Made by a program: the position numbers and the translations under genes. The notes under the pieces are model-generated. The model had not been told where the DNA came from and ran no database searches. It was given only the letters and a program-made list of their open reading frames with translations. From the IMG/VR virus record IMGVR_UViG_3300043411_000921, positions 124,001 through 188,000 of that record: a stretch of 64,000 nucleotides of DNA. The stretch is one strand, 5' to 3'. Every line of letters starts with the position of its first letter. Position 1 is the stretch's first letter. This document shows, in pieces, positions 1 to 64,000 of the stretch.

Positions 1-288
1 GCCAGTGTCAGCACGAACACCTAGAAACCTTCTGTTTCTTGCAACGTCACCGGGAACAGTGGAAGCCCCAGCTTCTGGTGTTCTTGCGGTTTCTTCTTGT
101 CTGTTGTTGAAGTCTCCAGTTGCCTGTTGAAGAGCAATGGCGGAAGCAACATCTTGACCAGATGTGAAACCGTAATAGTCTCCCAGAGTCCTTTTTAGCT
201 CGGAGAGTCTTTGGTTGCGGAGTGCTCTTAGAGCAGAAGGGCTTTCAACTCCTGTGGAGATTGGTGGTCTTTGACCAAGTGTCAGCAT
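1..288 (-). CDS. 5' part of a late (probably baseplate/tail) gene running off the window edge
   Basis: ATG at 288, frame open to position 1 (MLTLGQRPPIST...); TATTTA motif 6 nt upstream; follows tail genes. Confidence 0.7.
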   Translation of the reverse strand, partial: MLTLGQRPPISTGVESPSALRALRNQRLSELKRTLGDYYGFTSGQDVASAIALQQATGDFNNRQEETARTPEAGASTVPGDVARNRRFLGVRADTG

Positions 289-312
289 GTTCTGTAAATA
301 CAGAACCTTGGA

Positions 313-609
313 TTAGCCCAAATAAGCAAGAGCTTGCTGGAGATTTGGAATCACAATTCTTGTGTTTGGTTTCAGTTGAAGTCCCCAGCCAATGTCACTT
401 GCCGCTGCAATGAGCCAGTAATACCTTCCATCTCCGTAATACTGACCCGCAAGCACATCCAGCCGAATAACTTCTTGAAGGAATATGACTGTGGTTTGGA
501 TTCTTCCAGCTTTGACAGCAGCACGGATTTTCTGAACAGTGTCAGAGGTTCCATACCTGAATCCAAACTCAAGTCTTGGTGTTTGTGAATATCTGCTGAT
601 TGCTGGCAT
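313..609 (-). CDS. LysM / tail-X-like baseplate wedge protein
   Basis: RLDVLAGQYYGDGRYYWLIAAASDI...IVIP is a typical LysM/gpX pattern; tail context. Confidence 0.85.
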   Translation of the reverse strand: MPAISRYSQTPRLEFGFRYGTSDTVQKIRAAVKAGRIQTTVIFLQEVIRLDVLAGQYYGDGRYYWLIAAASDIGWGLQLKPNTRIVIPNLQQALAYLG

Positions 610-614
610 GACCC

Positions 615-3600
615 TTATCCTTTCCTGTTTACGAAGAGTGTCTTGCGTCCAGGATCGTAGTAGTCAACAGGGCTTGGATTGCCAGCAGTGGGCCTAGAAG
701 GATTATCCTGGCCGTTGTTGGCAAAGAAGGTAGAACGATGACCAACGGGCCAAATGGGCGCCCACATAATCCCTTTAGCGTCAAGACCAGGAGTGATGTC
801 GTGGATAACTGCCATTGCCATTGTGACTGTGACAAACTTTGGAGCACGAAGATAGTCACCGCCATCAGTTCCCCATTGTCCCTTGGCTTCTGAATAATCA
901 ACCTTGAAACTCGTCACAACCCCGGCAAGACCTTTTCCTCCCGAAGATTTGAAAGCACGAACGATTGGGTTTTTGCTTTCATCGTAGAACATTGCCGGAT
1001 TCATGTCCGCTGCTCTGACTTCTGAGACAGCTTCGGGATTGTTTTCATTCGTTTGCTGTGTTTCTGTGCTTTGAGAAGCTCGGAACAACTCGACTGCTGT
1101 CATTGTTCTGTTCAAACACGCCTGGGCGCCGTTTAGCTTCCCTATTGGAACTATGATTTCGTCACTTCCTCCATTTGATGGAGTGATGGGTATTGGTGTT
1201 GAGTTTTCGGAAGCAAGATATTGAAACGGTTTCAAAACGACGGTGGCTGTGGTGTTGGAATTCCCCAACGTTCTTCGACTTCTCACTCTCTCACGACCGA
1301 CTCTTGTTCCAACCCACCTTGCTTTAATACGAACTCCTCTACCGCCCCGAACAGGGACGGAACGCCCGTTTATTGTAACTCGAAAACGATTTATTCCAGG
1401 TGTGTGCGCTGGATCCAATACAACAATGTCGTCAGGTCTGAAAACGTCGGAAGGGTTTAGTGTTCTATCGTTTGAAACCCCGGCAGTGAACGGTTTCCCT
1501 GAACGAAGAAGAGCGATGCTCTGAGTTCTTGGTGCCGCATCAAGGAATTCTCTCTCTGCTGTGGAGGTTTGAGAATTTGTTGTTGGCTGAGAAACATTTC
1601 CTGCCGTCCTGGTTCTTTGGTATTGACCATTGACATTGTATTCTTCGTCCGTAGTGATACCAAACAACCTAGCAACAGCCATCTTGCTGTAATTTGACTT
1701 GAACAAGTCTCCAAGTCTCAAGCGAATAACGGGTGTTGCTCCTGGAATCTGTGAGAACGGCTGGATGAAGTGAAGGTTGCCAACTTCAATCTTTCTTCCT
1801 TGAGTCCATTGAGGGTAAATGAACATGGCGAGTCTGTTCAGCTTGTACCACATCAAATCATGGTCTTCTGGGTTGGTTGCAACCATTTTGAACGAAACGT
1901 TGATGTTCCTGGTTGCACCCTTGTAGATCTGGACCTTATCCATGCGTCCATAACCTTCTTGAGCACTGTATTCCACACTGAAATCATCAGCAACATCCTC
2001 CAGAAACGCATGAAAAGAAAGGATTTCATTTGTTCTTAGGTCTTGCATGTAGAACGGCATGTAGTCAGCTTCCAGAGTGTCTTCCATTCGTTTGACAACT
2101 TCTGCTGGAAGTCTGTCCTTTTGAAGTGTTCTCGTTTTTTCGTCTGCGGAAAGGGTTACACCACCAAGAGTATCATCTCCAATGGGAACAACCTGCAAAC
2201 CCATTTCCTGCCAGTGTCCAGCCCTTGAAGGTTGAGAACGATCAACACCAGCACCAGCAAAACTTCCATTGCCTCCCCACAAAGGAATTTGAAGCATTCC
2301 TGCCGTTCTGTTGCTCCAAGCCATCTCACCAGTGCTCAACCTGGATTTAGCAACGAGGAAGTCTCTTGAGTCTGGAAGGCTGTCAACGTATGACATCGTT
2401 CCTCCATCTCCAGACCCTTGAGGATTTTGAACGTTCGCTTGTGTTTGCTCTTCAAACCCAGTCTGGAACAGTACCTTGTCACCAACCTGCATCAACACAT
2501 TGATAAACTTGGTGATCTTCAAGTCACGAATCTTACGAACAAGGTTGCCAATTCCAGTGATGCCAACACCACCAGAAAAATCAGAAGAAGCAACCTCAAC
2601 CAGAGTGATTCCGCTTCTCAAAATCTCTCTGAGGATAACGTTGAGTCTTCCACTTTCGGAGAGAACACGCAAAGAAGTGTTTGCAACCGCGGCATTCACA
2701 GGACCATTCCCAGAGAAGCTGAATCCAAAGAATTCACGGATTCCTGCATTGAGAGCGTCTTCCGCGTTGTGTCTTGTTGTTGTGAATATGCCTTCAACAC
2801 CAAGGAATTGAGTGAGAACATCTGTTGCGGAGTTGGCAGACGTTGGATATACGCTGGAGTCTTGAAGCGTTGAGACTCCGAGCAGTTGTCTTTTTTCTTG
2901 TGCGGTGAGATTGACGAAGTTGCTTTCTTCATCTGTTGGGTTTGCAACACGAACAAGTGCCACGATTCCGTTGAGGACTGTGACATAGGAAAGGATCATT
3001 GCGATGGCAAGTGCGACTTGTCCTGTCGGGAGGAGGGAATCAAATTGAGAGTAAGCATTATAGAAGCTGCCATAGCTCATAACGGCATTATCCGTGTCAA
3101 TGAATCCAGGGTTCGAGGGTTTCTCTGCTCCGGTCATCTTCTTCAACTGATAAGCCGCTGTGAACCGCCCAAGCGATACTCTTTTTCCTATCCTCTGCTC
3201 AGAAGGAATTGTCATCCTCCTGGCTTCAGCTTCAATCACCGAAGCAGGATCTGAACTCTTGACAACAAAATCAAGTCCTGCTGCTCCTTGAACACCCTCA
3301 AACATCATGTTCAACCCAATGTCTTTGAGAGATTCAACGGTCAAAGCCCCAAAATCAGTTGGGTTCTCTCCGTTTGGAGTAGAACGAACATAGCTTCCAG
3401 TTGCATAGGTTCCTGGTTGCTTGTAGAACACAGAACCAAGTCGGATTCTGTTGTCTGGATTATCAGAACTATCCGTTGGTTGGAAGAATCGGTTGTCGCT
3501 GTTCTGTCCACGGGTTGCCAACAAAACACTATCCAGCAAATCCCCATGTGCTTTGCCAGAGTTACCATTAACAGCAGTTCTGTTGTAGAAAGCAAGCTGG

Positions 3601-4007
3601 AATGCTCTTGTCCCAGGCTCCGTTGTCTTTTGGTGAGTTCCAAGAGTGTCTGGAAAAGTTGTTTGCTCCGGGAAGAAGGTTGGTTTTGAATTTAGTTCAT
3701 TCTCGGCGTTTGGAATACCGCTAACAACTCTATCAACATACCTTCTTTGCTCCGGTTCTTGAGTGACACCAAAAGTTGCTGGGATGATAGGGAGCCCAGC
3801 GATTGGAATTGAGTTCCCTTGTGTTTGTTGTGTTGCATATTCAACCATTCTGTTGATGGTTGATTCAGCAATGTCGTGTCCGTCGTCAATCCTTGGAGAA
3901 ACGGGTGTTTCTCCATTGTCATTCCTATAAGAAATGGCGAGCCTTCTCCTTGTGGGATTGGTTGCAGCTTCGTAAAGAAGTTCAGGATCGACAGGTTGGA
4001 TAGGCAC
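615..4007 (-). CDS. large baseplate hub / tail-tube-initiator-like structural protein
   Basis: 1130 aa between tape measure and LysM gene; GYGRMDKVQIYKGATRNINVSF and PVIRLRLGDLF resemble tube-initiator segments. Confidence 0.7.
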   Translation of the reverse strand: MPIQPVDPELLYEAATNPTRRRLAISYRNDNGETPVSPRIDDGHDIAESTINRMVEYATQQTQGNSIPIAGLPIIPATFGVTQEPEQRRYVDRVVSGIPNAENELNSKPTFFPEQTTFPDTLGTHQKTTEPGTRAFQLAFYNRTAVNGNSGKAHGDLLDSVLLATRGQNSDNRFFQPTDSSDNPDNRIRLGSVFYKQPGTYATGSYVRSTPNGENPTDFGALTVESLKDIGLNMMFEGVQGAAGLDFVVKSSDPASVIEAEARRMTIPSEQRIGKRVSLGRFTAAYQLKKMTGAEKPSNPGFIDTDNAVMSYGSFYNAYSQFDSLLPTGQVALAIAMILSYVTVLNGIVALVRVANPTDEESNFVNLTAQEKRQLLGVSTLQDSSVYPTSANSATDVLTQFLGVEGIFTTTRHNAEDALNAGIREFFGFSFSGNGPVNAAVANTSLRVLSESGRLNVILREILRSGITLVEVASSDFSGGVGITGIGNLVRKIRDLKITKFINVLMQVGDKVLFQTGFEEQTQANVQNPQGSGDGGTMSYVDSLPDSRDFLVAKSRLSTGEMAWSNRTAGMLQIPLWGGNGSFAGAGVDRSQPSRAGHWQEMGLQVVPIGDDTLGGVTLSADEKTRTLQKDRLPAEVVKRMEDTLEADYMPFYMQDLRTNEILSFHAFLEDVADDFSVEYSAQEGYGRMDKVQIYKGATRNINVSFKMVATNPEDHDLMWYKLNRLAMFIYPQWTQGRKIEVGNLHFIQPFSQIPGATPVIRLRLGDLFKSNYSKMAVARLFGITTDEEYNVNGQYQRTRTAGNVSQPTTNSQTSTAEREFLDAAPRTQSIALLRSGKPFTAGVSNDRTLNPSDVFRPDDIVVLDPAHTPGINRFRVTINGRSVPVRGGRGVRIKARWVGTRVGRERVRSRRTLGNSNTTATVVLKPFQYLASENSTPIPITPSNGGSDEIIVPIGKLNGAQACLNRTMTAVELFRASQSTETQQTNENNPEAVSEVRAADMNPAMFYDESKNPIVRAFKSSGGKGLAGVVTSFKVDYSEAKGQWGTDGGDYLRAPKFVTVTMAMAVIHDITPGLDAKGIMWAPIWPVGHRSTFFANNGQDNPSRPTAGNPSPVDYYDPGRKTLFVNRKG

Positions 4008-4015
4008 CCAACTAA

Positions 4016-4186
4016 CTAGCCAATCAGGCTTTTTTGAAGGGTTTCCCCAGCTTTCTGCATAGTTTGAACCAAATCCTCAATCGCCCGGCGAGCTATTTCC
4101 CTTTGTTTCTCATCCGTAATTTGGAGAAGAGCCTCCTCCACGATCGGGTTGGTTAGCACAGAAGGTTTGGTGTTGTTGTTATCCAT
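4016..4186 (-). CDS. small hypothetical protein
   Basis: MDNNNTKPSV..., start overlaps the tape measure stop; amphipathic helices. Confidence 0.6.
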   Translation of the reverse strand: MDNNNTKPSVLTNPIVEEALLQITDEKQREIARRAIEDLVQTMQKAGETLQKSLIG

Positions 4187-7100
4187 TGTTTCTGATTGTA
4201 GCCACTGGGTTGAATGCAGCAGCAGCAAGTCTTGCTGGAGTTGGTGATGTGGCATTGGTTCTTTCTGTTTGTGTCTTCATTGCCATCACGATGTCAGCCG
4301 CACTCATTTTCACTTCAACGTTGATTGTGGCATTTACAGCAGCATTCCTGATTGTTGCTGTTTGGACACCGCCAAGACGATCACCAAGAGCGTTCAGTGT
4401 CACTTGAAGGGGTTGTGTTCCTTGTCCAAGAGTTGCAAGATCTCTGGAGAAAGTGTTGTAACTCTCAACCATTGCTCTGACATTGGCAGTGAGCCCACCG
4501 ACAAGGTTGTTTTTGACTTGCCTGATTGTTCTTTTGCTCTGGGCAAAAGTTTTTGAATCATCAGAGAAGAACTCACCAAGTTGACCGATGACACCATCTG
4601 GACCAAGCAACGTTGTGAGATGTTGATTCAGCGTTGTAACACTTCCTGCCGGGATTGTCAGAGTCAATCCAGCGATAGTGGTGGTGGAAGAAAACATTTC
4701 GCTCATCGCTGAGGCGATTGTAGTGAGTTTTGATCCTTTTCCTCTCAGGTTCCTAGCGATTTGTGGAATCCTTTCAAAGAAACTGGCATCGCTGAGAAAT
4801 GCACTCGATCTAATTTCGGAGATGGTGTTTGACAGAATTTGAAGAGGAACGCCAACAGAATCGGAGGAAGAAGATGTTGTACTTGTTCCGGCAAGATCTT
4901 TGAGGGTCTTGGTTGCTTCCACCATAACCTTGATGGATTCAAACGTCTGCTTCAACATTTGAATCTTGCTTGAAAAACTACGAGGGAAAGTCAAGTCGCC
5001 AATTCCTTTCAGAACGGCTTCAAAAGATCTTTTGTGCCCACCAGAACCAGGAACGTCTGGAAGTGCTCTATCCAGAACAAAATAAGACAGTAATGCCAAG
5101 GTTGGGACAAACACCTCAGACCAAACATTCAGTTGTCTTGAGTTTCCTCCACCAGAAGGAACTCTGAAGCTGGAGACAACCGATCCAAGCTGTGTCACCA
5201 GATCCAAAACAGATTTCACCGCTTTGACTTTGGTTGAAAGAGAAGGAGGAATGTTGATTTTTTTAACTGCTTCAACCATTTGTGGAAGTGTAGTCACCAA
5301 GTTCTGTATTGTTGAGGAAATAGATTGGATCATGAATCCAATTTGGAGCCCGATCATTTGGATTTGATCAGTGTCTGCCCCATTTCCTGCCTTGACATTC
5401 CTTGTGAGGTTTGAAACGGCTTCGATTGTTGGGGCAATCACAGAAGTCACCGTTTTGATCAACTCAGAGACAACAGAAAGACCTCTGATCTTGGCTGGGT
5501 TTGTTGGTGCGGCAGCAATCAATCCATTCAAAGAAGAAATGATGCCCTCTTTACCTTCGGAGCCAACAAGCAGAGATTGAATTGATGAAGCAAGCTGTCC
5601 AATGAAGTTTTGAACGGTTGCCATCTTGTCTCTCAACACATCAATGGAAGAACCTCCACTGATCACGTTGACCAAAGAATCAAACCCTTCCATAAAACTT
5701 CCCGAATCACTTGACAGCAAACCAGAAACTCCTGTCAGAACACTGGAGACTGTTTCAGAGATTGCCGAGAGAACTGGGCCGATCGCTTTGACGGCTTCTA
5801 TGTTCGTAATTCCTGATGCAAACCCCAGCACAGAAGTTATCACTCCAGAAAGAGCGCCTTGCAGGGAAGGAAGAACGGTTGTTGCAATGAGTCTGAGAGC
5901 ATTAGATTTTTGTTCGATGACATACTGGTCAACTCCCATCAGCCAATTACCGGCAGATACATCGAATTGGGTGAGAAGGGTTCCAACTCCACCCAACAAC
6001 GATCCAAGACCAGTGCTAACCGCTGTAAACACAGCCGCAGAAGTCCTCATCCTCTCCGAATCAGCACTTCCAATATTCATTCCATCCAACTGTCTAATCA
6101 GTACCGTAATGACTCCATCGGTTTGGTTTGTTAGCACGCCCAACAAACTGGTAAGATCGCCAACGGTACGCTGAACGGCATCGGCGGTGTTGTGTGAAAA
6201 CACACTATTTCCCACAGAAGACAAAATATGCGTCAAAGGGGCAATTAGAGCCGAAATTCCTTGAGCAACGACTTCAAAAAGCCTTGCCTTTGCCTGCAAG
6301 ACAGAAACATCTCCAGGCATGTTATTCAACATGCCCAGAATGTCAATCGCTTTTGCGGCAATCAAACTTACCATATCTTGCAAAACATTGAGAGGATTTG
6401 CATTCCTGGAAAATATTCCAGCAAAGCTACCGAGGGCGGCGAGGGGTGCAGAAACAGCCAACAAACCGATTACGGCGGCCATTCTTCCAAAAATTCCAAC
6501 AAAGGTAAGAAGAATTTCGGTTGCTTGAGTTGCAGCCCCCATTTTTTCTGGGCTGATGGCCGCGATGAGTCCACGAATTGTTACCCCGGCGAAAACTGCG
6601 ACTCCCGCAAGAACCGCACCAACAGTTAGCAATCCCCCAAAAATGAACCCGAGGCCCATGCCACCCGAAGCTTCAATTGCCGCTCCCAAACCAGCAAGAA
6701 TGGGCATTGCTGCCGCCATCCCAACCAACAACAGAGTCATCACACCAAACAGAGCAGTAACAACAGCAACGTCTTGTGGTGAAACACCCGATTTCTTGTA
6801 AAGAAGAGACAGACCAATCACGGCTGCTGCCATCAAAGAAACACCAGCAATCAAAATCAACATAGACCCAGCAAGCCTCATAAGGGATTGTCCCGTCTGC
6901 CTTGTTGTTGTTGCTTGCTTCATGATGTCTCCTGGAGACATTGCCCCAGACCCCGCTGCTCCTCCTGCTTTAGCTGCCGATGCTGCAACCGTATTCACAG
7001 ACCTAGCTGCACCAAACAAATAAGATCCAAGAGCTTTGAACATCAATGCTCCTGTTCCTCTGACAAGATCTGTTACCAATCCAGGAGCAAAGTAAGCAAG

Positions 7101-9182
7101 AAGAATTTTTCCAAGGTTTGGTTTGATGTAATCTTGGTAGAGTTTATCTGCCATGAGTTTTATCAAGCCCCACAAGGCACCAGCAGCCTCAAGAAAGACC
7201 GGCTTCAATTCTCGCTCCAGATACCCAGCCATACCGGCAAACGACCCGGAAATACCCTCCACGGTCGATTGCGCGGTATCCAAAAAGGCTCTCGGATTCT
7301 TGATAAACTCAGTGATCGTTTTCAGTGCATCTCTGAGAGAAGTCAAACCATGCTTAATTGCCGCAACGGAAATTACAAAGATCGCATTCCAATAAGCCTT
7401 CAATCCATCAACAAAACGTCTTCCTGCTGGAGAACCTGAGTTGAAGAAGTCAAAGAAATTCTTCTTCATGTTCTTCATAAAGGTTTCGACTCCACCGCGA
7501 GGATCTGTTCTCAAAGCTCTGAAGAAGGTTTGGAATTCTCCCACAACCTTTTTCATCAGGCTTCTGAATCGAGCAGGATCAAACATCTCTTTCAGAGACT
7601 TGAGGATTTCGATGACGCCTGGGAACTCTTTGACGAACATGCGTCCGACTTGTCGTCCAGCCATGAAGACAACACGCATACTTCGCTGCAACGCAATAAC
7701 AACTTCTCGAAACTCACGAGTTCGTTGCATTCCTTGCAAGAATCCATCTACAAACATATCAAGGAAGGAACCTTTTAGAGCTCCTCCTGATTGAACCAGT
7801 CTCTTAATCGACTCAGCCAGGGTCTTCATTGCTTCCGCCTGGGAAATCTGAGTTTTTTGTGCTTTCTTCATCTGAGCATCGAGTTGGGCGCCACTCAACG
7901 CTCTGTTCTTCTGAGCAAACGCAATTCTAAGAGTTTCTTCGGTCATTCCTGTGGTGTCAGCAAGGTATTTCCTTTGCGCCACAGACATGCTTTCTATGTT
8001 TTGTCCCGTCTTGAAGAAGGCTTGGCGATACATGTCCATTTTTTTGGTTGGATCTGTTTCGCTCATCAACTTCATCGCATCAATCTGGATGTTAAATGCT
8101 TCAGAAAGTTTGGCAGACTGGGAGGCAGCATCCTCGAAGTTCAGAGTCTTCTCCATGATGCCTTTCAAGGCTTCCATCGAGATTCCGAGCTTGCGAGCAT
8201 ACACGCTCACCTTCAACATCTGTTGAGGTGCCAAAATACCAAAACTTGCCGTCTCTTTCATCATGAAGTCAAGGTCTTTGCCCATTTCCTTGACTGAGAT
8301 GCCGAAAGCTCTTTCTGCCCGAGCCATGTCTTTGACCATGTTTCGGATCGCAGTTCCAGTTCTTTGACCAGAGTTTTCAGCAGTTAGTTGTATTGATTTG
8401 AATGCTTCCGCACCAAGACCTGTGGACTTGCGAAGCACAGTCATTTCTGACTCTGCACCTCGAATTCCAGCAGCAAACCTGTTGAAGATTGGCCCCATGC
8501 CCTTGGCCAACTCCATGTTTTCAGTCAAAAGCTTTGCAAGACCCTCCCTCCCATACCCAAAGACTCGACTCATGCGAAGGCCAGCTTCACCCAGTCCTTT
8601 CATGTCCTCGGTCATCCTTCTCACAGACTGAGAAGTTCCGATCTTCAAGTTACCAAATTCTTCTCTGAGATTTTCCAGAGCTTCTCGGTAAGGGTCAACA
8701 CCACTTCCAGCAGCCTTCTGGAAGAAGTCCATCAATCTTCCCGGAAGAGACAGAAGAAGCATTGCGATGTCAGCCGCCAAATCCTTGATTGGCCCAGCAA
8801 ACGACAAAATGTTTCTGAGAAGATTGTTTGAGAGCTTGATTCCAGACTTGAATCCATTGATAAATTCAAGCGGAACTGCAAGAGTTCTAACAGCAACAGC
8901 AACCTTTTGGGTTGCTGAACTCATCTTGTTGATTTGTTCTTCGGTAACGACTGCTTCTCTGCCAAAGCCTTTGGTTTTTTCCTGGGCTTCCTGAAGGTTT
9001 TCTGTGACTTCCTTGAGTTTGGAAGAGTCAAGGTTGTTGAAGCAGTCTTGTGCTTTACAAATGGCTTCTACGAACCCTGCTTGTTTCGAATAGACTTCAG
9101 CTTGCTTTTCCAGTTGCAGAGTGATCTGCTGCATGGTTGCAAGAAGCTGTTGAGTCAGTTTTAGGTTGTCAGCAGTTGCCAT
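4179..9182 (-). CDS. tail tape measure protein
   Basis: 1667 aa, helical Ala/Gly/Leu-rich with a central hydrophobic block; upstream of baseplate genes. Confidence 0.88.
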   Translation of the reverse strand: MATADNLKLTQQLLATMQQITLQLEKQAEVYSKQAGFVEAICKAQDCFNNLDSSKLKEVTENLQEAQEKTKGFGREAVVTEEQINKMSSATQKVAVAVRTLAVPLEFINGFKSGIKLSNNLLRNILSFAGPIKDLAADIAMLLLSLPGRLMDFFQKAAGSGVDPYREALENLREEFGNLKIGTSQSVRRMTEDMKGLGEAGLRMSRVFGYGREGLAKLLTENMELAKGMGPIFNRFAAGIRGAESEMTVLRKSTGLGAEAFKSIQLTAENSGQRTGTAIRNMVKDMARAERAFGISVKEMGKDLDFMMKETASFGILAPQQMLKVSVYARKLGISMEALKGIMEKTLNFEDAASQSAKLSEAFNIQIDAMKLMSETDPTKKMDMYRQAFFKTGQNIESMSVAQRKYLADTTGMTEETLRIAFAQKNRALSGAQLDAQMKKAQKTQISQAEAMKTLAESIKRLVQSGGALKGSFLDMFVDGFLQGMQRTREFREVVIALQRSMRVVFMAGRQVGRMFVKEFPGVIEILKSLKEMFDPARFRSLMKKVVGEFQTFFRALRTDPRGGVETFMKNMKKNFFDFFNSGSPAGRRFVDGLKAYWNAIFVISVAAIKHGLTSLRDALKTITEFIKNPRAFLDTAQSTVEGISGSFAGMAGYLERELKPVFLEAAGALWGLIKLMADKLYQDYIKPNLGKILLAYFAPGLVTDLVRGTGALMFKALGSYLFGAARSVNTVAASAAKAGGAAGSGAMSPGDIMKQATTTRQTGQSLMRLAGSMLILIAGVSLMAAAVIGLSLLYKKSGVSPQDVAVVTALFGVMTLLLVGMAAAMPILAGLGAAIEASGGMGLGFIFGGLLTVGAVLAGVAVFAGVTIRGLIAAISPEKMGAATQATEILLTFVGIFGRMAAVIGLLAVSAPLAALGSFAGIFSRNANPLNVLQDMVSLIAAKAIDILGMLNNMPGDVSVLQAKARLFEVVAQGISALIAPLTHILSSVGNSVFSHNTADAVQRTVGDLTSLLGVLTNQTDGVITVLIRQLDGMNIGSADSERMRTSAAVFTAVSTGLGSLLGGVGTLLTQFDVSAGNWLMGVDQYVIEQKSNALRLIATTVLPSLQGALSGVITSVLGFASGITNIEAVKAIGPVLSAISETVSSVLTGVSGLLSSDSGSFMEGFDSLVNVISGGSSIDVLRDKMATVQNFIGQLASSIQSLLVGSEGKEGIISSLNGLIAAAPTNPAKIRGLSVVSELIKTVTSVIAPTIEAVSNLTRNVKAGNGADTDQIQMIGLQIGFMIQSISSTIQNLVTTLPQMVEAVKKINIPPSLSTKVKAVKSVLDLVTQLGSVVSSFRVPSGGGNSRQLNVWSEVFVPTLALLSYFVLDRALPDVPGSGGHKRSFEAVLKGIGDLTFPRSFSSKIQMLKQTFESIKVMVEATKTLKDLAGTSTTSSSSDSVGVPLQILSNTISEIRSSAFLSDASFFERIPQIARNLRGKGSKLTTIASAMSEMFSSTTTIAGLTLTIPAGSVTTLNQHLTTLLGPDGVIGQLGEFFSDDSKTFAQSKRTIRQVKNNLVGGLTANVRAMVESYNTFSRDLATLGQGTQPLQVTLNALGDRLGGVQTATIRNAAVNATINVEVKMSAADIVMAMKTQTERTNATSPTPARLAAAAFNPVATIRNNG

Positions 9183-9238
9183 GTTTTGCGAAAATAAGTA
9201 GACAACAGACGTTTTGGAAAAGCGTACTTATGACAACC

Positions 9239-9604
9239 ATGACCGATCCAGCAAGCCCAGAAGCAGAAGAAACCAACGAGGTCTCAGAAGAAATCCTCAA
9301 GGAATATTTGAAGGTTCTTCCAATGCCAACAGGCATCGAAACCTATAAAATGACAACGCTGGGCAAGTTGGTATTTGCAAGTCTTCTTGCCTCAATGGCA
9401 ACAGGACAACGTTCACCTTTCAAGCTCTCTGGCGATCCAAAAAAACTGGAGGTTCTTGCTAAGGTTGTTCAGTCATCCAAACGTTTTCAAGATGAGATCA
9501 GGAAGCCTGGAGCTTCTGTTGACTCAGTGATTCGCGCTATGGATTTGAAGAATATCGACGCAAGAACATTCAGAGCACACTTCGGCGCTCCTTGGCCTTT
9601 GTGA
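9239..9604 (+). CDS. hypothetical protein (late)
   Basis: Clean ORF; TACTTA at 9225-9230; start 9230 or 9239. Confidence 0.7.
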   Translation: MTDPASPEAEETNEVSEEILKEYLKVLPMPTGIETYKMTTLGKLVFASLLASMATGQRSPFKLSGDPKKLEVLAKVVQSSKRFQDEIRKPGASVDSVIRAMDLKNIDARTFRAHFGAPWPL

Positions 9605-9620
9605 TCGCTGAAGAGGGTTT

Positions 9621-9809
9621 ATGTCAAGATCAATTCCAAGAAGGCAAGCACGAGTAGATCAAACAACAGCAACAGAATTCATTGTCACGGTTCCAACAAC
9701 CATTGAAGGAATCAATGTCAAGACAACCATTGAAAACTTGATTGCTGAAAACAGAAGACTCACTGCCAGAATCGTTGAACTCGAAAGAAAGACAGCCGCT
9801 CTTCCCTGA
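9621..9809 (+). CDS. small coiled-coil protein
   Basis: GAGGG RBS; LIAENRRLTARIVELERK heptads. Confidence 0.65.
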   Translation: MSRSIPRRQARVDQTTATEFIVTVPTTIEGINVKTTIENLIAENRRLTARIVELERKTAALP

Positions 9810-9824
9810 ATCAACGCTACGGGG

Positions 9825-9919
9825 TCTATACGCCTTATTACGGGCTTGGAATTGTTTTGATGGGTGAGAGGGTGTTCGGGGAATTTGCTGGCACTGCTGA
9901 GGCGTATAGAACGATTTGG
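9825..9919. repeat. ~95-bp inverted-arm element, copy 1
   Basis: tctatacgcct (9825-9835) / aggcgtataga (9900-9910) + acgattt; related copies at 29600 and 55206. Confidence 0.75.
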
Positions 9920-9926
9920 AAATGGA

Positions 9927-10544
9927 TCAGTTGAAGAACCTGAGTTTTTCTTCTTGACCTTGAACCCAGTGTGTGAGACACCTTGGTTCGTAAGTCTCAG
10001 CACCACCAATCAAAACCTGTTCAGTGCTAGAAGCTGAAAGTTTTCTGAAAGTTCTTGTTGCTGTTACTTCTCCACAGACAGAACAAATACCAACAAGTTT
10101 GAAAACGCTGTTTGCAATGGAAAGAAGTTCTGGCATGATCTTGAATGGTTTACCTTCACTGTCGAGGTCAAGACCAACCGCGATCACATCAATTCCAGAC
10201 AAGAGAACTTCTTCAATCTTTTCTGGGAAGTGAGGACCAAAGAACTGGATCTCATCAACCAGGAGAACGTCAATATTGGTGAGGAGTTCTTGAGATGGGA
10301 AGCTGTCTGTTTGGATTCGGTGAACGAAGTGTCCTGTGTGTTTCTGGAGTGAGACGCCATCGTGCGAAATGACATCTTCATCGCTGAAACGATTGTCGAT
10401 TGATGGTTTGATAACAAGAACTCTGTTTCCGTCTTCAAGACTGTCTTGCAATTCAGCAATGAGTGCTGTTGTTTTTCCAGACATCATTGGTCCAGCGTAG
10501 ATCGTCAAACGCCCAGCTTGTTTTGGTGTTGGTTGTGTTCTCAT
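9927..10544 (-). CDS. tdk: thymidine kinase
   Basis: GPMMSGKTT, KPSIDNRF, VDEIQFF, CSVC, IGGAETYEPRC. Confidence 0.95.
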   Translation of the reverse strand: MRTQPTPKQAGRLTIYAGPMMSGKTTALIAELQDSLEDGNRVLVIKPSIDNRFSDEDVISHDGVSLQKHTGHFVHRIQTDSFPSQELLTNIDVLLVDEIQFFGPHFPEKIEEVLLSGIDVIAVGLDLDSEGKPFKIMPELLSIANSVFKLVGICSVCGEVTATRTFRKLSASSTEQVLIGGAETYEPRCLTHWVQGQEEKLRFFN

Positions 10545-10855
10545 GGTTTGAATTTGTACTCCAGAATCAGGTTTGGTGCTGATTTGTTGAAAGTGATAAT
10601 CCCAACATCTTTGTGTTCGATAACACGAACGAGTGTTCCTCCTGCGTCATATTGACGAATGATCAAGCAGGCAAACCTTGTTTTTGGTTCGGCAAGAAAG
10701 ATGTGATTTGTTTGAATTGGCGCCAAAGGTCTTGTCAGCCACAGAGCAGCGAATGGATGTTCTGGTGATGATGACAAACGTGATTTGGAAGCATCGAACT
10801 CGTAGAGTTCTGGTGTGTTGGGAAGGCTTAGTGTGTAGGTGAAGTGGTTTGACAT
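10541..10855 (-). CDS. hypothetical protein
   Basis: ORF coupled to tdk by an ATGA overlap. Confidence 0.6.
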   Translation of the reverse strand: MSNHFTYTLSLPNTPELYEFDASKSRLSSSPEHPFAALWLTRPLAPIQTNHIFLAEPKTRFACLIIRQYDAGGTLVRVIEHKDVGIITFNKSAPNLILEYKFKP

Positions 10856-10896
10856 GCTGTTTGGAGTGTTCAGAGTTATGCTACAAGATGTTTCGG

Positions 10897-11173
10897 TTAG
10901 AATCTTGTGGTTTTTCCGTTCATTCCAAACTGTCTGGGTTTGCCGAGCATGGCTCTGAGGTTGGGATCGTTGTGGTGAGCACCTTTGGTTGGAATATCGG
11001 CGCCTGCTTCCACAGCTTTTGTGACTTCTTTGTTGATTCTTTCAATCAGCCAGCGGCGATAAGCAACTGGAAAGTTGTAGAAGGTAGGAATGTCCATCCC
11101 GTAGTAATATCCCAAAAGAAACATTGGTTCGAGAAGGACATCAACAATATCATTTGGCGTTAGGCCAAAAAAA
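10897..11173 (-). CDS. tail assembly chaperone C-terminal (T) frame, probably reached by frameshift
   Basis: +1 frame open from the T7 run: FFGLTPNDIVDVLLEPMFLLGYYYGMDIPTFYNFPVAYRRWLIERI. Confidence 0.7.
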
Positions 11174-12052
11174 GGAAGGACCGAGCGTAACGCTCATAAC
11201 CTCCTGATGACCACAGCCATCACATGAAAAGTCTGCTGTCATATCCAGCCCAGGCTCCGCTTCGTCCATCACCCTTCTCAGAGCAGAAGAATCCATCGCA
11301 GGCATGTGCTGACAAAACTTGTTCACAAAACTTCTATCAGAAGAACCATCAACAGAAAGAATTGAGTTCAATAGCTTGGTTGTGACTGGGCTCTCCTGTG
11401 TGAATCCCTTCTTCTTCCTCGCTTCCATATCCTGAAGGATTCTCTCTTCTTCTGCTCCTGTGAGAAACTTGAAAACCACAACCTTCTTTGTCACTGGAAG
11501 TGTGAACTCAAAAGCATTCTGAAAAGGTGCAACCTGCTTCACTTTGTCAAGATCCAGCTCCTTCACTGGAAGGTTTTCAAGATCAATTGTGTGGTCTTGC
11601 TGGAGTTCACAGGATGGGCAGGTGACTTTGCTTGTGTAGGCAGAGCCATAACCAGAAATTCTGATAGCAACCATCAAAGCGTGTTGATCCCCAGAAATCA
11701 AAGAACCAACCTCAATGGATTTGTCCATCAAACAGGACTTGATGAGTTCCTTGATAATGGTTCCTTTGCGGGCAAGAGTTCTATTCATCAGAATATCTTC
11801 TTCTCTTGCGGTCATTGCTTTGATGTCGAGGGTTTCAGAACCTTGCAGTGGTTGGTCTGGATAGACAAGTCCTCTGGATGGGAGAGGAACAACGGCCACG
11901 GGAAGTTCAAACCCGAGGTCTTTCCTTGCTGTTTGTGTTGCATCTTGGATTGCAACACCTTGCAGGGTTGGAAGTCCTCCGGCAGCGGCTTGCTGTGCTG
12001 CAAAAACACTGTTGCGATATGCCCTAAGCTCTTCTTCGTTGGATGTTGACAT
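11150..12052 (-). CDS. tail assembly chaperone / T4 gp26-like hub assembly protein
   Basis: LPSRGLVY, MTAREEDIL, GDQHALMVAIRISGYG, two CxxC, ends FFWP. Confidence 0.85.
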   Translation of the reverse strand: MSTSNEEELRAYRNSVFAAQQAAAGGLPTLQGVAIQDATQTARKDLGFELPVAVVPLPSRGLVYPDQPLQGSETLDIKAMTAREEDILMNRTLARKGTIIKELIKSCLMDKSIEVGSLISGDQHALMVAIRISGYGSAYTSKVTCPSCELQQDHTIDLENLPVKELDLDKVKQVAPFQNAFEFTLPVTKKVVVFKFLTGAEEERILQDMEARKKKGFTQESPVTTKLLNSILSVDGSSDRSFVNKFCQHMPAMDSSALRRVMDEAEPGLDMTADFSCDGCGHQEVMSVTLGPSFFWPNAK

Positions 12053-12102
12053 AGAAATTCTCTCTTATTGATGTTTGTGGATAAAGGTTTTGTGTGGAGG
12101 AT

Positions 12103-12513
12103 TTAGAGGGTTGGAAGTGAAGAGTGAACAGTGTTCCCAGAAGATGCAACCGCGGCTTCTCTGCCGCCCTTGTTTGACTTCTTGTCTTCTTCTTCTGCTG
12201 GGCGTTCGGAAAGATCTTTCACGGTTCTTGAAGCTTGAACAACCGCTTCAACCATTTTGGCGTGCATGTCTGCCATTGCTGTGGCGAACACGGATTGCTC
12301 AACATCAGAAAGATCATCTGGATCTTTAAGGTTCAATGCCTTGATAATCTCTGCTTCAAATTTCAAGGCTGTTTGCTGCGCTTGAATCGTCAAAGAACGA
12401 ATGGCGTTGAATTTCGTTCCTTCTTGCAACATTTCCATCTTCTTGTCAACAACAAGTGCAACAAGTTTTTTCAGTGCTTCCTCGTTGAGTTTCTGTTTTG
12501 TTTTCATTGTCAC
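12103..12513 (-). CDS. putative internal head protein
   Basis: N-terminal KLNE|E and MLQE|G motifs. Confidence 0.65.
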   Translation of the reverse strand: MTMKTKQKLNEEALKKLVALVVDKKMEMLQEGTKFNAIRSLTIQAQQTALKFEAEIIKALNLKDPDDLSDVEQSVFATAMADMHAKMVEAVVQASRTVKDLSERPAEEEDKKSNKGGREAAVASSGNTVHSSLPTL

Positions 12514-12803
12514 TTGGTTTTCCTTCCAGTCTTTTTTGAGTGTTCCATAACAAAGTTTGAAATCACAGTTTTCACAACGTCCTTCAGTCCAGCCTTAGAA
12601 GTGTCATCTGAATTATCAGTGACAGTTTCTGGAGTGTTTTTGCAAGAAGGGATTGCTGCTGAACCACCTTCTTCTGTTCCAAGACCAACATCACTCATAC
12701 CTGGAAACATTCCGGGAGTGTCCGAATTGCTAGATGGTTCATTAACTGCCACTACCACCGCTTCCCGAATCATTTCTTTCAACTTTTTAACCGTGAGTCT
12801 CAT
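12510..12803 (-). CDS. putative internal head protein
   Basis: MRLTVKKLKEMIRE|A leader, low-complexity body. Confidence 0.65.
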   Translation of the reverse strand: MRLTVKKLKEMIREAVVVAVNEPSSNSDTPGMFPGMSDVGLGTEEGGSAAIPSCKNTPETVTDNSDDTSKAGLKDVVKTVISNFVMEHSKKTGRKTK

Positions 12804-12809
12804 GCTTTA

Positions 12810-13457
12810 TCACTTGCCCTTCTTGGAAAAGGTTTGCTTTAGATAGGATTTCAGGTGTGCTTCCATCATCAAAGCTTCTTCTTCACCCTTTTCACCATCT
12901 TCTCCTTTTGATTTAGCTGGAAATGTGAAGTGAAAGGTTTTTTCAATCTCACCAACGGCTTGTTTGATATTGAATGGAACCTCATCATCCCCAGCCTTTG
13001 CCTGGGCAATCAAATCCTCGGCTTGCCTTCTTTTATCTCCAGCTTGAAGATCAGCAACCAATGTCTTTTTGATATCGGTGACTGTCTTAGCCCCCAAAGC
13101 ACCAATCATATCTTCAATTGGATTAGAAGATGACTCTTCACCTTCAATTCCTCCATCCACTGCACCTTCTGGGTCAAGGTCTTCCATGCCTTCCATCCCA
13201 GGCATTCCTGGTGGAGTTGATGATGTTTCATCTCCTCCAATCCCTGGCATATCCGCCAGTGGATCAGAAGGTATTTCTGGCACTGCTGGATCAGTTGGAA
13301 TTTCAGAAGGTTCTTCCGCTGGGGGGGCTGGGGATGCTTCTGGTGGTGGTGATGGTGTGGAAGATGCTGGAAGAATGCCTTGTTCGAGGAAAAGCTCGAT
13401 TTCTTCAAGGATAAGTGCAAGGATCTTGGCTTGCTTGGGTGTCTGAGAGTGGGACAT
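12810..13457 (-). CDS. Pro/acidic-rich putative head core protein
   Basis: LILEE..FLE|Q leader; TACTTA at 13468-13473. Confidence 0.65.
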   Translation of the reverse strand: MSHSQTPKQAKILALILEEIELFLEQGILPASSTPSPPPEASPAPPAEEPSEIPTDPAVPEIPSDPLADMPGIGGDETSSTPPGMPGMEGMEDLDPEGAVDGGIEGEESSSNPIEDMIGALGAKTVTDIKKTLVADLQAGDKRRQAEDLIAQAKAGDDEVPFNIKQAVGEIEKTFHFTFPAKSKGEDGEKGEEEALMMEAHLKSYLKQTFSKKGK

Positions 13458-13565
13458 GGTATCCATCTAAGTAATGCCCCTTTGAATCCCTCTTCTGGTT
13501 ATCCTCCACAACCTCATCCCCAAACACCTACAAACAAGCCCATTCGAATCCCAGGGAGACCAAAA

Positions 13566-14246
13566 CTACCCCCCGATCTGCCTGACCACCCTCCGAGCAT
13601 GAATCCAGTTTGTCAAATCTTTGTAAATTCCCTGCTCCCAACCAGATTCATCCTTCAAGTCCTTCCTCACCCAAGATTTGAACGGCCAAGTCCAATAGTA
13701 AAGCTTCGTGCAAAGTTGTTTTTCAACCCACTCATAATGATATTCCATCTCAGAATCACTCAGCTTGTCTTCTTTTCTGGCAAAGAGGAGTTGGGTTCTG
13801 TATGCCTTCAACTCAAACCAATAACGGAAAGGAGCAGGAAAAGGAGCAAGGAAAACCAGGAAGCCAAGGCACCAAAAGAACATGGGGTTTAACAGGCCCA
13901 GGAGGCTTAATAGCGCCAGTGGAGCAAGTGACTGGGGGAAGAGATATAGGAACCCGAAGAGGGCACTAGAAAGCCTCCTAGCGTCATCTGCGTGTACCGT
14001 CTCGTGTGCCAGTGTTCTGATAAAGCTGGAGGTGTTCGTGTTTTCCAGAAGGTTGTCTGGGACGTAGATCGTACTGCCGAGGGTTGTGTAGTAGTTCGTC
14101 ATGAACTGCGGAGAAATCTTTGTGATACGGAAGAACCAACCAATCAACTTCATCAAGACTGAACTTGATTTGGGTTTGATTGTTACTCCTCCATACTTCG
14201 CAGAAACATCTGACAGAAAAACTTGAATTTCCTTTGAAAGAGCCAT
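13566..14246 (-). CDS. membrane-associated HExxH zinc peptidase-like protein
   Basis: LAHETVH ... ELKAY with an intervening hydrophobic segment; GAGG RBS; TAGTTA upstream. Confidence 0.65.
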   Translation of the reverse strand: MALSKEIQVFLSDVSAKYGGVTIKPKSSSVLMKLIGWFFRITKISPQFMTNYYTTLGSTIYVPDNLLENTNTSSFIRTLAHETVHADDARRLSSALFGFLYLFPQSLAPLALLSLLGLLNPMFFWCLGFLVFLAPFPAPFRYWFELKAYRTQLLFARKEDKLSDSEMEYHYEWVEKQLCTKLYYWTWPFKSWVRKDLKDESGWEQGIYKDLTNWIHARRVVRQIGG

Positions 14247-14296
14247 GATTTACCTCGTTACCGTTGCTGTTGTTCCGTGCCGTTAACTAGAATTCC

Positions 14297-14325
14297 TTGA
14301 CGGTTGTTTTTCCGGTGTTTACAGT
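14297..14325 (+). promoter_or_regulatory. sigma70-like promoter
   Basis: TTGACG-N17-TACAGT. Confidence 0.55.
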
Positions 14326-14391
14326 CAATCCCCGAAGCCGCACAACAAATATATCAGCGGTAAACCAACACAGAAAAGGAACAGAAACATC

Positions 14392-14910
14392 ATGGGAATT
14401 TCAGATACAATGCGTTGCGAAGACTTCCTCAGCATGAGGAACCAAGAAACACAACGAAAATTGGAAGAAGAGTTGAAGAGGCTTTTTGGTGGAGCAGTTG
14501 ACCTTTCCGGTGTCTTTCTTCCTGGGTTTACTGAGTCGGAGAGAAAAGGGCAAGGATTCCTGGAATATCGAGTTGGTAGAGCAACCAAAGAAACTGATTC
14601 GCCCGTGAAAATTACGGTGGATGTTCCTGGTTGCACCAAAGCCGATGTAACCGTTGAAATTCAAGAAACAGTTTCGGCGTCAACAAAAACCAGTTTCAAA
14701 TCTTTGAAGGTGTCTGCAACCAGAAAGGACATTTTCCAAACTTCAAAACTGGAATTGAGCGTTCCAAAACTTGATGCGTCTCTGGGAGGTTATCGCTGTG
14801 ACTTGGAGAAGGTAACGGCAAAGGTGGAAAATGGAGTTCTGACACTGATTGTACCTCTGCTTTCCCCGCAGGAAAACAAGCCTTCTGTGACAAAAGTGTC
14901 GGTGCTGTAA
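14392..14910 (+). CDS. small heat-shock protein (Hsp20/alpha-crystallin)
   Basis: VDVPGCTKADVTVEI and VTAKVENGVLTLIVP. Confidence 0.9.
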   Translation: MGISDTMRCEDFLSMRNQETQRKLEEELKRLFGGAVDLSGVFLPGFTESERKGQGFLEYRVGRATKETDSPVKITVDVPGCTKADVTVEIQETVSASTKTSFKSLKVSATRKDIFQTSKLELSVPKLDASLGGYRCDLEKVTAKVENGVLTLIVPLLSPQENKPSVTKVSVL

Positions 14911-14918
14911 AAACCCTG

Positions 14919-14947
14919 TTGACCTTGGGAGGGAGCCGTGGTAGTGT
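14919..14947 (+). promoter_or_regulatory. early sigma70-like promoter
   Basis: TTGACC-N17-(TGg)TAGTGT, ATG 7 nt downstream. Confidence 0.75.
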
Positions 14948-14954
14948 TCAGAAC

Positions 14955-16331
14955 ATGAGGACTACCACAGTGAAAATGAACGCCAAGGCAAGCAAACACT
15001 CCAACTCCAACGGTCCCAACACCAAGGACCAAGTTTCCGATTTCATTCATTACAAGTTTGATCCCAGTGTTCCACCAGACGAATATGTCTTTGATCGGGA
15101 GCGGCTGGACCTGCTCCAGCAGGAACCCTTCATGGGTGGTATTTCCCTTCGCCTGCCAATGCGGGCTGATTGGAATGTTCCCACTGCTTATGTTTCTTGT
15201 GATCGTCAGGGAAACATCATTCTTGGTTACAACCCCGGCTGGATGCGGTCGCTGACTTACGAGCAGCGAAAGGGTGTTTTCAAGCATGAGGTTTTGCACA
15301 TCGCCCTGATGCACGTTGCTGGTCGTGCGGTTGCCGATCCTCGGAAAGCGCGTCTTTGGAACGTTGCCACCGACCTTGCTATCAACAGCATCATTTCCAA
15401 TGGCGGAAGCAACATGGCACCAATTGCTGATTGCCTTCTTCTGCCTGGGCGTGAGCCTAAGACGAAAGACCAAGGATTGAAGGCACTCATCAAGAGTTTC
15501 CCGCACCTGGAATCCAGTGACTTTTATATGGATGCTCTGGAGCAGTACGCTGAATCCCAGGGAAACCCAGAAGATGGCGACGGAAACATCACGATTGACA
15601 TTGGTGACGACGGTCAGTTTGATGGTCACGGCGGTTGGGGTAATATCCCCGAGGAGCTTCGAGACATCCTTCGTGAAAACGTCCGAGAACTTGTTTCTCA
15701 GGGTGTGAAGAATGCTCACCGAGCTGGGCAGTGGGGGTCCATCCCCTCTTCCACGAGTGCTCAAATTGAGGCGCTTCTCAAGCATGAACTTGATTGGAAG
15801 GCGATTCTTCGGATGTTTCTTGGTCGGGCCCGGTCGATGGATCGGAACAGCACGATCAAGCGAATCAACAAGCGTGCGCCTTACATGATGCCCGGCGTGA
15901 AGCGCAGCACCGTTGCCAACTTCCTCTGGGCGATTGACCAGTCGGGCTCTGTGTCTGACGAAAACGTGCAGCGAGGTCTTGCCGAAGCTTTCGCCTGTTC
16001 CAAGGAAGGGAAGATTGACATTGTGAACTTCGACACGGAGATTGACATGTCCAGCTTCAAGACCGTTAACAACGGGCAGGGTTTCAAATGGGAGCGGACT
16101 CGGTGCGGCGGCACTGACTTCAATGCGGTTTCTGGATTCTTGAATCGTCAGGAAAACCGTGGGAAGTATTCTGCGGTGGTGATCTTTACCGATGGTTACG
16201 CTCCGACAATGAACAATATTGTCGGGACCAAGGTTCTCTGGCTTATTACCGAAGACGGCACAATGGAAGCGCCTCGGCCTGGAGATCTCGCAGTGAAGAT
16301 GGACAAGCCGAAATCCATCAAGCGGGTCTGA
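14955..16331 (+). CDS. metallopeptidase-vWA protein (DUF2201-like)
   Basis: HEVLH, WNVATDLAIN, MIDAS DQSGS, GGTDF, FTDG. Confidence 0.9.
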   Translation: MRTTTVKMNAKASKHSNSNGPNTKDQVSDFIHYKFDPSVPPDEYVFDRERLDLLQQEPFMGGISLRLPMRADWNVPTAYVSCDRQGNIILGYNPGWMRSLTYEQRKGVFKHEVLHIALMHVAGRAVADPRKARLWNVATDLAINSIISNGGSNMAPIADCLLLPGREPKTKDQGLKALIKSFPHLESSDFYMDALEQYAESQGNPEDGDGNITIDIGDDGQFDGHGGWGNIPEELRDILRENVRELVSQGVKNAHRAGQWGSIPSSTSAQIEALLKHELDWKAILRMFLGRARSMDRNSTIKRINKRAPYMMPGVKRSTVANFLWAIDQSGSVSDENVQRGLAEAFACSKEGKIDIVNFDTEIDMSSFKTVNNGQGFKWERTRCGGTDFNAVSGFLNRQENRGKYSAVVIFTDGYAPTMNNIVGTKVLWLITEDGTMEAPRPGDLAVKMDKPKSIKRV

Positions 16332-16354
16332 AAACAAAAAACAAACGGCAGAAA

Positions 16355-16404
16355 TCCCAGAAAACATCTCGGTCGCAAAATCTAGGCTGGGATGTTTTCT
16401 GGGA
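16355..16404 (+). terminator. long stem-loop after the vWA gene
   Basis: tcccagaaaacatc/gatgttttctggga, extendable to ~20 bp with G-U pairs. Confidence 0.6.
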
Positions 16405-16422
16405 CTCTGAGCAAGAAAGTTC

Positions 16423-16451
16423 TTGACTCTCCTGGATGACTCTGATAGAGT
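16423..16451 (+). promoter_or_regulatory. early sigma70-like promoter
   Basis: TTGACT-N17-(TGa)TAGAGT. Confidence 0.8.
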
Positions 16452-16481
16452 CTGTTCATCAACTGGCTGGGAACGAAAGGA

Positions 16482-16682
16482 GTGAAAATGAGACTGATTC
16501 AACAAAGGTTTGCAGTTGGTCACAAGTGTGACAGGTGTAAGGCTGAGGGCGAGGTTGGTTGTCTCAATCTTCTGAATGGGAAGCCGATTTTTTTCACTTG
16601 TCATCAATGCCAAGAAAACGACTTTCAAGTTTTGCTTGTGGAGCTTGGAGTTGTCGATGATTGTATCTCCGCAAGCGACTGA
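16482..16682 (+). CDS. small zinc-finger protein
   Basis: CDRC...CHQC; AAGGAG RBS. Confidence 0.65.
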   Translation: MKMRLIQQRFAVGHKCDRCKAEGEVGCLNLLNGKPIFFTCHQCQENDFQVLLVELGVVDDCISASD

Positions 16683-16710
16683 CAAAAACGACAGGGACAG
16701 AAAAAAGTTC

Positions 16711-16739
16711 TTGACTCTCTCGACTGGTTCTGGTAAGGT
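16711..16739 (+). promoter_or_regulatory. early sigma70-like promoter
   Basis: TTGACT-N17-(TGg)TAAGGT. Confidence 0.7.
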
Positions 16740-16786
16740 TCAAACAACTTCAACGGCTACGAAATAAGAAAAGGATACAAAACACA

Positions 16787-18028
16787 ATGTCTCACGGTGC
16801 AATTTCTCTCGACATCAAGTCCACGGTTCGTCTGGTTCAGGCGTTCTCCCCCAACCGCGCCATCATGCTTCGTGGTGCTCACGGTATCGGGAAGTCCCAG
16901 GTGGTCTATCAGATCGCCACGACTGTCAAGAACGATTTCTACAAGGATCGTGGCAACTGTGAGCGGGTCACTGCTGCTCTCGGCAAGGATTCCGGGTTTG
17001 TTCGGGCGATGGCTGGGTTCTGGAGCAAGAATGGTTCCAAGGAGGAATACAAGGATTATCCTCGAAACCTTTGGCACTACGACATGGGCACTCCGGTTGT
17101 GGAGCGTCGCCTCTCCCAGCTTACGGAAGGTGACATGACGGGTCTCCCCTTCGAGGGCAACCGCGGCGGCACGGTGTTCCGAGCGTGTGAGTGGCTTCTG
17201 GCAACGACCGAGTTCCCTTGTTTTCTCTTCTTGGATGAGCTGAACCGAGCTATCAAGGGTGTTGAGCAGGCGACCTTCCAGCTTGCGGACAGCAAGGCTT
17301 TTGATGGCAACACTCTTCACCCGGACACCCGAGTGATTGTGGCCGTGAACATCGGTGATGAGTACGATGTGCAGGGAATGGACCTTGCGGCTCTCAGCCG
17401 GTACGCCACCATCGACCTGGAGCCTACGGTTGAAGACTGGCTCGCCTGGGCGAAGGACAACTGTCATCCCGCCCTTGGGGAATTCATCCGAGGCAACCCG
17501 CGATTCCTGGAGGTTCGTGGCGCCCAAGAGCCCAACAAGAAGACCCCGGATCGTCGTGCCTGGGGCAACCTCGACGCCGAGCTTCGCCGCCTGGAACTGT
17601 ATGATTCCGAGAACTGCAAGGATCCAATGTTTGTTCACATGGTTGCTTCGATGGTAGGGTTTGAGGCCGCAAGTGCCCTCTGGAAGTTTGTGAAGGAGCG
17701 TGAAGCTGATATCACCGCCCAGGATGTTCTTAAGTCTTGGGAGAAGGTGCAGAAGCGACTTCCGAAGGATGACGAAGCCGAGCGTCATGGAAAGTTCCTT
17801 GATATGCTCGGCAAGCTCGACAACCTTCTCAAGACTCACCTCTTGACGAAGGAGGAAGCCAAGAACTTCGCAGCCTTCATGGAAGCGGCCCCGCCCGAGA
17901 TCATGATGAGTGCTTGGAAGAGCCTGAACCAGCAGGCTGCCAACCTCGTGAAGTGTCACCCATACTGCGGCAACCTCCTTGTGAAGCGTGTCGCGGGCGG
18001 TTCGGCAAACACCGAAACCACCAAGTAA
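16787..18028 (+). CDS. MoxR-family AAA+ ATPase
   Basis: GAHGIGKS, LFLDELNRA, MDLAALSR, PDRRAW. Confidence 0.9.
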   Translation: MSHGAISLDIKSTVRLVQAFSPNRAIMLRGAHGIGKSQVVYQIATTVKNDFYKDRGNCERVTAALGKDSGFVRAMAGFWSKNGSKEEYKDYPRNLWHYDMGTPVVERRLSQLTEGDMTGLPFEGNRGGTVFRACEWLLATTEFPCFLFLDELNRAIKGVEQATFQLADSKAFDGNTLHPDTRVIVAVNIGDEYDVQGMDLAALSRYATIDLEPTVEDWLAWAKDNCHPALGEFIRGNPRFLEVRGAQEPNKKTPDRRAWGNLDAELRRLELYDSENCKDPMFVHMVASMVGFEAASALWKFVKEREADITAQDVLKSWEKVQKRLPKDDEAERHGKFLDMLGKLDNLLKTHLLTKEEAKNFAAFMEAAPPEIMMSAWKSLNQQAANLVKCHPYCGNLLVKRVAGGSANTETTK

Positions 18029-18052
18029 CACCAACAAAATCCCACCAACACT

Positions 18053-18100
18053 AAACCCCAAGCGGACAACCAACAAGTCCCTTGGGGTTTTCCCTTTTAT
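18053..18100 (+). terminator. intrinsic terminator
   Basis: aaaccccaag..ggac / gtcc cttggggttt followed by a T-rich tail. Confidence 0.65.
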
Positions 18101-18134
18101 CCCCTCTTTTCATCTTGTTATCTTCCATGTTGAG

Positions 18135-18608
18135 ATGAAAAAAGAACTCACAATCAAATTCCGCAAAACACTCCCAACCGCAAAACTTCCCACACACGCA
18201 CACGAAACCGGAGATGCTGGCTTCGACATTTATGCGGCAGAGCAAACAGACATTCTCCCAGGCCAAGTGAAGATGGTGAGAACGGGTTTGCAGTTGGCTG
18301 ATTGTCCTTCTGCTTTGGAGTGTGGATCTCAGTATTTCTTTGATATGCGTTCGAGATCTGGGTTGTCAAAGTTTTTGGTGCTCCCTATCACTGGAACAAT
18401 TGACACAAACTATCGTGGCGAGATCATAGTTGTCCTCGCAAACTTCTCTGACAAACCATACACGATCGTTCCAGGCGATCGTATCGCACAACTTGTTATT
18501 CAGAAAATTGTTGCTGCTTCCGAAACTCAGGCTGTTACATTTTCCGAAACAGATGTTGTGACAGAAACCACCAGGGGCTCTGGTGGTTTTGGGAGCACTG
18601 GACGATGA
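18135..18608 (+). CDS. dut: trimeric dUTPase
   Basis: DAGFDI, RSGL, GTIDTNYRGEI, GDRIAQL, RGSGGFGSTG. Confidence 0.95.
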   Translation: MKKELTIKFRKTLPTAKLPTHAHETGDAGFDIYAAEQTDILPGQVKMVRTGLQLADCPSALECGSQYFFDMRSRSGLSKFLVLPITGTIDTNYRGEIIVVLANFSDKPYTIVPGDRIAQLVIQKIVAASETQAVTFSETDVVTETTRGSGGFGSTGR

Positions 18609-19093
18609 CACCAGAAGAATGGCTTAGTCTTCCTGCTGGAACCCTTGTTCGTGGTTGTGAATCCATTTTGGATGAAGCCACTGGTTGTTACTTCCTCACA
18701 CCCAGCCTGAAAAAGTGGTCTGTGCCAAAAAACAAACACCCTTACTACTCGGAGGGGATCTATTTTTTGTCAGAAGGATTCGAAAGGGAATTCGGTTTGC
18801 TGGATTCAGTAGAGGCTATGAGAACTTTCACAAACAGCCAGTTTTCAACAAGGATGACCGATGGTTGTTTTCCTGCCAATACGGGTACCATAATTTGGGA
18901 TGAAGTTTTTCACATCAAAGATGTAGACCAAACGAAAATTCTTGGAATGTTGCTTGGAAAGCATTGCATCGGCTCAGGACCACAAGATTCCCCAGTGATT
19001 TGTAGCTCCATTCTTATGCCATCTGGCAAAACGTGGGCATTGATGCTGACCACGAAGCCGAACACGGGAGAAGACATAGTTCTTTACTATTAA
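18605..19093 (+). CDS. hypothetical protein (PAGTLV motif)
   Basis: Coupled to dut; motif shared with the 38-41 kb array. Confidence 0.65.
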   Translation: MTPEEWLSLPAGTLVRGCESILDEATGCYFLTPSLKKWSVPKNKHPYYSEGIYFLSEGFEREFGLLDSVEAMRTFTNSQFSTRMTDGCFPANTGTIIWDEVFHIKDVDQTKILGMLLGKHCIGSGPQDSPVICSSILMPSGKTWALMLTTKPNTGEDIVLYY

Positions 19094-19097
19094 ACCC

Positions 19098-20123
19098 ATG
19101 ACAAACTCACAGAATCTCTCCAGACCAATCATGGTTATTGACGGTCTCAACCTTTTCACCAGAAACTTTGTTGTAAACGAAACCACAACGGCAACAGGAG
19201 AACTCGTTGGTGGAGTTGTTGGTTTTATGAGGGCGCTAGGCAACCTCATAAACCAATTCCATCCAGCTTCTGTTTATGTTGTTTGGGAGCAGGGCGGACC
19301 ATCCCAGCGAAGAAAACACATCTGTCCAGAATACAAAGCGAACAGACTCACAACCGGGCAAGGGTTGAAAGAGATGTATCGTACCGATGGCAAGTTCCAA
19401 CCATCAAGCAATCCTCAAAACAAAATCTTCCAGCTTCAGCTTCTCACCAAGGCTCTTGCAACACTTCCCATTTGTCAGATTTACGTTCAAGACACAGAAG
19501 CAGATGATGTGATTGCTTATCTTGTAAAGAGGAAGTTCCAAACAGACAGCAAGACCAAACTGGTTGTGTCAAACGACAAGGACTTCTACCAGTTGCTGGA
19601 AGATCCGAACGTGAGAATTTTTGATCCTGCAACCAAAATGTTGATTGATTCCCAACACATCAAAACGAAACTGGGAATCAGTCCCAGGAACATCACACTG
19701 GCAAGAGCGGTTATTGGTGATCCCAGTGACAACTTGAAGGGTGTGGAGGGAATTGGTTTTAAGACCCTCGCAAGCCGGTTTGAAGCCTTTTCCAGGGACG
19801 ACATTGACTTGGACAGGGAATGGCTCATAAAAGAATCCAAGGCCCTGCATAATGCCTCCAAACGTCCTCTGAAGTGCTATTCCCAAATCTTCCAGGGTGA
19901 AGAGATTATCGAGAGAAACTGGAAGCTGATGTACCTCGACACCTTTTGCTTGTCTTCTCAGCAGATTGAGAAGGTGAATTTCAAGGTAGAAAACTTTGAG
20001 CCAGTTTTGAATAAAATGGAATACCTCAAAACCTTCACAGGAAACGACATTCCAATTTCACTGGAGATCGAACAGGCGTTTACGGCGGCAAAAACGCTGT
20101 TTGGTGCCTTTTCGGGTTCTTGA
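19098..20123 (+). CDS. 5'-3' exonuclease / flap endonuclease (RNase H-like)
   Basis: IDGLN, YKANR, EADDVIA, SNDKDFYQL, GDPSDNLKGVEGIG. Confidence 0.93.
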   Translation: MTNSQNLSRPIMVIDGLNLFTRNFVVNETTTATGELVGGVVGFMRALGNLINQFHPASVYVVWEQGGPSQRRKHICPEYKANRLTTGQGLKEMYRTDGKFQPSSNPQNKIFQLQLLTKALATLPICQIYVQDTEADDVIAYLVKRKFQTDSKTKLVVSNDKDFYQLLEDPNVRIFDPATKMLIDSQHIKTKLGISPRNITLARAVIGDPSDNLKGVEGIGFKTLASRFEAFSRDDIDLDREWLIKESKALHNASKRPLKCYSQIFQGEEIIERNWKLMYLDTFCLSSQQIEKVNFKVENFEPVLNKMEYLKTFTGNDIPISLEIEQAFTAAKTLFGAFSGS

Positions 20124-20168
20124 AAACTTCCAATAGTTAGCCCCACCCCTTCCCCGGCCAGCAACCGT

Positions 20169-20197
20169 TTGACCTCTGGTTAACAGTCCCATACATT
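20169..20197 (+). promoter_or_regulatory. sigma70-like promoter
   Basis: TTGACC-N17-TACATT. Confidence 0.55.
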
Positions 20198-20209
20198 GGG
20201 CAAAGGTAT

Positions 20210-21646
20210 ATGACGCAACAACAAACCGCACAAAACCCAGCCGTTTTCAACAGTCTTGGTAAGTCCTTTCAAGAGAAAGTTCTTCAAGCCCTTCTAACTG
20301 ACCGAGCATGGTCAACCCAATTCATCGAGGTTTTCAACGTTGATGAATGTCTTGAACCAGCGTACCTGAAACTCATTGCAAACAGGTACATTGGTTACTA
20401 CCACGAGTACAAAGAGTTCCCAACCATTCCCCTTCTCGTCACAATCATGAAAGATGAGTTGAGGGAAGCAAAGGATGTTGTTATTCGGGAACAATGTCAC
20501 TCTTTTCTCCAAAAGGTTATTCGCAATGAGGAGATGAATGACCTTCCTTGGGTGAAAGACAAAGCATTTACCTTCTGTCGTCAGCAGCTTCTCAAAAAAG
20601 CTTTGTCTGACAGTGTTGATATCATTCTAACTGAGAAGTACGAGAAGGTTGTTGATATCATGAAGGGGGCGATTGCCGCAGGAATGGCAACATCTCCTGG
20701 TCATGATTACAACGTTGATCTTGCAGCGAGATATAGCACGACTTTTCGCCATCCAATTCCCACTGGGATTTATGAGTTGGATGAGAAGAAGATTATGGGT
20801 GGTGGGCTTGGTGGAGGAGAAATTGGAATTGTTTGCGCACCAGCGGGTGTAGGGAAAAGTCATATTCTTACCCACTTTGGAGCACAAGCCATTCTTCTTG
20901 GAAAGAATGTCATCCATTACACAATGGAATTGAATGAGCGGTATTGCGGAGTGAGATACGACTCCAACCTCACAGGCATCAACTCCAGTGACTGCTCAGA
21001 TAACCAAGATCAAATTCAACAATTCTTCACCTCAAACGCAGATCGTTTGGGCAGACTGATCATTAAGGAATATCCGGCAAGATCTATTACCTGCAACACG
21101 ATTAGAGCACACATTGAGAAGATGTCATTGAAGGGCGTGAAGCCTGACATGATCATTATTGACTATGCTGGCCTTATTCGTTCCACAGAGAAATACGAAC
21201 TTCCTCGGCTGGAAATGCAATACGTCATTCAGGAAATTCGTTCTCTTGCAAAAGAGTTGGATGTTCCTATTTGGACTGCTCTCCAATCTAACAAGGAAGG
21301 AGCCAAGTCGGATATTGTTGACTTGACAAACCTTGCTGAGAGTTATGGACAAGCAGCCGAAGCCGATTTTGTTTTGGGTTTGCAACGCATCAGCACCCAG
21401 AAGTCAACAGGACTTGGAACTCTCTTCATTGCGAAGAACAGGTTTGGAATTGACGGTCTCCAGTTCAAGATTCACCTGGATACCGCCCGCTCAACTCTTC
21501 GTGTTCTCTCTGCTGATGAAGTTGAAGGAATGCAACAAGACCAAGAAACTCACAGAGAGCAAGTCCAAAAATCTACTCTGGACAGTTTCAAAGAAGCCAT
21601 CAAAAAAAGCAAAGCAGAGTTTCAGATGAAACCTCTGCGTTCGTGA
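20210..21646 (+). CDS. dnaB: DnaB/gp41-like replicative helicase
   Basis: APAGVGKS, IIIDYA, WTALQSN, AKNRFG. Confidence 0.92.
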   Translation: MTQQQTAQNPAVFNSLGKSFQEKVLQALLTDRAWSTQFIEVFNVDECLEPAYLKLIANRYIGYYHEYKEFPTIPLLVTIMKDELREAKDVVIREQCHSFLQKVIRNEEMNDLPWVKDKAFTFCRQQLLKKALSDSVDIILTEKYEKVVDIMKGAIAAGMATSPGHDYNVDLAARYSTTFRHPIPTGIYELDEKKIMGGGLGGGEIGIVCAPAGVGKSHILTHFGAQAILLGKNVIHYTMELNERYCGVRYDSNLTGINSSDCSDNQDQIQQFFTSNADRLGRLIIKEYPARSITCNTIRAHIEKMSLKGVKPDMIIIDYAGLIRSTEKYELPRLEMQYVIQEIRSLAKELDVPIWTALQSNKEGAKSDIVDLTNLAESYGQAAEADFVLGLQRISTQKSTGLGTLFIAKNRFGIDGLQFKIHLDTARSTLRVLSADEVEGMQQDQETHREQVQKSTLDSFKEAIKKSKAEFQMKPLRS

Positions 21647-21662
21647 AAGGAACAAAGGAACA

Positions 21663-23603
21663 ATGATTACAGACAGCCAAGGATTTATTGCAGAGCCTTA
21701 CAAGAACTTCATTCACATTTCCCGTTATGCCAGATGGCTTGACAAGGAAAAGCGTCGTGAGACCTGGACAGAGACAGTTGATCGTTATTGTAACTTCATG
21801 TCTAAACACCTGGGAAGCTCCATCGAACAAGAACTTCTTTCCAGGATTCGTGAAGCGATCTTGAATCATGAAATCATGCCTTCCATGCGTGCCCTGATGG
21901 CTGCTGGGCCTGCAATGGAAGCCGATAATATCAGTGCTTTTAACTGCGCTTTCGTCGCCGTGGACTCTCTCCGCGCATTCGACGAAACGATGTATATTTT
22001 GATGAACGGCACTGGTGTTGGTTTCTCTGTTGAGCAGTCTTACATCAACAACCTTCCAGTCATTGCCGAGGAGTTCCATTCAACAGAAACAACAATTGTT
22101 GTTGAGGATTCAAAGCTTGGCTGGGCTAAGGCGTACAAAGAGTTGATTGCTTTGCTTGTTCAGGGACAAATTCCTCGTTGGGATACAACCAAGGTTCGTC
22201 CCAAAGGTGCTCGTCTGAAAACCTTTGGTGGGCGTGCTTCTGGTCCTGAGCCTTTGCGTGAGCTTTTTGCTTTCACGGCGCGAGTGTTTTCAAACGCAAG
22301 AGGTCGTCGTCTGAAACCAATCGAAGCTCATGACATTATTTGCAAAGTGGCAGAAGTGGTTGTGGTAGGCGGCGTCCGAAGAAGCGCGACCATCTCTCTT
22401 TCCAACCTCGATGACTTCGAGATGGCAAAGGCAAAGAGTGGACAGTGGTGGGAAACACAACCACAAAGAAGCTTGGCAAACAACTCTGCTGTTTACAACT
22501 CCAAACCCAACACTGCCCAGTTCCTTCGTGAATGGAGAAACCTTTATGAATCCAAGAGCGGTGAACGTGGAATCTTCAACATGGATTCCGTTCGCAAACA
22601 CATTGATCGGTTTGGTCGTAGAGACTCCAGTAAAGTCAAAGGCGTAAATCCTTGTGCTGAAATTCTCCTTCGTCCAAATCAATTCTGCAACCTTACTGAA
22701 GTTGTTATCTCCGCATCTGATACCGCAGAAGACCTTTTTAGAAAGGTAGAACTGGCAACAATCCTTGGAACTTGGCAATCAACACTGACCAACTTCAAAT
22801 ACATTCGGAAGGTCTGGAAAACCAATTGTGAGGAAGAAAGACTTCTCGGTGTTTCTTTGACTGGAATCTTTGGAAATTCTCTTACTTCGACAAACGGCCC
22901 AGAGCTTAGGGAGCTTTTGACCAAACTGAGAGAACATGCTGTTGTGGTAAATGCGGAACACGCAAAGGGTCTGGGGATTCCCGTGAGTGCTGCTATCACT
23001 TGTGTGAAGCCTTCAGGAACAGTGTCTCAGTTGACGGGTGTTTCCAGCGGCATTCACCCCTGGTATTCACCTTATTACATTCGCACAGTCAGAGCAGACA
23101 ACAAAGATCCTCTGACTGAGTTTTTGAAGAACCAAGGGGTGCCAAATGAGCCAGATGTCATGCGTCCAGACTCCACAACTGTTTTCTCTTTCCCAATCAA
23201 GGCTCCAGAGAACGCTGTTGTAACCTCCGATCTTTCAGCGATTGAACACTTGGAGATTTGGAAGTCTTATCGTGAGTGCTTCACAGAACATAATCCTTCA
23301 GTGACAATCAACGTGAAAGAAGACGAGTGGATGGATGTTGGCGCTTGGGTTTATAGAAACTTTGATTCGGTTGGTGGTATTTCCTTCTTGCCAGCGACAG
23401 AACACACTTATCGCCAAGCTCCTTATCAAGCAATTGACAAGGAGAAGTATGAAGAATTGAAAGCTGCTTTCCCAGAAGATATTCAGTGGAGTTGGCTTGT
23501 TCACTTTGAGAAGGAAGACACCACAACCGGAACCCAAGAGCTTGCTTGTGTTGGTGGTGTTTGCAGCGCAGATGATGATGTGTCCAAACTCCTAAAACAG
23601 TGA
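21663..23603 (+). CDS. nrdJ: class II (B12-dependent) ribonucleotide reductase
   Basis: PSMRAL, FNCAF, GTGVGFS, NPCAEI, CVKPSGTVSQL, C-terminal CVGGVC. Confidence 0.93.
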   Translation: MITDSQGFIAEPYKNFIHISRYARWLDKEKRRETWTETVDRYCNFMSKHLGSSIEQELLSRIREAILNHEIMPSMRALMAAGPAMEADNISAFNCAFVAVDSLRAFDETMYILMNGTGVGFSVEQSYINNLPVIAEEFHSTETTIVVEDSKLGWAKAYKELIALLVQGQIPRWDTTKVRPKGARLKTFGGRASGPEPLRELFAFTARVFSNARGRRLKPIEAHDIICKVAEVVVVGGVRRSATISLSNLDDFEMAKAKSGQWWETQPQRSLANNSAVYNSKPNTAQFLREWRNLYESKSGERGIFNMDSVRKHIDRFGRRDSSKVKGVNPCAEILLRPNQFCNLTEVVISASDTAEDLFRKVELATILGTWQSTLTNFKYIRKVWKTNCEEERLLGVSLTGIFGNSLTSTNGPELRELLTKLREHAVVVNAEHAKGLGIPVSAAITCVKPSGTVSQLTGVSSGIHPWYSPYYIRTVRADNKDPLTEFLKNQGVPNEPDVMRPDSTTVFSFPIKAPENAVVTSDLSAIEHLEIWKSYRECFTEHNPSVTINVKEDEWMDVGAWVYRNFDSVGGISFLPATEHTYRQAPYQAIDKEKYEELKAAFPEDIQWSWLVHFEKEDTTTGTQELACVGGVCSADDDVSKLLKQ

Positions 23604-23630
23604 CCACGAAATAACCCAGAAGGGTGAATG

Positions 23631-23670
23631 AGAAGAGGGGAGAGGCTAAAAACCTCTCCCCTCTTCTGTT
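23631..23670. terminator. terminator between convergent genes
   Basis: agaagaggggagagg / cctctcccctcttct 15-bp stem. Confidence 0.8.
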
Positions 23671-23707
23671 TGGATAGTGTTAGAACCTTCTGGAAGGTTT
23701 ATCTGTG

Positions 23708-25189
23708 TCAGTGGAACATGAGGTAGACACCAGCAACGTGAATATCTTTTGCTGGTCTGTCATTTTCTCCTGGGAGGATGATAACGTTCACTCTGTCATC
23801 ATCACCAAGATCATCTTCGACTTGCTCATATTCTGCCATTGTAAGCATTGGGAAGCTGTTTTTGAATTTGACCTTTGAAGAGTTCAAGATCGCCATTTTG
23901 ACTTCCTCCTCTCTGTTGGGCGCATAGGTCCATGCCGAGTCCCCTTCCACGCCAGATTCTTTTTTGCCCACCTCACTCTTTTTGACGATCGCTCCAGTTT
24001 TCATAAGCAGTGTTTTCACAGACTTTGGAACAATTTGGGAGAACATGTCCTTGGTTGGGTCTATTTGGCGTTCTTCTTCTGGGGTGGCACCAAGGGATTT
24101 GCGAAGCAAGAGGTCTTTGTGTGGCATTTTTGCGGCCAGGGATGGCCGCTTTGTATAAGCGTAAAACTTAACGAAATTTTGGAGAGATGCGGGGAGTTCA
24201 CTCTTTACTCTGTCGATGATGTGGTGGGCGAGTTTAAGATAATCTTCCGAATAGAAATCCCCGGAGTCATGCCAACGAATGACAGTCCTGATTTTTTCTT
24301 GAGCATATTTTTGCACGTTTTGAAGGATCTCGTTCACCAATCTTTCCTGATACATTTCTGGATGGTTGTAAAGCATGTTGAGAGTGATGTTCCTGTTTTC
24401 TGAACTGCCCTTGTATTGCACATACCCGCCTTTCGTGGCATAACAAACCTGCATACAACTTCCGGCACCCGGACAAGTGTTGATAACCTTGAACTTGTTA
24501 TCCCGTTCGTCGTATACAAGACCCATGATGGCCGGGATGCCGATATTGAAAAAGGCTTCAAGCTCTCCGGTAGTGCTCTTTTTCATTTTGTCGTTCTGAT
24601 TTAGAAGAGTAAATTTTGGTTTGTTGTAGTTGGTAACAATGGTTTTTAATACCGAGAGGTCAATTTGTTTTTCATTTTGATCAACAACTGGAACAGCCCC
24701 CGTTTCAGTGTCCCTGTTCCTTCTGTTGAGCGCCGAGGCAGGAACAATGGTGTTTGTTGCTGTTGATGGGTGAAGATACGGAAAAGCATTTGGCAATCCT
24801 CCAGCCACTCCTTTTACAACTTTCCCCTTCTTGTTGATTCTATCTGGCCCCCTCTCAGATCTTTTTCCCAGAACCCCAGCCAAATATGCTGGGTCAACTT
24901 CCGTTCCGCGAATATCACTCCCTGGAGTCAGTGGTTTTTGTGGTGGCTTTGGAAACCTCTTAACATAAGGCGCTTCCGAAAGCAACTTGTCCAGCAGTTT
25001 GGTTTGGACTCTGCGGGCGAACATCTCTTGGATTGTTTCGGATTCACCAGGAACTTCTGGTGGCATGTTTCCTGAATACTTTTGGACAAACTCTTCTGGA
25101 GACATAACCTCGGCATTTGCGAAGATACCAGCACCTGAAACTGCTCCCTCGTTCAAGATCAAATAACGAAGTTTCTTTTTCATTGTCAT
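23708..25189 (-). CDS. Gp88-like (radical-SAM-related) protein with putative head-targeting leader
   Basis: TCPGAGSCMQVCYA, IRWHDSGDF, FYAYTK; leader YLILNE|G. Confidence 0.75.
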   Translation of the reverse strand: MTMKKKLRYLILNEGAVSGAGIFANAEVMSPEEFVQKYSGNMPPEVPGESETIQEMFARRVQTKLLDKLLSEAPYVKRFPKPPQKPLTPGSDIRGTEVDPAYLAGVLGKRSERGPDRINKKGKVVKGVAGGLPNAFPYLHPSTATNTIVPASALNRRNRDTETGAVPVVDQNEKQIDLSVLKTIVTNYNKPKFTLLNQNDKMKKSTTGELEAFFNIGIPAIMGLVYDERDNKFKVINTCPGAGSCMQVCYATKGGYVQYKGSSENRNITLNMLYNHPEMYQERLVNEILQNVQKYAQEKIRTVIRWHDSGDFYSEDYLKLAHHIIDRVKSELPASLQNFVKFYAYTKRPSLAAKMPHKDLLLRKSLGATPEEERQIDPTKDMFSQIVPKSVKTLLMKTGAIVKKSEVGKKESGVEGDSAWTYAPNREEEVKMAILNSSKVKFKNSFPMLTMAEYEQVEDDLGDDDRVNVIILPGENDRPAKDIHVAGVYLMFH

Positions 25190-25214
25190 TTTATCGTTCC
25201 CTCTGTGGAAATGG

Positions 25215-25226
25215 TAGTTATAGGTA
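25215..25226. promoter_or_regulatory. abutting late motifs for two divergent genes
   Basis: TAGTTA (+, 25215-25220) and TACCTA (-, 25226-25221). Confidence 0.55.
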
Positions 25227-25558
25227 TGACATCAACACTCGTATCTCTCTCCTCCCTCCTGTTCAAAGAAGCTATGGCTCTATCGACCGGAGGTGCCTCA
25301 TTAGGGGCCTCAAGCCAAGTCGTTGGGGTTGGACCCGTTGCAAAAAAAGGAACGCTCGCAAAAGCCTCCCAGGCCCCTTCCCGGTCACTTGAAGAAATCA
25401 CTGACGAGGAGTTGCAGGAATCTTTTGGTGCGATGCACGAACCTGATTTTGATGGACCTTCGATGCCTGGACTTTGGGCTGGACTCGAAGATGTCAACGC
25501 TCCAGTGAAAACAGACTCACCAGAGCTTCATCCAAAGCGTTCAAGAAACAAACGATAG
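25226..25558 (+). CDS. putative internal head protein
   Basis: LSSLLFKE|A leader, LQE|S; ATG 5 nt after TAGTTA. Confidence 0.6.
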   Translation: MTSTLVSLSSLLFKEAMALSTGGASLGASSQVVGVGPVAKKGTLAKASQAPSRSLEEITDEELQESFGAMHEPDFDGPSMPGLWAGLEDVNAPVKTDSPELHPKRSRNKR

Positions 25559-26619
25559 GCAGCTTCCTCTATCTCAACAATCACACTTCCCTTTGTCCTT
25601 CCAGCAGCAGAAGCAAGAGCAGCAATCATTTCCTTCCCTTCTGAATAAAGGGAATCAGAGTTCAGTTGTTTCTTGAGTTGATAAGCCCAAAGATTTCCAA
25701 GAACACCTGAATCAATTGTTGCTGCTGGAACAAACCTTCTCAAGGTTTCTTCGTCCATTGGGGAAGACAGTCCCAAACTGGTGTAATCAATCATCTTCCT
25801 GAAAGCTTCGTGGATTTCTGGTGGAAGTTTTGAAGCTCTTACCGCCGTCATCAGTTCCATTGGACCGAAATCCCCAAGAAACTTTCTGTCGTAGAGATCT
25901 TGAAGTTTGAACATCTGAATCCAGATGTTGGCTGCTTCTTTGGAAAGAAAAACGTCTGATCTGAGCCAGCCAGGATGAACTGCTTTCATGACAAGTTGAT
26001 AGAGAAGTGGTCCATATCCCTTCTCAGCAACAGAAGCTTTCACAAGAAAAAGTCCTGGAGTTGATTCCGACTCTCTGTATCCGATCATTCCAGCCAAAGC
26101 TTCGCTGGGAATTGTTCCGTCTTCTGGATTCAGGACTGCTTTATCAGAGAACACGAGTGTGATTGATTTTCCTTTGAGTGATCCTCTTGGAATAGCAACA
26201 ACCTTTTCTTTGGAAGTATCCGTCAGAGATTTTGGTCCTTCAAAAAGGATGTCGGAGAGAGATGGATTTTTGAGGAAGAGCCTCTGGCCCTTTATTACGC
26301 CCTTGTCCTTGCACCAACCCCCTCTGACCTCAACAACATTTTTCACAGCCCGCATAAAGCTCCTAGAGGCCGTATCATTTGCCTTGAGGTGCATAACCTC
26401 AACAACCCGATCATCCTCATCAAACCCAATGCAGTCCAAGTCAAAAGGAACGTTCTTCATCCAAAAAGATTGAGGTCTTACCTTTGAGTTTTGGAACAAC
26501 AGCCCGAATCCATCTGGGGGAGGCGTTGTCGAACCCATGAAACCCTTCTTTTTCTGCTCATTTGTGGTGAGTGGCTCAAGGGTTAGTGGAACATAACCAA
26601 GAAAGGCAGGGAAGGGCAT
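25528..26619 (-). CDS. DUF192 domain fused to a GNAT-like C-terminal domain
   Basis: KGFMG, FWMKNVPFDLD, VVEVRGGW; then LSDILFE|G linker and KGYGPLLY. Confidence 0.75.
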   Translation of the reverse strand: MPFPAFLGYVPLTLEPLTTNEQKKKGFMGSTTPPPDGFGLLFQNSKVRPQSFWMKNVPFDLDCIGFDEDDRVVEVMHLKANDTASRSFMRAVKNVVEVRGGWCKDKGVIKGQRLFLKNPSLSDILFEGPKSLTDTSKEKVVAIPRGSLKGKSITLVFSDKAVLNPEDGTIPSEALAGMIGYRESESTPGLFLVKASVAEKGYGPLLYQLVMKAVHPGWLRSDVFLSKEAANIWIQMFKLQDLYDRKFLGDFGPMELMTAVRASKLPPEIHEAFRKMIDYTSLGLSSPMDEETLRRFVPAATIDSGVLGNLWAYQLKKQLNSDSLYSEGKEMIAALASAAGRTKGSVIVEIEEAAYRLFLERFG

Positions 26620-26654
26620 CTTATTTCCAGAATATGTATCCCCAAGCACTCAAG

Positions 26655-26987
26655 ATGTTTTTCCAACGGTTTTCTAAGCCAAATCCTCAACCAAGCTCTT
26701 CCAAACTGGCTCCGTTGAAAACAAGACTGCTCGAACTCAAGGCTGGAGAGTGTGTGAGATTCATCTTTGCAGAAGAGATGGTTTCCCAACTTCTTGCTGC
26801 CAACAGTCCCAGATTTGACAAGGGAAGCCTTGAAAGAGGAACGTTTCTTGCAGTGGTGAAGAGTGTTGGAACAACAAGGATTGGAATTGTTGTTGTTGAG
26901 GTAGTTTGTGTTTCTGGAGGGAGAGTGAAGGAGACTGTTGTAATGGAAACAGACTTGTGTGGGATGGAAGTGATTGGTAAGCCGTGA
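26655..26987 (+). CDS. hypothetical protein
   Basis: beta-rich ORF coupled to the next gene. Confidence 0.6.
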   Translation: MFFQRFSKPNPQPSSSKLAPLKTRLLELKAGECVRFIFAEEMVSQLLAANSPRFDKGSLERGTFLAVVKSVGTTRIGIVVVEVVCVSGGRVKETVVMETDLCGMEVIGKP

Positions 26988-27235
26988 AAGACCTGATTCA
27001 ATTGTTGGTTTTGGAAGCGGCTTATGACGTTGGGCTGTTGAAGCGCATGGGTTACACACACCTTGGAAAAAATCATCGTGTTGGCTCTGATGCTTTCATT
27101 CACACCAAGGACGACGATGACCCAGAATATCACAAAGGTCTCCAAAACAAGATCAATGCAAACCTGGACAAAAAAGATACTCTGAAAGATCCACCAGCGG
27201 TTGGTATATCTCTTCCGAAGAGGATGAAGGGATAA
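26984..27235 (+). CDS. small putative head protein
   Basis: MKDLIQLLVLE|A leader. Confidence 0.55.
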   Translation: MKDLIQLLVLEAAYDVGLLKRMGYTHLGKNHRVGSDAFIHTKDDDDPEYHKGLQNKINANLDKKDTLKDPPAVGISLPKRMKG

Positions 27236-27275
27236 TGCCTTGATCCTCAAATCTTTTTTCTGATACATCGGTCTT

Positions 27276-28109
27276 ATGACCGACACATCCACAGACCAAC
27301 CATATCACGTCGATAGAATCTACTTCTCCCTCGTCAAAGACGTTCTTGAAAACGGAATTGACAAATCAGATAGAACAGGAACAGGAACAAGAAGCGTCTT
27401 TGGAAGGCAGGTTCGATATGATCTTTCCAAAGGCTTCCCCATTCTCACATCAAAACGAGTTCACTGGAAATCCGTTGTTGGTGAGCTTCTCTGGTTTCTC
27501 CAGGGAAACACCAATGTCAAGTGGCTGAATGAGAATGGAATCACCATCTGGGATGAATGGGCAGACAAGGATGGAAACCTTGGACCTGTTTATGGGAAAC
27601 AATGGAGATCGTGGGAATCAGACGACGGGTTGAATGTGTATGATCAAATCAAACAAGTGATTGAACAGATCAAATCCAACCCAGACTCACGAAGGTTGAT
27701 TGTGAGTGCTTGGAATGTTGGAGATATTCCTCACATGGCACTTGCTCCTTGCCACACCATGTTCCAGTTTTACGTTGTAGACGGCAAGCTTTCGTGTCAA
27801 CTTTATCAAAGAAGTTGCGATTTGGGATTGGGCGAGCCCTATAATGTTGCTTCCTATGCACTTCTAACACACATGATTGCACATGTGTGTGATCTGGAAG
27901 TCGGAGAGTTCGTTCACACCTTTGGTGATCTTCATGTTTATTCAAACCACATTGAAGCACTCTCGCAGCAGCTTCACAGAACACCTTATCCAATGCCAAG
28001 GTTGATTCTGGATCCAAGCGTCAAGGATATTGATGGTTTTGGGTTTGACAATATTCTGCTTGACAGTTATCAGCATCATGCTACAATCAAGTTGCCAGTG
28101 GCAGTATAA
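27276..28109 (+). CDS. thyA: thymidylate synthase
   Basis: [36 protein letters not shown], dUMP-specifying Asn retained. Confidence 0.97.
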
Positions 28110-28121
28110 GGAGCAAAACCA

Positions 28122-28475
28122 GTGAAATATGATTGCAACAAATTTAACAGAGAGCGGCAAGTGATCTTCCGGGAAGAAAGTTTGGACGATCATGTTACCA
28201 TTCCAAATCTCTTGAAGATGATTGGCGATGCGGACAACCAAAAAGACGCATCCATTCGGTTGAGCTATTATGGTGACAACCCCGAAATGGTCTTGGTCAC
28301 AAAATCACTGGAAACGGATGAGGAATGGGCGGCTAGACTCCGAGAAATGGATCGCAAAGCAGAAGCCAGCAGGAAACGAAAAGAGGCTGCTGAAAAGAAA
28401 GAACTTGCAGAACTCGCAAGATTGAAGGCCAAATACGAATCAGGTAATCCTGGAAAGGAAAATGGTAATGAGTAA
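28122..28475 (+). CDS. hypothetical coiled-coil protein (paralogue A)
   Basis: ETDEEWAARL...ELARLKAKY. Confidence 0.7.
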   Translation: MKYDCNKFNRERQVIFREESLDDHVTIPNLLKMIGDADNQKDASIRLSYYGDNPEMVLVTKSLETDEEWAARLREMDRKAEASRKRKEAAEKKELAELARLKAKYESGNPGKENGNE

Positions 28476-28842
28476 AGCCAAGGCAAATTGGCATCTGGGT
28501 CAAAGCCGAGAGAGATTGGTGAGTGTGGAACGCACGAAAGACATACTCTCTGGCGACACAACAATCAATGACGTGATCAAACACGTTAAAGAAAACGATG
28601 GTGATTTGGATTCTGTTTACTTTGACATAACAACTAGTTGGAATGGTCCAACCATGTTTTTTGCCTTCACCTCCCCAGAGACTGATGAAGAATGGGCATT
28701 CCGTCTAAAACAATTGGACGAACTCGAAGCTCGTGAAAAAGCAAGGGAAATGAAAGAAGCCGCTGACAAGAAACTTGCCAAGCAAAAGAAAGAAGAGAAC
28801 GAGCGAGCAGAATACGAGAGACTGAAAGCCAAGTTTGGCTAG
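28462..28842 (+). CDS. hypothetical coiled-coil protein (paralogue B)
   Basis: ETDEEWAFRL...EYERLKAKF. Confidence 0.7.
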   Translation: MVMSKAKANWHLGQSRERLVSVERTKDILSGDTTINDVIKHVKENDGDLDSVYFDITTSWNGPTMFFAFTSPETDEEWAFRLKQLDELEAREKAREMKEAADKKLAKQKKEENERAEYERLKAKFG

Positions 28843-28871
28843 CCAACACCAAGGTTTCATACCTATTCTGG

Positions 28872-29570
28872 ATGAAACTCTATCAGTTCCTATTTGAAAA
28901 CTCTGTTCCAGAAGTCGAGTTCGATCGTGCTGGAACAGAGTTTGTCCCGCCCACCAAAACCATCAAAGCCTACAAACTCTTTCGTGTGAATCCAGCAAAA
29001 CCTGGAGAACTCTTTCCTCTGTTCGTCAATGCCAACCAATCCTTGAAAATTGGTGTTTGGTATGAAGCAGAAGAAGGAGAAAAAGTTATTGACTCCAAGA
29101 CAGGAAAACCCGGAGTCAAGTCGAAGTTGGGAAGGTTGGCTTATAGACCAGGATGGCACGCAGGGGATTATCCCTTTTCCACACACATTGGAATTGAACC
29201 AAAACCCAGTGAAATTTCTGGGAGGATGGCACCTTCGGCCAGGGCAGACAATCAAGTGTGGGCAGAAGTAGAAATGCCAGCAGATTTTGATTGGCAAGAA
29301 GTTGCTGATAGCAGAGCGGAAAAGATCAAGTCTGGTCCCAAGAAAGGACAGATTAGATCTGATACTGCTCACATCACCGATCAAATCCCCAAAGGCGGAC
29401 ATTATCGGTACAAAACCAATCCCAACATGACAGGAAACTGGATCATTGGTGGTGCAATGAAAATCATTCGTGTTCTCTCCGATGAAGAAGTTGAGAAGAT
29501 CAACTCCTCTGCCGGATACAAAGACCTTCCCAGAAAATCTCCCTTCGATCTAAAACGTTACGGCTTCTGA
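28872..29570 (+). CDS. conserved-looking globular protein with head-targeting leader
   Basis: MKLYQFLFE|N; AYKLFR, LAYRPGWH, VWAEVE; TACCTA 6 nt upstream. Confidence 0.75.
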   Translation: MKLYQFLFENSVPEVEFDRAGTEFVPPTKTIKAYKLFRVNPAKPGELFPLFVNANQSLKIGVWYEAEEGEKVIDSKTGKPGVKSKLGRLAYRPGWHAGDYPFSTHIGIEPKPSEISGRMAPSARADNQVWAEVEMPADFDWQEVADSRAEKIKSGPKKGQIRSDTAHITDQIPKGGHYRYKTNPNMTGNWIIGGAMKIIRVLSDEEVEKINSSAGYKDLPRKSPFDLKRYGF

Positions 29571-29599
29571 TCTACCATCACCCCTTTTCTTCCGAACAG

Positions 29600-29701
29600 A
29601 ATCGTTCCAGGATGCCCCTTCCGTGTCAGAGAATCATCTGAACGGGTGAGAGTGGCTTGGAACATTTGGGGGCCGCAATAAGGCGTATAGAGCGATTTAG
29701 G
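29600..29701. repeat. ~95-bp inverted-arm element, copy 2
   Basis: aatcgttccaggatgcc ... aggcgtatagagcgatttagg. Confidence 0.75.
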
Positions 29702-29728
29702 AATCTTGGCTGCTGACAACGAATGTTG

Positions 29729-29757
29729 TTGACCCTGAGACGTGGAAGTGGTAGAGA
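29729..29757 (+). promoter_or_regulatory. early sigma70-like promoter
   Basis: TTGACC-N17-(TGg)TAGAGA, ATG 6 nt downstream. Confidence 0.7.
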
Positions 29758-29763
29758 TAGGGC

Positions 29764-31266
29764 ATGTCATACATTCCAGTAAAACTGAAAGTTTTTCATC
29801 CGAAGAAGGTTGTCTCTTACACGGTGGAAGATGCCGACGAGAAGCCACAGCAGATCGACGTGTTTCCAGGGTTCGCCACTGATGCTGTTGAAGGGAACTC
29901 CCACGAGACAGCAAGGAACTGGGCTGCTGGATATCGGTGGCAGCAAAATGAATATGGCGAGACAGAGTTCAACAATGAACCTGTTGAATCCATTCGTGTT
30001 GTTGGGCTGGAACATCGTCGCAACGGTGGGCGTGCTTGGAAGATCGTTGACCGTGGATTTCTCTTTGATCTTCGTGAACAAGCTTTGCTTGATCTAGTGA
30101 TGAATGGTGCTGGAGTATTTTCCCAGGGAATCGTATCTGGTCCTTTTATTTGGATCAGCAACTCTGGAATGCGCCTTGTCCGTGTGGGTTCAACCCAGCA
30201 CTTGGAGGCAACAAAGGGAAAGCCAAAGGATCCAACTCTGTCTCTACTGAGCCAGGGCGATGTTTTCAAACAGAAGCCAGGAAAGTTTTTGGTGTTGATT
30301 ACAGAGCAATCCCGAAAGGAAGAGATGTGGTTGACCTTTAAGGAAGAGCCGACCCAAGAAGACCTTTCCCCAGAAAAGATTGCGGAACTTCTGATTACTG
30401 GGAAAGTGTTTCAGCCGACAAAGCGGCCTGTTCTTCCTGCCAATTCTCTGATTGGGAACTTGAAGGTAGATTTGGAAGAGGTTTACTGTGTCATTACCAG
30501 GAAGGTTTTGAATGAGCCTGTGAAGTGGGTGGGGAACGGGCACAAACTGTTCACTCAACTTTCCAAAAAGACCGAACTGCGTTATTCGGCTGGGGTCGGC
30601 TCTTTTGTCAACAGTGTTTCCACACTGCAAAACGCCATTAGCAGCATTCTTTTTCCAAACAAGAGGGACGAAGGGGTTGATCAAAGGAATTACAAGGTTA
30701 GCCAGTATTACACTGAGATTGAGAGGGCATGTGATTTGATCGGTCATGATTCTTACGGATACGGCACCCATTTCGCAAAATCCAAATCCATCAAGGTAAA
30801 ACCGATTGATTTTGTTTGGATGATTTGGAAGAAAAAAGAGCAATTGGACTCCGCTGGATTTCAGTCATACTCAGGGAATGAATTGGCCGACATGCAGTTT
30901 GATTGCCCCGAATGCGCGAAGACTGCTAAAGAGTTCGTCCTTTATGATCAGGGTCGTGGTCAAAACGGCTGGGAAAAGCGTGGTGTTTTTCTTGAGAAGG
31001 TGTCAAACCATTTTGTTCACTGTGGCAAACAGACGGCAGAGAATAAGATGAAGATTTTTGAGCAGGCATTTCCAGGAGGCGTTGAGCGGTTTCAACTGAA
31101 GCCTCATCACTTTGAGGATATTGTGCCGCCTTATATCAAAGGGCAGTTCACATATAACGATTACGCTCGTCAGGTAAAGGAAATGATGGGAAGCATTTGG
31201 GCTCGGGATCTGGAACCCAAGCTGATTTCATCCTTTGATTACCCAGAACTCAAGAACAAAGAGTGA
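29764..31266 (+). CDS. early hypothetical protein
   Basis: 500-aa ORF directly after an early promoter. Confidence 0.8.
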   Translation: MSYIPVKLKVFHPKKVVSYTVEDADEKPQQIDVFPGFATDAVEGNSHETARNWAAGYRWQQNEYGETEFNNEPVESIRVVGLEHRRNGGRAWKIVDRGFLFDLREQALLDLVMNGAGVFSQGIVSGPFIWISNSGMRLVRVGSTQHLEATKGKPKDPTLSLLSQGDVFKQKPGKFLVLITEQSRKEEMWLTFKEEPTQEDLSPEKIAELLITGKVFQPTKRPVLPANSLIGNLKVDLEEVYCVITRKVLNEPVKWVGNGHKLFTQLSKKTELRYSAGVGSFVNSVSTLQNAISSILFPNKRDEGVDQRNYKVSQYYTEIERACDLIGHDSYGYGTHFAKSKSIKVKPIDFVWMIWKKKEQLDSAGFQSYSGNELADMQFDCPECAKTAKEFVLYDQGRGQNGWEKRGVFLEKVSNHFVHCGKQTAENKMKIFEQAFPGGVERFQLKPHHFEDIVPPYIKGQFTYNDYARQVKEMMGSIWARDLEPKLISSFDYPELKNKE

Positions 31267-31583
31267 CCAAAGCAATGGATTGCCCGTTTAGGATTGGTGG
31301 ATTGTATCGGTGGAAGGGATTGACTCCTCCTTACAGCCCAGAGAATTTTTTCCACCTTTACCCTTGCGGACACGGAAGCAACAATTCTCGCAATTCTACA
31401 AACTCTTCGTATCGAGCCGCCCCAGGCACATGGTTTGTTTTCTTGGCGGTGATTCCCAGCGGACCAAACTTTTTTGCAACTTGTTTGGCACCCGATGGAA
31501 CCGTTCACGAAGCATCTATTCCTCACAGTGGATTGTATTGTTGGGAAGAAGTAACGGAACAAGAAGGAATGGAAAAACAATGA
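31263..31583 (+). CDS. small hypothetical protein (FRIGGLY motif)
   Basis: 4-nt overlaps with both neighbours. Confidence 0.65.
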   Translation: MTKAMDCPFRIGGLYRWKGLTPPYSPENFFHLYPCGHGSNNSRNSTNSSYRAAPGTWFVFLAVIPSGPNFFATCLAPDGTVHEASIPHSGLYCWEEVTEQEGMEKQ

Positions 31584-32512
31584 CATTCAAATATATCACA
31601 AGAAACACAATCCCGAATGTGACCAATTGTCCATCGCATCGAATTGGTTACACAAATCCCGACGGTTCAAACAACACCATTTTCTATGCCTGTGAGTTTG
31701 TAAACCACCGCGATTCTTTCTTCAAATTACATGCAAGTGAAGAAGAGTTGGTTGAGAATACACTCACTCTAATGGAACAAGAAGGTTTTTTGAGGTGGAC
31801 ATTGGAACCATGTAAAATCCAAGTTGTTTCATTCCCAAACTCTTTGGTTGACTGGTATGCTCACGAAACGGAAACGGAGGTGTATCGTCTTGTGAAAGAT
31901 ACAACATTACACCGCGCAGTGGACTACTACAACCAATTTAACAGACTTCCGAGCGGGTTCTCCTTCACCAAACCAAGCCAATCCAGAAAATTACGGCTTG
32001 CAGACAAAAAGCGAATGTTGGGATTTCGTGGCGCTAATGGCGGCCTCGATTTTTACTGCAAAGAACTCTGGTTCAATGGAGACAAGAAAACATTGCTAAA
32101 ACGTTTCCTTTCAAATTTTACGGAAGGAAAAGGAACAGGGGGTGTGAGAGTCGAAACAGTTGAAAGGCGTGGGAAACCTTCGCTCGCTCCACAGCCAATA
32201 GTTTTAGAAAATGTGTTCGCAGTGCTAGTAGAAGATTATCCAAACCACATTGATTATGTTCCCAAATGTTCATACCACCCCGTTCTGATTGATTGGGGAA
32301 GAGAAACAACGCTGAATCACGAGCTTCTTCAGGAAGAATACATTTTGTTTTGGTTTGAAAAACTGACGAAATGTGGCAACGCCAAACAGAAGCTGGAAGC
32401 TGAATATGAGAAGCTTGGGGCGTTGGATAGGGAGAGGAGGCGTTTGGAAGACGAAGAGCAGAGTCGAAAAAACAACGACGAAATCAAAGAGTTTTTTGGA
32501 GAAGGAGAATAG
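31580..32512 (+). CDS. hypothetical protein
   Basis: Start at an ATGA overlap (MTFKY). Confidence 0.7.
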   Translation: MTFKYITRNTIPNVTNCPSHRIGYTNPDGSNNTIFYACEFVNHRDSFFKLHASEEELVENTLTLMEQEGFLRWTLEPCKIQVVSFPNSLVDWYAHETETEVYRLVKDTTLHRAVDYYNQFNRLPSGFSFTKPSQSRKLRLADKKRMLGFRGANGGLDFYCKELWFNGDKKTLLKRFLSNFTEGKGTGGVRVETVERRGKPSLAPQPIVLENVFAVLVEDYPNHIDYVPKCSYHPVLIDWGRETTLNHELLQEEYILFWFEKLTKCGNAKQKLEAEYEKLGALDRERRRLEDEEQSRKNNDEIKEFFGEGE

Positions 32513-32517
32513 CAAAG

Positions 32518-32916
32518 ATGACTAACAAGAGCACAAAGCTACACACAATTGTTTTCAGGGCTGGGGATTCTAGTGGTGATGGCCATGAGAAACACCGCGA
32601 TTGGACTGTTTGCAGCAATCTTTCCAAAGCTGAGATCAATGACGCCTACCTTGCTGCTGTTAAAAAGCTAAGGTTTGATCCAACGGACAATTTTGACGAA
32701 TACAAGGCAAATCGTCTGCCATCGGATCAGGCAGAGAAGTTGATTGCAAGCGGATTTGTGCCAAAAGACAGAGACGAAGACGGAACGGTCTATTTCTATC
32801 CACAAGCCCTACTCCACCTTTTCCTCTTTATGGTAAAGCTTGGAAACCCTGAGTTTGAATATGAGGAAGTGAAAGCCAGCGTGATCTACATTGGCGGATA
32901 TGGATTGTTTCGATAA
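32518..32916 (+). CDS. hypothetical protein
   Basis: GDSSGDGHEKH ... IGGYGLF; GGAG RBS. Confidence 0.75.
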   Translation: MTNKSTKLHTIVFRAGDSSGDGHEKHRDWTVCSNLSKAEINDAYLAAVKKLRFDPTDNFDEYKANRLPSDQAEKLIASGFVPKDRDEDGTVYFYPQALLHLFLFMVKLGNPEFEYEEVKASVIYIGGYGLFR

Positions 32917-32931
32917 TCTTCGGCTGAAATC

Positions 32932-34200
32932 TCAGTCAAAGAACTTCAGATACCCTTCGGGTCCATTCCTTTGGATCCCAATGTTCCCTTCGTGAAAATC
33001 TGTTGGAATCTTGTTCTTCACCATATGAACAATGTCTTGTGCTAGCTTCACATGCCAATCTCCTGCCAACCTCAAAGCAGCTTCCACATCTAACCCAATC
33101 ATTTTTTTGATCGGAATTGAGATGGCTTTGATGAAATTTTTGTTGAGCAAATCTGGGTTGACTTTGTAGTATTTGAGTTTGCTCGGGCTTGGTTCAAATC
33201 CATCGAAATGGACTTTCAAAATGTCCACCAAACCATTCAATCTTCCGAACATATCAGCAGGGAGAATGTTCTCCATCTTGGTTTCACCACTTCCAGTTTC
33301 CAATCGTTCGGTCAAGAACCAGTCAACTCGCAATGCTCCTTTGAAAACCTTGAAGGTTCCGTGGTCATAAACCATTGGCTGGGAAGTTCCGGCTGGGTCT
33401 CCGCTCCTTTGTTGCTGAGCGCCTGGAATCTTTTTGTGCTTGGTTGCGGCGCCGTGACCAGAATCGGTTTCCATCTTAAAAACATATTCGTGTTCATCTG
33501 AGTCTTTGACGAGGAACGCAAGACCAATTACTCCTGCTCCCATAAAAGAAACCGAAGCTGCATCTGAACCAACCGCTTGCATCAAGTAGGGCGTTGCTTC
33601 TTTTGTGAATGTGGCAACGCATTCTTTGTCTTCCTTGCAATTGGCAAAGGTTTTTCCATCATTAATGATCGCGGTCATTGTGTCATTGTTATACCATTCT
33701 CCATAGGCTGGATGATGCTTCCTGGTACGTTTGAGAGCTTCCATCATAGCATCGAACCATTCCGCCCAAGTAACTCCACCATCCTCTGGTTGCACCTGCT
33801 CAAGAAACAAAATTCTGGAAAGGCTTGTTCTAAACTCTCTTTTCTCAACCAATGAAACGAGCTTGTCAACTTTTCCTGCCAAGTCACCAACCCTGGCAGA
33901 CAACTCTTCTGTACCTTCTCCAGACCCAGGTGTGATTGTTCCTGGGCCTTTTGGAATTGATGTTGTTGCCGGTTTGGTTGCACCAGAGGTTGATCTTGCA
34001 TTTGTTGGATCTTGTTTCTTTTGTCCTTGAGCTTGCTGGATAACCTTCACATCATTCCCGATCTGTTTGACTTGTTTTGTCAATGGTTCAAGAGTGTCTG
34101 TGATGGTCTTTCCAATGTCAGAAAGAGCAGAAGTGTCTTCTGGTGCAGGTTGGACTTGTTCTGACAAAAACAGTAGTGAAGAGAGAAGATGTTGTTTCAT
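32932..34200 (-). CDS. protein-kinase-like fold protein with head-targeting leader
   Basis: MGAGVIGLAF, YVFK, DFHEGNI, KFFD; LFLSE|Q and ILFLE|Q; TATTTA at 34220-34215. Confidence 0.72.
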   Translation of the reverse strand: MKQHLLSSLLFLSEQVQPAPEDTSALSDIGKTITDTLEPLTKQVKQIGNDVKVIQQAQGQKKQDPTNARSTSGATKPATTSIPKGPGTITPGSGEGTEELSARVGDLAGKVDKLVSLVEKREFRTSLSRILFLEQVQPEDGGVTWAEWFDAMMEALKRTRKHHPAYGEWYNNDTMTAIINDGKTFANCKEDKECVATFTKEATPYLMQAVGSDAASVSFMGAGVIGLAFLVKDSDEHEYVFKMETDSGHGAATKHKKIPGAQQQRSGDPAGTSQPMVYDHGTFKVFKGALRVDWFLTERLETGSGETKMENILPADMFGRLNGLVDILKVHFDGFEPSPSKLKYYKVNPDLLNKNFIKAISIPIKKMIGLDVEAALRLAGDWHVKLAQDIVHMVKNKIPTDFHEGNIGIQRNGPEGYLKFFD

Positions 34201-34291
34201 GGGGAGGGTGTTGGTAAATACCAATATTCGTGGGATGGAGCATGTTAGACTGCTGGAGTCTAGCAACACCAAGAAAGGGAAGCCACAAACA

Positions 34292-34921
34292 ATGTTTGAA
34301 ATCACAACAGATAGCCCCAATTTTTCAAAGCCAGAACAATCTGAAACCGGAGATATTCTCCTCCGATACCGTTCTCCTGGAATCATCTATGTCAACCGAT
34401 TCAACGAGGAAGCAGCTAAGGAGTTCCACCAGGAAATGATTAACGCTCAAAACACTGGGCAAACCGTTATTCCCATTGTGGTTGATTCTTACGGTGGGGA
34501 AGTTTATTCCCTTCTCAAGATGATTGATGTCATCAAAGCTTCAAAGATTCCAGTTTCAACCATTTGTCTTGGGAAAGCAATGTCTTGTGGAGCAGTTCTC
34601 TTGAGTTGTGGATCTCCAGGAATGAGATATGCTGCTCCTTATGCAACAGTCATGATTCACGATGCTGCTTCTTACGCTGCCGGAAAGTGTGAGGAAATCA
34701 AAGCAGAAGCAAAGGAAGTCGAACGTTTGAACAAGATGATTTTCAGAATCATGGCTGAGAATGCCAGTAAGCCAGCGGATTATTTCTCAAAAATCGTTCA
34801 CGAGAAGGGACATGCCGATTGGTACCTCGAACCAGAAGAAGTTAAGGAACATGGTCTGATTGATTTTGTTTCTGTTCCCAAGTTGAAGGTTGAGTTCAAG
34901 GCAACGGTGAGTTTCCAATGA
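34292..34921 (+). CDS. clpP: ClpP-family serine protease
   Basis: DSYGG, GKAMSCG, MIH, DWY, GLID. Confidence 0.92.
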   Translation: MFEITTDSPNFSKPEQSETGDILLRYRSPGIIYVNRFNEEAAKEFHQEMINAQNTGQTVIPIVVDSYGGEVYSLLKMIDVIKASKIPVSTICLGKAMSCGAVLLSCGSPGMRYAAPYATVMIHDAASYAAGKCEEIKAEAKEVERLNKMIFRIMAENASKPADYFSKIVHEKGHADWYLEPEEVKEHGLIDFVSVPKLKVEFKATVSFQ

Positions 34922-35910
34922 CCAATGCAACTCCTGAAAATCCTGATATCATCCTGATTGCCGCCGCTTCTTTGGATGGTTACATCGGAATTGACAACAA
35001 GTTGCCCTGGCATTCCCCAGCCGACATGAAACACTTCCGCCAACAGACAGAGGGTCATGTCGTGATCATGGGAAGAAAAACCTTTGATAGCCTTGGCGGA
35101 AAACCACTGAAAAACAGGGTCAACATCATTTTGACCCGGAATGGAAATCTTGAGACTCATGGCACCGAACCCCTGTTTGCCAGCTCAAAACAGCAAGCAT
35201 TGATGATTGCAAAAACACAATGCGAGTTCTTAAACTCGAAAAAAATCTTTGTCATTGGAGGCGAAGAGATTTACGCCCAGTTCCTTGAAGATGCCACAGA
35301 AATTCTTCTAACGACATTCAACGTGCGATTGGGCCCGCTTGGACCTCTTATCGACGCATACACATACACTCCCAGACTTTCTAAGTTTCCCAATTGGGAA
35401 ACGTTTCAAAAGGATGGCGGCTGGATTCCTTATGCTTATTGTTCCGATGAGTTTGATTCAAACGCAACACTGACTCCAAGCGGGGAAGAAGTGTTTGAAA
35501 CTCTTGAAAAAGAGAACAATGGATTGAGTTACACAATTTCTCCTCTTCAGAAACTCGTAAGAGATGTTGGATATCTTGTGAAAGAGAAGCCAACACCAAC
35601 TCCTGAGCTTGGTCAATATGAAAAACTGGCTTTAGAGATCGGATCGTTGGTTCAGTCCAAGAACAAGACTTATGGTTCTGCTTTTGACAAGGCTGGAGAG
35701 TTTTTGTCTGTGTTGTTTCCGAACGGTGTTCCTGTTGACCGATACAAAGACATGCTCTGTTTGGTCAGGATGTTCGACAAGATGATGAGGATTTCAACCT
35801 CTGAGTTTGAAGGAACAGATGAAAAGAGAGAAGAGGCTTACCGCGATCTGGCTGGATATTCTCTTCTTGGTTTGAACTCTGAAAAGATGAGCAAGGAGAA
35901 GAAAGCATGA
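34918..35910 (+). CDS. folA: dihydrofolate reductase fused to a DUF1599/Nmad1-like helical domain
   Basis: IGIDNKLPW, MGRKTF, LKNRVN, IGGEEIY; C-terminal KNKTYG, DKMMRI, DLAGY. Confidence 0.88.
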   Translation: MTNATPENPDIILIAAASLDGYIGIDNKLPWHSPADMKHFRQQTEGHVVIMGRKTFDSLGGKPLKNRVNIILTRNGNLETHGTEPLFASSKQQALMIAKTQCEFLNSKKIFVIGGEEIYAQFLEDATEILLTTFNVRLGPLGPLIDAYTYTPRLSKFPNWETFQKDGGWIPYAYCSDEFDSNATLTPSGEEVFETLEKENNGLSYTISPLQKLVRDVGYLVKEKPTPTPELGQYEKLALEIGSLVQSKNKTYGSAFDKAGEFLSVLFPNGVPVDRYKDMLCLVRMFDKMMRISTSEFEGTDEKREEAYRDLAGYSLLGLNSEKMSKEKKA

Positions 35911-36140
35911 AAGTTTTGAACGAAAGGGTTTTGGGGGTTCAAGGGCCTTGGCTTATCAAGGGTCGCTATGTCCAATACTCAACAAGGGAACAAGGAACCT
36001 TTCACAGGCCCGAACTTGTTTTTGAAAAGCAGCCTGGGATTCAGCAGGGCCTAGAGGTTGGCTTCTCCCTTGAAGATATTGGAAGATTTCAAGCATTGTT
36101 GAAACAATATGCTGCTGAGAACTATCACTCCACTTCCTAG
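35907..36140 (+). CDS. hypothetical protein
   Basis: ATGA-coupled, GGAG RBS. Confidence 0.6.
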   Translation: MKVLNERVLGVQGPWLIKGRYVQYSTREQGTFHRPELVFEKQPGIQQGLEVGFSLEDIGRFQALLKQYAAENYHSTS

Positions 36141-36904
36141 AACAATCCTTCCAACTCACTCCTGATCTGCTCTCTGCTCTTCCTAATCGAATCCACAACC
36201 TTCCTCTCTTGATAAGAAAGAGGGGAAACAGGAATGGATTTATCTCCCAATCCCAGAGAAGCAGGATACCTTAACACCTTCTCTCCATTCTCTTCTGCCG
36301 CTTCCAACAAGGATGTTGTTTCGTAGTAGGTGCAAACAGGTTCATTTAAGAACCATTGCTTTAACTCGGAGTAGTGTTCCAGGTACCCATCCAGGGTATT
36401 TCCGATCAAGTAGCTGGAAAACATCCTTCCTCCAGACTCCCCTCTTTTCCTTGTGGTGTCGATACTCAGTTCTTTTGGTGCATACACGGAGAGGTACAAC
36501 AACTCATATCCGTTCACCTTGCAGAACTCAATTTCGTCTCTATACCTTCTCTGCCCTGTGCCTTCGATAACAAAAGACTTGAGCTGACTTTCAAACCCTC
36601 GCTGAAGGCCCTTGGCGTGTTTTCTGGAGTCGTCTCTGTATCTTTTCAGGGTCGCATCCACATCGGGAGGTTATCGCCCAGAAAAGGCGTTTTGAACCGT
36701 TATGCCCCTGCTTCTCAAATCCTCATCCGAGTTAATCAAATCCTCTAGCTTTTCATCCAGGTTCACAAAACCCACATTGGCCTTCTTCAAGATTTCTTTG
36801 ACGAAGAATGTTTTACCTGCCCCCAGTGGTCCTTGAAGCAACAAGATTTTGGGTTTGGTATTGCTTGAACTCTCGAACAGAAGGCGTGCTAAACTGGTAT
36901 TCAC
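36137..36904 (-). pseudogene. zeta-toxin/AAA_33-like P-loop kinase interrupted by one in-frame TAA (36671-36673)
   Basis: GPLGAGKT, FVNLD, FVIEGT, RKRGESGGR all in one frame; leader ARLLFE|S. Confidence 0.7.
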
Positions 36905-36914
36905 CAAGTTAGAT

Positions 36915-37814
36915 ATGAAAAAACACAACCACCTTTATTCCATCCTGGGTGTAGAACCATCTGCAACCCAAGAACAAATCAAAACCGCTTACAGAGCAAA
37001 AGCTCTCAAGACACATCCTGATCGCAACCAAAACAATCCCAAGGCAGAAGAGGAATTCAAGGAAATCACTTCGGCCTATGAAACTCTCTCCAACCCAGAG
37101 AAGAGAACCGAATATGATTTGTTGCAAAATCCACCTGTTCATCCGTTTCCAAACACTGATGAGTTTTTCTCTTACAGGTGGTCAACGCAACAGGCTCGCA
37201 ATCGCTCAGAAAGGGTCCATGCGGGCGACGTAAGGATTGGTATGGGTGAGACCCTAACAGAACAAATCCGTGACGTAGAAATGGCGATTAGAGCCTCCTG
37301 CACCAAATGCCTCGGTCTTGGGATGAGAGGCATGGAAGATTTCTGCTCCAACTGCGAGGGAAGAGGTTGGAATTTTACCAATAGAAGCTTCCCTGTGAAA
37401 ATTCCCGCTGGTGTTTTTGACGGTTATACCGTTTCAACAAAGGTTCCAGGTGTTGGAGAACTTCAAACCAAGGTGTTGCTGGACATCCCAGAAAACATCA
37501 AACTTGGGCCAACGGGAAAAGTTGTGATGTCCCTGGATATTCCTTATCATCTTGCAGTGCTCGGTGGCCCATTGAAGTTGGACTTGTTTGATGGATCCAG
37601 TGTAACTGTGAAAGTTCCACCATTGAAGAAGCCAAAACAGATGTTGAAGTTGGCTGGGAAGGGGTTGGTGGTCCAGCCAGGAGGGAAGAGTCGAGGGGAT
37701 TTGTTTTTGAGTTTTGGGATTGAGTACCCACCAACGAACTTGTCTGACGAGTACAAGACAACCGTTGAGAAGCTTGCCACATTGTACTCACAAGAACAGG
37801 AAGGTAACAAATGA
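36915..37814 (+). CDS. dnaJ: DnaJ co-chaperone
   Basis: J-domain HPD, two CxxCxGxG repeats, C-terminal GKG..RGDL. Confidence 0.92.
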   Translation: MKKHNHLYSILGVEPSATQEQIKTAYRAKALKTHPDRNQNNPKAEEEFKEITSAYETLSNPEKRTEYDLLQNPPVHPFPNTDEFFSYRWSTQQARNRSERVHAGDVRIGMGETLTEQIRDVEMAIRASCTKCLGLGMRGMEDFCSNCEGRGWNFTNRSFPVKIPAGVFDGYTVSTKVPGVGELQTKVLLDIPENIKLGPTGKVVMSLDIPYHLAVLGGPLKLDLFDGSSVTVKVPPLKKPKQMLKLAGKGLVVQPGGKSRGDLFLSFGIEYPPTNLSDEYKTTVEKLATLYSQEQEGNK

Positions 37815-38062
37815 AACAGACATACAAACTCAGTTATAGATTCATCGCTCAATTGGCAAAACTGGTTCAACTCAGCATGTTGACTGGTGAGCCTCTCAAG
37901 GAAAACATGCTGCAAATGCGTGTTGAGGTTGGTGGAGAAGATGGAAATGAGATTGTTCTGACTCCAGAATACGAGGAGTATTTCGAGAACTGTCTTGAAA
38001 CTCTGCTCCAGCAAGCTGATGCAATCCAAGAGAATATGCGAAACACTCCCGCCGAAGCCTGA
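37811..38062 (+). CDS. hypothetical protein
   Basis: Coupled to dnaJ. Confidence 0.7.
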   Translation: MKQTYKLSYRFIAQLAKLVQLSMLTGEPLKENMLQMRVEVGGEDGNEIVLTPEYEEYFENCLETLLQQADAIQENMRNTPAEA

Positions 38063-38063
38063 T

Positions 38064-38270
38064 CTATTTCGTTCGTTTCATCACAAGCCCAAAAATCAGG
38101 GCTGCAAATCCAAACAAAGAAAAACACAGGAACTCACCGTTACTGATCTTTCCAAAATAGTGAAGGAACATGACAGTGATCAAAATGACAATGCCAAAAA
38201 AACCAGTTAGGAGAATAATTGCGTTCTCCTGACGGTCTTCTGGGGCGGTATTATTGTCGTTGTTATTCAT
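38064..38270 (-). CDS. small two-TM membrane protein
   Basis: Two hydrophobic helices; last gene of an early operon. Confidence 0.65.
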   Translation of the reverse strand: MNNNDNNTAPEDRQENAIILLTGFFGIVILITVMFLHYFGKISNGEFLCFSLFGFAALIFGLVMKRTK

Positions 38271-38499
38271 CGACTGTCTCTCCTGGAAATATCAGTTCTT
38301 TAATCCCAGAGGTGAACCACAAGCCAAAAATACGAGTTGTGATCCTATCTTCACACAGCAACTCGCATTCGATGCAAGTTTTTCCGCCAGGAAGATGAAT
38401 GGTTCTCGAAGAAAGAACCAACATGTAACTGGATTCGAGATAGGGCGACTCGTACAATAACAAAGTGCCTGCTGGATATAAGTCGCTTGTTTTACTCAT
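38263..38499 (-). CDS. PG-x-LL array protein
   Basis: YPAGTLL. Confidence 0.65.
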   Translation of the reverse strand: MSKTSDLYPAGTLLLYESPYLESSYMLVLSSRTIHLPGGKTCIECELLCEDRITTRIFGLWFTSGIKELIFPGETVDE

Positions 38500-38746
38500 A
38501 ATCATTTGGGTTTACTTCCCTCAAACCGAGGGCAACCCAACCGTCCCCTTTTGCATTTTCAACATTTCCATCTGGAGACAAGATGTCGTACTGAGTAAGG
38601 GATTCTCCATTTTGGAAATTAAACACTTTTGAAGAAAGGATTAGATAGAAACCTCTTGGGAACACATGCTCGCTGTATTTCAAGGCCCAGTCCGTCAACT
38701 CCAGCAAAGTTCCAGGTGAATACAGCTTGTTTGGATCAGTCATCAT
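38492..38746 (-). CDS. PG-x-LL array protein
   Basis: YSPGTLL. Confidence 0.65.
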   Translation of the reverse strand: MMTDPNKLYSPGTLLELTDWALKYSEHVFPRGFYLILSSKVFNFQNGESLTQYDILSPDGNVENAKGDGWVALGLREVNPNDYE

Positions 38747-38993
38747 AATCCGTTGTTTCCACTTTCTCAAAAATTTCAAACATGCCTACCACGTCCCACA
38801 CCATTTCCTTTCCCGTTTTGGCAAAAAGCAAGGTGACTTGCTCAAAAGTTGGATGGTGTGCAACTACCACACAGTAATCTCCAAGTCCTTCATCTTCCCA
38901 ACTGCTTTCTTCGACATCTTTGACACGCAAGAGGGTTCCGATGGGAAATTCTCGAAACGTTTGTGCCCACCATTTGTCAGCTTTTTTCATCAC
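38736..38993 (-). CDS. PG-x-LL array protein
   Basis: FPIGTLL. Confidence 0.65.
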   Translation of the reverse strand: MMKKADKWWAQTFREFPIGTLLRVKDVEESSWEDEGLGDYCVVVAHHPTFEQVTLLFAKTGKEMVWDVVGMFEIFEKVETTDYDD

Positions 38994-39241
38994 TGTTCAA
39001 CGTCTCCATCTTCCAACTCGACAACCGCCATATGTTTTACTGGTGAACCATCCCCGTATGTCAGGCTCCAAGTTTGGACTTCCCCACACTTGTCCAAAGC
39101 AAGGATAGTTTTGTGCTTTCCTTGCGGTGGTAAAACCATTACGACGAGAAGAAATCCTTTTCTGAGAGAGTATGGATGAGAGTAATCCAGCAACATCCCA
39201 GCGATTAAATCTTCATCAGATCCTATTGGTCTTGTTTTCAT
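38990..39241 (-). CDS. PG-x-LL array protein
   Basis: MKTRPI..LIAGMLL. Confidence 0.65.
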   Translation of the reverse strand: MKTRPIGSDEDLIAGMLLDYSHPYSLRKGFLLVVMVLPPQGKHKTILALDKCGEVQTWSLTYGDGSPVKHMAVVELEDGDVEQ

Positions 39242-39501
39242 TCTTCATCCGTTGTCTCGACTACAACAAAACCTTCGTACTGCATTAGTTTCCAATTCCA
39301 TTCATGCAATTCCCCCGAAGGTTCCAAAAAAGTAAACAATTCAAAATTTCCTGACGAATACCTCCCGTCCGGTTTGCGATCTACTAGCAAGTAAAACCCC
39401 AAATCCCAAGCAACAAGACAGGTGGTGCTGGCCTCCTCACCTCCACGATACAGGAGAATCCCCAGCCTGGGTTCAACTTTTGATAACGGCTTGGTTTTCA
39501 T
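39238..39501 (-). CDS. PG-x-LL array protein
   Basis: MKTKPL..RLGILL. Confidence 0.65.
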   Translation of the reverse strand: MKTKPLSKVEPRLGILLYRGGEEASTTCLVAWDLGFYLLVDRKPDGRYSSGNFELFTFLEPSGELHEWNWKLMQYEGFVVVETTDEE

Positions 39502-39504
39502 TCT

Positions 39505-39777
39505 TTATTGTTCTTCTGTGTCTTCTGGGAATGCCACCAACAGAGTTTCTTTGATCAACATTTGTACGTTCCAAAAATAGACTTTGCAATCATCTTCCAA
39601 GACACAAATCTCTCCAAGTCTAAGATCTTCACCTACCCCAACAACGAGGTAGAATTGCATTTGCCCATCTTCTCTCGGTGTGTAATGGTAACTCGTAGGA
39701 TTAGCCATCAATAGCACCCCCGAAAAGATTTCTTCCTCTTTGGGAGGCAGGAATGGTAAAGATGTTGTTGGTGTCAT
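39505..39777 (-). CDS. PG-x-LL array protein
   Basis: IFSGVLL. Confidence 0.6.
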   Translation of the reverse strand: MTPTTSLPFLPPKEEEIFSGVLLMANPTSYHYTPREDGQMQFYLVVGVGEDLRLGEICVLEDDCKVYFWNVQMLIKETLLVAFPEDTEEQ

Positions 39778-40115
39778 GTTTGTGATGCTGGGGTGTAGGC
39801 ATATCGCCAAGTGTTGTTGCTGCAAATCAACCTGTTACCATTCGGATCTAAGAACTCTTGAAATCTAGCAGAAGTCGGCGCAATGACTTCTCTTAAAAAA
39901 ACCAAGTGGTATGGGAGTGCTCCACAAAGATAGCCATAAAGATAGCTTTCCCCGTAGAGGATATCAAAAAACTCTCGCTCGGTTAGTTTAGAATAGTCGG
40001 CTGGGAGTTTAGAATTATACCATACTCTAAAGACGAAATGTGTTTCCTCTTTATAGGCATTGAGTTCAAGGAGTTCCCCTGGGCTTAGGCGTTGTACCAT
40101 GCCTGTTTTTACCAC
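39774..40115 (-). CDS. PG-x-LL array protein
   Basis: LSPGELL. Confidence 0.65.
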   Translation of the reverse strand: MVKTGMVQRLSPGELLELNAYKEETHFVFRVWYNSKLPADYSKLTEREFFDILYGESYLYGYLCGALPYHLVFLREVIAPTSARFQEFLDPNGNRLICSNNTWRYAYTPASQT

Positions 40116-40390
40116 GAATCCTCAAGGACTTCAATGAAAACAGGGGGATGTCCTGGTCCGGGCGTTTCTTCTCCGCCCATAGGAACCAAACAATCCCAGT
40201 CGAACCACCTTTCTTGACCTTCTGAGTTTACCACCTCACCAGGAAAGTTGGGCTTGATGTAGCCGAGGAATTTGAGATATGCGCCGGTTTTTTTGGCAAC
40301 AATTCCAACCATCTCAGTTCGATCAAAATACCCAGCGGGGAAAAATACAACACGAACCAAAGCTCCTAGTTTGAACTTGTCCGGGTTCAT
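40109..40390 (-). CDS. PG-x-LL array protein
   Basis: FKLGALV. Confidence 0.65.
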   Translation of the reverse strand: MNPDKFKLGALVRVVFFPAGYFDRTEMVGIVAKKTGAYLKFLGYIKPNFPGEVVNSEGQERWFDWDCLVPMGGEETPGPGHPPVFIEVLEDSW

Positions 40391-40611
40391 GGATCTTCTT
40401 GCGGCTCTGCGATCTGAACGATTCGATAATCAGAGTCAAGGTATCTTTCCGTACATGCCATTGGGAGATGAGTCGGACTAATCGTGTCAATCATTTTTGA
40501 CACTTCTCCATTCCTAAACTTATGCCAACCCAGACAAACACGAAAGATGTCGGGGCTGTCAATATTTTGAAGTAGGGTTCCTGGAGGGTATTTTGCGGGA
40601 ACTGGTTTCAT
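40387..40611 (-). CDS. PG-x-LL array protein
   Basis: YPPGTLL. Confidence 0.65.
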   Translation of the reverse strand: MKPVPAKYPPGTLLQNIDSPDIFRVCLGWHKFRNGEVSKMIDTISPTHLPMACTERYLDSDYRIVQIAEPQEDP

Positions 40612-40832
40612 TCCACAGCCTCTTCATCATCATCGCAAATAATTTCTTGCTGATAAAGTGCGCTAAATCGAGTTTCCATGATCTCTCCTTTGTGAACCCA
40701 CAAAGACCAATATACTCTTCGTTCTTTGTCCACTCTGATAATCGTCTCGATTTCATCTGTTGGATCTTCTACATCCACCAGCAACATACCCGGATGGAGG
40801 TCGTCAAAAGATTTGATTGGCCTTGTTTTCAT
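40608..40832 (-). CDS. PG-x-LL array protein
   Basis: MKTRPI..LHPGMLL. Confidence 0.65.
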   Translation of the reverse strand: MKTRPIKSFDDLHPGMLLVDVEDPTDEIETIIRVDKERRVYWSLWVHKGEIMETRFSALYQQEIICDDDEEAVE

Positions 40833-41029
40833 TGTGAATCTTCATCCTCTTCCATTGGAACGATCTCATACCAATCTTCCACATAGTTTTTACTTACCAC
40901 AATGACATTGAACCCATTGGAGTCTGCTGCGAGAAGGCGAACGGTGTTTTTTAGTGGATCTTCGTCAAGATATACACGGAACCGCGAAGGAATGTTGTAC
41001 TTGTTTTTGAGCAGCGTTCCTGGTTTCAT
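40829..41029 (-). CDS. PG-x-LL array protein
   Basis: MKPGTLL, TAATG-coupled to the upstream gene. Confidence 0.65.
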   Translation of the reverse strand: MKPGTLLKNKYNIPSRFRVYLDEDPLKNTVRLLAADSNGFNVIVVSKNYVEDWYEIVPMEEDEDSQ

Positions 41030-42093
41030 TATCGGCGTGGGAAGGTGTGACGGCCACGATTGTAGGAATAAGCGGGGAAAACCGGCATGTTGACCATTGA
41101 AGTTTGAATCTCTTCGGTGAAACAAAAGCCAGCAGCTTTGATGCAATCGAGCACAGATGCCTTTTCCGTGGCACGGAACACCCAGGTGCGGGTAGAGTCC
41201 ACATAAGACCGATTGGACGCCTGGATATTCTTCTTGAGGGCTTCCACGAGCTTTGGAGTCTTGCCAGCAACCCAGGGAACGTCCAGGGTGATAACCGTGG
41301 GCCAGCAAACCACCCTTGCACCATCTCGGGCTGCTGCAATAGAGTTTTGCTGAGGATTTACAGCGATCCACTCCTCACACATCTTGATGATGTTGGGAAC
41401 ATCCCCCTCAAAGCACGGCCAATACTCCATCACAACTTCAACAAAAGCCTTGTGAGACTTCGCTGGACAAGTGAAAGTCCGACCGGAGAGCTTGGGAAAA
41501 ACAACTCCGGGAATCTTGCGCATCGCATTCCACCCAGCCTTGTTCTTGCTTCCAGTCAAACTGATAAGGCCATTTTCAAACTTCAGGGTTGCTTCACCCG
41601 TGCTGCTCTTTCCAGCAAGCACGCCAGCAAGGCCAGGATAACCCAGAGACTTGACAACTTGAATCAAGCAAGTCTTGTTTTGGGTGCTGATTCCAACGAA
41701 GGAGAGCATGAAGTCTACGATCTTGACAATGGGACGATAATCCTCACCAGCAAGATAAAACCCACTGTCGCCCTCGTTCTTTTCCTGGAGCTTCTCGTTC
41801 TTCTGCATGAGGAGTTCGAGGGTTGCAGCCCAGATGGGTTGAATGGCGAGGGGAAGTCCGTCAGGAACCACAGACATTCCATAGAGTGTGGCTGCTGAGA
41901 AATTTGCGGGAACAGTGCGAGCAAAAAGCGCGGTGTCCTTCTTCGCGCAGATGGGGCCGATGCCACGCTCCCAGGAAGCGGGATCGGTCAATGCGGCGAA
42001 GCATCGAGAACAATGACGGACATCATTGCAACTCCGAGTGATGCTCGGAAACATGTTGAGGATATCTTGAAAGCTGGTCGTGGCGTTCTTCAT
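41029..42093 (-). CDS. DUF6011-type zinc-finger early protein
   Basis: CSRC..LTDPASWERGIGPIC. Confidence 0.8.
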   Translation of the reverse strand: MKNATTSFQDILNMFPSITRSCNDVRHCSRCFAALTDPASWERGIGPICAKKDTALFARTVPANFSAATLYGMSVVPDGLPLAIQPIWAATLELLMQKNEKLQEKNEGDSGFYLAGEDYRPIVKIVDFMLSFVGISTQNKTCLIQVVKSLGYPGLAGVLAGKSSTGEATLKFENGLISLTGSKNKAGWNAMRKIPGVVFPKLSGRTFTCPAKSHKAFVEVVMEYWPCFEGDVPNIIKMCEEWIAVNPQQNSIAAARDGARVVCWPTVITLDVPWVAGKTPKLVEALKKNIQASNRSYVDSTRTWVFRATEKASVLDCIKAAGFCFTEEIQTSMVNMPVFPAYSYNRGRHTFPRR

Positions 42094-42099
42094 GACCAG

Positions 42100-42128
42100 A
42101 CTCTATCACGGCTTCTCGGGTGGGTCAA
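42100..42128 (-). promoter_or_regulatory. early sigma70-like promoter
   Basis: TTGACC-N17-(TGa)TAGAGT, ATG 6 nt downstream. Confidence 0.82.
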
Positions 42129-42134
42129 GAGCCT

Positions 42135-43322
42135 TTATCTGGCCTGTGCGATTTTTTCTGGGAGGGCTACATTCCAGAGATTTGCCTTGGCTGTCCTTGA
42201 CTTGGTAAACCCCAAAGACTCCAACTTCTTTGCCATTAGCTGAGGCTTATAGTTCGAAACATGAACCAAGCATTTCTCTTCCTTCAAAAACAACATCCTC
42301 GCTTGGATAATCTCCTGAAGGGAAGACTTGGGCTCTTTATCTGTCCAGGGTCGAAGGGAAGAAAAAAACTCCCGGTCCCCATCCTTCAAAGCTCGAACCT
42401 CTTCCAACCCAATCTTCAAATTAGGCTTGTTCTTCTTCAACCAAGAGAAGTAAATCTCATTGACCTTCTCAAAAGATGTATTGAATGCCGGATACTTCGT
42501 TACCGAGTCAATAACTTGTGTAGCTTCATCAAAAAATTCACAATAGTTTTCAAAATGTTTTAGGTAAGCGGAGCAAAGTTTTTCTAGTTGAGCACGTTCT
42601 GCCCCTTTGGCTCTGTCAGAGGAAAGAAGTCTGTGGAGAACAATGTTTCTAACGCCAACTGGGACGGGTTCGGTTTTCATTTTTTCTCTGACATGCTCGA
42701 TTGTTCCAGTTGACCAGTCAGACAGAGAGGACTTAGCCGCCATCTTTGATTTGGTCGTTGTTGTTTTTTGTGTCTTGGTTGATTTCCTTGATTTTAGTGC
42801 GTTGAGGAATTTTTCTGGTAGGTCTTGAATTTCATTCGGACAGACTTCGCCATAAGTGCCACGAGTATGTTTGCTTGGTGGAATAACAACATAACCGTCT
42901 TGGCCTCGTGTATCTACCTTGTCCGCCAAATGGGATGCAGTGTTTTTTGTCGGGGTCGATGTCCAAAACCAAAAATGCCACCCACCAGATCCAGTCCGAT
43001 AGTGAAAAGTCGAAGAAAGTTCCTTTATGATTGGGTGATCTGCCGCATCAACATCAACAACAATAAGATATTTCCCAGTTTTTTCAGATTTTCGTCCTGT
43101 TGCGAGGCCAAAGTTCATTTTGTGACTGAGAGAAAACCACTCTTCAACCTTTTCTGGTTTATTGCTGGCAATGATTTTCCAATTGTAACGAAAGAGTGGG
43201 TGTTTTCCAGGAGAAGCGCAGTTTTGTTCGCCACACGAACAAGTGTTGTTAAGCCGAATCGAATAAAGTGGAAGTATGTGAAATTTGTTTTCCAGAATGA
43301 TTTGTTTAATTGATGATGGCAT
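42135..43322 (-). CDS. bifunctional DNA primase/polymerase (Prim-Pol)
   Basis: CSCG..C.SPGKHP, NFGLATG, VVDVD, TGSGGWH, DTRGQDGYVVIPPS, GVRN. Confidence 0.9.
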   Translation of the reverse strand: MPSSIKQIILENKFHILPLYSIRLNNTCSCGEQNCASPGKHPLFRYNWKIIASNKPEKVEEWFSLSHKMNFGLATGRKSEKTGKYLIVVDVDAADHPIIKELSSTFHYRTGSGGWHFWFWTSTPTKNTASHLADKVDTRGQDGYVVIPPSKHTRGTYGEVCPNEIQDLPEKFLNALKSRKSTKTQKTTTTKSKMAAKSSLSDWSTGTIEHVREKMKTEPVPVGVRNIVLHRLLSSDRAKGAERAQLEKLCSAYLKHFENYCEFFDEATQVIDSVTKYPAFNTSFEKVNEIYFSWLKKNKPNLKIGLEEVRALKDGDREFFSSLRPWTDKEPKSSLQEIIQARMLFLKEEKCLVHVSNYKPQLMAKKLESLGFTKSRTAKANLWNVALPEKIAQAR

Positions 43323-43360
43323 TTCAACCTCAAAGTATCAGGTTGAAATGCCATCATCAA
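43310..43360. repeat. perfect 21-bp inverted repeat covering the Prim-Pol start codon and promoter
   Basis: ttgatgatggcatttcaacct-N9-aggttgaaatgccatcatcaa. Confidence 0.9.
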
Positions 43361-43575
43361 GAGACTCTTTCGACCACCGCGCCCGCAGGGATCGCCCCCG
43401 CGTCCGTGGTGGAGCCGCGAGTGCCGCCGCTCGTGCGGTAGTAGTAGGTCGTCGAGGGCGCGGGAGCGCCGACGCGCGGGGCGAAGGCCCCGCGGAGGGG
43501 CGCAGGGATGGGCTTATACAGCCCAGGGGCGATCGATGGCGAGGGCGGGGCGAGGCCTGCGGTATAGGTGCTCAT
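43357..43575 (-). CDS. small Pro-rich protein (high-GC island)
   Basis: GAGGT RBS, GC-rich codons. Confidence 0.65.
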   Translation of the reverse strand: MSTYTAGLAPPSPSIAPGLYKPIPAPLRGAFAPRVGAPAPSTTYYYRTSGGTRGSTTDAGAIPAGAVVERVS

Positions 43576-44660
43576 GGCGGCACCTCACGAGAGCGTCGGG
43601 GTCGAGGAGTCCCACCGCAGCCACAGGCCCGCGGCATAAATCCAGTACTCGGTCGTGCCGTCGAGCGTCTGGCCATTGGCCCGGCCCGCCACGGTGGCCC
43701 ACCGGATGCCGCGCGCAAATCCGACCCACCCCGTCGTGGTGGACGGCGCGCCCGCACACATCACGGGGACCGGCAGCGGCACCTCGTACCCGCTGCTAGG
43801 CAGCGCGCCGCCCTGCTCGCCTTCGGGCGGCGCCAGCCGCCCGTAGGTGCCGAAGAGCGACGCGAAGGTGACCCGCTGGTTGCTGCCAGCCCCGACGAAT
43901 CGCTTGTAGATCAGGGCGTAACCCGTCTGGAGGGCCACCCCGGCTGCCGCGTAGACCGTCAAACCCGTGGCGTTGTAGTACCCGACCCACAGGGGTGGGT
44001 CCGTGTCGCTCGGGTCGGGCGAGTCGAGGGGTACGTCGGCAAGGAGAGTGCGGACATTGCCGCCACCGCTCGGGAGGCACATGAGTCGCCAGCCGAAGTC
44101 GTCGATGTCGTCTGCCGAGATGAAGAGCCGCCCGGGCGTTGCCGTGAATGCCGACGCTGCCGAGAAAAGCTCCGTCGCGTCCGTCGCCGTAGGCAGCACC
44201 GTAGCGGTGCCACCCGTGACGAACCCCGCCGCGCTGCGAGAGATGGTCCACGCGGCATCGCTCGCGCCGCGCTGGAAGAGCCACTCGCGGCTTGAATCCG
44301 GCGAACGCACGGTGAACCACGCGGAGGTGTTGCCGAGGTTGCCCGCGCCGCTACCGCCGCTGCCGTAGGGGTTGGCGCTGAGCGGTGGGTTGGCGCTGAG
44401 CGGTGCGCCGGTGCGGTCGGTGTAGGTGGTCGCGTCCGACCATCGCGTGATGACCCACCCCGCGGAGAGCAGGGTGTCGATGAGCGCGTCGACGGCGACA
44501 GCGCCCGACGCGGGCGAGGATACGTGTGTGATAGTGGCCATGTGTCAGCTCCCGATCATCGAGGCAGCGGCGCAGATAAGCCAACGGTATGAGCCATCGG
44601 TGGGCAAGAGTTGCGCCGCCGAGATGAGGGTCTGCTGGTCGGCTGCCGTTGGGGCTGGTG
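43370..44660. other. high-GC horizontally acquired island
   Basis: Counted 60-nt lines inside are 65-80% GC versus 30-47% just to the left. Confidence 0.85.
43585..44541 (-). CDS. putative tail/receptor-binding accessory protein (high-GC island)
   Basis: Gly/Ala/Thr/Trp-rich beta protein downstream of the tail fibre; GGAG RBS. Confidence 0.7.
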   Translation of the reverse strand: MATITHVSSPASGAVAVDALIDTLLSAGWVITRWSDATTYTDRTGAPLSANPPLSANPYGSGGSGAGNLGNTSAWFTVRSPDSSREWLFQRGASDAAWTISRSAAGFVTGGTATVLPTATDATELFSAASAFTATPGRLFISADDIDDFGWRLMCLPSGGGNVRTLLADVPLDSPDPSDTDPPLWVGYYNATGLTVYAAAGVALQTGYALIYKRFVGAGSNQRVTFASLFGTYGRLAPPEGEQGGALPSSGYEVPLPVPVMCAGAPSTTTGWVGFARGIRWATVAGRANGQTLDGTTEYWIYAAGLWLRWDSSTPTLS

Positions 44661-44685
44661 TAGTGAGATTTTCCAAGTATGCCAT
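44545..44685 (-). CDS. 46-aa chimeric mini-ORF at the island junction
   Basis: MAYLENLTTPAPTAADQQTLISAAQLLPTDGSYRWLICAAASMIGS; TAGTTA at 44703-44698. Confidence 0.45.
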   Translation of the reverse strand: MAYLENLTTPAPTAADQQTLISAAQLLPTDGSYRWLICAAASMIGS

Positions 44686-44708
44686 TGTGTTAAAATCTAA
44701 CTACAGTT

Positions 44709-47111
44709 TCACCCAAAAAACACGGCTGAAAATAGCGCATAGTCGGAAATGCCTCCTCCGCTCTTGTTGACCCTCAATTCCAAAACTCTTGAAGAACCAG
44801 TGGCAACAAAAGAAGCTGTTTTGTGCGTTGGGGTTGTCTCAGTCCATGACAAAGAAGAAAGAGATGATGAGTTAACAAGATCATACAATTCCACACTTCC
44901 AGTGACTCCGGCTACGGAAGCAAAACCAATGCCTTCGAGTGTGTAGGATGGAGAATTTAGATCTGTAAAAAGAGCGTAACCCGCGATGGTGCTTGCAGAA
45001 AGGGTTGTTGTGACAACCCCAGCCAGAATTGGGATTTTACTTGAGGCAGAGAGTTCCCACTGACCAATTGTGTTGTAGTTTGCTGTAATGCCGGAACTTC
45101 CTGTCAAGAAAGGATTTCCGTTTGTAGTAGTGTTCAAAGAACCCGTTATGCCACCAAAGACTTCAAATGAACCTGTTACTTGAACGGAGCCGGAAGCAAC
45201 TCTAAAAACATCGTGCCGATTAAAACTACTATCCCCGTCCCCGACAACAAAAAGAGAGGAAGCATCTTGAATGTTGAATTTTCCGAATGCGGCTTGTGTC
45301 GTTGTGGGGTCAAGATTCCCAGCGGTTTCTCCTTCTGCGATTGTTCCAAGCCCCGCAGCGAAGCTTCCACTGCCATTCGCAATCGTTTGCCAACCTGTGG
45401 TGTGGGAGGCTGGGCCGTTCGTTAAAGTGTAGTAGCCTTCGGCGTGGGAATAGCTGCCGTTGGTTGATGAACCAACCCCTTCTGCGTGGGAATGCTCTGC
45501 GCCAGTGGTTGTTCCATTTCCCTCAGCGTGAGAAAAATTACCATTTGCTGTTGAAAAAAAGCCTTCAGCGTGCCCACCGAGAGCGTTAGATTTTGCGAAA
45601 TAACCTTCTGCGTGTGCAGCGTATGCTGCTGCTGTTGTAAACACACCTTCCGCATGGGAAAAGAACCCAGATGCTTGTGTGCTTGAACCTTCGGCGTGAG
45701 TGGCTTGGCTTGATGCAATAGTGTCTTGGCCTTCGGCGTGAGAGTTGTCACCGGATGCAATGTTTCTTATTCCCTGGGTTACGCTTCCAGTGATTTCGGC
45801 CCCCAAAGAGGCACTTAGTTTTGCAATTTCGATAGAGCTGGTCGTGTAAATGATTGTGCTGTTTATTTCAGACCAGAGGCTTGTTCCACCAGAAGAGCCA
45901 GAAATTTCCCACTGGCCGTTTGTGTTGTAGACTGTTGTGATACCCGGCCCACCAATCAAAAACGGACTACCATCGACGGTACCACTCAAAGAACCAGTGA
46001 TTTTTGAAGAGATGAACGACCCAGTTACTTCAACCGAGGTGTCATTAACTCTGAAAATATCAGATCTGAGAAAATCATCATCATCTGTTCCGTTTCCAAC
46101 AACGAACAATGAGAAATCGTTGTTGCGAAGATTATACTTTCCAACTACATTTTGTCCAGAGCCAGATGCGATTGTTCGGATACCGGAAGCGTGTGAAAAG
46201 TCGCCTGGGGTGTCGGTGTAGGAACCTTCGGCATGTGACCAGTTTCCAATAGCGTTTGTCTCAAATCCTTCAGCGTGCGATCCCACCCCAAACGCTTCTG
46301 CGCCTTCCCCTTCTGCGTGGTTATAATCGGCATGTGCTCTTGTCATTCTCCCTTCTGCGTGGGAATAATCGCCAGAAGCAATTGTCATTGTGCCTTCTGC
46401 ATGGGAACCAAGACCTGAAGAAGTCGCCATTCTCCCTTCTGCGTGGGAATTGATTCCACTGGCGAGTGTACCATCTCCCTCCGAGTGACCACCAGCACCT
46501 GATGCCGTTGTTGCAAAACCTTCTGCGTGCGAATGATTTCCAGAAGCAGTAGAATTGTACCCTTCCGAATGAGAATAGTCGCCCGAAGCGACTCCATATT
46601 GGCCTTCCGAGTGACTACACAAACCCGAAGCCACTGTTTCTTCTCCTGATGCGACAGAAGATCCGGTGGCATAGCTGCCAATTCCAGCGATCACACTAGA
46701 TCCTGTGACAACGAGACTGATTTCCCCAACAAATTCATTTCGGATTTGAACAGATCCAGTGGAGTAGGTACTACCTGAGATGTCTGAGAACCAGATTTGG
46801 GCACTGCCCCCACTTGCGCCAGAACCATCAACAGACAGGTTCCCAGAGACGTGTAGATCCCCTCCAAAAACCGCAATAGTAGGCGTGCTACCTCCCTTGC
46901 CCCCAACCGATCCAGAGACGTAGAAAAAGGCGTCAGAGCCGATTGGCGAGGTGTCAAAAATAGCAGGGTTGATATTCCCCTGGTTGGCTGGAGTTCCTTG
47001 AGCACTCAAAGGATAAACAAGAAGGCATTCGGCGGAACCCGCATTGGCTCCGCTGACAATCAGCTTGTTTACTTGAATTTGATCGGAACGAAAATCTGGT
47101 GAGTTTGGCAT
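44709..47111 (-). CDS. tail fibre / adhesin with YadA-head-like 14-aa SHAEG repeats
   Basis: Two blocks of (S/G)HAEG..T.A.G repeats and many VTGS motifs; TAGTTA upstream. Confidence 0.85.
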   Translation of the reverse strand: MPNSPDFRSDQIQVNKLIVSGANAGSAECLLVYPLSAQGTPANQGNINPAIFDTSPIGSDAFFYVSGSVGGKGGSTPTIAVFGGDLHVSGNLSVDGSGASGGSAQIWFSDISGSTYSTGSVQIRNEFVGEISLVVTGSSVIAGIGSYATGSSVASGEETVASGLCSHSEGQYGVASGDYSHSEGYNSTASGNHSHAEGFATTASGAGGHSEGDGTLASGINSHAEGRMATSSGLGSHAEGTMTIASGDYSHAEGRMTRAHADYNHAEGEGAEAFGVGSHAEGFETNAIGNWSHAEGSYTDTPGDFSHASGIRTIASGSGQNVVGKYNLRNNDFSLFVVGNGTDDDDFLRSDIFRVNDTSVEVTGSFISSKITGSLSGTVDGSPFLIGGPGITTVYNTNGQWEISGSSGGTSLWSEINSTIIYTTSSIEIAKLSASLGAEITGSVTQGIRNIASGDNSHAEGQDTIASSQATHAEGSSTQASGFFSHAEGVFTTAAAYAAHAEGYFAKSNALGGHAEGFFSTANGNFSHAEGNGTTTGAEHSHAEGVGSSTNGSYSHAEGYYTLTNGPASHTTGWQTIANGSGSFAAGLGTIAEGETAGNLDPTTTQAAFGKFNIQDASSLFVVGDGDSSFNRHDVFRVASGSVQVTGSFEVFGGITGSLNTTTNGNPFLTGSSGITANYNTIGQWELSASSKIPILAGVVTTTLSASTIAGYALFTDLNSPSYTLEGIGFASVAGVTGSVELYDLVNSSSLSSLSWTETTPTHKTASFVATGSSRVLELRVNKSGGGISDYALFSAVFFG

Positions 47112-47153
47112 AGTTTGTGTGGGTAACTATGCCAAAACAAGGCCAGAAAGGTT

Positions 47154-48020
47154 TTAGAGGATTTCGGAGGAGATCGTTGCGAGCGACCAGCCTTTCGTGG
47201 ATTTGCGGCGCCCTTTTAGAACCGCGCACAATTTTGTTGGCGCAAGACCGTACAAACGACAAAAAGCTGCCAAGCATTGAATTTCTGTTATCACAACCCC
47301 ATCGGGGCCGATCAGTTGTAATCCCAAATAGGTTTTTGAATTATGATGTTCTGTTCCCATCTTCTTACCCAAATGGGCCAAACGATTTTTTTGCTTGGAT
47401 TCTTCGGTGTGATGTTTGTTGAAATTAGGATGCTTCGAACCTTTCAACACATTTTTTGGACCAAGCTTTTTCTTTTCCGTGCCAACCAAAGTCCACCCTT
47501 TTGTGCTGGGGGCTTGTCGATTTAGCAACTTCCACAAACACTTCGGATTCAAATGGTGTTCTTCTGCAAAACTTGTAACGGAATCGACACTTGTATACAG
47601 AATTAAATCCGGTGAGAGTAGTTGAATATTGCTGTATTGTTTTCCCACCTTCTTGGATCCGTGCGGGGAAGAAGCATCTTTTCTGAGATTGTAACACTTG
47701 TTCTTACCAAAAGAAGAATCAATGTAGCGTTGTTCTACCAACAAACGATCTTCCTTGGTACCACCAACGACTTCCAGAACCTCAAACACGAATACCTCTT
47801 CCCCGCATTTGTCAAAATCGGCTTGCAGATAACGGTTAGAATGCTTCCCTCTTCTTAGGGAAGCGGTGTGCTGATTCCAGCGGACCTTGAAGCATTTTGC
47901 CGAACCAACATAGACTCTTTCGTTGAGTTTGTTTCTGAGTCTATACACACCGCCTTCATTCGATTTCCCTCCGAACTTGTATTCCACAGGACGTAACCTT
48001 TCATGGAATACATAGTTCAA
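47154..48020 (-). mobile_element. free-standing GIY-YIG homing endonuclease
   Basis: GVY..YVGS..R, NUMOD3-like HTEESKQK, two SPD/GPD..KGW repeats. Confidence 0.9.
47156..47184. repeat. 29-bp direct repeat (copy of the phoH 3' end)
   Basis: 28/29 identical to 48043-48071. Confidence 0.9.
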
Positions 48021-48040
48021 AAACCCCTGTTTTCCAGGCT

Positions 48041-49432
48041 TCAGAGGATTTCGGAGGAGATTGTTGCGAGCAAACTCCTTTCCCCGCGCAAAAATGTCAC
48101 ATGTCCGGCAATATCTTGATCTTTGAAGCGTTCAATAACAATTGAGAGACCATTGGAAACTGAGTCAACGTAGGTGTTGTCGATCTGCTCCAAGTCTCCA
48201 GTCAAAACAATCTTGGTGTTTTCTCCAACACGAGTCAATATTGTTTTCATTTCGTGCAGGTTCGTGTTTTGAGCTTCGTCAATAATCACGAAAGCGTTGG
48301 CGATGGAACGTCCACGAATGAAGGTCATTGCTTGAACTTCAATGATTCCTTCGTCGAAGTAACTCTGAAGAACTTGCTCGTCATGTCGTGGTTGTTTTTT
48401 CTTTCCACCTTCTTGCATTGAATTGCCGATGAGAAAGCGAAGGTTGTCTTTGATTGGAGCAAGCCACGGTTCCAGTTTTTCATTCAAATCTCCTGGAAGG
48501 AACCCAACGTCTTTTCCGAGGGGCATGATTGGACGGCAGATGAGCAGACTTCTGTACCGTTTTGTGTTCAAGACTTGTTCAAGTCCAGCGTTGATTGCGC
48601 TAAGTGTTTTTCCCACACCGGCTTTTCCAGCAAGAGTGACAAGTTTCACGGCTGGGTCAAAGAGAAGGTCGGCAGCAAATTCTTGTTCTTTGTTTCTTGG
48701 TTGAAGTTTTCCAGGAGAAGGGGTCAATTGTCGCAATGGTTTGTTTTTGGACACGAACCTTGCAACTGCGGACTGTTGTCCGTCTTTGATAACAACAAAC
48801 TGGTTAGGATGAAGGTCTTGTTGGAGGTCTTCGGGAAGTGTGTAATCATTTTTGTTGTCATGGAAGTCATCAACCACAGTTTCATCGCGGCTGGAAACAT
48901 CAATCGTTTTTACGCCCGAGTAAAGACTGTTCACGCTTGTTGCGACATTGAACTTACGGTAATCCTCACAGGGAATTCCGAGGGCCTGAGCTTTCAATCG
49001 AAGGATTGTATCTCTTGTGACAAGGAATGCGGTTTCACCAGCAGCTTTTGCCATATCCAAGTAGTTTTGACAGAAGTGAACAATGGTGTTGTCACCGCTC
49101 TTCTTTGTCTCCAATTCAGATGGCAAACCGATTGCTGTTTTCTCATCGGCACACAAATCGGAGAGTGCAAGGATACGGAGGGTTCCCAACTTCTTTCCGA
49201 GTGGAATTCCAGCTTTGAAATCTTTGTGGACCTTGGTCAAGTCAGCAAGTTTTCTGACAACTTCTCTGGCGTTTCTGCCGACTTCATCTTGACGGTCTTT
49301 GTGTCTGTCAAGTTCCTCCAGCACAATGAGAGGAATCACCAAGTCATGCTCTTCGAAACCAAACAGGCTGTTGCTGTCAGTCAACAGAACGTTTGTGTCA
49401 AGAATGTAAGTCTTGCGGGCTTTTTTTGTCAT
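48041..49432 (-). CDS. phoH: PIN-PhoH (PhoH2) protein
   Basis: ILDTNVLL, EELD, GKAGVGKT, GFLPG, IRGRS, IDEAQN, GDLEQID. Confidence 0.95.
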   Translation of the reverse strand: MTKKARKTYILDTNVLLTDSNSLFGFEEHDLVIPLIVLEELDRHKDRQDEVGRNAREVVRKLADLTKVHKDFKAGIPLGKKLGTLRILALSDLCADEKTAIGLPSELETKKSGDNTIVHFCQNYLDMAKAAGETAFLVTRDTILRLKAQALGIPCEDYRKFNVATSVNSLYSGVKTIDVSSRDETVVDDFHDNKNDYTLPEDLQQDLHPNQFVVIKDGQQSAVARFVSKNKPLRQLTPSPGKLQPRNKEQEFAADLLFDPAVKLVTLAGKAGVGKTLSAINAGLEQVLNTKRYRSLLICRPIMPLGKDVGFLPGDLNEKLEPWLAPIKDNLRFLIGNSMQEGGKKKQPRHDEQVLQSYFDEGIIEVQAMTFIRGRSIANAFVIIDEAQNTNLHEMKTILTRVGENTKIVLTGDLEQIDNTYVDSVSNGLSIVIERFKDQDIAGHVTFLRGERSLLATISSEIL

Positions 49433-49475
49433 TGGTTTGTGCTTTTCTTTCTGTTTGTCACTTGACGGTTGAAAC

Positions 49476-49507
49476 TAAAAAGGGGGTGACGTTATGCCAC
49501 CCCCTCC
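49476..49507 (-). terminator. intrinsic terminator
   Basis: GC stem followed by TTTTT on the minus strand. Confidence 0.6.
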
Positions 49508-49534
49508 ATTAGTTAGACTACCTTTTGTTTGAAA

Positions 49535-49849
49535 TCACTCGGTTTCGTCTTCGTCTCCGTCGTCTGTGGGAGTCTCAACAGGTGCAACAACGGCTTTCTT
49601 GTGTTCGAGACGTGCGAGTCGGGTTTCTTCCCTTGCGGCCAGAGTTGCTTTTCCAACGAGCACACCCAGAGTGCGCAGAGCCCTCGTTCCCTTCCTCACA
49701 CGAACACCGGCAGACTGATTTCCCTTCACCGCAAGCTTGTTGACTTCTGCATCAACCTGCTCAACCAAAACCCTAAATTCAGTCCACAAGTCCAAAACTT
49801 GCTTCTCACCAGCAGTCATTTCCCTAGCAGCCTTTGTCTTCTTTGCCAT
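49535..49849 (-). CDS. histone H1/Hc1-like small DNA-binding protein
   Basis: KGNQSAGVRVRKG motif in a helical hairpin. Confidence 0.75.
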   Translation of the reverse strand: MAKKTKAAREMTAGEKQVLDLWTEFRVLVEQVDAEVNKLAVKGNQSAGVRVRKGTRALRTLGVLVGKATLAAREETRLARLEHKKAVVAPVETPTDDGDEDETE

Positions 49850-49956
49850 GTTCTTTCTCTTTTCTTAGTGTTTCCCAATGGTTCGGGATTACACAAGAAT
49901 AAATTCCAAGTAGAAATGGCGTTTGTATAGGTCGTGGAAGGGTTTTGGGGGGAAAA

Positions 49957-50409
49957 TTAGCGGCGGGTGATGACTTGGTAGAGAACGGAACCGACAAAGG
50001 CAAGAACGCTAGCAACGAGCGTCCAGTAAATTCTGGAAAGGTGTTTGCGGAGCCTCACAAGGTCATTGAGTTCTTCAAGTTGTTTTCCAGCGACACGCTC
50101 AATGGAATCCTTGAACTTCTTCATGTCTGTGACATCGACAACAATTGCGGGCATCTCTTTAACTTTTCCTTCGAGATCGCTGAGGTTGTTGTCGAGCTTT
50201 GACTCAATCGTTTTGACTCTGGAGAACAAGCCGTTGTCCGGTCCGTAAAGAGCTTCTGCGACCTTATCCAACTTTTTCCCCGACTCCTCTTGTTTGTCCT
50301 GGATGTGTTCAATCATAACACACATACGGTCAAACCCACCATTCAACGCCTTGGATTCCCTTATTTTCCTAGCGATACTCTCCAGAAGTTCTCTTTCACT
50401 TTGAGTCAT
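49957..50409 (-). CDS. coiled-coil protein with C-terminal TM anchor (late)
   Basis: GAGGTG RBS, TATTTA upstream, C-terminal hydrophobic helix. Confidence 0.7.
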   Translation of the reverse strand: MTQSERELLESIARKIRESKALNGGFDRMCVMIEHIQDKQEESGKKLDKVAEALYGPDNGLFSRVKTIESKLDNNLSDLEGKVKEMPAIVVDVTDMKKFKDSIERVAGKQLEELNDLVRLRKHLSRIYWTLVASVLAFVGSVLYQVITRR

Positions 50410-50456
50410 ATCGTCACCTCGCCGGAATAAATACACCAGGAAAAAGGTTGACAAAA

Positions 50457-51830
50457 ATGTCGCACAATTATTTCGCTGAGAAACAAGAGGTTCAAGACAA
50501 TCTAATTCGGGCTGTTGACAAGCTGGAGAGACAAATGAGTGCGATCACTCTTGCTATCAGTTCTCCAAACCAAACATATCTCACCGAAAATTCTTTTCAA
50601 CTTCTTACCAAACTTCTTCTTCCGTCCAACCCTTGGGAAAGAATGCTCTATCAGGAGCTTGTTCAGAAGTGTTATCAATTGGAAATGCGTTGTCAGGGTT
50701 CATCCCCGATGTTTCTCAGAGCCTTTGCTGCTGCTGCAAGAGAAATCACGAGGAAACAAGGGTCTTACCGTGAGCTTGTGGAGGATAACCAGAAGAGCAA
50801 CCAAAGATACTCTCAAGAAATACTTCCTCACTGCTACCCTTCCTCCCCATCTTTCATCAAAGAAGAAATACAAAAAGCCTGTCAAAACCTCTCAATCCCA
50901 GCAACCGCTGTCGAAGAGGCAATCAAGTTGGCTGGGGTTGAGGGAAATATTGTCTTGGCAGAGGAAGAAGTCCCATCTGTTCTGGTTGAGTTGCAATTTG
51001 GCTATAACTTCTCAATGAACCCATTCAAAGGTTTCATCCCAACAAATGGAACTTGGACGAGAGCGGAAACAAAAATCATGCTGGTAGACGGAATGCTAGA
51101 ATCTGTTTCTGAAATTGACAAGCTTCTAAATGGCTGCTATTCCAGCAAAATCCCGGTGATCTTGATTGCACAAGGTTTTTCAGAAGAGGTAGTTGCAACC
51201 CTTCATGCAAATTACTCCCGAGGTTCTTTGGATGTTTTTCCTTTGAGAACTCAACAGAACTTGGAAGCAATCAACATTATGAATGACATTGCTGTTGTTT
51301 CTGGAACTGATGTTATCAGCACGCTCAAAGGAGAACGTTTGGGAACAGTGGGTTTGGATTCCCTTGGTTCGGTTGAAAAGGCTTCAATCACCGGAAACGT
51401 TTTGACAATTCACAATTCCAGAACCAGAGGAAATGTTCTTTCTCACCTTGGTTATCTGGAGAAGAGAAGGGTTGAGCAAGCAGAAACATCACAGGTTTCA
51501 GATTTGGCAGATTTGACTTCAAAGAGGATTCAGAATCTTTTGGCACATCTTGTGAAGGTAACGATTCCAAAGGGGGACGTTAATCGCTTCAGGGGGATTA
51601 TAGACAACGCCATTCGGGCTTGTCGTACTTCCATCACCTACGGTTATTGCAAGCCGCTAGAAATCAACCTGGAGCGATTGGAGCCCATGTGGAGAAAAGC
51701 TCACCTGGGTGCGATCAAAAATCTGGAAGGTGAGAAAGTTTCGAGTGTTGGTTTGTGGTTGTCTGTGAGGATGGGAGTGGAACTTGCAACGGCTTATTTC
51801 ACTGCTGCTGGGGCATTGGTCAGGAACTAA
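50457..51830 (+). CDS. divergent GroEL/Cpn60-like chaperonin
   Basis: Apical-domain-like DGMLESVSEI..PVILIAQGFSEEVVATL..N, DIAVVSG, LGSVEK; no GDGTTT. Confidence 0.7.
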   Translation: MSHNYFAEKQEVQDNLIRAVDKLERQMSAITLAISSPNQTYLTENSFQLLTKLLLPSNPWERMLYQELVQKCYQLEMRCQGSSPMFLRAFAAAAREITRKQGSYRELVEDNQKSNQRYSQEILPHCYPSSPSFIKEEIQKACQNLSIPATAVEEAIKLAGVEGNIVLAEEEVPSVLVELQFGYNFSMNPFKGFIPTNGTWTRAETKIMLVDGMLESVSEIDKLLNGCYSSKIPVILIAQGFSEEVVATLHANYSRGSLDVFPLRTQQNLEAINIMNDIAVVSGTDVISTLKGERLGTVGLDSLGSVEKASITGNVLTIHNSRTRGNVLSHLGYLEKRRVEQAETSQVSDLADLTSKRIQNLLAHLVKVTIPKGDVNRFRGIIDNAIRACRTSITYGYCKPLEINLERLEPMWRKAHLGAIKNLEGEKVSSVGLWLSVRMGVELATAYFTAAGALVRN

Positions 51831-52392
51831 GAACGGTCTTTGCCAACTCTTTGTGTGTCTTCATTGAGACATAAAGCTTCATGGATGGCATTGACTCACA
51901 CAGAACTCCCAGATCCAACATTGTCATCTTTGACAGTTCTTCAGCGATCATTGAAACAAGTTGCTCGGAACCAACCAGGAAGCTGTGTGAGTTCGCTTTG
52001 GAGATGCAAAACTCCAGAAGTTTTTGTGAATCTTTTCCGTAAGCCTCTTGGAGTGTTTGCTTTGGACTATGTTTTTTCTGAAGCATCTTGACGGCTTCAC
52101 CAACACATTTCCCGACAGCTTCAGAGACAAAGGTATAATTCAAGAGAGTGGATTCAACCAAGGCTGGATCCCTTCTTGACTCACTCAAATTCTTTCCTGT
52201 TTCCATTGTAAGGTGAAAGAGGGTTGGAATTTGTTTTTGGTATTTGGAAACAACCTCCTCCAGCTTCTCGATTGATTCTGCTACGGCCAAGGTTTCTGTT
52301 TGTTCGTGGAGGAAGAGGTCAATTGGGTAGATTCCTTTTGAAACCAGAGCCTCTTGTGCTTCAACCAATCTGTTTGCGTATTCTTTCCACAT
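51820..52392 (-). CDS. putative internal head protein
   Basis: TACTTA at 52437-52432; RLVE|A, LSE|S, LQE|A. Confidence 0.6.
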   Translation of the reverse strand: MWKEYANRLVEAQEALVSKGIYPIDLFLHEQTETLAVAESIEKLEEVVSKYQKQIPTLFHLTMETGKNLSESRRDPALVESTLLNYTFVSEAVGKCVGEAVKMLQKKHSPKQTLQEAYGKDSQKLLEFCISKANSHSFLVGSEQLVSMIAEELSKMTMLDLGVLCESMPSMKLYVSMKTHKELAKTVLSS

Positions 52393-52501
52393 TGCGGGGT
52401 TTTCCTTTTTCTCGTGTTTTGAGAGTGCTGGTAAGTATCTTTTGAGACCTGAACACGTTTTTGCTTGCCTCGCATGAAAGACTGTGTTAGAAAGGGTAAG
52501 C

Positions 52502-53170
52502 ATGAAAATCCAGTACAAGGGTTCTGTTTCTCCAGAAGTTTTGGAGTCAGAATCAACCAGATCGGTTTCGGAAGAACAAGTAACCTCTTCTGAAGCTTCA
52601 ATCAAAACCCAGAAGGATAGGTTTTATCTTCCTGTGTTGAATATCAATCACAACCACGAGTGGCCTTCAAAGCCACTGGAGGATCGTAAGCATTTTACTG
52701 ATGAGGTGGCAACTGAAACGTGTCTTGGGAATTGTTGTGGCGTTGAAGGTTTGAAAGGTGCTTGTTGTCATCTTGATCCTTATGATACCGAACACGTTCT
52801 TGGACCTTTGAAGGGTTCAGATAAGGATGAGTGGATTCGAGACATTCTCGCTTGGTTCAGGAAGCGGGGATTGAATTTGACAAGAGCAGATGTAGTGATT
52901 GACTACGAAGAGGGAAAAATCATTGGTGAAACACTATTCAAAGATGCACCAAACAACGGTATTTTCCAGGAGCCTAGTGCATATCCGATGCTCAGGTTTC
53001 AAGTGATTGGTCCGAGATACGCTTGCAAGTTCATGAATCCAGTGACTTACAAGTGTGGGATTTACGCAATGAGACCAAATATGTGCAGAACATATCTTTG
53101 CAACTATGTCTTGACGAACTTCCTTGTTAAGACAAAGAGCAAACCAAACACATGGCAGAAGGTCCGATAG
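52502..53170 (+). CDS. YkgJ-like cysteine-cluster (Fe-S/Zn) protein
   Basis: CLGNCC, ACC, CKFM..CGIYAMRPNMCRTYLC. Confidence 0.8.
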   Translation: MKIQYKGSVSPEVLESESTRSVSEEQVTSSEASIKTQKDRFYLPVLNINHNHEWPSKPLEDRKHFTDEVATETCLGNCCGVEGLKGACCHLDPYDTEHVLGPLKGSDKDEWIRDILAWFRKRGLNLTRADVVIDYEEGKIIGETLFKDAPNNGIFQEPSAYPMLRFQVIGPRYACKFMNPVTYKCGIYAMRPNMCRTYLCNYVLTNFLVKTKSKPNTWQKVR

Positions 53171-53199
53171 AAAGAAAGGGTATTGAGAGTTGAACGACA

Positions 53200-53796
53200 A
53201 TGAAAACCAGTACATCAACAGTTGGAGCAGTTTGGAAAGACGCAGACGGTAAGACCTTAACCGACGAAGGACTTTATCAATGGGTGAAGTCTTCTGTCCT
53301 GGGCATGGACTCTGAATATGAATTGATTGTGGGTGTTGACTCACATCGTCACAAGAAATTCTTTCAGTTTATCACGGTTGTTTGCATTTATCGCAAGGGT
53401 CGTGGAGGTTACTACTTTTACAAGAGATCAGCACGTCCTGCGTCTGATTACAAGGGAACGTATCCAGTAAGAGTTAGAACCCGCATGTTTTACGAGGCTT
53501 CCTTGGCTCTTGAAACAGCGCAGAACATTTTTGATCACACTGAGGCTTTGCCTGTCATTCACCTTGACGCATCTCCTCCAGGTGGAACAGAAGTGACTTC
53601 TGCTTTCTCTGATCAGTTGAATGGTTACATTGTTGGTTCAGGTTTTGAGTGTGTTTTGAAGCCTTGGGCGTTTGTCGCAAGTGGAATTGCTGACAAACAT
53701 AGCAAGTCTTCGTGCTGGGTTATTCCAAACACTTTGGACATCGGAAACCCAAGAGACAAAGGTAAAAACACGATTGCTAAGGAAATTCAAAAATGA
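53200..53796 (+). CDS. RNase H-like YkuK (DUF458) protein
   Basis: IVGVDS, GRGG, EASLALE, IHLD, KPWAFVASGIAD. Confidence 0.85.
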   Translation: MKTSTSTVGAVWKDADGKTLTDEGLYQWVKSSVLGMDSEYELIVGVDSHRHKKFFQFITVVCIYRKGRGGYYFYKRSARPASDYKGTYPVRVRTRMFYEASLALETAQNIFDHTEALPVIHLDASPPGGTEVTSAFSDQLNGYIVGSGFECVLKPWAFVASGIADKHSKSSCWVIPNTLDIGNPRDKGKNTIAKEIQK

Positions 53797-54125
53797 GCAA
53801 AGATGAACGCAGAGTAAAGCTTGATACCGCCATCGAAAGAAACATTCACCAACTGGTCAAAAACATCTCCGAAGGAATGTTTGACGCCGTTCAACTGAGT
53901 TGTCGGAAGAACAACATTCCTGTCGAACCAGAAGTGCTAACGCATATTTTGAAGACAGCCCAGATTGTCATTTCTGGGCTGGAGCTTCAGAACCTCGATG
54001 CTTTTCACAGAAGCATCAAGACATTGCTGGATGATTATGCTGGAGAGGATGGGGAAGGCTCGCTTGCAAAACTTTCCGAGGCAACCGTTCTCCCAAAATC
54101 CCGTGGCAATCAAAAATCAGCTTGA
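53793..54125 (+). CDS. hypothetical protein
   Basis: ATGA-coupled helical ORF. Confidence 0.7.
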   Translation: MSKDERRVKLDTAIERNIHQLVKNISEGMFDAVQLSCRKNNIPVEPEVLTHILKTAQIVISGLELQNLDAFHRSIKTLLDDYAGEDGEGSLAKLSEATVLPKSRGNQKSA

Positions 54126-54192
54126 GCCTTCAAAAGCTTGAAAAGATTCCCTTCCTCTTGGCATTTCTTGCCATAGTTCTCTTTAGAAACGC

Positions 54193-54678
54193 ATGACAAC
54201 TTCATCCTCTCCACTGGTCGAAGGTGTGAAACACCTCGTCACCTGTACCTGCACACTTCCACAGTTTGAATCGCTGGATCCGCCAGTCTTCCACAAATTC
54301 ATTGTGTTCTCGTTAATCAATGCAGACGGAAGCATTCAACCAAGCATTGCAAGATGTAACAACTGTGAAGGGTTGCATCGAGTAACAGAAGTTGGACTTT
54401 CTCAAAAACTCAAGAAAGAAACCTCTGCCGTTCTTCCCGATGTGGAGGAAATAAAAACAGGATTGCCTGAAAAACTCGTTCAACTCGTTGAACGCTACAA
54501 ACTTGACCTGCCTTCCTGGCAAGAGATTCAGTTTGTTTTTGAGAATGAGAAATGGGGCAGACCAATCATTCTCACCAAAGAACAAGGAGACAATCCAGAT
54601 GATGTCTCTGGAAAATACCTCCTGATCTCCAGCAAATCTCTCTGGAGAATTCAAACCTTCTCAACGGAAAACCTATGA
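54193..54678 (+). CDS. hypothetical zinc-binding protein
   Basis: CTC..H..CNNC..H. Confidence 0.7.
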   Translation: MTTSSSPLVEGVKHLVTCTCTLPQFESLDPPVFHKFIVFSLINADGSIQPSIARCNNCEGLHRVTEVGLSQKLKKETSAVLPDVEEIKTGLPEKLVQLVERYKLDLPSWQEIQFVFENEKWGRPIILTKEQGDNPDDVSGKYLLISSKSLWRIQTFSTENL

Positions 54679-55025
54679 CAACAGACAACAACAACATCCC
54701 AGAAACAGAAAAAGCCTCATTTCTTACAGACGAATCAGAAAAAGAGGAAGGTGTCTCTTACGTCGTTCCAAACTACATTGAAACCAAACTCACAAAAGCG
54801 AGCAAACAAAAGTGCCGTGGCATTGTGAGAACCATCAATGATTTCGGAATCTCTCAGAGAGAGAAACTATTCCTCATCTATCTCTTGAGTTTGGAACTTG
54901 AACACCGAGATTCGATGTTGAAAATTTCCAAAACAATTGGAGAATGTCAAGCTTCGATTGAAGCACCCAAGGTTATTGTCTCTGAGGACCAGCCACAGCA
55001 GAAAAAACAAATCCTGCTTGGTTGA
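54675..55025 (+). CDS. hypothetical protein
   Basis: ATGA-coupled. Confidence 0.7.
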   Translation: MTTDNNNIPETEKASFLTDESEKEEGVSYVVPNYIETKLTKASKQKCRGIVRTINDFGISQREKLFLIYLLSLELEHRDSMLKISKTIGECQASIEAPKVIVSEDQPQQKKQILLG

Positions 55026-55205
55026 CACCAATCTTCTCTGCCACTTGTAAATCAATTCTCGTTATCACTTTCCCGTTCTCTTCAATGGTAACAAACCTAG
55101 TCGTTACCTTCTCTGGAAGAATCCCAGTTCCCCTCGAAACATAACAAACCTCAGTAGATGTTTGGATCATCAGAATGGCACCTATAACCTTCGCCCAAAC
55201 AGGGC

Positions 55206-55300
55206 CTATACGCCTTATCTGTGACAGCAAATCATTTCGATGGCTCGGAGGACGTTGGAGAAATTTGGAGCCCGTATAAGGCATCCTGGAGCGATTTAGG
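55206..55300. repeat. ~95-bp inverted-arm element, copy 3
   Basis: ctatacgcctta ... taaggcatcctggagcgatttagg. Confidence 0.75.
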
Positions 55301-56117
55301 GGATGGTGATAAGTGTGTCGATGGTTCTTGGGACAATCATCCCATGTTTCTTACCAGATTGCAGAAGAAGTTTTGTCGTTTGCGGTCCTGGAACACCATC
55401 ACATTCTTCTGGTTTCAAACCGAGTTTTAGTTGTTCGGCTTTCCAAAAGGCTTTGTCTTCGTTTTTGTCGAAGTTGAAAGGAAGGTATCCAGCAGCTTTG
55501 AGTGCTGCTGGAAGCCAAGGACCACAATCTCCTGGACCTCGGTTTGATGTTTGGTTGCTGTGATTGTAAACACCAACGACATCTCTTCCCTTTCCATCCC
55601 CAGAAATACGATTAACCAACCTCAGCATTGGTTTGTCTTTCTCGGTGTCCCAGGGAATTTGTCGTTGGATGCCAAGAATGGCAGTTAAGAAGTCAATGAA
55701 CAACACTGCCTTTTGGATTTGATCTTCATACAGATCGCCATTGTCATGCTGAACCATTTCTAGTCCACAAGTGTGGGCATTGACTGCTCCCGCTTGCCAA
55801 GTGAAGAATTCCAATGGATCATTCTGGATGATCCAGTCGCCGCTGAAATCTTCAGTAAAATCCCAACTCACTTGTCTTTCCGTATTGGTTTGATATCTTG
55901 CATATCTTAAGTCCAAGTCTGTGTTTGGCCCATAGCCGGGAAGAAGCTTTCCCAGTTTTCCATGAACAGTGTGGCAAACGATGGATCGAATCCATGTTTT
56001 CCTGGGACTTTTATCTGTGACTTGTTTGATTTTGAGGGCAGGAGCTTCTGGATCGAGCCAGGATGTTGTTTTCAACCCTGGAATTCCCAGCTTTCTGCCT
56101 TTGATGATGATGGACAT
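55296..56117 (-). CDS. endolysin (amidase_2 plus peptidoglycan-binding domain)
   Basis: IVCHT, TWQAG..N..GLE, NH..GDCG; Q..LGL..DGVPGPQT. Confidence 0.85.
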   Translation of the reverse strand: MSIIIKGRKLGIPGLKTTSWLDPEAPALKIKQVTDKSPRKTWIRSIVCHTVHGKLGKLLPGYGPNTDLDLRYARYQTNTERQVSWDFTEDFSGDWIIQNDPLEFFTWQAGAVNAHTCGLEMVQHDNGDLYEDQIQKAVLFIDFLTAILGIQRQIPWDTEKDKPMLRLVNRISGDGKGRDVVGVYNHSNQTSNRGPGDCGPWLPAALKAAGYLPFNFDKNEDKAFWKAEQLKLGLKPEECDGVPGPQTTKLLLQSGKKHGMIVPRTIDTLITIP

Positions 56118-56158
56118 AAAAGAGAATGCCTCCGGCTGTAAATAGCCGGAGGCATCTC
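56118..56158 (-). promoter_or_regulatory. terminator/RBS-occluding hairpin with late motif in the loop
   Basis: 12-bp stem 56126-56155, TATTTA in the loop, GGAGG in the 3' arm, T tract before ATG. Confidence 0.7.
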
Positions 56159-56186
56159 AGGGGTTTAGAATTGGTGTTGTGTTGGA

Positions 56187-56654
56187 TCAGGTGCCGCTGA
56201 TAACAACGGAACCGGAAGCGCCAATGACGAGGAAATTCTTTCCGTCAGACATCAAAGCAACGGAAGGTCCGCCGCCAGTTGTTGCACCAGCCAAACCACC
56301 AACAGGGAAGGTCAACTTGGAGCCTTTTGTTGCACTGGAGCCGGAAGCAAGAAGGGCAAACACTCTTGTTCCTTCTGCTTCTTGTGAACCTGTCAGAGCG
56401 TGTGCGTGGTTGCTGAGTGTCCTGATCGCAAAGATTGCACCGGGGCATTCATCAGCTTTCGGCATCACGAGTGTCAGAGCTGTTGAGCCGGACACAGTGA
56501 TGACACCAGCTTCGGCTGGTGTGAGTGTCACTGCGGAGGTTTTTGCTTTGATGTTTGGAAGCTTGTATGGAGAGAAACCGGAACTGCCTGCTTGAGCAGT
56601 GTCCAGATCTGTCACAACACCGTTGTCGCCAATTGTTGTTTTAGTTGCTGGCAT
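56187..56654 (-). CDS. putative virion structural protein
   Basis: Thr/Ser/Gly-rich beta protein; TATTTA upstream. Confidence 0.65.
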   Translation of the reverse strand: MPATKTTIGDNGVVTDLDTAQAGSSGFSPYKLPNIKAKTSAVTLTPAEAGVITVSGSTALTLVMPKADECPGAIFAIRTLSNHAHALTGSQEAEGTRVFALLASGSSATKGSKLTFPVGGLAGATTGGGPSVALMSDGKNFLVIGASGSVVISGT

Positions 56655-56715
56655 GATCGTCTATATCCTTCTACCCAAGTGGGCTGGGAATAAATATACA
56701 GGTTTTGCTGGAAAA

Positions 56716-56982
56716 TCAGTCTGCTGAGGAAGATGAGGGTTCGGTTGTGGTAGTGGTGGCCGAAGTGTTCTTTTGCACTTGATTCTCATTCCAGCGTCTA
56801 CCGAAGTAGAGAGCAAGAAGAGGAGTAAGAAACCCAGTGGCAATTGTCACATCAAACGCACGAATGTGTGGCGTAGAGAAGATGTTGAGAATGAACCAGA
56901 GAAGGGTTGCGGCAAAGGAAGTGTAAACCATTGTAAAGCTCAAACTGTCCTTTCCTTGGCTGTTTTTGAGAAGAAGTTTCAT
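56716..56982 (-). CDS. holin-like two-TM protein
   Basis: Two TM helices, polar tail, lysis context. Confidence 0.6.
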   Translation of the reverse strand: MKLLLKNSQGKDSLSFTMVYTSFAATLLWFILNIFSTPHIRAFDVTIATGFLTPLLALYFGRRWNENQVQKNTSATTTTTEPSSSSAD

Positions 56983-56990
56983 GTAGTCTC

Positions 56991-57620
56991 CTACTGGCTA
57001 AGTACAATAGCAGCGGAAACACCAACACCCAACAAAACCCCAGCACCAACCAATCCAACATAAACCCAAGGAGACCTTTGTCCTGTTCTCTCCAAAGCTT
57101 GGATTGTCCTCTCTGCACTCGTAAGTTCAATATCCCTTGAACGAACCTGGGCTTGATAAAAAGCTCTCATCAGCCTCATGTCCGAATTTAGAATGGAAAC
57201 GTCTCTGATTGCTGTGGTAGCAAGAGTAGCAATCGCAAGCCTGTGGTTTGCATCTATTGTCCTTGTGATTTCCCCCAGAGAAACAGTCAGGTGATTGATG
57301 GCCGGTTCGTTCAAACAGATTCCATTCCAAGGACCATAAACTGTTTGGTCGGCTGGAGAGGTTTGTGGATTCCTGAGCATTGGGATAGCAAACGCTCCAG
57401 CATCCCTAGCCCTCTCTTCGTTGAAGATTTCTCTCAATGAAACAGAAGAGCCTGATTCTACTGAAGAATCGAGGATTTGTTGATAAGGTGTGAGATCAAC
57501 ACTCGAATCTTCTTGAAGAAAAGAAGAGTCCGGGGAAGGCGTTGATATGACTGGAGTTGTTGAAACTGTGGAGGAGCAGCCGAGGGAGAGGAGGATTAGG
57601 ATGGATGCGATTCGCTTCAT
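56991..57620 (-). CDS. spanin-like lipoprotein with C-terminal TM
   Basis: Lipobox LSLG-C, helical middle, C-terminal WVYVGLVGAGVLLGVGVSAAIVL. Confidence 0.65.
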   Translation of the reverse strand: MKRIASILILLSLGCSSTVSTTPVISTPSPDSSFLQEDSSVDLTPYQQILDSSVESGSSVSLREIFNEERARDAGAFAIPMLRNPQTSPADQTVYGPWNGICLNEPAINHLTVSLGEITRTIDANHRLAIATLATTAIRDVSILNSDMRLMRAFYQAQVRSRDIELTSAERTIQALERTGQRSPWVYVGLVGAGVLLGVGVSAAIVLSQ

Positions 57621-57625
57621 GCGAA

Positions 57626-58054
57626 TCAGTTTTGTGGCTTGAAGAGAGGAATGCCGAAAACTTCATTGATGGTTTCAGCCATCTTCTCAGGATTGTCGTG
57701 GTGTTTCTCGACCAAAGCACGAATTTCTTTGCTTCGCAGAGAGGCAATCTCTTTCAAGGTTGCATCGTGTTGTTCACTGATCTGACGAACAATGTTAGCG
57801 TGCTCCCTTTCAATGTTTTGTCTTCGCTGGATTTCCTGTTCAACTTGTTGCTGAAGGACTTCCAAGTTTTTCTTGTGAGCTTCTCTTGTTTCTTTTTGCT
57901 GTTTGACAAGCGATTCAACAATATCATTGCGTTGTTTGACAAGAAGGATCGTGTAAACAAGAGCAGCACCAAGAAGAATCTCTGTTCCATAAAGTTTGAG
58001 AAATGACCAAACCTTCATGATGAAGGTTTTTGTTTTCAATAGGATTAATTCCAT
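57626..58054 (-). CDS. i-spanin-like protein
   Basis: N-terminal TM plus long coiled coil, upstream of the lipoprotein. Confidence 0.65.
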   Translation of the reverse strand: MELILLKTKTFIMKVWSFLKLYGTEILLGAALVYTILLVKQRNDIVESLVKQQKETREAHKKNLEVLQQQVEQEIQRRQNIEREHANIVRQISEQHDATLKEIASLRSKEIRALVEKHHDNPEKMAETINEVFGIPLFKPQN

Positions 58055-58431
58055 TTTTTACTTTCTTCGCTAAATGGAGTTGGGTTGATGTCAGCATCTG
58101 GATAATCACCATCAGCTTCATCGTCGATCAGACCAGACATCTCTTCCCCGAAAAAGTATTGAAGTTCTTGAATGGAAGTTGAGAGATCGTTCATCTGCCC
58201 AAGGATTTCTTCAAGGAGTTTCTTGTTTGCCATTTGTTGTTTGTTGGTGATAGTCACCATGCGTTCTAGGACTTTCAGTCTATCCAACAACACCTTGTTT
58301 TCAAACTCCCTCATTCTCTCCAGAAGCTCGGCTGCATTGATTGTGGTTGAATCAACAATCAGTTCATCGGCTTGTTCGTCTGGGGAAGGTGGTGGGGGAA
58401 GAATGACTTCGGTTCTTGGTTTTCTTGACAT
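58045..58431 (-). CDS. hypothetical coiled-coil protein
   Basis: AGGAG RBS. Confidence 0.7.
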   Translation of the reverse strand: MSRKPRTEVILPPPPSPDEQADELIVDSTTINAAELLERMREFENKVLLDRLKVLERMVTITNKQQMANKKLLEEILGQMNDLSTSIQELQYFFGEEMSGLIDDEADGDYPDADINPTPFSEESKKWN

Positions 58432-58435
58432 GACA

Positions 58436-58732
58436 CTACTCCTTTGTTCTTGTTTTCAGGGGATCATCAGCTTCCATAGCTGCGTACAACGAAGCTGGAG
58501 TGCTGAACACATACGTTCTCTTCACATTGGCTATCTTATTCTTCTTCGCCTCCTCTATGACTGCTAGAATTTTCGGATCGTTCCTCTCCAACATCTCCAG
58601 CACCTGTGAAAACATTTCCTGAATGTTCAGTCCGTTCTTGTAAAGTAAACGTTTACAAGCAACGAAGCTCTCAATGGGAAGACCCACTTTCACGGATTGA
58701 AACACACGGCTGGAGAAGTTACGAATTTCCAT
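58436..58732 (-). CDS. hypothetical protein
   Basis: Clean ORF within an operon. Confidence 0.65.
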   Translation of the reverse strand: MEIRNFSSRVFQSVKVGLPIESFVACKRLLYKNGLNIQEMFSQVLEMLERNDPKILAVIEEAKKNKIANVKRTYVFSTPASLYAAMEADDPLKTRTKE

Positions 58733-58734
58733 TG

Positions 58735-59505
58735 TTAGCTCGTTGAGGATGATCCTACGCTACCACCACCAGAAGGAACACCGCCACCATTATCTGGACC
58801 AGAGTTGCCAGCCCTTGGAGCAGCAGGATAATCACCTTCAACCTGCTTCTTCGTCTTGGCTGTAAGATCAAAGTCACGCTCCAAAATATTCACCATCTCT
58901 TTAGCAAGTCTTGGCGAGTAGTTCTTTGAAATGTAAAACATTGCTCGATTTAGAATCAAGGATTTTGGATCAATGAGTGTTTGATAGTTGTTCACAAGCC
59001 TAGCAACGCCTTCAGCAAACTTCCTGATGTTGATTTTTGGAACGGGAACAACTTCTGGGGGATTGCTTTCAGTGTCGTCTCCTCCATCGTCACCGCCACC
59101 AAACGGATCATCTCCACCACCCATGTCCATATCACCAGCATCATCGACAGGTGGTTCTGGTGGAGCTTCTTGCTCAAACAAGAACTTTCCCATCGAGAAC
59201 AAACGTTTTCCTTTTTTCCTTTCGGTCAATGGGGGTGTTTGAATGTTGTCTTTGACTTGTGCAGGATCAACAGGAAGTGCCCCATCCGTTTCCGGCATAT
59301 CCAGAGGGACTGACTCTCTTTCAAACTGCATGAGATACTTGTCAATCTTCTGATCAACAGAAGCTTCTGTCTCTGACAAGGAATCAGAAACACTGGGAAG
59401 CTGAAGAATCTGTTCTGGGCTGGAGACATAGGGCTTTCCATCTCCACCACCCTCTTCCTGTTCTCTCAACAAGAACTCGCTGAAACGTTTCTTTCTCATA
59501 ATCAA
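58735..59505 (-). CDS. acidic putative head core protein
   Basis: FLLRE|Q, LTE|R, FLFE|Q; Asp/Gly-rich linkers. Confidence 0.7.
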   Translation of the reverse strand: MIMRKKRFSEFLLREQEEGGGDGKPYVSSPEQILQLPSVSDSLSETEASVDQKIDKYLMQFERESVPLDMPETDGALPVDPAQVKDNIQTPPLTERKKGKRLFSMGKFLFEQEAPPEPPVDDAGDMDMGGGDDPFGGGDDGGDDTESNPPEVVPVPKINIRKFAEGVARLVNNYQTLIDPKSLILNRAMFYISKNYSPRLAKEMVNILERDFDLTAKTKKQVEGDYPAAPRAGNSGPDNGGGVPSGGGSVGSSSTS

Positions 59506-60317
59506 AGGATCCTTCCACCAAGAACTTCAACTGGAGGAGATGATTGTGGCAATCCAACGCTCGTCTCCTTCTCATTTGAAACAACAGCTTGGACAGAGTA
59601 AAGCTGGTGGAGCTTCGCCATCTCAGCAATCAACATTCTCATTTCAACAACATTCCAATTGATTTCTCGCATGGAGCGATTGAGATATTCAAGCTTCTCT
59701 CCTGGGAAATCAAGGAACCAAGCGTGGTGCCATGTGTCAAGAACCAGCACTGGAATTGCCATCAATGGAAGATGAAGGGTATGACCTTCAACAAAAGTGT
59801 TGAAATAACGTTGTTTGAACGGATCGAAGTAACAAACAGCCCAACCTTCTCTGGACGCCATTCCGCAAGCTCTGAAATCCAATTGCCACTGGTCGAAGGT
59901 TCCCCAATCCCTTGAAAGACGCATAAAAGGAATGCTGTCAGCACGAATCTCGGAGTTCAAATCTCCCGTGTTGGTGAACAACAACTCGTGGAACTTCACT
60001 CCGTTCATGTTGTGAGTCTCATCAATCTTCAACCTTCTGAACTCTGAATCGTTTGGGTTATCTGCATCTGTCTTTGGAACAGAATCCAGCTTCGCAGAAA
60101 TTTTGTTGTGACTTGTGACGTAGCTGTTATACAGCTTTTCGTGGTTTTCCTTTGTTGTGGGGGATGAAACATCGCCCTTCAAAATAAATGAACGAGGCAT
60201 CAACACAGCCGCTTCTGAAACAACAGCTTTTGCCGCTTGTGCTACCTTTCCATCCAAAACTGTTCCAACAGCTTCTCGAATGATCTTCTGGAGATCTTTT
60301 GCATTGAGGGTCGTCAT
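59502..60317 (-). CDS. Fe/Mn superoxide dismutase-like protein with head-targeting leader
   Basis: NHEKLY, FHELLF, GWA, PVLVLDTWHHAW, INW; leader DLQKIIRE|A. Confidence 0.85.
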   Translation of the reverse strand: MTTLNAKDLQKIIREAVGTVLDGKVAQAAKAVVSEAAVLMPRSFILKGDVSSPTTKENHEKLYNSYVTSHNKISAKLDSVPKTDADNPNDSEFRRLKIDETHNMNGVKFHELLFTNTGDLNSEIRADSIPFMRLSRDWGTFDQWQLDFRACGMASREGWAVCYFDPFKQRYFNTFVEGHTLHLPLMAIPVLVLDTWHHAWFLDFPGEKLEYLNRSMREINWNVVEMRMLIAEMAKLHQLYSVQAVVSNEKETSVGLPQSSPPVEVLGGRIL

Positions 60318-60323
60318 GTGTTC

Positions 60324-61352
60324 TTACTTCTTCTTCCTTGATCTTACAGTCTCTGTAAATAGACCAGAAAGGGGTGCATGAGCATCATCATCCAATCCAA
60401 GCCTGTCTGCAATGTTCAGCATTCCTCTATCTTCCGCAGCATCCCCAGCCCTTGAAACTCTTGTGTCTCCGAGGGAAGGGAACACCCCCTGATAACTCGG
60501 ACCCGACTCCCCAAGAGGGAACAGGATTTCTCTTATTGATTCCCCTTTGGATCCCTCTTCTGGTAATGTTCCACTAGACAACATCCCTGACAACTTTCTC
60601 ATCGGGTTTTCTCGTGTGTTCTCCAAGAAGACGTAAGCGAGGGCATCACACGTCACGGATCCTTTTGCGAGCACCTCTTGTTGATATTCGTAGGTGTCCT
60701 CCCCGACCTCCAGGTACTTCGCAGCCTCAAACATGTTGAAAAAGAAGCTGTTTTCCTCGGTCTTGCACCTTCCAAGGACAACAAATCCCTTGGGAATATC
60801 ACCTTCCATGCGAACCTGACCAAAAAGCTTGGGCATGGACTCTTCCCTCCTGGACCAACTGGTGATATTATTCCCGGCTCTAGGTGACATAATAGCGCCA
60901 CGAACGACTCCTTCCTTACCAGGAGTCGTCAAGCCTGTTAGACGCCTCAGATAATCCTCCTGGATGCCAAAGAGAACCCTCCAGGCATATCCCTCTCTCA
61001 CCTGAAAGAATTTCTTGTACCAACCCTGCTCCTTCATCTTCCACATCAGGTCAACCATTTTTTCCAGGCCATCCCTGTTGTTCCATGAATAGTAGTTGCC
61101 AAGAGCAGCAATCAACCTCTTTTCTTCGGGAGAATCCTCTTCCTGAATATTTTCCTCGTAAACGTTCTTCCTCATCCACCCAAAAAGATATTCCCCAAAA
61201 GGTGCGTCTTTCGGAGCTTCTGGTGGAGGAGAATCCTTCACAACAGCAACCTTCTTTTTTGGTTTGGGTGGCAGCCAAGGCTTGTCTGGATCAAACTCCC
61301 AATCATCCCATCCGTCACTTTCCCATAAAAACCTTGAAATTCTAGGCGTCAT
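60324..61352 (-). CDS. putative ADP-ribosyltransferase-like protein with head-targeting leader
   Basis: AWR...TSWS...YQQEVL in R-S-E order; leader SRFLWE|S. Confidence 0.55.
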   Translation of the reverse strand: MTPRISRFLWESDGWDDWEFDPDKPWLPPKPKKKVAVVKDSPPPEAPKDAPFGEYLFGWMRKNVYEENIQEEDSPEEKRLIAALGNYYSWNNRDGLEKMVDLMWKMKEQGWYKKFFQVREGYAWRVLFGIQEDYLRRLTGLTTPGKEGVVRGAIMSPRAGNNITSWSRREESMPKLFGQVRMEGDIPKGFVVLGRCKTEENSFFFNMFEAAKYLEVGEDTYEYQQEVLAKGSVTCDALAYVFLENTRENPMRKLSGMLSSGTLPEEGSKGESIREILFPLGESGPSYQGVFPSLGDTRVSRAGDAAEDRGMLNIADRLGLDDDAHAPLSGLFTETVRSRKKK

Positions 61353-61397
61353 CGAAATAACTAGAATCCCTCAAATACCCACGCCACACTCGTTCCC

Positions 61398-62567
61398 ATG
61401 AAGTTGAAATACCAAAATCAGACAGTAGACATCGTTCTAGGAATGGCCTTCGGTGATGAAGGAAAGGGAAAAGTGGTTGACTATCTTGCTGAGAATTATG
61501 ACTATGTTGTTCGGTTCAATGGAGGGAACAACGCTGGGCACAGTTTGAAGGTTGGCAACTTCAAGACTTCCGTTCATGCACTTCCTTCCGGGGTTTTGCA
61601 TCCACACGTTTTCAACGTGATTGGGAACGGCTGTGTTGTGAACCCAAACCAATTGGCAGATGAGATTCAAAAGATTGGGGCTGGGAGTTTGCAAGGGAGA
61701 GTTTTTGTTTCAGATGCTGCTCATGTGATCACACCTCAGAATATTGAGGAAGATTGCAAAGGTGGAAGCAAAGAGAGGATTGGAACAACGGGAAGAGGGA
61801 TTGGTCCGACTTATGCAGCAAAGATGAATAGAACGGGACTGAGAATGGGAGACCTTCTCAAAGGGGAAGGGAGAGAACTCTTTTCCCAAGATGTTCTGGA
61901 TGTTGTTCTTCCTTTGATCACAAACACCACGAAGCTGCTAAGAACAGCTTGTGATTCTGATGCGAGGATTTTGTTGGAAGGAGCACAAGGTTGTGCTTTG
62001 GATATTGACCACGGGACTTATCCATACGTCACCAGCAGCAATTGTTCCGTTGCTGGAGCACTTTCTGGCACTGGGCTTTCTCACAAAAACATTCGACGTG
62101 TGATTGGAGTTACCAAAGCTTATTCAACAAGAGTTGGAGAAGGTCCATTCCTTTCTGAAATTTTTGGGGAAGAAGCAGAAAGACTTCGTGCTGCTGGAAA
62201 TGAGTACGGAACAACCACTGGAAGACCTCGTAGAGTTGGTTGGTTGGATGCCAAACAACTTCGTGAAGCTTGTCAAATGAATGGTGTTGATCAACTCGTT
62301 GTAACCAAACTTGATGTGCTTTCAGGATTGCCTTATGTTGAAATTGATCACGGTGGGCCAAAGGAAACGAAATCGGGGGCACTCGTTTTCAAAATGAAAA
62401 ACCCACAATATTCTAGCTGGGTTTCTATCCCTGAAACCACAACGAAATACTCTGACCTTCCCAAAGAAGCACAGAACTTTGTTGATATCATTGAAAGTGC
62501 AGCATCAGTTCCAGTAACACACGTCTCCATCTCTCCAGATAGATCTGGAACTCTTCCCAGACCATGA
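61398..62567 (+). CDS. purA: adenylosuccinate synthetase
   Basis: GDEGKGK, GGNNAGH, IGTTGRGIGP, EGAQG, YPYVTSS, GTTTGRPRRVGW, TKLD. Confidence 0.97.
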   Translation: MKLKYQNQTVDIVLGMAFGDEGKGKVVDYLAENYDYVVRFNGGNNAGHSLKVGNFKTSVHALPSGVLHPHVFNVIGNGCVVNPNQLADEIQKIGAGSLQGRVFVSDAAHVITPQNIEEDCKGGSKERIGTTGRGIGPTYAAKMNRTGLRMGDLLKGEGRELFSQDVLDVVLPLITNTTKLLRTACDSDARILLEGAQGCALDIDHGTYPYVTSSNCSVAGALSGTGLSHKNIRRVIGVTKAYSTRVGEGPFLSEIFGEEAERLRAAGNEYGTTTGRPRRVGWLDAKQLREACQMNGVDQLVVTKLDVLSGLPYVEIDHGGPKETKSGALVFKMKNPQYSSWVSIPETTTKYSDLPKEAQNFVDIIESAASVPVTHVSISPDRSGTLPRP

Positions 62568-62941
62568 CAACAACTGAAGATTGGTCATTCAAACCAGGAG
62601 ACATTTTCATTATCCCCGCTTCGCATTCATCTGATTGGCAGAATCTATACGACAACATTGGTCGGTACTCTGGCAGCAAATACTTGCAGTTGACCTATCC
62701 TGCTGAGACTCGTCAACAGCCAATCCTTTCCGAAATTGAGATTGATGAACTTTGTTTCTTCTTCAACACCAGAACCCTTGGTCCGAATGGGAAAATCGTC
62801 TTTCTAGGCTTCTCACAGAAAAACCCAGAGACAATGGGTTTGTTCATCAACTCAGAAGGAGCAGTGATTGAAATTGAATTGCTGTTTTTCGAGGAAGATG
62901 TTGTTGGATATCTCCAGAAAATAGAAGTGGAAAGTGATTAA
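62564..62941 (+). CDS. hypothetical protein (FLGF..NSEG family)
   Basis: FKPGDIF; KIVFLGFS..GLFINSEG. Confidence 0.7.
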   Translation: MTTTEDWSFKPGDIFIIPASHSSDWQNLYDNIGRYSGSKYLQLTYPAETRQQPILSEIEIDELCFFFNTRTLGPNGKIVFLGFSQKNPETMGLFINSEGAVIEIELLFFEEDVVGYLQKIEVESD

Positions 62942-63275
62942 GCCCGGAGATGTTTTCGTTGAGATCATCGGCAAACGCATACGAAAGTCGCAAAGAAAAC
63001 TGAGAGTTTCTTGGTCTGTCGAAATGAGAGACGATATGAGGGCATTCTATAACGTCATCGGACCAGTGATTCCCATTAATTTCCTTCACCCAGAAGGTTG
63101 TGAAAACAACAAAGTCGTTTTCTTGGGATTTAGTAAAACCAGACCCAAGACAACTGGCATGTTCATCAACTCTGAAGGTTCAATTGAGGAAATTGACTTA
63201 GAGTTCTTTGTTGAAGAGATCGTTGGCAAATTCATAACAAAGCTGGAAACAGAGGATAATGAAGATGTTGAATGA
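62934..63275 (+). CDS. hypothetical protein (FLGF..NSEG family)
   Basis: IKPGDVF; KVVFLGFS..GMFINSEG. Confidence 0.7.
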   Translation: MIKPGDVFVEIIGKRIRKSQRKLRVSWSVEMRDDMRAFYNVIGPVIPINFLHPEGCENNKVVFLGFSKTRPKTTGMFINSEGSIEEIDLEFFVEEIVGKFITKLETEDNEDVE

Positions 63276-63621
63276 AAGCGAAGAATCGTTTCTTGGTGTT
63301 TTTGAATTGAATCCGCAAAGAAAGTTTGGTTTGGAAATTGGTGCGGCGGTCATGGTTGCGGTCATGGTTGTTGCTGACCAAGATGTTGTTGGAACAAGTC
63401 CAGAAGGATTTCCTCTTGTTTTGAGAAATCTACAAAGCGTTCAAATTCCAAGTCGGCTGATTGATTTTGTTCTTGGTTCTCCGATCACGGCCATCACAAA
63501 ACATCCAACATACTACATTTGCATCAACAAAACTGGCGATACAATCGCCATTGAAAAACATCTTTGGGAAACCACGGTCAAACAGAAGTTGCAACGAGTG
63601 GCAGAAACAACGAGCGTATAG
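63259..63621 (+). CDS. hypothetical protein
   Basis: GAGG RBS, overlapping operon gene. Confidence 0.6.
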   Translation: MKMLNESEESFLGVFELNPQRKFGLEIGAAVMVAVMVVADQDVVGTSPEGFPLVLRNLQSVQIPSRLIDFVLGSPITAITKHPTYYICINKTGDTIAIEKHLWETTVKQKLQRVAETTSV

Positions 63622-63630
63622 AAAGAAAAA

Positions 63631-63966
63631 ATGGAAAACGAATACAATCTCACCCCTGGAAAAGTCTTTTCAGTCGAACCAAACATTTCAAAAAATCTAT
63701 TCAAAGCCTTTCATAAACCGGGAACGATGTCATGTGCCATCATGGCACATGCTCAATTGTCGCCACCTGGATTTGCTGAGAATCTTGTGAAAACTGGGAA
63801 GCTGTTGGGTGGAGCTGATGCGATTACCTTCCTTGGTTTTGTGGATGATTCATTCGAGAAAGGTTTGTTTGAAAATTCTCGTGGAGAAAGGGCAGAAGTT
63901 TTCTTGGGACCAGAGATTGACCCACACCTCGAACTTGTTTTAACGGACAAGGCAGAAACTCCTTGA
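63631..63966 (+). CDS. hypothetical protein (FLGF..NSRG family)
   Basis: LTPGKVF; ITFLGF..GLFENSRG. Confidence 0.7.
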   Translation: MENEYNLTPGKVFSVEPNISKNLFKAFHKPGTMSCAIMAHAQLSPPGFAENLVKTGKLLGGADAITFLGFVDDSFEKGLFENSRGERAEVFLGPEIDPHLELVLTDKAETP

Positions 63967-63991
63967 CCGGATCGTGGGAGTGTGGTAGAGT
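63963..63991 (+). promoter_or_regulatory. early sigma70-like promoter
   Basis: TTGACC-N17-(TGg)TAGAGT, ATG at 63998. Confidence 0.8.
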
Positions 63992-64000
63992 CCACACATG

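What the first reader, a model, noticed from the sequence alone, without database searches (positions are those of the whole stretch)
43310..43360. Perfect 21-bp palindrome holding the Prim-Pol promoter and start codon, at the GC-island edge
Seen: arms at 43310-43330 and 43340-43360 with a 9-nt loop. On the minus strand the first arm carries the upstream stop codon and a -35 (TTGATG). The loop carries TGaTACTTT at 17-nt spacing, and the second arm carries the RBS region and ATG. Inference: late read-through mRNA from the tail operon would fully occlude Prim-Pol translation, whereas the internal early transcript lacks the first arm and is translated. Alternatives are a cruciform origin or a scar from island insertion.
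Basis: partly seen in the sequence, partly recalled or inferred. Interest (0 to 1): 0.6.

Follow-up and report, generated by a model that had tools for sequence, protein, structure and literature searches.

The report
Promoter-and-start-codon hairpin before phage Prim-Pol
A perfect 21-bp inverted repeat in a 241-kb phage genome holds the promoter and start codon of a primase-polymerase gene, and most likely stops that gene being translated from late tail-fibre messages that run into it, a mirror image of a control known from phage T4.

Summary
The palindrome is real: arms 43310-43330 and 43340-43360, 9-nt loop. It is the longest perfect hairpin in the 241-kb phage record. As sense (minus-strand) RNA it folds at -35 kcal/mol (z -8.5).

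The promoter-like site also fits a promoter class I derived from this genome (TTGACC-N14-TGnTAnnGT, start codon 6-7 nt on).

The upstream genes (YadA-like fibre p800, s46, p318, s72) follow a TAGTTA motif. That motif also precedes the sheath, tube, major head and terminase genes, so they are probably late genes.

A second hairpin at 47104-47136 hides the p800 start codon and contains TAGTTA. The late cassette is therefore bracketed by two such hairpins.

Seventeen near-identical strains from other metagenomes keep the stem through U-A, U·G and C-G states of one pair. This is suggestive, not significant.

Relatives with 81-89% identical Prim-Pol have the GC-rich cassette but no palindrome, so it is not an insertion scar. 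More distant relatives have a weaker hairpin of the same layout.

Best reading: a translational insulator of the T4 gene e / I-TevI type with reversed temporal polarity. No transcript 5' end or translation data exist.

The parts
43340..43360 (-). 5' arm of the hairpin in the sense of the genes. It holds the last base of the s72 coding sequence, the s72 stop TGA (43359-43357), a second in-frame TGA, the -35-like TTGATG (43360-43355) and the 14-nt spacer. The final T is the T of the extended -10 'TG'.
   Evidence: promoter-class score
43331..43339 (-). 9-nt loop GATACTTTG. With the preceding T it forms the extended -10 TGaTACTTT (hexamer 43337-43332). It is invariant in all 18 strain sequences.
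43310..43330 (-). 3' arm. It holds the AGG of the SD-like GAGG (43331-43328), the Prim-Pol ATG (43322-43320) and codons 2-4. The predicted transcript start, 7-9 nt after the -10, is 43325-43323, so the internal mRNA lacks the whole 5' arm.
42135..43322 (-). Prim-Pol gene, 395 aa
   Evidence: PF09250 E 2.3e-23; PHROGs DNA primase families
43357..43575 (-). s72, a 72-aa ORF and the last gene of the GC-rich cassette. Homologues sit at the same position in L003, L004, L005 and L007.
43585..44541 (-). p318, a 318-aa ORF of unknown function and the core of the hypervariable GC-rich cassette. It is 68-92% identical among strains whose Prim-Pol DNA is about 99.5% identical, and 80% identical to a 74%-GC phage contig.
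44545..44703 (-). s46, a 46-aa ORF (44545-44685), with a TAGTTA motif (44703-44698) 12 nt upstream of its ATG. In other strains 44527-44713 is replaced by 41 nt.
44709..47111 (-). p800, an 800-aa fibre-like protein with repeats like those of YadA/Hep_Hag trimeric adhesins
   Evidence: YadA_head (faint)
47104..47136 (-). Hairpin A: 12-bp stem and 9-nt loop. The 3' arm holds the p800 ATG (47111-47109). The TAGTTA motif (47129-47124) spans the end of the 5' arm and the first loop base. A near-identical element precedes the gene just upstream of the terminase large-subunit gene (genome 227935-227957).
42094..42128 (-). Reference example of the phage's leaderless-geometry promoter class, next door: TTGACC (42128-42123), 17 nt, TG-extended TAGAGT (42105-42100), 6 nt, then the ATG of the DUF6011 gene (42093)
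43373..44870 (.). GC-rich (about 70%) hypervariable cassette. Strains are about 100% identical right of about 43372 and left of about 44870, and 40-90% identical in between.

Best explanation
The palindrome acts as an RNA hairpin on the sense (minus-strand) transcript.

The fibre cassette p800-s46-p318-s72 is transcribed late from TAGTTA-type promoters, and those messages run into Prim-Pol. On them the full 21-bp stem forms. It buries the GAGG ribosome-binding site, the AUG and codons 2-4, so Prim-Pol is not translated efficiently. A stem this long may also be cut by RNase III or slow the polymerase.

Prim-Pol's own promoter lies inside the same sequence: the -35 and spacer are the 5' arm, and the TG-extended -10 is the loop. 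Its transcript starts about 43325-43323, lacks the 5' arm, is unstructured, and is translated as a nearly leaderless mRNA.

Hairpin A does the reverse job at the other end of the cassette. It hides the p800 start on read-through from the upstream PhoH and endonuclease genes, and a TAGTTA promoter inside it gives a free late message.

Shown: the structure, its position, its variants, and the motif classes. Inferred: that the motifs are promoters, their timing, read-through, and the effect on translation.
For: 1. The stem is the strongest start-codon hairpin among about 324 ORFs: -35.4 kcal/mol in 62 nt against a background of -11.2 +/- 4.3. Truncated transcripts fold at 0 to -0.2 kcal/mol.

2. 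An in-genome promoter class exists: TTGACC-N14-TGnTAnnGT with ATG/GTG 6-7 nt downstream, 11 sites. On a matrix built from those 11 sites, the Prim-Pol site scores 12.15 bits (61 genome positions score as high, 17-42 in controls). The natural variant with TTGACG scores 16.7 bits (24 genome positions, 0-3 in controls). By my arithmetic, a chance hit at this one pre-specified place is about 4e-4.

3. Relatives L025 and L038 have TTGAAT-N14-TGgTATTAT at the same place without any hairpin. The promoter is therefore the conserved element.

4. TAGTTA occurs only 27 times in 241 kb, and at least 22 copies lie 5-45 nt upstream of ORF starts in the sense orientation. Those ORFs include tail sheath, tail tube, major head protein, an adaptor-like protein and the terminase pair, and also p800 and s46.

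5. Hairpin A has the same layout.

6. L004 (-17.1 kcal/mol, z -4.0) and L003 (-11.8, z -1.8) pair the AUG with the region between a -35-like and a -10-like hexamer, and the -10-like hexamer sits in the loop.

7. Across 18 strain sequences, the 5:17' pair runs U-A, U·G, C-G. A second pair is C-G or U·G. 99% of cells are paired.

8. The mechanism is established for T4 e, soc, I-TevI, segB and Aeh1 mobE (PMC3014915, PMC2988022).
Against: - No transcript 5' end, timing or translation data exist. The one RNA run laid had no contig across the palindrome.
- The generic sigma-70 scan does not call the site, and the 12.15-bit score of the window's own variant is only modestly above controls.
- The -10 lies 9 nt from the ATG, against 6-7 nt in the class. 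The internal mRNA would therefore have a 1-3 nt leader and no SD, which may translate poorly.
- The s72 stop codon sits at the base of the stem, so terminating ribosomes should melt roughly the lower 12-14 bp. Occlusion may be partial.
- Covariation is not significant: 5 distinct rows, and 130 of 500 shuffles do as well.
- 21 perfect pairs are far more than occlusion needs.
- The close relatives L010, L025 and L027 manage without it.
Confidence: 0.5

Rival explanations
1. End-of-operon RNA element only. The hairpin serves the upstream late cassette as a terminator or attenuator, a 3'-end stabiliser or an RNase III processing site. Its overlap with the Prim-Pol start is incidental.
For: It begins 1 nt before the s72 stop codon. 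A 21-bp perfect duplex is in the size range of RNase III substrates (own knowledge). PeSL stem-loops embedded in promoters act as terminators in T4-type phages (PMC2839356). Different small hairpins sit in the same intergenic space in L010, L027 and L007.
Against: No U-tract follows the stem, and the terminator scan does not list it. The genome's other strong intergenic hairpins have GC-rich stems, whereas this one is AU-rich. This reading does not explain why the AUG is paired in L003, L004 and hairpin A as well.
Confidence: 0.15
2. DNA-level product. The perfect repeat arose, and is re-perfected, by intramolecular template switching (quasi-palindrome correction). It persists as a nearly neutral or recombination-prone border of the exchanged cassette.
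For: - Polymorphism is dense: 4 segregating sites in 51 nt against 9 in the other 1175 nt of the gene (Fisher p 0.0014).
- Two different perfect palindromes exist, with TTGATG or TTGACG.
- L035 and L036 have Prim-Pol genes that differ only at the paired position.
- Spacer and start region share nothing with L025, although the promoter hexamers align. This suggests an abrupt event.
- All strain mosaics break within about 15-50 nt of the palindrome.
Against: - The sharp border is equally explained by crossovers in the conserved 3' end of s72.
- Measured against synonymous-site diversity, the excess polymorphism is weak (my estimate).
- This reading explains origin, not retention across at least 10 studies.
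- It is compatible with the main model rather than exclusive of it.
Confidence: 0.15
3. Translational coupling. Prim-Pol is made mainly from the late polycistronic mRNA, and only when a ribosome terminating at the s72 stop opens the stem and frees GAGG-N5-AUG.
For: The stop codon lies at stem positions 2-4, and an SD with good spacing is present only in the read-through form. Coupling by stem melting is known from MS2 coat and replicase (own knowledge).
Against: A terminating ribosome would leave an 8-9 bp residual stem that still covers the SD. Relatives express Prim-Pol from a leaderless-type promoter with no SD. There is no evident reason to tie a replication enzyme to a small fibre-cassette protein.
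Confidence: 0.1
4. Single-strand initiation or origin hairpin recognised by the adjacent Prim-Pol (cruciform origin).
For: The palindrome lies at the primase-polymerase gene. The DNA hairpin is stable on either strand, -23 kcal/mol. RSF1010 RepB' uses hairpin ssi sites (own knowledge).
Against: It is absent from phages with 81-89% identical Prim-Pol. The commonest haplotype is a wobble only on the sense strand and a C·A mismatch on the other. There is no second copy in the genome and no GC-skew turn here.
Confidence: 0.05
5. Scar left by insertion of the GC-rich island.
For: It sits 13 nt from the GC-rich edge.
Against: The gene order p800-p318-s72-PrimPol is ancestral (L003, L004, L007). L010, L025-L027 and L038 have GC-rich DNA upstream but no palindrome. 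Different cassette alleles share the same palindrome.
Confidence: 0.03

Closest known systems
T4-type start-site sequestration with a promoter inside the hairpin (genes e, soc, I-TevI, segB; Aeh1 mobE)
   Same: A stable hairpin buries the ribosome-binding site and start codon on read-through transcripts. A promoter placed in or next to the 5' arm gives a transcript that cannot fold (PMC3014915, PMC2988022). Hairpin A at p800 matches this case directly: a late-type motif inside the hairpin and a structural gene behind it.
   Different: The known cases are all late genes silenced on early or middle read-through (PMC2988022). Here the protected gene is a replication gene behind a late cassette, and its promoter is of the host-like TTGACC/TGnTAnnnT class. 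The stem is 21 perfect pairs, the internal mRNA would be nearly leaderless, and the upstream stop codon lies in the stem. Nothing has been tested experimentally.
PeSL composite promoter-stem-loop cassettes of T4-type phages (RB49, phi1)
   Same: A sigma-70-like promoter is combined with a stem-loop, with the SD and start codon at the 3' end. The element sits at the border of variable, exchanged genes (PMC2839356, PMC4122927).
   Different: PeSLs are a repeated family with a conserved GGGG/CCCC stem placed between -35 and -10. They act as terminators and as homology patches. This palindrome is single-copy, AU-rich and includes the start codon. A role in recombination is not shown.
Lambda sib retroregulation and RNase III-dependent control
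   Same: Only the read-through transcript forms the complete long duplex (own knowledge).
   Different: sib lies downstream of int and acts through 3' decay. No evidence for RNase III is available here.

Membership tests
T4-type TIR-sequestering hairpin with internal promoter | Stable RNA hairpin that pairs the SD and/or start codon of the regulated gene | tested here: met
   21 bp cover GAGG, AUG and codons 2-4; -35.4 kcal/mol, z -8.5
T4-type TIR-sequestering hairpin with internal promoter | Promoter placed so that its transcript lacks the 5' arm | tested here: inconclusive
   Motif evidence only: 12.15 bits (16.7 in the TTGACG strains) on a matrix from 11 in-genome sites. The truncated RNA is unstructured. 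No 5' ends have been mapped.
T4-type TIR-sequestering hairpin with internal promoter | Co-directional upstream transcription of another temporal class reads into the hairpin | tested here: inconclusive
   TAGTTA motifs lie before p800 and s46 and before the virion genes. No other terminator-like site lies between s72 and Prim-Pol. Timing is inferred.
T4-type TIR-sequestering hairpin with internal promoter | Translation differs between long and short transcripts | not testable with these tools
   Needs reporter fusions or ribosome profiling
PeSL promoter-stem-loop cassette | Repeated family of conserved motifs across the genome | tested here: not met
   The 171-nt query matches only itself and its own inverse in the 241-kb record. 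The hairpin A type has just two copies.
PeSL promoter-stem-loop cassette | Flanks variable or exchanged genes | tested here: met
   Strain mosaics break within about 15-50 nt of the palindrome
Intrinsic (rho-independent) terminator | GC-rich stem followed by a U-tract | tested here: not met
   Not listed by the terminator scan. The stem is 38% GC and no T-run follows it on either strand.
Primase ssi/origin hairpin | Conserved together with the primase gene | tested here: not met
   Absent from L010, L025-L027 and L038, whose Prim-Pol is 81-89% identical
Known RNA families (Rfam 15) | Match reaching the gathering score | tested here: not met
   Only sub-threshold generic hairpin (miRNA precursor) hits, 16-26 bits against cut-offs of 55-135

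The most novel reading that the evidence does not exclude
A horizontally exchanged late tail-fibre cassette, nested co-directionally inside an early replication-gene array, is insulated at both ends by promoter-plus-start-codon hairpins of opposite temporal polarity. The downstream, perfect one also serves as the fixed border, or hot spot, for repeated import of GC-rich alleles from unrelated high-GC phages.
Probability: 0.2. Interest if true: 0.6.

Novelty: new variant of a known kind. Interest (0 to 1): 0.45.

Why it matters
If correct, the hairpin-with-internal-promoter logic known from T4 late genes would also work in the other direction. It would shield an early or middle replication gene from late read-through, in an uncultured jumbo phage found in wastewater and freshwater.

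It would also show how a frequently swapped host-range-type cassette can sit inside a replication-gene array without disturbing expression of its neighbours.

The two promoter motif classes found on the way (TAGTTA, and TTGACC-N14-TGnTAnnGT with leaderless geometry) give a testable transcription map for this phage group. They also hint at a host that translates leaderless mRNAs.

Tried and rejected
- Megablast and blastn of the region against 50,697 phage records: no match.
- Exact search for the arm in IMG/VR: none beyond the own record.
- Generic sigma-70 and terminator scan: calls neither the promoter nor a terminator at the palindrome.
- Genome-wide screens for further start-codon hairpins: only the p800 hairpin and a weaker 7-bp twin before the terminase pair stand out, so this is not a general habit of the genome.
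- Covariation test on 18 strain sequences: one pair changed on both sides, not significant.
- AlphaFold2 model of p318 from 11 sequences: mean pLDDT 40.7. It was too poor to search with, so no fold search was run. PDB sequence search for p318: nothing. Atlas neighbours carry only an automatic 'minor tail protein' label.
- Rfam: no family.
- RNA contigs of one metatranscriptome: none crosses the palindrome, and contigs cannot show 5' ends.
- 'Scar of island insertion' rejected, because relatives have the cassette without the palindrome.
- A telomere-resolution site was considered and dropped, because of the 9-nt spacer, the single copy and the internal position.
- The large protein searches were not needed and were not used.

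Full report
**Observation**

The window is bases 124001-188000 of a 241,399-bp IMG/VR virus record of about 46% GC. The repeat finder confirms arms 43310-43330 and 43340-43360: 21 nt, 100% complementary, 9 nt apart.

All genes in this stretch are on the minus strand:
- PIN-PhoH, 48041-49432
- GIY-YIG endonuclease, 47154-48020
- p800, 44709-47111
- s46, 44545-44685
- p318, 43585-44541
- s72, 43357-43575
- Prim-Pol, 42135-43322 (PF09250, E 2.3e-23)
- a DUF6011 protein, 41029-42093

In gene orientation the first arm holds the s72 stop codon (TGA, 43359-43357) and TTGATG (43360-43355). Seventeen nt further on is TACTTT (43337-43332), preceded by TG. The second arm holds most of GAGG (43331-43328) and the Prim-Pol ATG (43322-43320).

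GC content rises from about 0.42 to 0.63-0.74 immediately to the right.

The hairpin is the longest perfect one in the whole record. It is by far the strongest structure at any candidate start codon: -35.4 kcal/mol in 62 nt against a background of -11.2 +/- 4.3. In 81 nt it has z -8.5.

**The surroundings**

The order p800 - p318 - s72 - Prim-Pol - DUF6011 is conserved in L003 and L004 (39-41% GC, Prim-Pol 52% identical) and in L007 (48% GC). The GC-rich segment is therefore an allelic replacement, not an insertion.

Its nearest relatives (p318 79%, s72 82%) lie on contigs that are 72-74% GC throughout.

Seventeen contigs from other metagenomes carry Prim-Pol genes that differ from the window at only 2-6 of 1188 bases. 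Between these strains the DNA is about 100% identical right of about 43372 and left of about 44870, but only 40-90% identical in between. Their p318 proteins are 68-92% identical to the window's, no closer than the 74%-GC phage copy at 80%. The cassette is hypervariable and seems to be exchanged repeatedly.

p800 has repeats like YadA/Hep_Hag adhesins, so it is a fibre-like protein. p318 has no family. Its Atlas neighbours are phage proteins, one cluster labelled minor tail protein.

**Two promoter-like motif classes in this genome**

1. TAGTTA occurs only 27 times on both strands. At least 22 copies lie 5-45 nt upstream of an ORF start in the sense orientation. The ORFs behind them include tail sheath, tail tube, major head protein, an adaptor-like protein and the gene pair ending in terminase large subunit. 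They also include p800 (47129-47124) and s46 (44703-44698). I infer a late-promoter motif, and that p800 to s72 is a late cassette.

2. Eleven sites read TTGACC-N14-TGnTAnnGT with ATG or GTG 6-7 nt downstream. This is the geometry of leaderless mRNAs. One of them drives the DUF6011 gene next door.

On a matrix built from those 11 sites, the Prim-Pol site scores 12.15 bits. That score is reached by 61 genome positions and by 17-42 positions in control sequences. The natural variant with TTGACG scores 16.7 bits, reached by 24 genome positions and 0-3 control positions.

L025 and L038 (Prim-Pol DNA about 89% identical) have TTGAAT-N14-TGgTATTAT at the same place and no hairpin. The promoter is the conserved element, and the palindrome is an addition in one sub-lineage.

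**A second hairpin**

At 47104-47136 a 12-bp stem with a 9-nt loop pairs the p800 ATG. The TAGTTA motif spans the end of its 5' arm and the first loop base. A near-identical element precedes the 153-aa gene upstream of the terminase large-subunit gene.

This is the T4 gene e / soc / I-TevI arrangement: a late gene hidden on read-through RNA, with a late promoter inside the hairpin (PMC3014915, PMC2988022). L003 and L004 start p800 with ATGGCA and have no such hairpin.

**Variation of the palindrome**

The 18 strain sequences fall into five haplotypes:
- U-A at stem pair 5:17' (perfect): the window and 4 others
- U·G at that pair: 7 sequences
- C-G at that pair (perfect again): 3 sequences
- C-G there plus U·G at pair 11:11': 2 sequences
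- An A·C mismatch at pair 4:18': 1 sequence

The loop never varies. A fourth population shows the arm-1 change at 43356.

Both wobble states pair only in the sense-strand RNA. The formal count gives 99% of cells paired and one pair changed on both sides. With five distinct rows this is not significant: 130 of 500 shuffles do as well.

Polymorphism is denser in the 51 nt than in the rest of the gene (4 against 9 sites, p 0.0014). L035 and L036 have Prim-Pol genes that differ only at the paired position. This pattern could reflect selection for pairing. It could equally reflect templated correction of a quasi-palindrome, or recombination.

**Relatives**

L010 (Prim-Pol 81% identical) and L025-L027 and L038 have GC-rich DNA upstream but no long palindrome. 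The palindrome is therefore younger than the cassette, which removes the 'scar' reading.

L004 and L003 fold into imperfect hairpins of the same layout: the -35-like hexamer in the 5' arm, TATACT in the loop, and the AUG paired in the 3' arm. L004 folds at -17.1 kcal/mol (z -4.0) and L003 at -11.8 (z -1.8). Their -10-like hexamer lies 6 nt from the ATG, which is the leaderless geometry.

**Mechanism**

I consider a translational insulator the most likely reading (0.5). Late messages from the TAGTTA promoters cross s72 and form the full stem, which hides the Prim-Pol initiation region. Prim-Pol's own promoter starts inside the 3' arm, at about 43325-43323, and gives an unstructured RNA (0 to -0.2 kcal/mol).

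Weak points:
- The start would leave a 1-3 nt leader without an SD.
- The -10 lies 9 nt from the ATG rather than 6-7 nt.
- Ribosomes stopping at the s72 stop codon at the base of the stem should open part of it.
- 21 perfect pairs exceed what occlusion needs.
- No 5' ends or expression data could be obtained.

The rivals are listed separately: an end-of-operon element or RNase III site, a DNA-level template-switch product or recombination border, translational coupling, a priming hairpin, and an insertion scar.

**Comparison and novelty**

The element works like the T4 hairpins but with reversed temporal polarity, and all documented T4-type cases concern late genes (PMC2988022). It resembles PeSLs in combining a promoter, a stem-loop and a variable-region border (PMC2839356, PMC4122927). 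It fails their defining feature of being a repeated family. Rfam has no matching family.

I rate it a new variant of a known kind, of moderate interest.

**Limits**

Noticed in passing
window 43373-44870: A hypervariable cassette of about 70% GC (C-terminus of p800, s46, p318, s72) sits in a 46%-GC phage. Strains with about 99.5% identical flanks carry p318 alleles only 68-92% identical. These are as distant from each other as from a copy on a 74%-GC phage contig (L005). This suggests repeated allele import from high-GC phages, possibly ones sharing the host.
   Followed up: partly
whole genome; e.g. window 47129-47124, 44703-44698, 4018-4013, 61363-61358: TAGTTA is strongly avoided (27 copies in 241 kb). 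Nearly every copy lies just upstream of an ORF, including the sheath, tube, major head and terminase genes, so it is a likely late-promoter motif. In some cases the start codon is only 5-6 nt downstream.
   Followed up: partly
whole genome; e.g. window 42128-42091, 14919-14957, 63963-64000: A promoter class TTGACC-N14-TGnTAnnGT has ATG/GTG 6-7 nt downstream, which is leaderless geometry (11 clear sites). Together with the high-GC donors of the tail cassette, this hints at a host in which leaderless translation is common. The host was not determined.
   Followed up: partly
window 47104-47136 and genome 227935-227957 (L043:935-957): Twin elements CATAGTT-ACCCAnnAA-AACTATGCC hold the start codons of p800 and of the 153-aa gene before the terminase large-subunit gene. 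Both proteins begin Met-Pro.
   Followed up: partly
window 47154-48020: The GIY-YIG/NUMOD homing-endonuclease gene seems strain-specific. Contigs from three other studies match up to 47184 and then continue with unrelated sequence.
   Followed up: partly
window 45043-45894: One population (X2) carries p800 with an 852-nt in-frame-length deletion, which suggests repeat-number variation in the fibre protein.
   Followed up: no
window 44527-44713: s46 and its TAGTTA motif are replaced by 41 other bases in two populations (X5, X8; also the L018-type contigs).
   Followed up: partly
window 43357-43372: The last five codons of s72 encode VERVS with AT-rich codons, where high-GC relatives encode VERVT with GC-rich codons. 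GC-rich homology ends exactly at 43373. Two in-frame TGA codons end the gene.
   Followed up: partly
window 23631-23667; genome 203326-203360 and 205057-205094: Perfect GC-rich stems of 15-17 bp without clear T-runs. The window copy (23631-23667) lies between convergent genes. They are probably bidirectional terminators.
   Followed up: no
window 48041-49432: A PhoH-like ATPase is fused to an N-terminal PIN domain, directly upstream of the endonuclease and the fibre cassette.
   Followed up: no
L015:2960-3000: A 40%-identical Prim-Pol relative has a 6-bp hairpin (GGTTGG/CCAACC). The AT of its ATGCCA start lies in the loop, and the G begins the 3' arm. This is another structure at this gene's start.
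   Followed up: no

What the first reader, a model, noticed from the sequence alone, without database searches (positions are those of the whole stretch)
43370..44685. High-GC tail cassette captured behind a native late promoter through a chimeric mini-ORF
Seen: an abrupt ~1.3-kb GC-rich island directly after the tail fibre. The junction falls inside a 46-aa ORF whose first codons are phage-like and follow TAGTTA, while the remainder is GC-rich. The 318-aa gene has an exact 18-bp tandem duplication (44369-44404, PLSANP twice). Inference: recent capture of a receptor-binding module from a high-GC phage or prophage, which is the best host clue in the window.
Basis: partly seen in the sequence, partly recalled or inferred. 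Interest (0 to 1): 0.6.

Follow-up and report, generated by a model that had tools for sequence, protein, structure and literature searches.

The report
High-GC tail-gene swap in jumbo phage
A 1.3-kb, 70%-GC stretch in this 46%-GC giant phage is real: it holds two tail genes taken from unrelated high-GC phages, which overwrote the phage's own versions and are still being swapped in patches, an ordinary kind of tail-gene mosaicism in an unusually clear form.

Summary
Window 43,370-44,660 is about 70% GC in a 241-kb phage contig of 45.7% GC, and it is the only such island there. The 46-aa, 318-aa and 72-aa ORFs and the exact 18-bp duplication are all present.

It is not an assembly chimera. Contigs from other studies and two independent public assemblies carry the same junctions.

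It is not a new insertion. Relatives of this jumbo phage all have fibre, a ~316-aa gene, a ~70-aa gene and PrimPol in this order. The resident pair was overwritten by alleles 90% (nt) identical to ~72%-GC phage contigs.

Scars remain. The native TAGTTA motif and ATG start are kept. A probable fragment of an older allele is fused to the last ~10 codons of the donor's upstream gene. The last six codons of the small gene are low-GC.

A sister strain is 97-99.7% identical in the flanks but only 64-90% identical in patches inside the island. This points to ongoing gene conversion with co-occurring high-GC phages.

The 318-aa protein has the fold of the phage JBD30 gp47/gp48 lateral tail-fibre proteins (Z 19.5).

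The host clue is weak. "Late promoter" is untested.

The parts
44709..47111 (-). 800-aa probable tail fibre (native, GC3 0.40). Its last ~130 aa (44712-45131) are a jelly-roll tip domain homologous to a separate 159-aa protein of the high-GC phages.
   Evidence: PHROG 25468, 5 stretches. tblastn 42-47% aa identity to the L007/L008 159-aa proteins. AF2 pLDDT 75.7 with CBM/lectin-like matches at Z about 9.5. Single copy in the contig.
44698..44703 (-). TAGTTA motif 12 nt upstream of the mini-ORF ATG. The same motif and spacing precede the fibre ATG (47124-47129).
   Evidence: Conserved at the same place in L010 and L011. 6 of 8 copies in the window lie 5-70 nt upstream of long-ORF starts. Promoter function is not shown.
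44545..44685 (-). 46-aa chimeric mini-ORF. 44677-44685 is the native start (Met-Ala-Tyr). About 44572-44661 is a probable in-frame fragment of an older family allele (GC3 about 0.66). 44545-44576 is the 3' end of the donor's upstream 159-aa gene, with its GGGAG ribosome site and a stop 4 nt before the next ATG.
   Evidence: The ATGGCATAC start is shared with L010/L011. A sub-profile HMM aligns residues 9-39 to family positions about 115-145 (15.2 bits, E 0.0015 against 1,518 window ORFs), while the N-terminal model scores -0.4. Donor homology starts at 44568-44576. The GC-rich part is identical in L015.
43585..44541 (-). 318-aa tail protein with the JBD30 gp47/gp48 fold. It is the core of the high-GC island and the only copy of its family in the contig.
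   Evidence: 171 relatives, none named, none with Pfam. AF2 pLDDT 86.9, pTM 0.88. 8rk3 chain c: Z 19.5, 249 aligned, next best Z 5.4. dN/dS 0.28-0.37. Single copy.
44369..44405 (-). Exact 18-bp tandem duplication (PLSANP twice) in a low-confidence surface loop of the 318-aa protein.
   Evidence: TRF: period 18, 2.1 copies, 100%. Absent in L007, L002, L008 and L015. pLDDT 62 for residues 41-50. The X2 contig covers it without gaps.
43357..43575 (-). 72-aa small gene that always follows the ~316-aa gene, in jumbo and high-GC phages alike. It is high GC except for its last six codons.
   Evidence: 13 homologues share the motif TTYxYR...G.RG.TT. Donor homology ends at about 43,372.
43357..43374 (-). 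The last six codons of the 72-aa gene encode the donor-type C-terminus (VVERVS against VVERVT) in low-GC synonymous codons. This is a remnant of the earlier resident allele and marks the right crossover.
   Evidence: Alignments. The crossover lies elsewhere in L015 (about 43,440) and in L014 (about 43,403). L014 ends AVIERIS, also in low-GC codons.
43310..43360 (-). Perfect 21-bp inverted repeat (9-nt loop) abutting the island. It contains the stop codon of the 72-aa gene and the start codon of PrimPol.
   Evidence: Longest perfect hairpin in the window. RNA dG -35.4 kcal/mol, z -8.5, no U-tract. Present in L015, not in L014, L011, L004 or L025.
42135..43322 (-). Native Prim-Pol gene (395 aa), the conserved right flank of the slot.
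   Evidence: PF09250, 2.3e-23. 99% aa identity in L015, 81% in L014, 52% in L010/L011, always just downstream of the small gene.

Best explanation
The island is a two-gene tail cassette: a 318-aa protein with the fold of the JBD30 gp47/gp48 lateral tail-fibre (baseplate-arm) proteins, plus a 72-aa companion. It sits in a slot that is ancestral in this jumbo-phage clade (fibre, ~316-aa gene, ~70-aa gene, PrimPol). In this lineage the resident pair was overwritten by recombination with DNA of unrelated ~72%-GC phages.

The left junction is illegitimate, or rests on micro-homology at a shared Leu-Ile-Ser/Cys-Ala-Ala stretch. It fuses the native start and a stub of an earlier allele to the last ~10 codons of the donor's upstream gene. 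The right junction is a homologous crossover six codons before the end of the small gene.

Expression is inferred to come from native upstream signals. Translation of the mini-ORF ends 4 nt before the 318-aa ATG, behind the donor's own GGGAG, so the foreign gene is probably translationally coupled.

Now that the slot holds high-GC sequence, it keeps exchanging patches with the pool of co-occurring high-GC phage alleles. This keeps it unameliorated and makes it hypervariable. The likely pay-off is a change in adsorption specificity.

Shown: composition, homology, synteny, junction anatomy, independent assemblies, mosaic pattern, fold. Inferred: recombination mechanism, coupling, role in receptor binding, shared host.
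For: Real and unique island.

Donor origin: 83% nt identity to L007 and 90% to L027/L028, all 72% GC and in donor-type tail context. GC3 0.87 against 0.40 in the flanks.

Ancestral slot: L010, L011, L016 and L017 have low-GC 328-aa plus 73-74-aa genes between fibre and PrimPol. L004 and L025 do too.

Scars: conserved TAGTTA plus Met-Ala-Tyr start. Mid-gene fragment with E 0.0015. Donor 159-aa gene tail. Low-GC last six codons.

Not a chimera: in X1, Logan contigs 42300-43633 and 44246-45800 span both junctions. In X2 (another study), contigs of 6.8 and 18 kb span both junctions, and X6 and X7 span them partly. The stretch is held by 20 runs from 10 studies. L015 and L014 are independent assemblies with the same right junction, and L015 also has the same left junction.

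Ongoing exchange: window against L015 is 97-99.7% identical in the flanks and 100% at the left junction, but 64-90% in 60-nt patches inside, each strain alternately nearer to different donors. The L014 island is 89% identical although its PrimPol is 77%. The two strains fall in different subclades of the tree.

Donors co-occur: loose ends that read the donor's own flanks in X2, X6 and X7, extra depth in mid-island in X1, and L007 and L015 come from one metagenome assembly.

Functional gene: dN/dS about 0.3 and sole copy in the contig.

Fold: Z 19.5 to a JBD30 baseplate chain. The gp47/gp48 arms bind the type IV pilus (PMC11445458).
Against: The 'older allele' fragment in the mini-ORF rests on a 31-residue match with a borderline E-value (0.0015 with the sub-profile, 0.037 with the full profile).

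Interior mosaicism is read from assembled contigs. Where jumbo and donor alleles share k-mers, assemblers could cross between them inside the island, so some patches in L015 could be artefacts.

No sequence-level link to JBD30 gp47/gp48, and no test of virion location or receptor binding.

The predicted 318/72 complex gave no answer.

Direction of transfer is clear for this island. It is not clear for the related clade B alleles, where L025 has native GC.

No transcript data for the promoter or the coupling.
Confidence: 0.75

Rival explanations
1. There was one old capture with no further exchange. The island entered the common ancestor of the window, L015 and L014 lineages once, and all differences since then are point mutations under diversifying selection.
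For: The left junction and the mini-ORF are identical in the window and L015. The right junction region is shared with L014. dN/dS of 0.3 is rather high.
Against: Flanks of the window and L015 differ by 0.3-3%, while 60-nt patches inside differ by 10-36%, with sharp boundaries and alternating nearest donors. The right crossover lies at three different positions in three lineages. The L014 island is more similar to the window than its flank is (89% against 77%). GC3 of 0.87 shows no amelioration despite 15-23% flank divergence from L014.
Confidence: 0.1
2. Assembly chimera. A high-GC phage fragment was spliced into the jumbo contig by the assembler.
For: Both phage types co-occur in the samples and share k-mers in the island. 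The record is a metagenome-assembled contig estimated 66% complete.
Against: An internal insert with both flanks continuing, junction-specific sequence and intact reading frames. Unbranched Logan contigs cross both junctions in the source run and in another study. Two further public assemblies carry it. It is held by 20 runs from 10 studies.
Confidence: 0.02
3. A self-mobile element or 'moron': an autonomous unit (homing element, IS, integron-like cassette) that inserted between fibre and PrimPol.
For: Sharp GC contrast. A strong hairpin sits exactly at one end.
Against: No transposase, integrase or endonuclease, and no terminal repeats or target duplication. Both genes are homologues of the genes that occupy the slot in relatives. 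No promoter-like or terminator-like site inside the island. The hairpin lacks a partner at the other end and occurs nowhere else in the window.
Confidence: 0.05
4. Native gene or reverse direction. The high-GC version is original to jumbo phages and was exported to the high-GC phages, or its composition is due to selection.
For: The family is present in jumbo phages at native GC (L010/L011, L025), so the module as such is old in both groups.
Against: GC3 of 0.87 matches the donors' genome-wide 72% GC, not the jumbo genome. The homology extends into the donor's upstream gene and intergenic ribosome site. Dozens of 90%-identity clusters sit in high-GC, 35-57-kb contexts.
Confidence: 0.03

Closest known systems
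Horizontal exchange of tail-fibre genes among unrelated phages (classic mosaicism, e.g. P2/Mu/lambda/T-even fibre genes; from my own knowledge, not checked here)
   Same: A host-recognition module is replaced by a homologous one from an unrelated phage. Junctions lie at gene ends or conserved linkers. Flanks are conserved and the cassette is hypervariable.
   Different: The swapped gene is a gp47/gp48-fold arm protein plus a 70-aa partner, not the fibre itself. Scars of two successive alleles are visible. All players are uncultivated.
Pseudomonas phage JBD30 gp47/gp48 'tail fibre forming proteins' (PDB 8rk3; PMC11445458)
   Same: Same size (305-317 aa) and same fold (Z 19.5, 249 residues aligned, rmsd 3.4). 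Encoded in the tail or baseplate gene block.
   Different: 11-13% sequence identity and no profile hit. JBD30 has two paralogues that form heterodimers, whereas here there is one gene plus a 72-aa ORF. JBD30 is a siphophage. Pilus binding is not tested here.
Morons (extra genes with their own signals and deviant GC, inserted between conserved phage genes; from my own knowledge)
   Same: Abrupt compositional island between two conserved genes.
   Different: The slot is already occupied by homologues in all relatives. There is no promoter or terminator of its own, and it uses the native start through the mini-ORF.

Membership tests
JBD30 gp47/gp48-like tail-fibre-forming (baseplate arm) proteins | Shared three-dimensional fold over most of the chain | tested here: met
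   VIA-align against 48,161 chains: 8rk3_c Z 19.5, 249 of 318 residues aligned, rmsd 3.4, next best Z 5.4. Foldseek top hits are 8rk3_G and 8rk3_K.
JBD30 gp47/gp48-like tail-fibre-forming (baseplate arm) proteins | Detectable sequence homology | tested here: not met
   A profile of 49 family members against all PDB sequences finds no 8rk3 chain at E up to 10. Structural alignments show 11-13% identity. No Pfam or PHROG hit.
JBD30 gp47/gp48-like tail-fibre-forming (baseplate arm) proteins | Encoded within the tail/baseplate module | tested here: met
   Directly downstream of the fibre in jumbo phages. In high-GC phages it lies between the tape-measure-containing block and the endolysin, and in L026 next to a Sheath_initiator gene.
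JBD30 gp47/gp48-like tail-fibre-forming (baseplate arm) proteins | Virion component forming lateral arms of heterodimers that bind the type IV pilus | not testable with these tools
   Only indirect evidence: BFVD look-alikes are annotated 'virion structural protein' and an Atlas cluster is named 'putative minor tail protein'.
Horizontally exchanged tail-gene cassette (allelic replacement) | Composition unlike the host genome and like the donor | tested here: met
   GC 0.70 and GC3 0.87, against genome 0.457 and flank GC3 0.40. Donors have 0.72 GC and GC3 0.91.
Horizontally exchanged tail-gene cassette (allelic replacement) | Homologous gene occupies the same slot in relatives | tested here: met
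   L010, L011, L016, L017, L004 and L025 all have fibre, a 316-328-aa gene, a ~70-aa gene and PrimPol in that order.
Horizontally exchanged tail-gene cassette (allelic replacement) | Nearest relatives of the cassette are in unrelated genomes, while the flanks follow the phage phylogeny | tested here: met
   The window allele is 90% nt identical to L027/L028 (donor context) against 87% to sister strain L015, and 32% aa identical to L010/L011. The tree places jumbo alleles at 3 or more positions.
Horizontally exchanged tail-gene cassette (allelic replacement) | Junctions confirmed in independent data | tested here: met
Moron | Inserted between genes that are adjacent in relatives; own promoter and terminator | tested here: not met
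   The slot is occupied in all relatives. No promoter-like or terminator-like site inside the island.
Diversity-generating retroelement target | A second, near-identical template repeat in the genome | tested here: not met
   The island DNA and the family profile each match only once in the 241-kb contig. The contig is only 66% complete, so this is not absolute.

The most novel reading that the evidence does not exclude
A clade of ~45%-GC freshwater and wastewater jumbo phages shares host cells with ~72%-GC phages or prophages and keeps 'borrowing' their baseplate-arm alleles. Gene conversion is frequent enough to outrun amelioration, so the slot is a standing window onto the host's other phages. 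The same slot shows alleles at every stage: native GC in L010/L011/L025, half-ameliorated in L004, raw in the window/L015/L014. If this is right, the cassette links an uncultivated jumbo-phage clade to a high-GC host, possibly Myxococcota-like. It would also be a natural example of host-range tracking by serial cassette replacement across a very large compositional gap.
Probability: 0.4. Interest if true: 0.65.

Novelty: new member of a known kind. Interest (0 to 1): 0.5.

Why it matters
Tail-gene swapping is how phages change hosts, and this is a very legible natural example. The 26-point GC gap marks donor and recipient DNA base by base. Junctions, leftover scars of two successive alleles and later conversion patches can therefore be read directly.

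The case shows that a jumbo phage and much smaller high-GC phages draw on one allele pool. This argues that they meet in the same cells, and it gives a testable handle on the host of an uncultivated jumbo-phage clade found in at least ten freshwater, wastewater and estuary studies.

It also defines a large unnamed protein family (over 170 clusters, no Pfam or PHROG) as structural relatives of the pilus-binding JBD30 gp47/gp48 arms.

Tried and rejected
1. I first read the 46-aa ORF as the N-terminus of the resident 316-like gene. A profile of the family N-terminus scores -0.4 bits beyond Met-Ala, so I dropped this. The profile instead aligns residues 9-39 to mid-gene positions (15.2 bits).

2. 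I first suspected a frameshift at the end of the fibre gene. This was a miscount. The ORF ends in frame at the TGA at 44711-44709.

3. Complex prediction of the 318-aa and 72-aa proteins gave no answer (score 0.00). It is evidence neither for nor against binding.

4. blastn and tblastn of the island and the 318-aa protein against 50,697 GenBank phage records found no match.

5. Pfam and PHROG scans of the three island ORFs found nothing.

6. An exact-sequence look-up of the 46-aa product found nothing on record.

8. Host search. One scan of 185,579 species genomes gave a single locus, in a Polyangiales MAG. In that phylum, 3 of 301 sampled genomes matched, two of them distantly. The taxon of the MAG that carries L008 could not be obtained.

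9. The hairpin as a conserved terminator: it is not conserved in L014, L011, L004 or L025 and has no U-tract.

10. The large representative-protein search was not used, because the word search already found the family.

Full report
**Setting.** The window is bases 124,001-188,000 of a 241,399-bp IMG/VR virus record that CheckV rates 66% complete, so this is a jumbo phage. It encodes a DnaB-like helicase, a class II ribonucleotide reductase, a PhoH/PIN protein and a Prim-Pol. It has no close cultured relative.

**1. The observation.**
- The GC island is real. 200-nt windows jump from 0.39-0.45 to 0.63-0.74 between about 43,300 and 44,700.
- It is the only stretch of 0.60 GC or more longer than 350 nt in the whole contig (mean 0.457, sd 0.034).
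- On the minus strand, in order: an 800-aa ORF (47111..44709), a 46-aa ORF (44685..44545), a 318-aa ORF (44541..43585), a 72-aa ORF (43575..43357) and a 395-aa Prim-Pol (43322..42135).
- GC3 is 0.87 and 0.82 in the two island genes, against 0.40 in the flanks.
- The 18-bp tandem duplication is exact (44369-44405).

**2. Where the DNA comes from.**
- The 318-aa protein has 171 relatives in metagenomes, all unnamed and without Pfam domains.
- The nearest lie on contigs of 72-74% GC.
  - L007 is 83% nt identical over window 44568-43370.
  - L027 and L028 are 90% identical.
- On those contigs the gene sits in a tail module: tape-measure-like protein, several unknowns, a 159-aa gene, the ~312-aa gene, a ~68-aa gene, then an endolysin a few genes on.
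- L026 adds a Sheath_initiator gene to this context.
- The homology runs from the last ~10 codons of the donor's 159-aa gene, through its GGGAG and stop-start spacer and the whole 312-aa gene, into the small gene. It stops six codons before that gene's end.

**3. The slot is ancestral, so this is a replacement.**
- Relatives found through Prim-Pol all carry fibre, a 316-328-aa homologue, a 69-74-aa homologue and Prim-Pol in that order. These are L010/L016, L011 (a 260-kb contig), L017, L004 (137 kb) and L025 (308 kb).
- In L010/L011 these genes have GC3 of 0.19-0.29, and the 328-aa gene is only 32% aa identical to the window's gene.
- The C-terminal ~130 aa of the window's fibre are themselves homologous to the donors' separate 159-aa protein (42-47% aa).
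- That domain models as a lectin/CBM-like jelly roll (pLDDT 75.7; Z about 9.5, a common fold).
- The high-GC gene is the only member of its family in the contig.

**4. Junction anatomy.**

Left junction:
- After the fibre stop come TAGTTA, a 12-nt spacer and ATGGCATAC. The motif and the Met-Ala-Tyr start are conserved in L010 and L011.
- Residues 9-39 of the mini-ORF do not match the family N-terminus (-0.4 bits). They match family positions about 115-145 (15.2 bits, E 0.0015 against all 1,518 window ORFs; 0.037 with the full profile).
- Their GC3 is about 0.66, which is intermediate.
- I read this as a stub of an earlier, partly ameliorated allele, shortened by an in-frame deletion. This step is inference.
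- The stub merges with the donor's 159-aa gene tail where both read Leu-Ile-Ser/Cys-Ala-Ala, a possible micro-homology.

Right junction:
- The last six codons encode VVERVS (donors: VVERVT) in low-GC synonymous codons.
- L014 ends AVIERIS, also in low-GC codons.
- The switch to high GC lies at about 43,372 in the window, about 43,440 in L015 and about 43,403 in L014.
- This fits crossovers within a resident allele of the same family.

**5. Not an assembly artefact.**
- The stretch is held by 20 runs from 10 studies of freshwater, wastewater and estuary samples.
- Logan contigs of the source run cross both junctions (42300-43633 and 44246-45800, no differences).
- In an independent study (X2), a 6.8-kb contig and an 18-kb contig cross both junctions. 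X6 crosses both as well, and X7 crosses the left one as a minor variant.
- Two further public assemblies carry the island.
  - L015 (CXWK01008090.1) has Prim-Pol 99% identical.
  - L014 (JACCDT011214077.1) has Prim-Pol 81% aa identical.
- The reads tools served contigs only, so raw read pairs were not seen.

**6. Ongoing exchange.**
- Window against L015: 97-99.7% identical in the flanks and 100% across the GC-rich part of the chimeric mini-ORF. Inside the island, 60-nt windows range from 64% to 100%, each strain alternately closer to different donor contigs.
- Overall the window island is nearer to donor-context L027/L028 (90%) than to its sister strain (87%).
- In the protein tree the two strains sit in different subclades of a 100/100 clade. 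L004 sits in another clade with high-GC L003, and L010/L011 form a long outgroup.
- The L014 island segment is 89% identical to the window, whereas its Prim-Pol is 77%.
- Donor-type phages co-occur.
  - Contig ends in X2, X6 and X7 continue into the donors' own flanks.
  - The middle of the island has about 430 depth against 300 for the flanks in the source run.
  - L007 and L015 come from the same metagenome assembly.
- Caveat: shared k-mers could let assemblers cross between alleles inside the island, so phased reads are needed.
- All allele pairs give dN/dS of 0.28-0.37, so the gene is functional and fairly fast-evolving.
- Across jumbo phages the slot shows every stage of amelioration. GC3 is 0.26-0.29 in L010/L011, 0.38 in L025, 0.62 in L004 and 0.87 here.

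**7. What the proteins are.**
- The 318-aa model (pLDDT 86.9, pTM 0.88) matches one solved structure far above all others. That structure is a 317-residue chain of the phage JBD30 baseplate (8rk3; Z 19.5, 249 residues aligned, rmsd 3.4; next best Z 5.4).
- Foldseek also ranks 8rk3 chains first.
- In JBD30, gp47 and gp48 have similar folds, form three heterodimers per lateral arm, and bind the type IV pilus (PMC11445458).
- BFVD and Atlas look-alikes are 'virion structural' or 'minor tail' proteins.
- There is no sequence-level link. The claim is 'same fold, tail arm-like'. It is not membership in the gp47/gp48 family, and it is not a claim of pilus binding.
- The 72-aa protein is always adjacent and carries a conserved TTYxYR...G.RG.TT motif. 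A predicted complex with the 318-aa protein gave no answer.

**8. How it probably works (inferred).**
- Native signals upstream drive the mini-ORF.
- Its stop lies 4 nt before the 318-aa ATG and just after the donor's GGGAG, so the foreign gene is likely translated by coupling or re-initiation.
- TAGTTA is not over-represented overall (8 copies against 5.8 expected). However, 6 of the 8 copies lie 5-70 nt upstream of long-ORF starts.
  - One precedes the fibre gene at the same 12-nt spacing.
  - One precedes the helicase gene.
  - It is therefore a plausible regulatory motif but is not shown to be late-specific.

**9. Host clue.** It is weak.
- There is no homologue in 50,697 GenBank phage records.
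- A scan of one genome for each of 185,579 species gave a single locus, in a Polyangiales MAG (53-56% aa).
- 3 of 301 sampled genomes of that phylum have any match.
- What the data do support is that the jumbo phage meets ~72%-GC phages or prophages in the same cells.

**10. Verdict.** This is a real, well-supported case of tail-gene allelic replacement with continuing patchy conversion. The kind of event is known. The players, the protein family and the compositional gap are new.

Noticed in passing
window 43310-43360: Perfect 21-bp inverted repeat (dG -35.4 kcal/mol, z -8.5) exactly at the island's right edge. One arm holds the stop codon of the 72-aa gene, the other the start codon and AGG of Prim-Pol. 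It is present in L015 but not in more distant relatives, and has no U-tract. It could be a processing site, a translational lock on Prim-Pol in read-through late transcripts, or a by-product of the recombination.
   Followed up: partly
window 4013, 14284, 20134, 44698, 47124, 61358 (TAGTTA sites): Six of the eight TAGTTA copies lie 5-70 nt upstream of long-ORF starts on the same strand, twice at an identical 12-nt spacing (fibre and mini-ORF). The motif is conserved at the same place in L010 and L011. It is a candidate phage-specific regulatory motif.
   Followed up: partly
window 45093-45894 (fibre shaft): Sister strain L015 lacks about 750-800 nt of the repeat-rich fibre shaft (516-aa against 800-aa fibre). 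In run X6 a contig diverges at 45078, and in X7 the major contig breaks at 44857. The fibre shaft and tip are therefore also polymorphic and mosaic in the population.
   Followed up: partly
L004:6001-7170 and L025:7514-9120: Other jumbo-phage contigs carry alleles of the same cassette from a second clade, at GC3 0.62 (L004, 77% aa identical to 72%-GC L003) and 0.38 (L025). This suggests separate, older exchanges. In L025 the 159-aa tip domain is a stand-alone gene, as in the high-GC phages.
   Followed up: partly
L004:7241-9505, L025:9120-11465: In these relatives Prim-Pol is a 754-781-aa protein, whereas in the window it is a 395-aa ORF followed by a separate 354-aa ORF (41029-42093).
   Followed up: no
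window 43604-44275 in run X1: Unitig depth of about 430 in the middle of the island, against about 300 for the jumbo flanks in the source run. A second genome in that sample appears to share this block exactly.
   Followed up: no

What the first reader, a model, noticed from the sequence alone, without database searches (positions are those of the whole stretch)
47154..48071. Homing endonuclease insertion duplicated the phoH 3' end and uses it as its own C-terminus
Seen: PhoH and the adjacent GIY-YIG protein both end LATISSEIL*. The DNA at 47156-47184 and 48043-48071 is 28/29 identical and 887 bp apart. Inference: the element entered the last codons of phoH, restored the gene end, and fused in frame with the displaced original end. 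This pinpoints the insertion site, suggests a recent event, and allows precise excision by recombination.
Basis: partly seen in the sequence, partly recalled or inferred. Interest (0 to 1): 0.6.

Follow-up and report, generated by a model that had tools for sequence, protein, structure and literature searches.

The report
Mobile endonuclease cassette in phoH tail
A selfish I-TevI-like endonuclease gene sits in the last codons of a jumbo phage's phoH gene, inside a 36-base duplication that keeps phoH whole and supplies the endonuclease's own last codons and stop; near-identical phages with and without it show that it is spreading in nature.

Summary
On the minus strand, phoH (49432..48041) and a GIY-YIG gene (47987..47154) both end LATISSEIL*. 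The direct repeat is 36 nt (33/36), spaced 887 bp.

Two near-identical metagenomic phages lack exactly these 887 bp and keep one repeat copy (L104, L116). The native copy carries ACG, like the endonuclease-side copy. The phoH-side copy (ACA) and the codons just upstream travel with the cassette.

The arrangement was not created in this genome. Endonucleases 64-70% identical sit at the same site in related phages, and three of the four lineages examined carry a phoH-like tail. A sister clade at the same site lacks it.

The cassette is 97.5-100% identical between backgrounds whose flanks differ by 3-15%. Conversion tracts of variable length lie only on the phoH side. The other border always falls at the downstream repeat.

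My best reading: an I-TevI-like free-standing homing endonuclease cuts just upstream of the repeat, and the downstream repeat serves as the 3' homology. The architecture resembles the mobile endonuclease ORFs of fungal mitochondria.

L116 matches the predicted repeat-by-repeat excision product, but the direction of that change is unresolved. I rate this a new variant of a known kind, of moderate interest.

The parts
48041..49432 (-). phoH (PIN_4 + PhoH ATPase, 463 aa), intact; ends ...GERSLLATISSEIL, stop TGA
   Evidence: The C-terminal motif GERSxLATxAxxIL* is conserved across about 80 phage PhoH loci.
48036..48071 (-). Upstream repeat copy (tail1): last 9 phoH codons + stop + 5 nt. Thr codon ACA. 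Travels with the cassette.
   Evidence: ACA is present in the filled alleles compared there; the native empty allele L104 has ACG. One filled contig (run X7) has ACG at this position.
48072..48083 (-). Cassette-linked synonymous recoding (GGG GAA AGG AGT TTG versus GGC GAA CGC AGT TTG in empty allele L104). Candidate cleavage and immunity region. The shortest conversion tract (versus L017) starts here.
   Evidence: In the close group all 7 endonuclease-free alleles have Arg CGY, and all filled ones have AGR or CGG.
48062..48263 (-). Co-conversion tract in the phoH 3' end: 17 substitutions versus empty allele L104 (about 8%), against 0.4-0.6% in the neighbouring sequence
   Evidence: A filled contig from run X8 carries L104-like bases at 48170-48200, so its tract is shorter.
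47988..48040 (-). 53-nt spacer between the phoH stop and the endonuclease start, with GAAAGG (47997-48002) 9 nt before GTG as a likely ribosome-binding site
   Evidence: Read from the sequence. Conserved in L017 and L009; also retained in the remnant locus L079.
47154..47987 (-). Free-standing GIY-YIG homing endonuclease gene, 277 aa from GTG 47987 (the mechanical ORF from TTG 48020 gives 288 aa); stop TAA
   Evidence: Pfam GIY-YIG E 3.4e-10 and NUMOD3. I-TevI catalytic domain 1MK0/1LN0, E about 1e-12. Homolog starts.
47718..47954 (-). GIY-YIG catalytic domain (residues 12-90 of 277). Arg36 and Glu85 are invariant and Asn100 nearly so.
47181..47636 (-). DNA-binding region: two repeated strand-strand-helix-helix-strand modules (residues 118-167 and 220-269) with a NUMOD3 segment between them. 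The last strand is W-S-L, at the repeat border.
   Evidence: AlphaFold2 model, mean pLDDT 80.6; Pfam.
47149..47184 (-). Downstream repeat copy (tail2): displaced native phoH end. It supplies the last 9 codons and the stop of the endonuclease. Right border of every exchange block seen.
   Evidence: Residues 273-277 of the model have pLDDT below 50 and no secondary structure is assigned after residue 269.
44709..47111 (-). Downstream neighbour: fibre-like gene (800 aa). It follows phoH directly, after 42 nt, in the empty alleles.

Best explanation
This is a free-standing I-TevI-like GIY-YIG homing endonuclease cassette lodged in the last nine codons of phoH in an uncultivated jumbo phage from freshwater and wastewater.

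Shown: The cassette consists of about 12 recoded phoH bases, a replacement phoH end with stop (tail1), a 53-nt spacer, and the endonuclease body. The body has no stop of its own and reads in frame into the displaced native phoH end (tail2). Near-identical phages lack exactly this 887-bp unit. The cassette is far more conserved than its flanks across three backgrounds. Conversion tracts of variable length lie only on the phoH side. The other border of exchange always falls at tail2. The same design occurs in a clade of endonucleases at the same site in related phages, with tails resembling PhoH tails.

Inferred: The enzyme cuts endonuclease-free phoH a few bases upstream of the repeat, around 48072-48090, where filled and empty alleles differ by clustered synonymous changes. 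The left end is resected and copies the donor through tail1, the spacer and the gene. The new strand then anneals to the recipient's own phoH end through tail2. The conserved 27-36 nt tail therefore acts as the 3' homology arm, whatever lies downstream.

Inferred: The fused design probably arose once, by one-sided, microhomology-mediated repair joining the endonuclease's GW-x-L codons to the phoH S-L-L codons. The appended peptide itself is probably functionless.
For: - **Identity:** Pfam GIY-YIG and NUMOD3; I-TevI catalytic domain at E about 1e-12; conserved Arg, Glu and Asn; modular DNA-binding region.
- **No intron:** Rfam gives no hit at E<=1, and only 53 and 42 nt are non-coding.
- **Empty sites:** L104 joins 48036 to 47184 with one repeat copy. 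L116 is a second empty allele.
- **Native versus imported copy:** L104 has ACG like tail2, while tail1 is ACA in the filled alleles compared. L009's endonuclease tail equals the PhoH tail of its closest relatives L026, L025 and L015 (95-84% PhoH identity), and its tail1 is foreign.
- **Mobility:** window versus L017, the cassette is 97.5% identical against 80-90% for the flanks; the last phoH mismatch is at 48083 and the first downstream mismatch at 47155. Window versus L105, there are 0 differences over 48433-47156, with flanks differing by 3-13%.
- **One-sided conversion:** 17 substitutions in 48062-48263 versus L104, and none between tail2 and 46815. A shorter tract occurs in X8.
- **Clade-wide design:**
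- **Tail-less sister clade at the same site:**
- **Arg codon association:**
Against: - No cleavage data exist, so the cut site and the role of the AGG/CGC polymorphism are inferred. The lineages behind the codon association are not phylogenetically independent.
- Borders at tail2 could simply reflect that it is the best-conserved stretch to the right of the gene.
- Other substitution clusters occur elsewhere between the window and L104 (about 50529-50816 and 49271-49310). Mosaic recombination is therefore common in this genome and not specific to the endonuclease flank.
- The window's tail2 differs from L104's tail at two bases around the stop (TAA AACCT versus TGA AGCCT). 'Tail2 = native' therefore rests on one diagnostic base here, plus the L009 lineage.
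- For L013 the nearest PhoH relative does not share the endonuclease tail.
- L014's different end is shared with L027's endonuclease, so tails can also be swapped between endonuclease genes.
- All read evidence comes from contigs, which hide minority forms.
Confidence: 0.75

Rival explanations
1. Literal one-off event: a tail-less endonuclease gene inserted recently into this genome's phoH and created the duplication there.
For: The repeats are 33/36 identical. Empty alleles at about 99% identity exist.
Against: The same cassette, with the same ACA/ACG difference, occurs in L017, whose phoH differs by about 15%. Endonucleases 64-70% identical at the same site already carry PhoH-like tails.
Confidence: 0.07
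2. Tail2 is only a neutral scar. Homing uses ordinary homology on both sides, and the coincidence of block borders with tail2 reflects sequence conservation, not mechanism.
For: The tail peptide is predicted to be disordered. T4 Seg enzymes home without any duplication (PMC2988022). In the L009 and L013 lineages the two copies have drifted apart. L079 lost the gene by an imprecise deletion.
Against: Two independent backgrounds (L105-type and L017-type) have their right border within a few bases of the tail2 stop, although their downstream flanks are still 85-87% alignable. No conversion is seen on that side in any comparison.
Confidence: 0.3
3. The 887 bp are a group I intron carrying its endonuclease. 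phoH is completed by splicing to the downstream copy.
For: One source annotates homologs as 'group I intron endonuclease'. The catalytic domain resembles intron-encoded I-TevI.
Against: No Rfam family matches at E<=1. Only 53 nt lie before the gene and none after it within the unit. phoH is complete without splicing.
Confidence: 0.02
4. Assembly artefact or chimera produced by the repeat.
For: Short direct repeats can mislead assemblers.
Against: Contigs from four studies span the whole region without joints. 18 runs from 8 studies hold it. Diverged lineages show the same layout.
Confidence: 0.01
5. The tail is kept because the conserved PhoH C-terminal peptide has a function (a partner-binding or stability motif) that the endonuclease borrows.
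For: The motif LATxAxxIL* is conserved across the PhoH family. Endonuclease tails in L009 and L013 stay PhoH-like at the protein level despite DNA divergence.
Against: The model leaves the tail disordered. A sister clade and L014/L027 work with other ends. There are too few sites for any test of selection.
Confidence: 0.05

Closest known systems
I-TevI (phage T4 td intron GIY-YIG homing endonuclease)
   Same: The catalytic domain aligns at E about 1e-12 with conserved Arg, Glu and Asn. An N-terminal nuclease is joined to a long modular DNA-binding region. The inferred cut lies tens of bases upstream of the insertion site. Conversion is biased to the upstream side, as described for I-TevI (PMC2988022).
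   Different: There is no intron. There are two repeated helix-turn-helix-like modules. The gene sits inside a duplication of its target's 3' end and has no stop codon of its own.
T4 Seg proteins and 'intronless homing' of free-standing GIY-YIG endonucleases
   Same: It is free-standing, sits next to its target gene, shows presence/absence polymorphism between related phages, and transfers together with flanking markers.
   Different: According to the review, Seg cleavage sites lie hundreds to thousands of bases from the gene, and no target duplication is involved. Here the inferred cut is within about 50 nt, and the gene is flanked by two copies of the target end.
Mobile endonuclease ORFs (mORFs) of fungal mitochondria: Allomyces macrogynus atp6; Glomus atp6, atp9, cox2, nad3
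   Same: An endonuclease ORF is inserted in the 3' part of a conserved gene together with a foreign replacement C-terminus. The native C-terminus is displaced downstream (PMC3630166).
   Different: This is a phage, not a mitochondrion. The replacement is only 9 codons. The endonuclease has its own start and a different frame from phoH, rather than being in phase with the upstream gene. The displaced native end is translated as the endonuclease's C-terminus and provides its stop.
Nuclease genes at the boundaries of genetic exchange between phages (PMC10448857; title and abstract only)
   Same: An endonuclease gene marks the border of recombination blocks between related phages.
   Different: I did not read that paper beyond its abstract. 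No target-end duplication is mentioned there.

Membership tests
GIY-YIG homing endonucleases (I-TevI-like) | GIY-YIG catalytic domain with conserved Arg, Glu and Asn | tested here: met
   Pfam PF01541, E 3.4e-10, above the cut-off. 1MK0/1LN0 at E about 1e-12. Arg36 and Glu85 invariant and Asn100 nearly invariant in 18 homologs.
GIY-YIG homing endonucleases (I-TevI-like) | Separate C-terminal DNA-binding modules | tested here: met
   NUMOD3 is above the Pfam cut-off; the I-HmuI NUMOD-like match is below it. The model shows two repeated modules with pLDDT 85-92.
GIY-YIG homing endonucleases (I-TevI-like) | Presence/absence at one fixed site in otherwise homologous genomes | tested here: met
   L104 and L116 lack exactly 887 bp. 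L003, L025, L031 and L064 lack the gene at the same site.
GIY-YIG homing endonucleases (I-TevI-like) | Co-conversion of flanking markers with the gene | tested here: met
   Tracts of about 12, 110 and 200-360 nt on the phoH side, in different backgrounds.
GIY-YIG homing endonucleases (I-TevI-like) | Site-specific cleavage of the endonuclease-free allele | not testable with these tools
   Only a candidate region (48072-48090) is inferred, from clustered synonymous differences.
Group I intron-encoded endonuclease | Ribozyme core flanking the ORF | tested here: not met
   No Rfam match at E<=1 in 46800-48400. The non-coding flanks are 53 and 42 nt.
Mitochondrial-type mORF element with C-terminal duplication | Two copies of the host gene's 3' end flank the endonuclease ORF, with the upstream copy imported and the downstream copy native | tested here: met
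   The support is one diagnostic base in this lineage plus protein-level evidence in the L009 lineage.
Mitochondrial-type mORF element with C-terminal duplication | Endonuclease ORF in phase with the upstream host gene | tested here: not met
   The phoH stop TGA is followed by a 53-nt spacer. The endonuclease has its own GTG start in another frame.
Integrase island or transposon (att core or target-site duplication) | A recombinase or transposase gene within the unit | tested here: not met
   The 887-bp unit holds only the GIY-YIG gene.

The most novel reading that the evidence does not exclude
The duplication is a working part of the element rather than a scar. By ending in a copy of the conserved last codons of its target, the cassette carries its own 3' homology arm. 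It can therefore home by one-sided invasion plus annealing into any phoH, whatever lies downstream, in a region where the downstream genes (fibre, accessory ORFs) are hypervariable. The repeat length would equal the distance between the cleavage site and the original insertion site. The same repeats would also give a built-in route for clean loss.
Probability: 0.35. Interest if true: 0.7.

Novelty: new variant of a known kind. Interest (0 to 1): 0.55.

Why it matters
This is a natural, population-level snapshot of homing in uncultivated jumbo phages. A single locus shows empty, filled, possibly excised and decayed alleles, together with graded one-sided conversion tracts.

The design, a replacement gene end plus an endonuclease that reads into the displaced native end, was found described only for fungal mitochondria in the papers searched here. 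In a phage it suggests a general way for free-standing endonucleases to invade the very end of a conserved gene without harming it. It may also free them from needing downstream synteny.

There is a practical consequence. phoH is used as a marker gene for phage diversity. Its last 200-400 nt in these phages are horizontally converted and should not be read as vertical signal.

Tried and rejected
- A DNA search of the phage collection gave only weak PhoH hits to Salmonella jumbo phages, with no relative of the locus.
- Exact-peptide scans of viral contigs with the endonuclease found nothing.
- The own genome holds no second copy of the endonuclease or of phoH.
- Rfam found no intron. The promoter and terminator scan found nothing above shuffles.
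- Laying contigs of four runs gave no joint lacking the 887 bp. These are contigs, so this says nothing about minority forms.
- I considered the 9-nt repeat TTTGTAAAA at the borders of the tail-less cassette in L015 as a general target duplication. L026 does not show it, so I leave it as a hint only.
- I first read L014's end KLASDNIIAS as a decayed phoH tail. It is instead shared with L027's endonuclease, so it is a different native end acquired by recombination between endonuclease genes.
- The test of 'tail2 = native' in L013 was inconclusive.
- Comparisons within the L005 and L009 groups were too similar to be informative.
- I did not use the large representative search, structure-library searches or complex prediction. 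No claim here rests on them.

Full report
**Observation.** On the minus strand, phoH (49432..48041, PIN_4 + PhoH, 463 aa) is followed by a GIY-YIG gene. Both ORFs end LATISSEIL*.

The 29-mers at 47156-47184 and 48043-48071 differ at one synonymous base, ACG versus ACA. They are the only matches in the window, and no dinucleotide shuffle gave any match. The repeat is actually 36 nt (47149-47184 / 48036-48071, 33/36 identical, spacing 887) and runs 5 nt past both stops.

The window lies in a 241-kb IMG/VR virus record estimated to be 66% complete, so this is a jumbo phage. That genome holds no second copy of either gene.

**The endonuclease.**
- Pfam finds GIY-YIG and NUMOD3; a match to an I-HmuI NUMOD-like segment falls below Pfam's own cut-off.
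- The catalytic domain aligns to I-TevI (1MK0, 1LN0) at E about 1e-12.
- Arg36 and Glu85 are invariant, and Asn100 nearly so, among 18 homologs.
- All homologs start MEY at the position of GTG 47987, and the closest relative has ATG there. The gene is therefore 47987..47154, 277 aa, preceded by GAAAGG.
- An AlphaFold2 model (mean pLDDT 80.6) shows two repeated DNA-binding modules. The last strand is W-S-L, exactly at the repeat border. No secondary structure is assigned to the PhoH-derived ATISSEIL, and its last five residues have pLDDT below 50.
- Rfam finds no intron.

**Whose sequence is the tail?** GERSxLATxAxxIL* is the conserved end of this PhoH family in about 80 phage loci. Distant homologs of the endonuclease end GWRLLPL*. 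The tail is therefore PhoH sequence.

**The design is clade-wide.**
- Endonucleases 64-70% identical (P0002-P0005) all sit directly after phoH in syntenic contigs with the order Hc1-like gene, PIN-PhoH, GIY-YIG.
- Three of the four carry PhoH-like tails. L005 has LATLASEILT in both genes, about 43/46 nt identical. In L009 (LATIASEVL / LATISAEIL) and L013 the two copies have diverged.
- A sister clade (P0006-P0008; L015, L026-L029, L085) occupies the same site without a tail.
- L003, L025, L031 and L064 lack any endonuclease.
- L079 keeps the spacer and about the first 14 codons only, which is an imprecise deletion.

**Empty sites in this lineage.** L104 has PhoH 100% identical in protein, and its DNA is 98.7-99.5% identical. 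It joins 48036 to 47184 with one repeat copy, so exactly the 887 bp are absent.
- Its tail has ACG, like tail2 of every filled allele. Tail1 is ACA in the filled alleles compared; one contig, from run X7, has ACG.
- Immediately upstream, L104 reads GGC GAA CGC where the window and L105 read GGG GAA AGG (L017 has GGT GAA AGG): three synonymous changes within 7 nt.
- 17 substitutions versus the window fall in 48062-48263 (about 8%), against 0.4-0.6% in the neighbouring sequence. None falls between tail2 and 46815.

**Spread between backgrounds.**
- L105 (filled) is identical to the window over 48433-47156, while its flanks differ by 3-13%.
- L017 and its seven sister contigs (phoH about 85% identical) carry the cassette at 97.5%. 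The last phoH mismatch is at 48083, and the first downstream mismatches are at 47155 and 47149.
- A filled contig from run X8 has L104-like bases at 48170-48200 only.
- The left borders therefore vary (about 48082, about 48165, 48263 or further), and the right border is always at tail2.
- In the L009 lineage the endonuclease tail equals the PhoH tail of the nearest relatives, while tail1 is foreign.

**Mechanism.** The review PMC2988022 states three relevant points. [quoted passage not shown] One-sided repair can join ends at microhomology. Seg enzymes cut far from their genes.

The pattern here fits an I-TevI-like enzyme that cuts just upstream of the repeat. The left end would be resected, and the donor copied through tail1, the spacer and the gene. 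The new strand would then anneal to the recipient's own tail through tail2.

In the close group, all seven endonuclease-free alleles have Arg CGY at the codon beside the repeat, and all filled ones have AGR or CGG. This is a candidate immunity polymorphism, but the lineages are not independent. These steps are inferred, not shown.

**Excision.** L116 is a second empty allele. It carries the filled-type flank (AGG, ACA, identical for 557 nt upstream) and L105-type downstream sequence. That is exactly the product of recombination between tail1 and tail2 in an L105-like genome. It could equally be the unoccupied ancestor of that genome, so the direction is unresolved. No joints were seen in contigs.

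**Comparison with known systems.** The closest architecture found is the mobile endonuclease ORF of fungal mitochondria: an inserted foreign C-terminus, the endonuclease, and a displaced native C-terminus (PMC3630166). Here the element is in a phage, the endonuclease has its own start, and it reads into the displaced end. No phoH-associated case turned up in the literature searches.

**Verdict.** The duplication is inherited with the cassette rather than made in this genome, and repeat identity is not a clock. I rate it a new variant of a known kind, interest 0.55.

Noticed in passing
L005-L007 1288-3921; also L079, L085, L088: In several related phages PhoH is 800-877 aa and carries a LAGLIDADG_3 domain. 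The match to the window's PhoH breaks at residue 275/276, which suggests an intein in phoH. The window's phoH lacks it, so the same gene is targeted by a second kind of selfish element.
   Followed up: no
window 45078-45895: About 817 nt of the fibre-like gene (rich in SHAEG-type repeats) are absent from both L104 and L105, with 36-79 nt aligning twice at the borders. This looks like a repeat-mediated in-frame length change in the fibre.
   Followed up: partly
L079 5628-5720: Endonuclease remnant. The spacer and about the first 14 codons (MEYRFEGNANKSGG) are retained, then a deletion of about 815 nt runs to the intergenic sequence upstream of the 236-aa gene. This shows loss by imprecise deletion.
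   Followed up: yes
L009 versus L026; L014 versus L027: Phages with PhoH 95% identical carry endonucleases of two different clades at the same site. L014 (P0002-like body) shares its last residues DNIIAS* and downstream DNA with L027's 424-aa endonuclease. Endonuclease genes at this site replace and recombine with one another.
   Followed up: partly
window 49535-49849 (-): A 104-aa protein matches the chlamydial histone H1-like family Hc1 (E 2e-7). It is conserved upstream of phoH in all related phage contigs.
   Followed up: no
window 47104-47136: A perfect 12-nt inverted repeat with a 9-nt loop covers the start codon of the fibre gene. Related phages have a different conserved hairpin (CCTCTCTACTA...TAGAGAGG) in the phoH-endonuclease spacer. 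These are possibly translational control elements.
   Followed up: no
window 48011-48025 and 47331-47345: A 15-nt inverted repeat (93% complementary) lies between the spacer just upstream of the endonuclease start and the inside of the gene, 665 nt apart. Its significance is unknown.
   Followed up: no
window 42000-46000: A GC-rich stretch (0.52-0.545, against about 0.45 elsewhere) spans the 318-aa ORF 43585-44541 and the fibre 3' part. L032 has a similar ORF downstream of its fibre gene.
   Followed up: no
L003, L005, L009, L031, L064 downstream of phoH or the endonuclease: A 229-237-aa gene (MAGFNPNRKKK...) lies between phoH or the endonuclease and the fibre gene in most relatives. It is absent from the window lineage, where the fibre gene follows directly.
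   Followed up: no

Follow-up and report, generated by a model that had tools for sequence, protein, structure and literature searches.

The gene at positions 60324-61352 (the target) raises two questions, i.e., whether it encodes an ADP-ribosyltransferase (ART), and whether its product is carried in the phage head into the next host cell. The first-pass annotation, made from the DNA itself, had read it as an unannotated ART-like protein of the R-S-E type and as a possible injected analogue of T4 Alt.

The gene and its genome

The window is a stretch of 64,000 nucleotides, i.e., positions 124001-188000 of one viral contig (241,399 bp). The completeness of the contig was approximately 66% (IMG/VR, CheckV), which suggests a genome near 365 kb. 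A T4-type morphogenesis set was found on the contig, i.e., genes of a Gp23-type major head protein (PF07068, E 3e-63; phrog_138, E 7e-71), a gp21-type prohead protease (Peptidase_S77, PF03420, E 1.1e-26; contig positions 210667-211287), portal, tail sheath, and tail tube. DnaB, RNR, PhoH, Prim-Pol, and PurA-like genes were also found. Freshwater, wastewater, and estuary metagenomes of at least five independent studies contain the same sequence, and this uncultured phage is known solely from metagenomic data.

The target is a complete ORF, and its parts were assigned as follows, where A1 is an alignment of 105 family sequences.

60324..61352, minus strand, predicted ADP-ribosyltransferase gene (complete ORF, ATG start, 342 aa plus stop)
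61224..61319, minus strand, linker of residues 12-43, W/D-rich and then Pro/Lys-rich, GWDDWEFDPDKPWLPP... (pLDDT 55-76)
60573..61223, minus strand, conserved domain of residues 44-260, N-terminal helical part plus ART-like beta core (family alignment, model)
60978..60980, minus strand, codon of R125, the Arg of Y-A-W-R, within strand 122-130 (invariant in A1; model DSSP)
60852..60860, minus strand, S165-W166-S167 (S-x-S/T motif) at the end of strand 163-167, then helix 170-182 (alignment, model)
60675..60683, minus strand, Q224-Q225-E226 ([QE]-x-E motif), E226 opening strand 226-230 after loop 212-225 (alignment, model)
60327..60572, minus strand, predicted disordered C-terminal tail of residues 261-342 (pLDDT <50)

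The ORF and the motifs were recovered in the translation as the annotation had described them. YAWR was found at residue 122 (R125), ITSWS at 163 (S165 and S167), and YQQEVL at 223 (Q224, Q225, and E226), and the sequence FLWES begins at residue 8 of the 342-aa protein (residues 8-12).

The target was compared with an approximately 92% identical variant, a contig of a sludge RNA library that shows presence and not transcription. Third codon positions accounted for 23 of the 28 listed changes (p = 1.5e-7). Because the differences concentrate at these positions, the 342-aa ORF is, by its substitution pattern, a real gene under purifying selection.

The three motifs might be chance matches in a non-coding or spurious ORF. 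In composition-preserving shuffles, the loose pattern [aromatic]R..SxS..[QE]xE with ART-like spacing appeared in 15%, which speaks for chance, and a stricter version appeared in 0.4%; the R-S-E triad in the target sequence alone is weak evidence. However, this reading is refuted by 117 homologous representatives, the conservation of the motifs among them, and the third-position bias of the variant. The confident structure model and the recovery of the gene in at least five independent metagenome studies also stand against it, and chance is considered extremely improbable.

Sequence family and predicted fold

Homologs were recognized by exhaustive HMMER search of 1.84 billion representatives. 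At E <= 1e-3, 117 representatives were matched, sharing approximately query residues 40-250. Word-seeded protein search, by single sequence or by profile, recovered the gene's own cluster only, except that the profile run also gave P0070. The family members are mostly 210-260 aa, and in some of them the domain is fused to other, unrecognized regions. Linker residues 12-43 of the target are common to its closest relatives (alignment A2) only. The C-terminal tail (261-342) is unconserved in the family and matched three short proteins only in the HMMER search.

Conservation was counted in 125 aligned domains from the 117 representatives. R125 was kept in 121/121 rows having a residue there and is invariant in A1, and an aromatic residue (Y, W, or F) precedes it in 118 rows. 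The S-x-S/T columns hold S (93) or G (24) at position 165, W at 166 in 118 rows, and T or S at 167 in 115. In the last motif, E (80) outnumbers Q (37) at position 224, and the Glu at 226 was kept in 116/117 rows. No column of the alignment is more conserved than those of the three motifs that had been pointed out, i.e., [YW]-R, S/G-W-T/S, and [EQ]-x-E, and R / S-W-T / [EQ]-x-E was kept in all further members examined. In these alignments, the triad is clearly conserved across relatives far beyond chance. The N-terminal helical part of the domain carries PEAP.DAPFG.YLF, with R61, E71, E77, and Y112 nearly invariant. The subclade of the target is all Q-x-E, whereas more distant members are E-x-E.

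A second, shorter family member was found in the same genome, outside the window (L016:2081-2662; HMM E 2e-17), with the sequences MKLSEILFPN..., RVYRGM, IQSWTT, and EHEREVV. Its leader ends without Glu, and no TAGTTA lies nearby, so processing need not be alike in every member. A 232-aa ORF at 28872-29570 starts with a family-like leader, yet HMM search excluded it from the family.

The description of the protein as unannotated was borne out. Neither Pfam nor PHROG gave a match for the target or any of 105 relatives (Pfam E <= 0.1). Among 50,697 GenBank phage records, there was no tblastn match to the target protein and no megablast match to the contig's sequence. Against PDB sequences, nothing meaningful was obtained by phmmer or family profile. 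PF03496 (ADPrib_exo_Tox) had no match in the genome at E <= 1, and DRAT PF07357 had none in 105 members and none in the genome at E <= 10. By hhalign of A1, the probability was 0.5% and 0.1% against T4 Alt (full protein and ART domain) and 0.7% each against ModA and ModB. These negatives on family membership are meaningful because T4 Alt itself, as a control, matches PF03496 at 5.8e-36 over residues 374-614. By profile comparison, the target is a separate family within the R-S-E clade and falls outside the Alt/VIP2, Mod, and DRAT families.

The structure was predicted by AlphaFold2. From the single sequence, the model was uninformative (pLDDT 35), whereas on the 105 sequences of A1 pLDDT was >90 at residues 40-260 and pTM was 0.71. 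In the model, R125 lies on the first core strand, S-W-S lies at a strand end before a helix, and E226 lies at a loop/strand junction. The placement of R, S-x-S, and [QE]-x-E on such strands is the canonical arrangement of R-S-E ARTs, whose NAD+-binding core is a split beta-sheet.

Structural homologs were searched by several methods. Foldseek against PDB gave weak scores (best E 1.3e-2), with TreX, cholera A1, PltA, pertussis S1, and ScARP heading the list, and the top Swiss-Prot structural match was DRAT. In a Foldseek-independent VIA-align scan of 48,161 PDB cluster representatives, the best 50 matches were almost all of the ART superfamily. PltA and Vis were the best (Z 5.5-5.7), and the maximum of 5.7 is below the VIA-align background of 7-8 for a best match, where Z <8 can mean mere shared arrangement. 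Pertussis S1 (Z 5.0-5.3), TreX, Scabin, Tre1, CARDS, iota/C2/VIP2, ExoS/T, C3, Certhrax, HopU1, pierisin, SpvB, and ART2.2 were also among the best 50, as were DarT, Tpt1/KptA, Arr, ParT, and RES. Vis covers residues 45-282, and the alignments of Vis, Tre1, XopAI, iota, and C3 run from residue ~45-55 to ~258. Because Z is low, the argument for the fold rests on the purity of the match list and the coverage of the whole domain, not on the height of the score. Feature and shape searches of the ESM Atlas led independently to DRAT, ADPrib_exo_Tox, Mod_ADP_RT, and Lart1 clusters, plus unnamed viral clusters.

AlphaFold2 and Foldseek had been named as a check of the ART-like claim, and the claim came through it, with an ART-like predicted fold and the motifs on the canonical elements. 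On the model and the match lists, the target is very probably an ART-fold, NAD+-using enzyme. Most likely, R125 and S165-W-S167 would bind NAD+, and E226 is the predicted catalytic Glu of the Q-x-E motif. R125 would correspond to pertussis R9 and cholera R7, and E226 to pertussis E129; this we take from the aligned ranges by offset arithmetic with standard residue numbers and not from a residue-level alignment.

An ART-like fold may also be retained by a protein without catalysis, e.g., an inert structural or internal head protein. Inactive ART-like folds, e.g., anthrax lethal factor domain II and AvrPphF ORF2, were among the matches, and the structural Z-scores are modest. However, among relatives that share only 20-45% identity, R125 and E226 hardly vary and S-W-T is maintained. 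This triad conservation points to an active site rather than a scaffold, and an inert protein is very unlikely.

The acceptor of ADP-ribose is a further question. Q-x-E ARTs modify Asn or guanine, and since the motif of the target is Q-x-E, not E-x-E, the acceptor is, by analogy, probably not arginine. The guanine-specific Scabin/ScARP/pierisin group has the Q-x-E motif. The target may therefore have an ART fold without protein modification, as an NADase, an NAD+ phosphorylase, or an enzyme that ADP-ribosylates nucleic acids or small molecules (pierisin/ScARP/Scabin, DarT, Tpt1, Arr). Besides the Q-x-E shared with that guanine-specific group, Scabin, ScARP, DarT, Tpt1/KptA, Arr, and RES/MbcT were among the structural matches (Z 3-5), and a weak Tpt1/KptA match was found upstream of the domain in fused member P0086. 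On the other hand, the best-covering matches modify proteins (PltA, Vis, pertussis S1, Tre1, and the C3/iota/ExoS group), and two thirds of the family have E-x-E, which is typical of arginine-specific enzymes. In the published classification, the full R-S-E triad is absent from DarT, Tpt1, and RES (PMC9503650). An activity without protein modification is regarded as quite unlikely, and an R-S-E mono-ADP-ribosyltransferase is preferred.

Leader, promoter-like element and proposed packaging

The second question, i.e., packaging, concerns the start of the protein, the DNA before it, and the genes around it. Here, a slash stands after the last leader residue.

61320..61352, minus strand, putative capsid-targeting propeptide MTPRISRFLWE/S, residues 1-11, ending L-x-E (A2, family leaders, matrix)
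61358..61363, minus strand, TAGTTA promoter-like element, 5 nt upstream of the ATG (hexamer statistics)
59502..60317, minus strand, Fe/Mn-SOD-like protein, next gene, 6 nt after the target's stop (domain match, leader score)
58735..59505, minus strand, acidic Gly/Asp-rich protein, third gene, 4-nt overlap with the SOD-like gene, beginning ...RFSEFLLRE/Q

The FLWE/S leader was present as described. I5 is at P7, F8 at P4, L9 at P3, and E11 at P1, so that P7, P4, and P3 are hydrophobic. L9 is invariant among the closest relatives (A2). In 72 family members, an amphipathic leader ending [LIVMFWY]-x-E stands just before the PEAP.DAPFG.YLF start of the domain, e.g., MISLQQLLFE/E, MSKLLLKEYVRLILE/Q, and MKTLKEFYEFLLHE/A. 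A signal peptide was rejected by inspection, as the leader is amphipathic and charged with no hydrophobic stretch.

A position matrix was built from 70 family leaders, with the target excluded. The matrix is strongest at P7, P4, P3, and P1, which are the counterparts of IPIII residues 4, 7, 8, and 10. In the capsid targeting sequence of T4 IPIII, residues 4 and 7 serve targeting and residues 8 and 10 serve processing, and the first 10 residues are enough for capsid targeting (PMC9026906). T4 proteins read from AF158101 were scored with the matrix. It peaked at residue 10 of IPII and IPIII (MKTYQEFIAE/A, score 9.9), residue 9 of gp22 (8.5), and residue 10 of gp24 (6.4), and the start of T4 Alt, MELITELFDE/D, scored 4.2. 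The target leader PRISRFLWE scored only 3.7 versus a training median of 12.1. A second L-x-E site is located in the C-terminal tail of the target, ILFPLGE282/S, with a matrix score of 7.4 at E282.

In the genome, leader-like matches were approximately 4-fold enriched at ORF positions 8-25 (p = 5e-5). Among them are small proteins encoded next to the capsid gene, as well as the product of the gene directly downstream of the target. The leader of this SOD-like protein, MTTLNAKDLQKIIRE/A, ranks second among the leader matches of the genome, and the two genes are probably co-transcribed.

TAGTTA lies 5 nt 5' of the ATG as had been noted, and the coding strand reads ...GGGATTC TAGTTA TTTCG ATG. Fewer sites of the hexamer occur in the genome than expected (27 versus ~118), and 17/27 sites are at most 50 nt upstream of a gene start on the same strand versus 3.8% for 59 letter permutations (p = 3.5e-18). 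It precedes the genes of the major head protein, tail sheath, tail tube, an adaptor-like protein, and the target, as well as the first gene of the prohead-protease operon and two very large ORFs in the window. A Shine-Dalgarno role was rejected, since anything from 5 to 45 nt separates the hexamer from the start and it stands before operon-first genes. From the genes that it precedes, we infer that TAGTTA is a late-type (virion-gene) promoter element. Because it is common to virion genes and the target, the ART gene would belong to the particle-protein regulon, and TAGTTA is a candidate marker of this regulon in the phage. The nearest relative, P0002 (L012/L013), has TAGCTA upstream, not TAGTTA, and its gene context was uninformative.

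The genomic context of relatives was also considered. In another T4-like phage (L017, an 82.6-kb contig), three tandem paralogues, every one bearing a leader of its own, were found between the gp13 neck gene and the sheath genes (HMM E 1e-53 to 1e-62), and L018 has two tandem copies. By searching IMG/VR with A2, four contigs with a family member were found. Both the gp21-type protease and the gp23-type capsid genes are present in the two large ones (G002 and G003, 137 and 113 kb). Neither gene was found in the two small fragments (15-24% complete), which are uninformative given their incompleteness.

The proposed pathway has five steps. The target would be expressed late with virion genes from the TAGTTA element, and its 11-residue propeptide MTPRISRFLWE would direct the protein into the prohead's scaffolding core. 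The gp21-type prohead protease would cut the propeptide off after Glu11, and the mature enzyme would be ejected alongside DNA into the next host cell. There, just as infection begins, the active enzyme would move ADP-ribose from NAD+ onto a macromolecule of the host. The leader, the protease, TAGTTA, and the contexts of relatives suggest, with fair probability, that the target is packaged and ejected. The whole proposal, i.e., an R-S-E mono-ADP-ribosyltransferase that is packaged, processed, and ejected, is considered somewhat more probable than its negation.

The enzyme may instead be active but unpackaged, working in the producing cell like T4 ModA and ModB, with the N-terminal segment as an ordinary helix. 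The weak family-matrix score of the target leader (3.7) favors this, and so does the gene position, approximately 20 kb from the head module and adjoining the metabolic gene purA. However, the leader position is conserved, i.e., L9 is invariant in the subclade and leaders are found in most of the family. TAGTTA is common to virion genes, relatives are located in structural modules, and a gp21-type protease is encoded in the genome. An unpackaged enzyme is thus held to be unlikely, and the packaged one is preferred.

A more speculative proposal concerns the Q-x-E subclade (target, P0002-P0009, and L021-L024). Its members could be capsid-delivered ARTs with a non-arginine acceptor, e.g., guanine in host DNA or RNA, or Asn/Gln of a host protein, and the ART, SOD-like, and acidic genes could form a cassette of ejected enzymes. 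This is a long shot. If true, the subclade would be the first phage-injected enzymes of that acceptor specificity, and the three co-oriented leader-bearing genes would include an injected superoxide-dismutase-like protein.

Comparison with known systems

Packaging of ARTs in heads is common among myoviruses, and the recognized phage families of the R-S-E clade are T4Alt/VIP2 and Mod (PMC9503650). Because packaging of myovirus ARTs is already published, the present finding adds to a known theme and overturns nothing. It would give a functional prediction for at least 117 sequence clusters from uncultured phages that are unrecognized by Pfam and PHROGs. Where contigs could be inspected, the members came from large T4-like freshwater and wastewater phages. 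The T4 principle of variable cargo behind a short capsid-targeting tag would be extended to distant phages of an estimated ~300-370 kb, and the leader matrix could flag candidate ejected proteins in large T4-like phage genomes. The natural split of E-x-E and Q-x-E within one family and one genome offers a comparison for the divergence of ART acceptor specificity.

T4 Alt is present in approximately 40 copies per head, is cut at both termini by gp21, is ejected, and modifies host RNA polymerase (PMC9026906). Like the target, Alt is an R-S-E-type ART of a phage with a T4-type head, and it has an N-terminal leader of the same form (MELITELFDE). However, no sequence homology was detectable, and the target has no PF03496 match. 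In the 682-aa Alt, the ART domain occupies residues 374-614, whereas the target has a compact 217-residue domain right behind the leader and a short linker. The target also differs in having Q-x-E with S-W-S, the near-invariant family Trp in S-x-S/T, and tandem arrays in relatives. The earlier suggestion of an injected Alt analogue is supported as an inference from the T4-like leader, the gp21-type protease, the virion-gene TAGTTA, and relatives in structural modules, and the target may be regarded as a functional analogue of Alt, not a homologue.

T4 ModA and ModB are compact single-domain phage ARTs of ~200 aa, like the domain of the target. The mod genes sit among early-region genes (dda, srd, and mrh). 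ModA and ModB are absent from the T4 head-protein list (PMC9026906), whereas the target family carries a leader of the capsid-targeting type.

The internal proteins IPI-III of T4 share with the target family a short N-terminal propeptide ending L/I-x-E, where the matrix gives 9.9 at the end of IPII and IPIII. They are diverse cargo behind a conserved tag, and IPI is a restriction-enzyme inhibitor (PMC3012670). Among the relatives of the target, variable arrays of tandem genes were seen. However, the IPs are small and basic, with no ART among them, whereas the cargo of the target is an enzyme domain.

The bacterial cholera/pertussis/PltA and C3/Vis/ExoS groups, together with DRAT, have the same motif order and strand placement as the target and gave the best structural matches. 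The bacterial R-S-E ARTs are only 8-15% identical to it, and no HMM match to those families was found. Unlike the bacterial R-S-E toxins, the target is a phage gene with no B-subunit or secretion context, and its family is marked by the near-invariant Trp in S-x-S/T.

Leader-bearing genes downstream of the ART gene

Downstream of the predicted ADP-ribosyltransferase (ART) gene, leader-like N-termini were found in the following gene products, where the bar marks the proposed cut.

59502-60317, minus strand: Fe/Mn-superoxide-dismutase (SOD)-like protein (Sod_Fe_C, E 1e-14), leader MTTLNAKDLQKIIRE|A
58735-59505, minus strand: acidic, Gly/Asp-rich protein of 256 aa, beginning ...RFSEFLLRE|Q

The SOD-like gene starts 6 nt past the ART gene's stop and overlaps the acidic gene by 4 nt. 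The SOD-like protein retains D194-x-W-x-H198 and H110, with uncertainty over the first His of the N-domain. The leader of this protein was the second-best match genome-wide to the position matrix built from ART-family leaders, and the protein may be a packaged SOD-like enzyme. The acidic gene is the third consecutive leader-bearing gene; no family match was found for its product.

Similar N-termini were identified elsewhere in the window.

42135-43322, minus strand: Prim-Pol protein, MPSSIKQIILE|N
23708-25189, minus strand: GP88-family protein, MTMKKKLRYLILNE|G
28872-29570, plus strand: 232-aa protein without assigned function, MKLYQFLFE|N

These proteins are possibly further head cargo, or possibly false positives of the leader matrix. 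In near-identical relatives, a histone-deacetylase-family gene (PF00850, 289 aa, L001:1181-2050) was located near the gp19-like tail tube gene.

TAGTTA element and divergent genes

The ART gene is preceded by a TAGTTA hexamer, and a divergent gene lies 45 bp from the ART gene.

61358-61363, minus strand: TAGTTA, the copy upstream of the ART gene
61398-62567, plus strand: adenylosuccinate-synthetase gene (PF00709, E 2e-127)
62564-62941, 62934-63275 and 63631-63966, plus strand: tandem set of three small paralogues, 111-125 aa

TAGTTA is scarce in the whole viral contig (G000), with 27 sites against about 118 expected; the 26 others include those at 207156, 199706, 193368, 212204, 203317, 171129 and 128018. 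At 63% of sites the hexamer is placed no more than 50 nt upstream of a gene start, mostly of virion structural genes, and may act as a late-promoter element. The start codon of four genes lies only 5-6 nt from the hexamer, so their 5' leaders would be very short or absent.

The top PHROG of the adenylosuccinate synthetase is named as a 2-amino-adenine (PurZ-type) enzyme, although the protein retains the canonical GDEGKGK loop; it could be either PurA or PurZ. The small paralogues downstream of this gene share a common core, ...FLGF...G[LM]F.NS.G..., and none of the three had a family match.

ART-like genes in this genome and in other T4-like phages

A second, shorter member of the ART-like family is encoded in the same genome, outside the window.

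L016:2081-2662 (G000 62080-62661), plus strand: ART-like protein of 194 aa

The E-x-E of this protein is of the classical type (EHEREVV). The leader reads MKLSEILFP and is without the terminal Glu. The ATG of its gene overlaps the stop codon of the ORF before it, and no TAGTTA was found near the gene at this locus. In other T4-like phages, the family occurs in tandem as three copies (L017:8489-10762) or two copies (L018:2-1248), and these arrays sit within virion structural modules. Both arrays are flanked by a conserved neighbour of ~220 aa (MARLFITAREQQF... or MPRLFVTQREIDF...).

Linker and C-terminal tail of the ART protein

Two segments of the ART protein showed a restricted distribution.

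61224-61319, minus strand: W/D-rich insert GWDDWEFDPDKPWLPP, residues 12-43, between leader and domain
60327-60572, minus strand: predicted disordered C-terminal tail, residues 261-342

The insert is common only to the closest relatives (proteins P0002, P0005 and P0009 and locus L022), and the tail is confined to the protein's own cluster. The tail of the ART protein has a second L-x-E site at E282 (ILFPLGE282|S), and C-terminal trimming has been reported for T4 Alt (PMC9026906).
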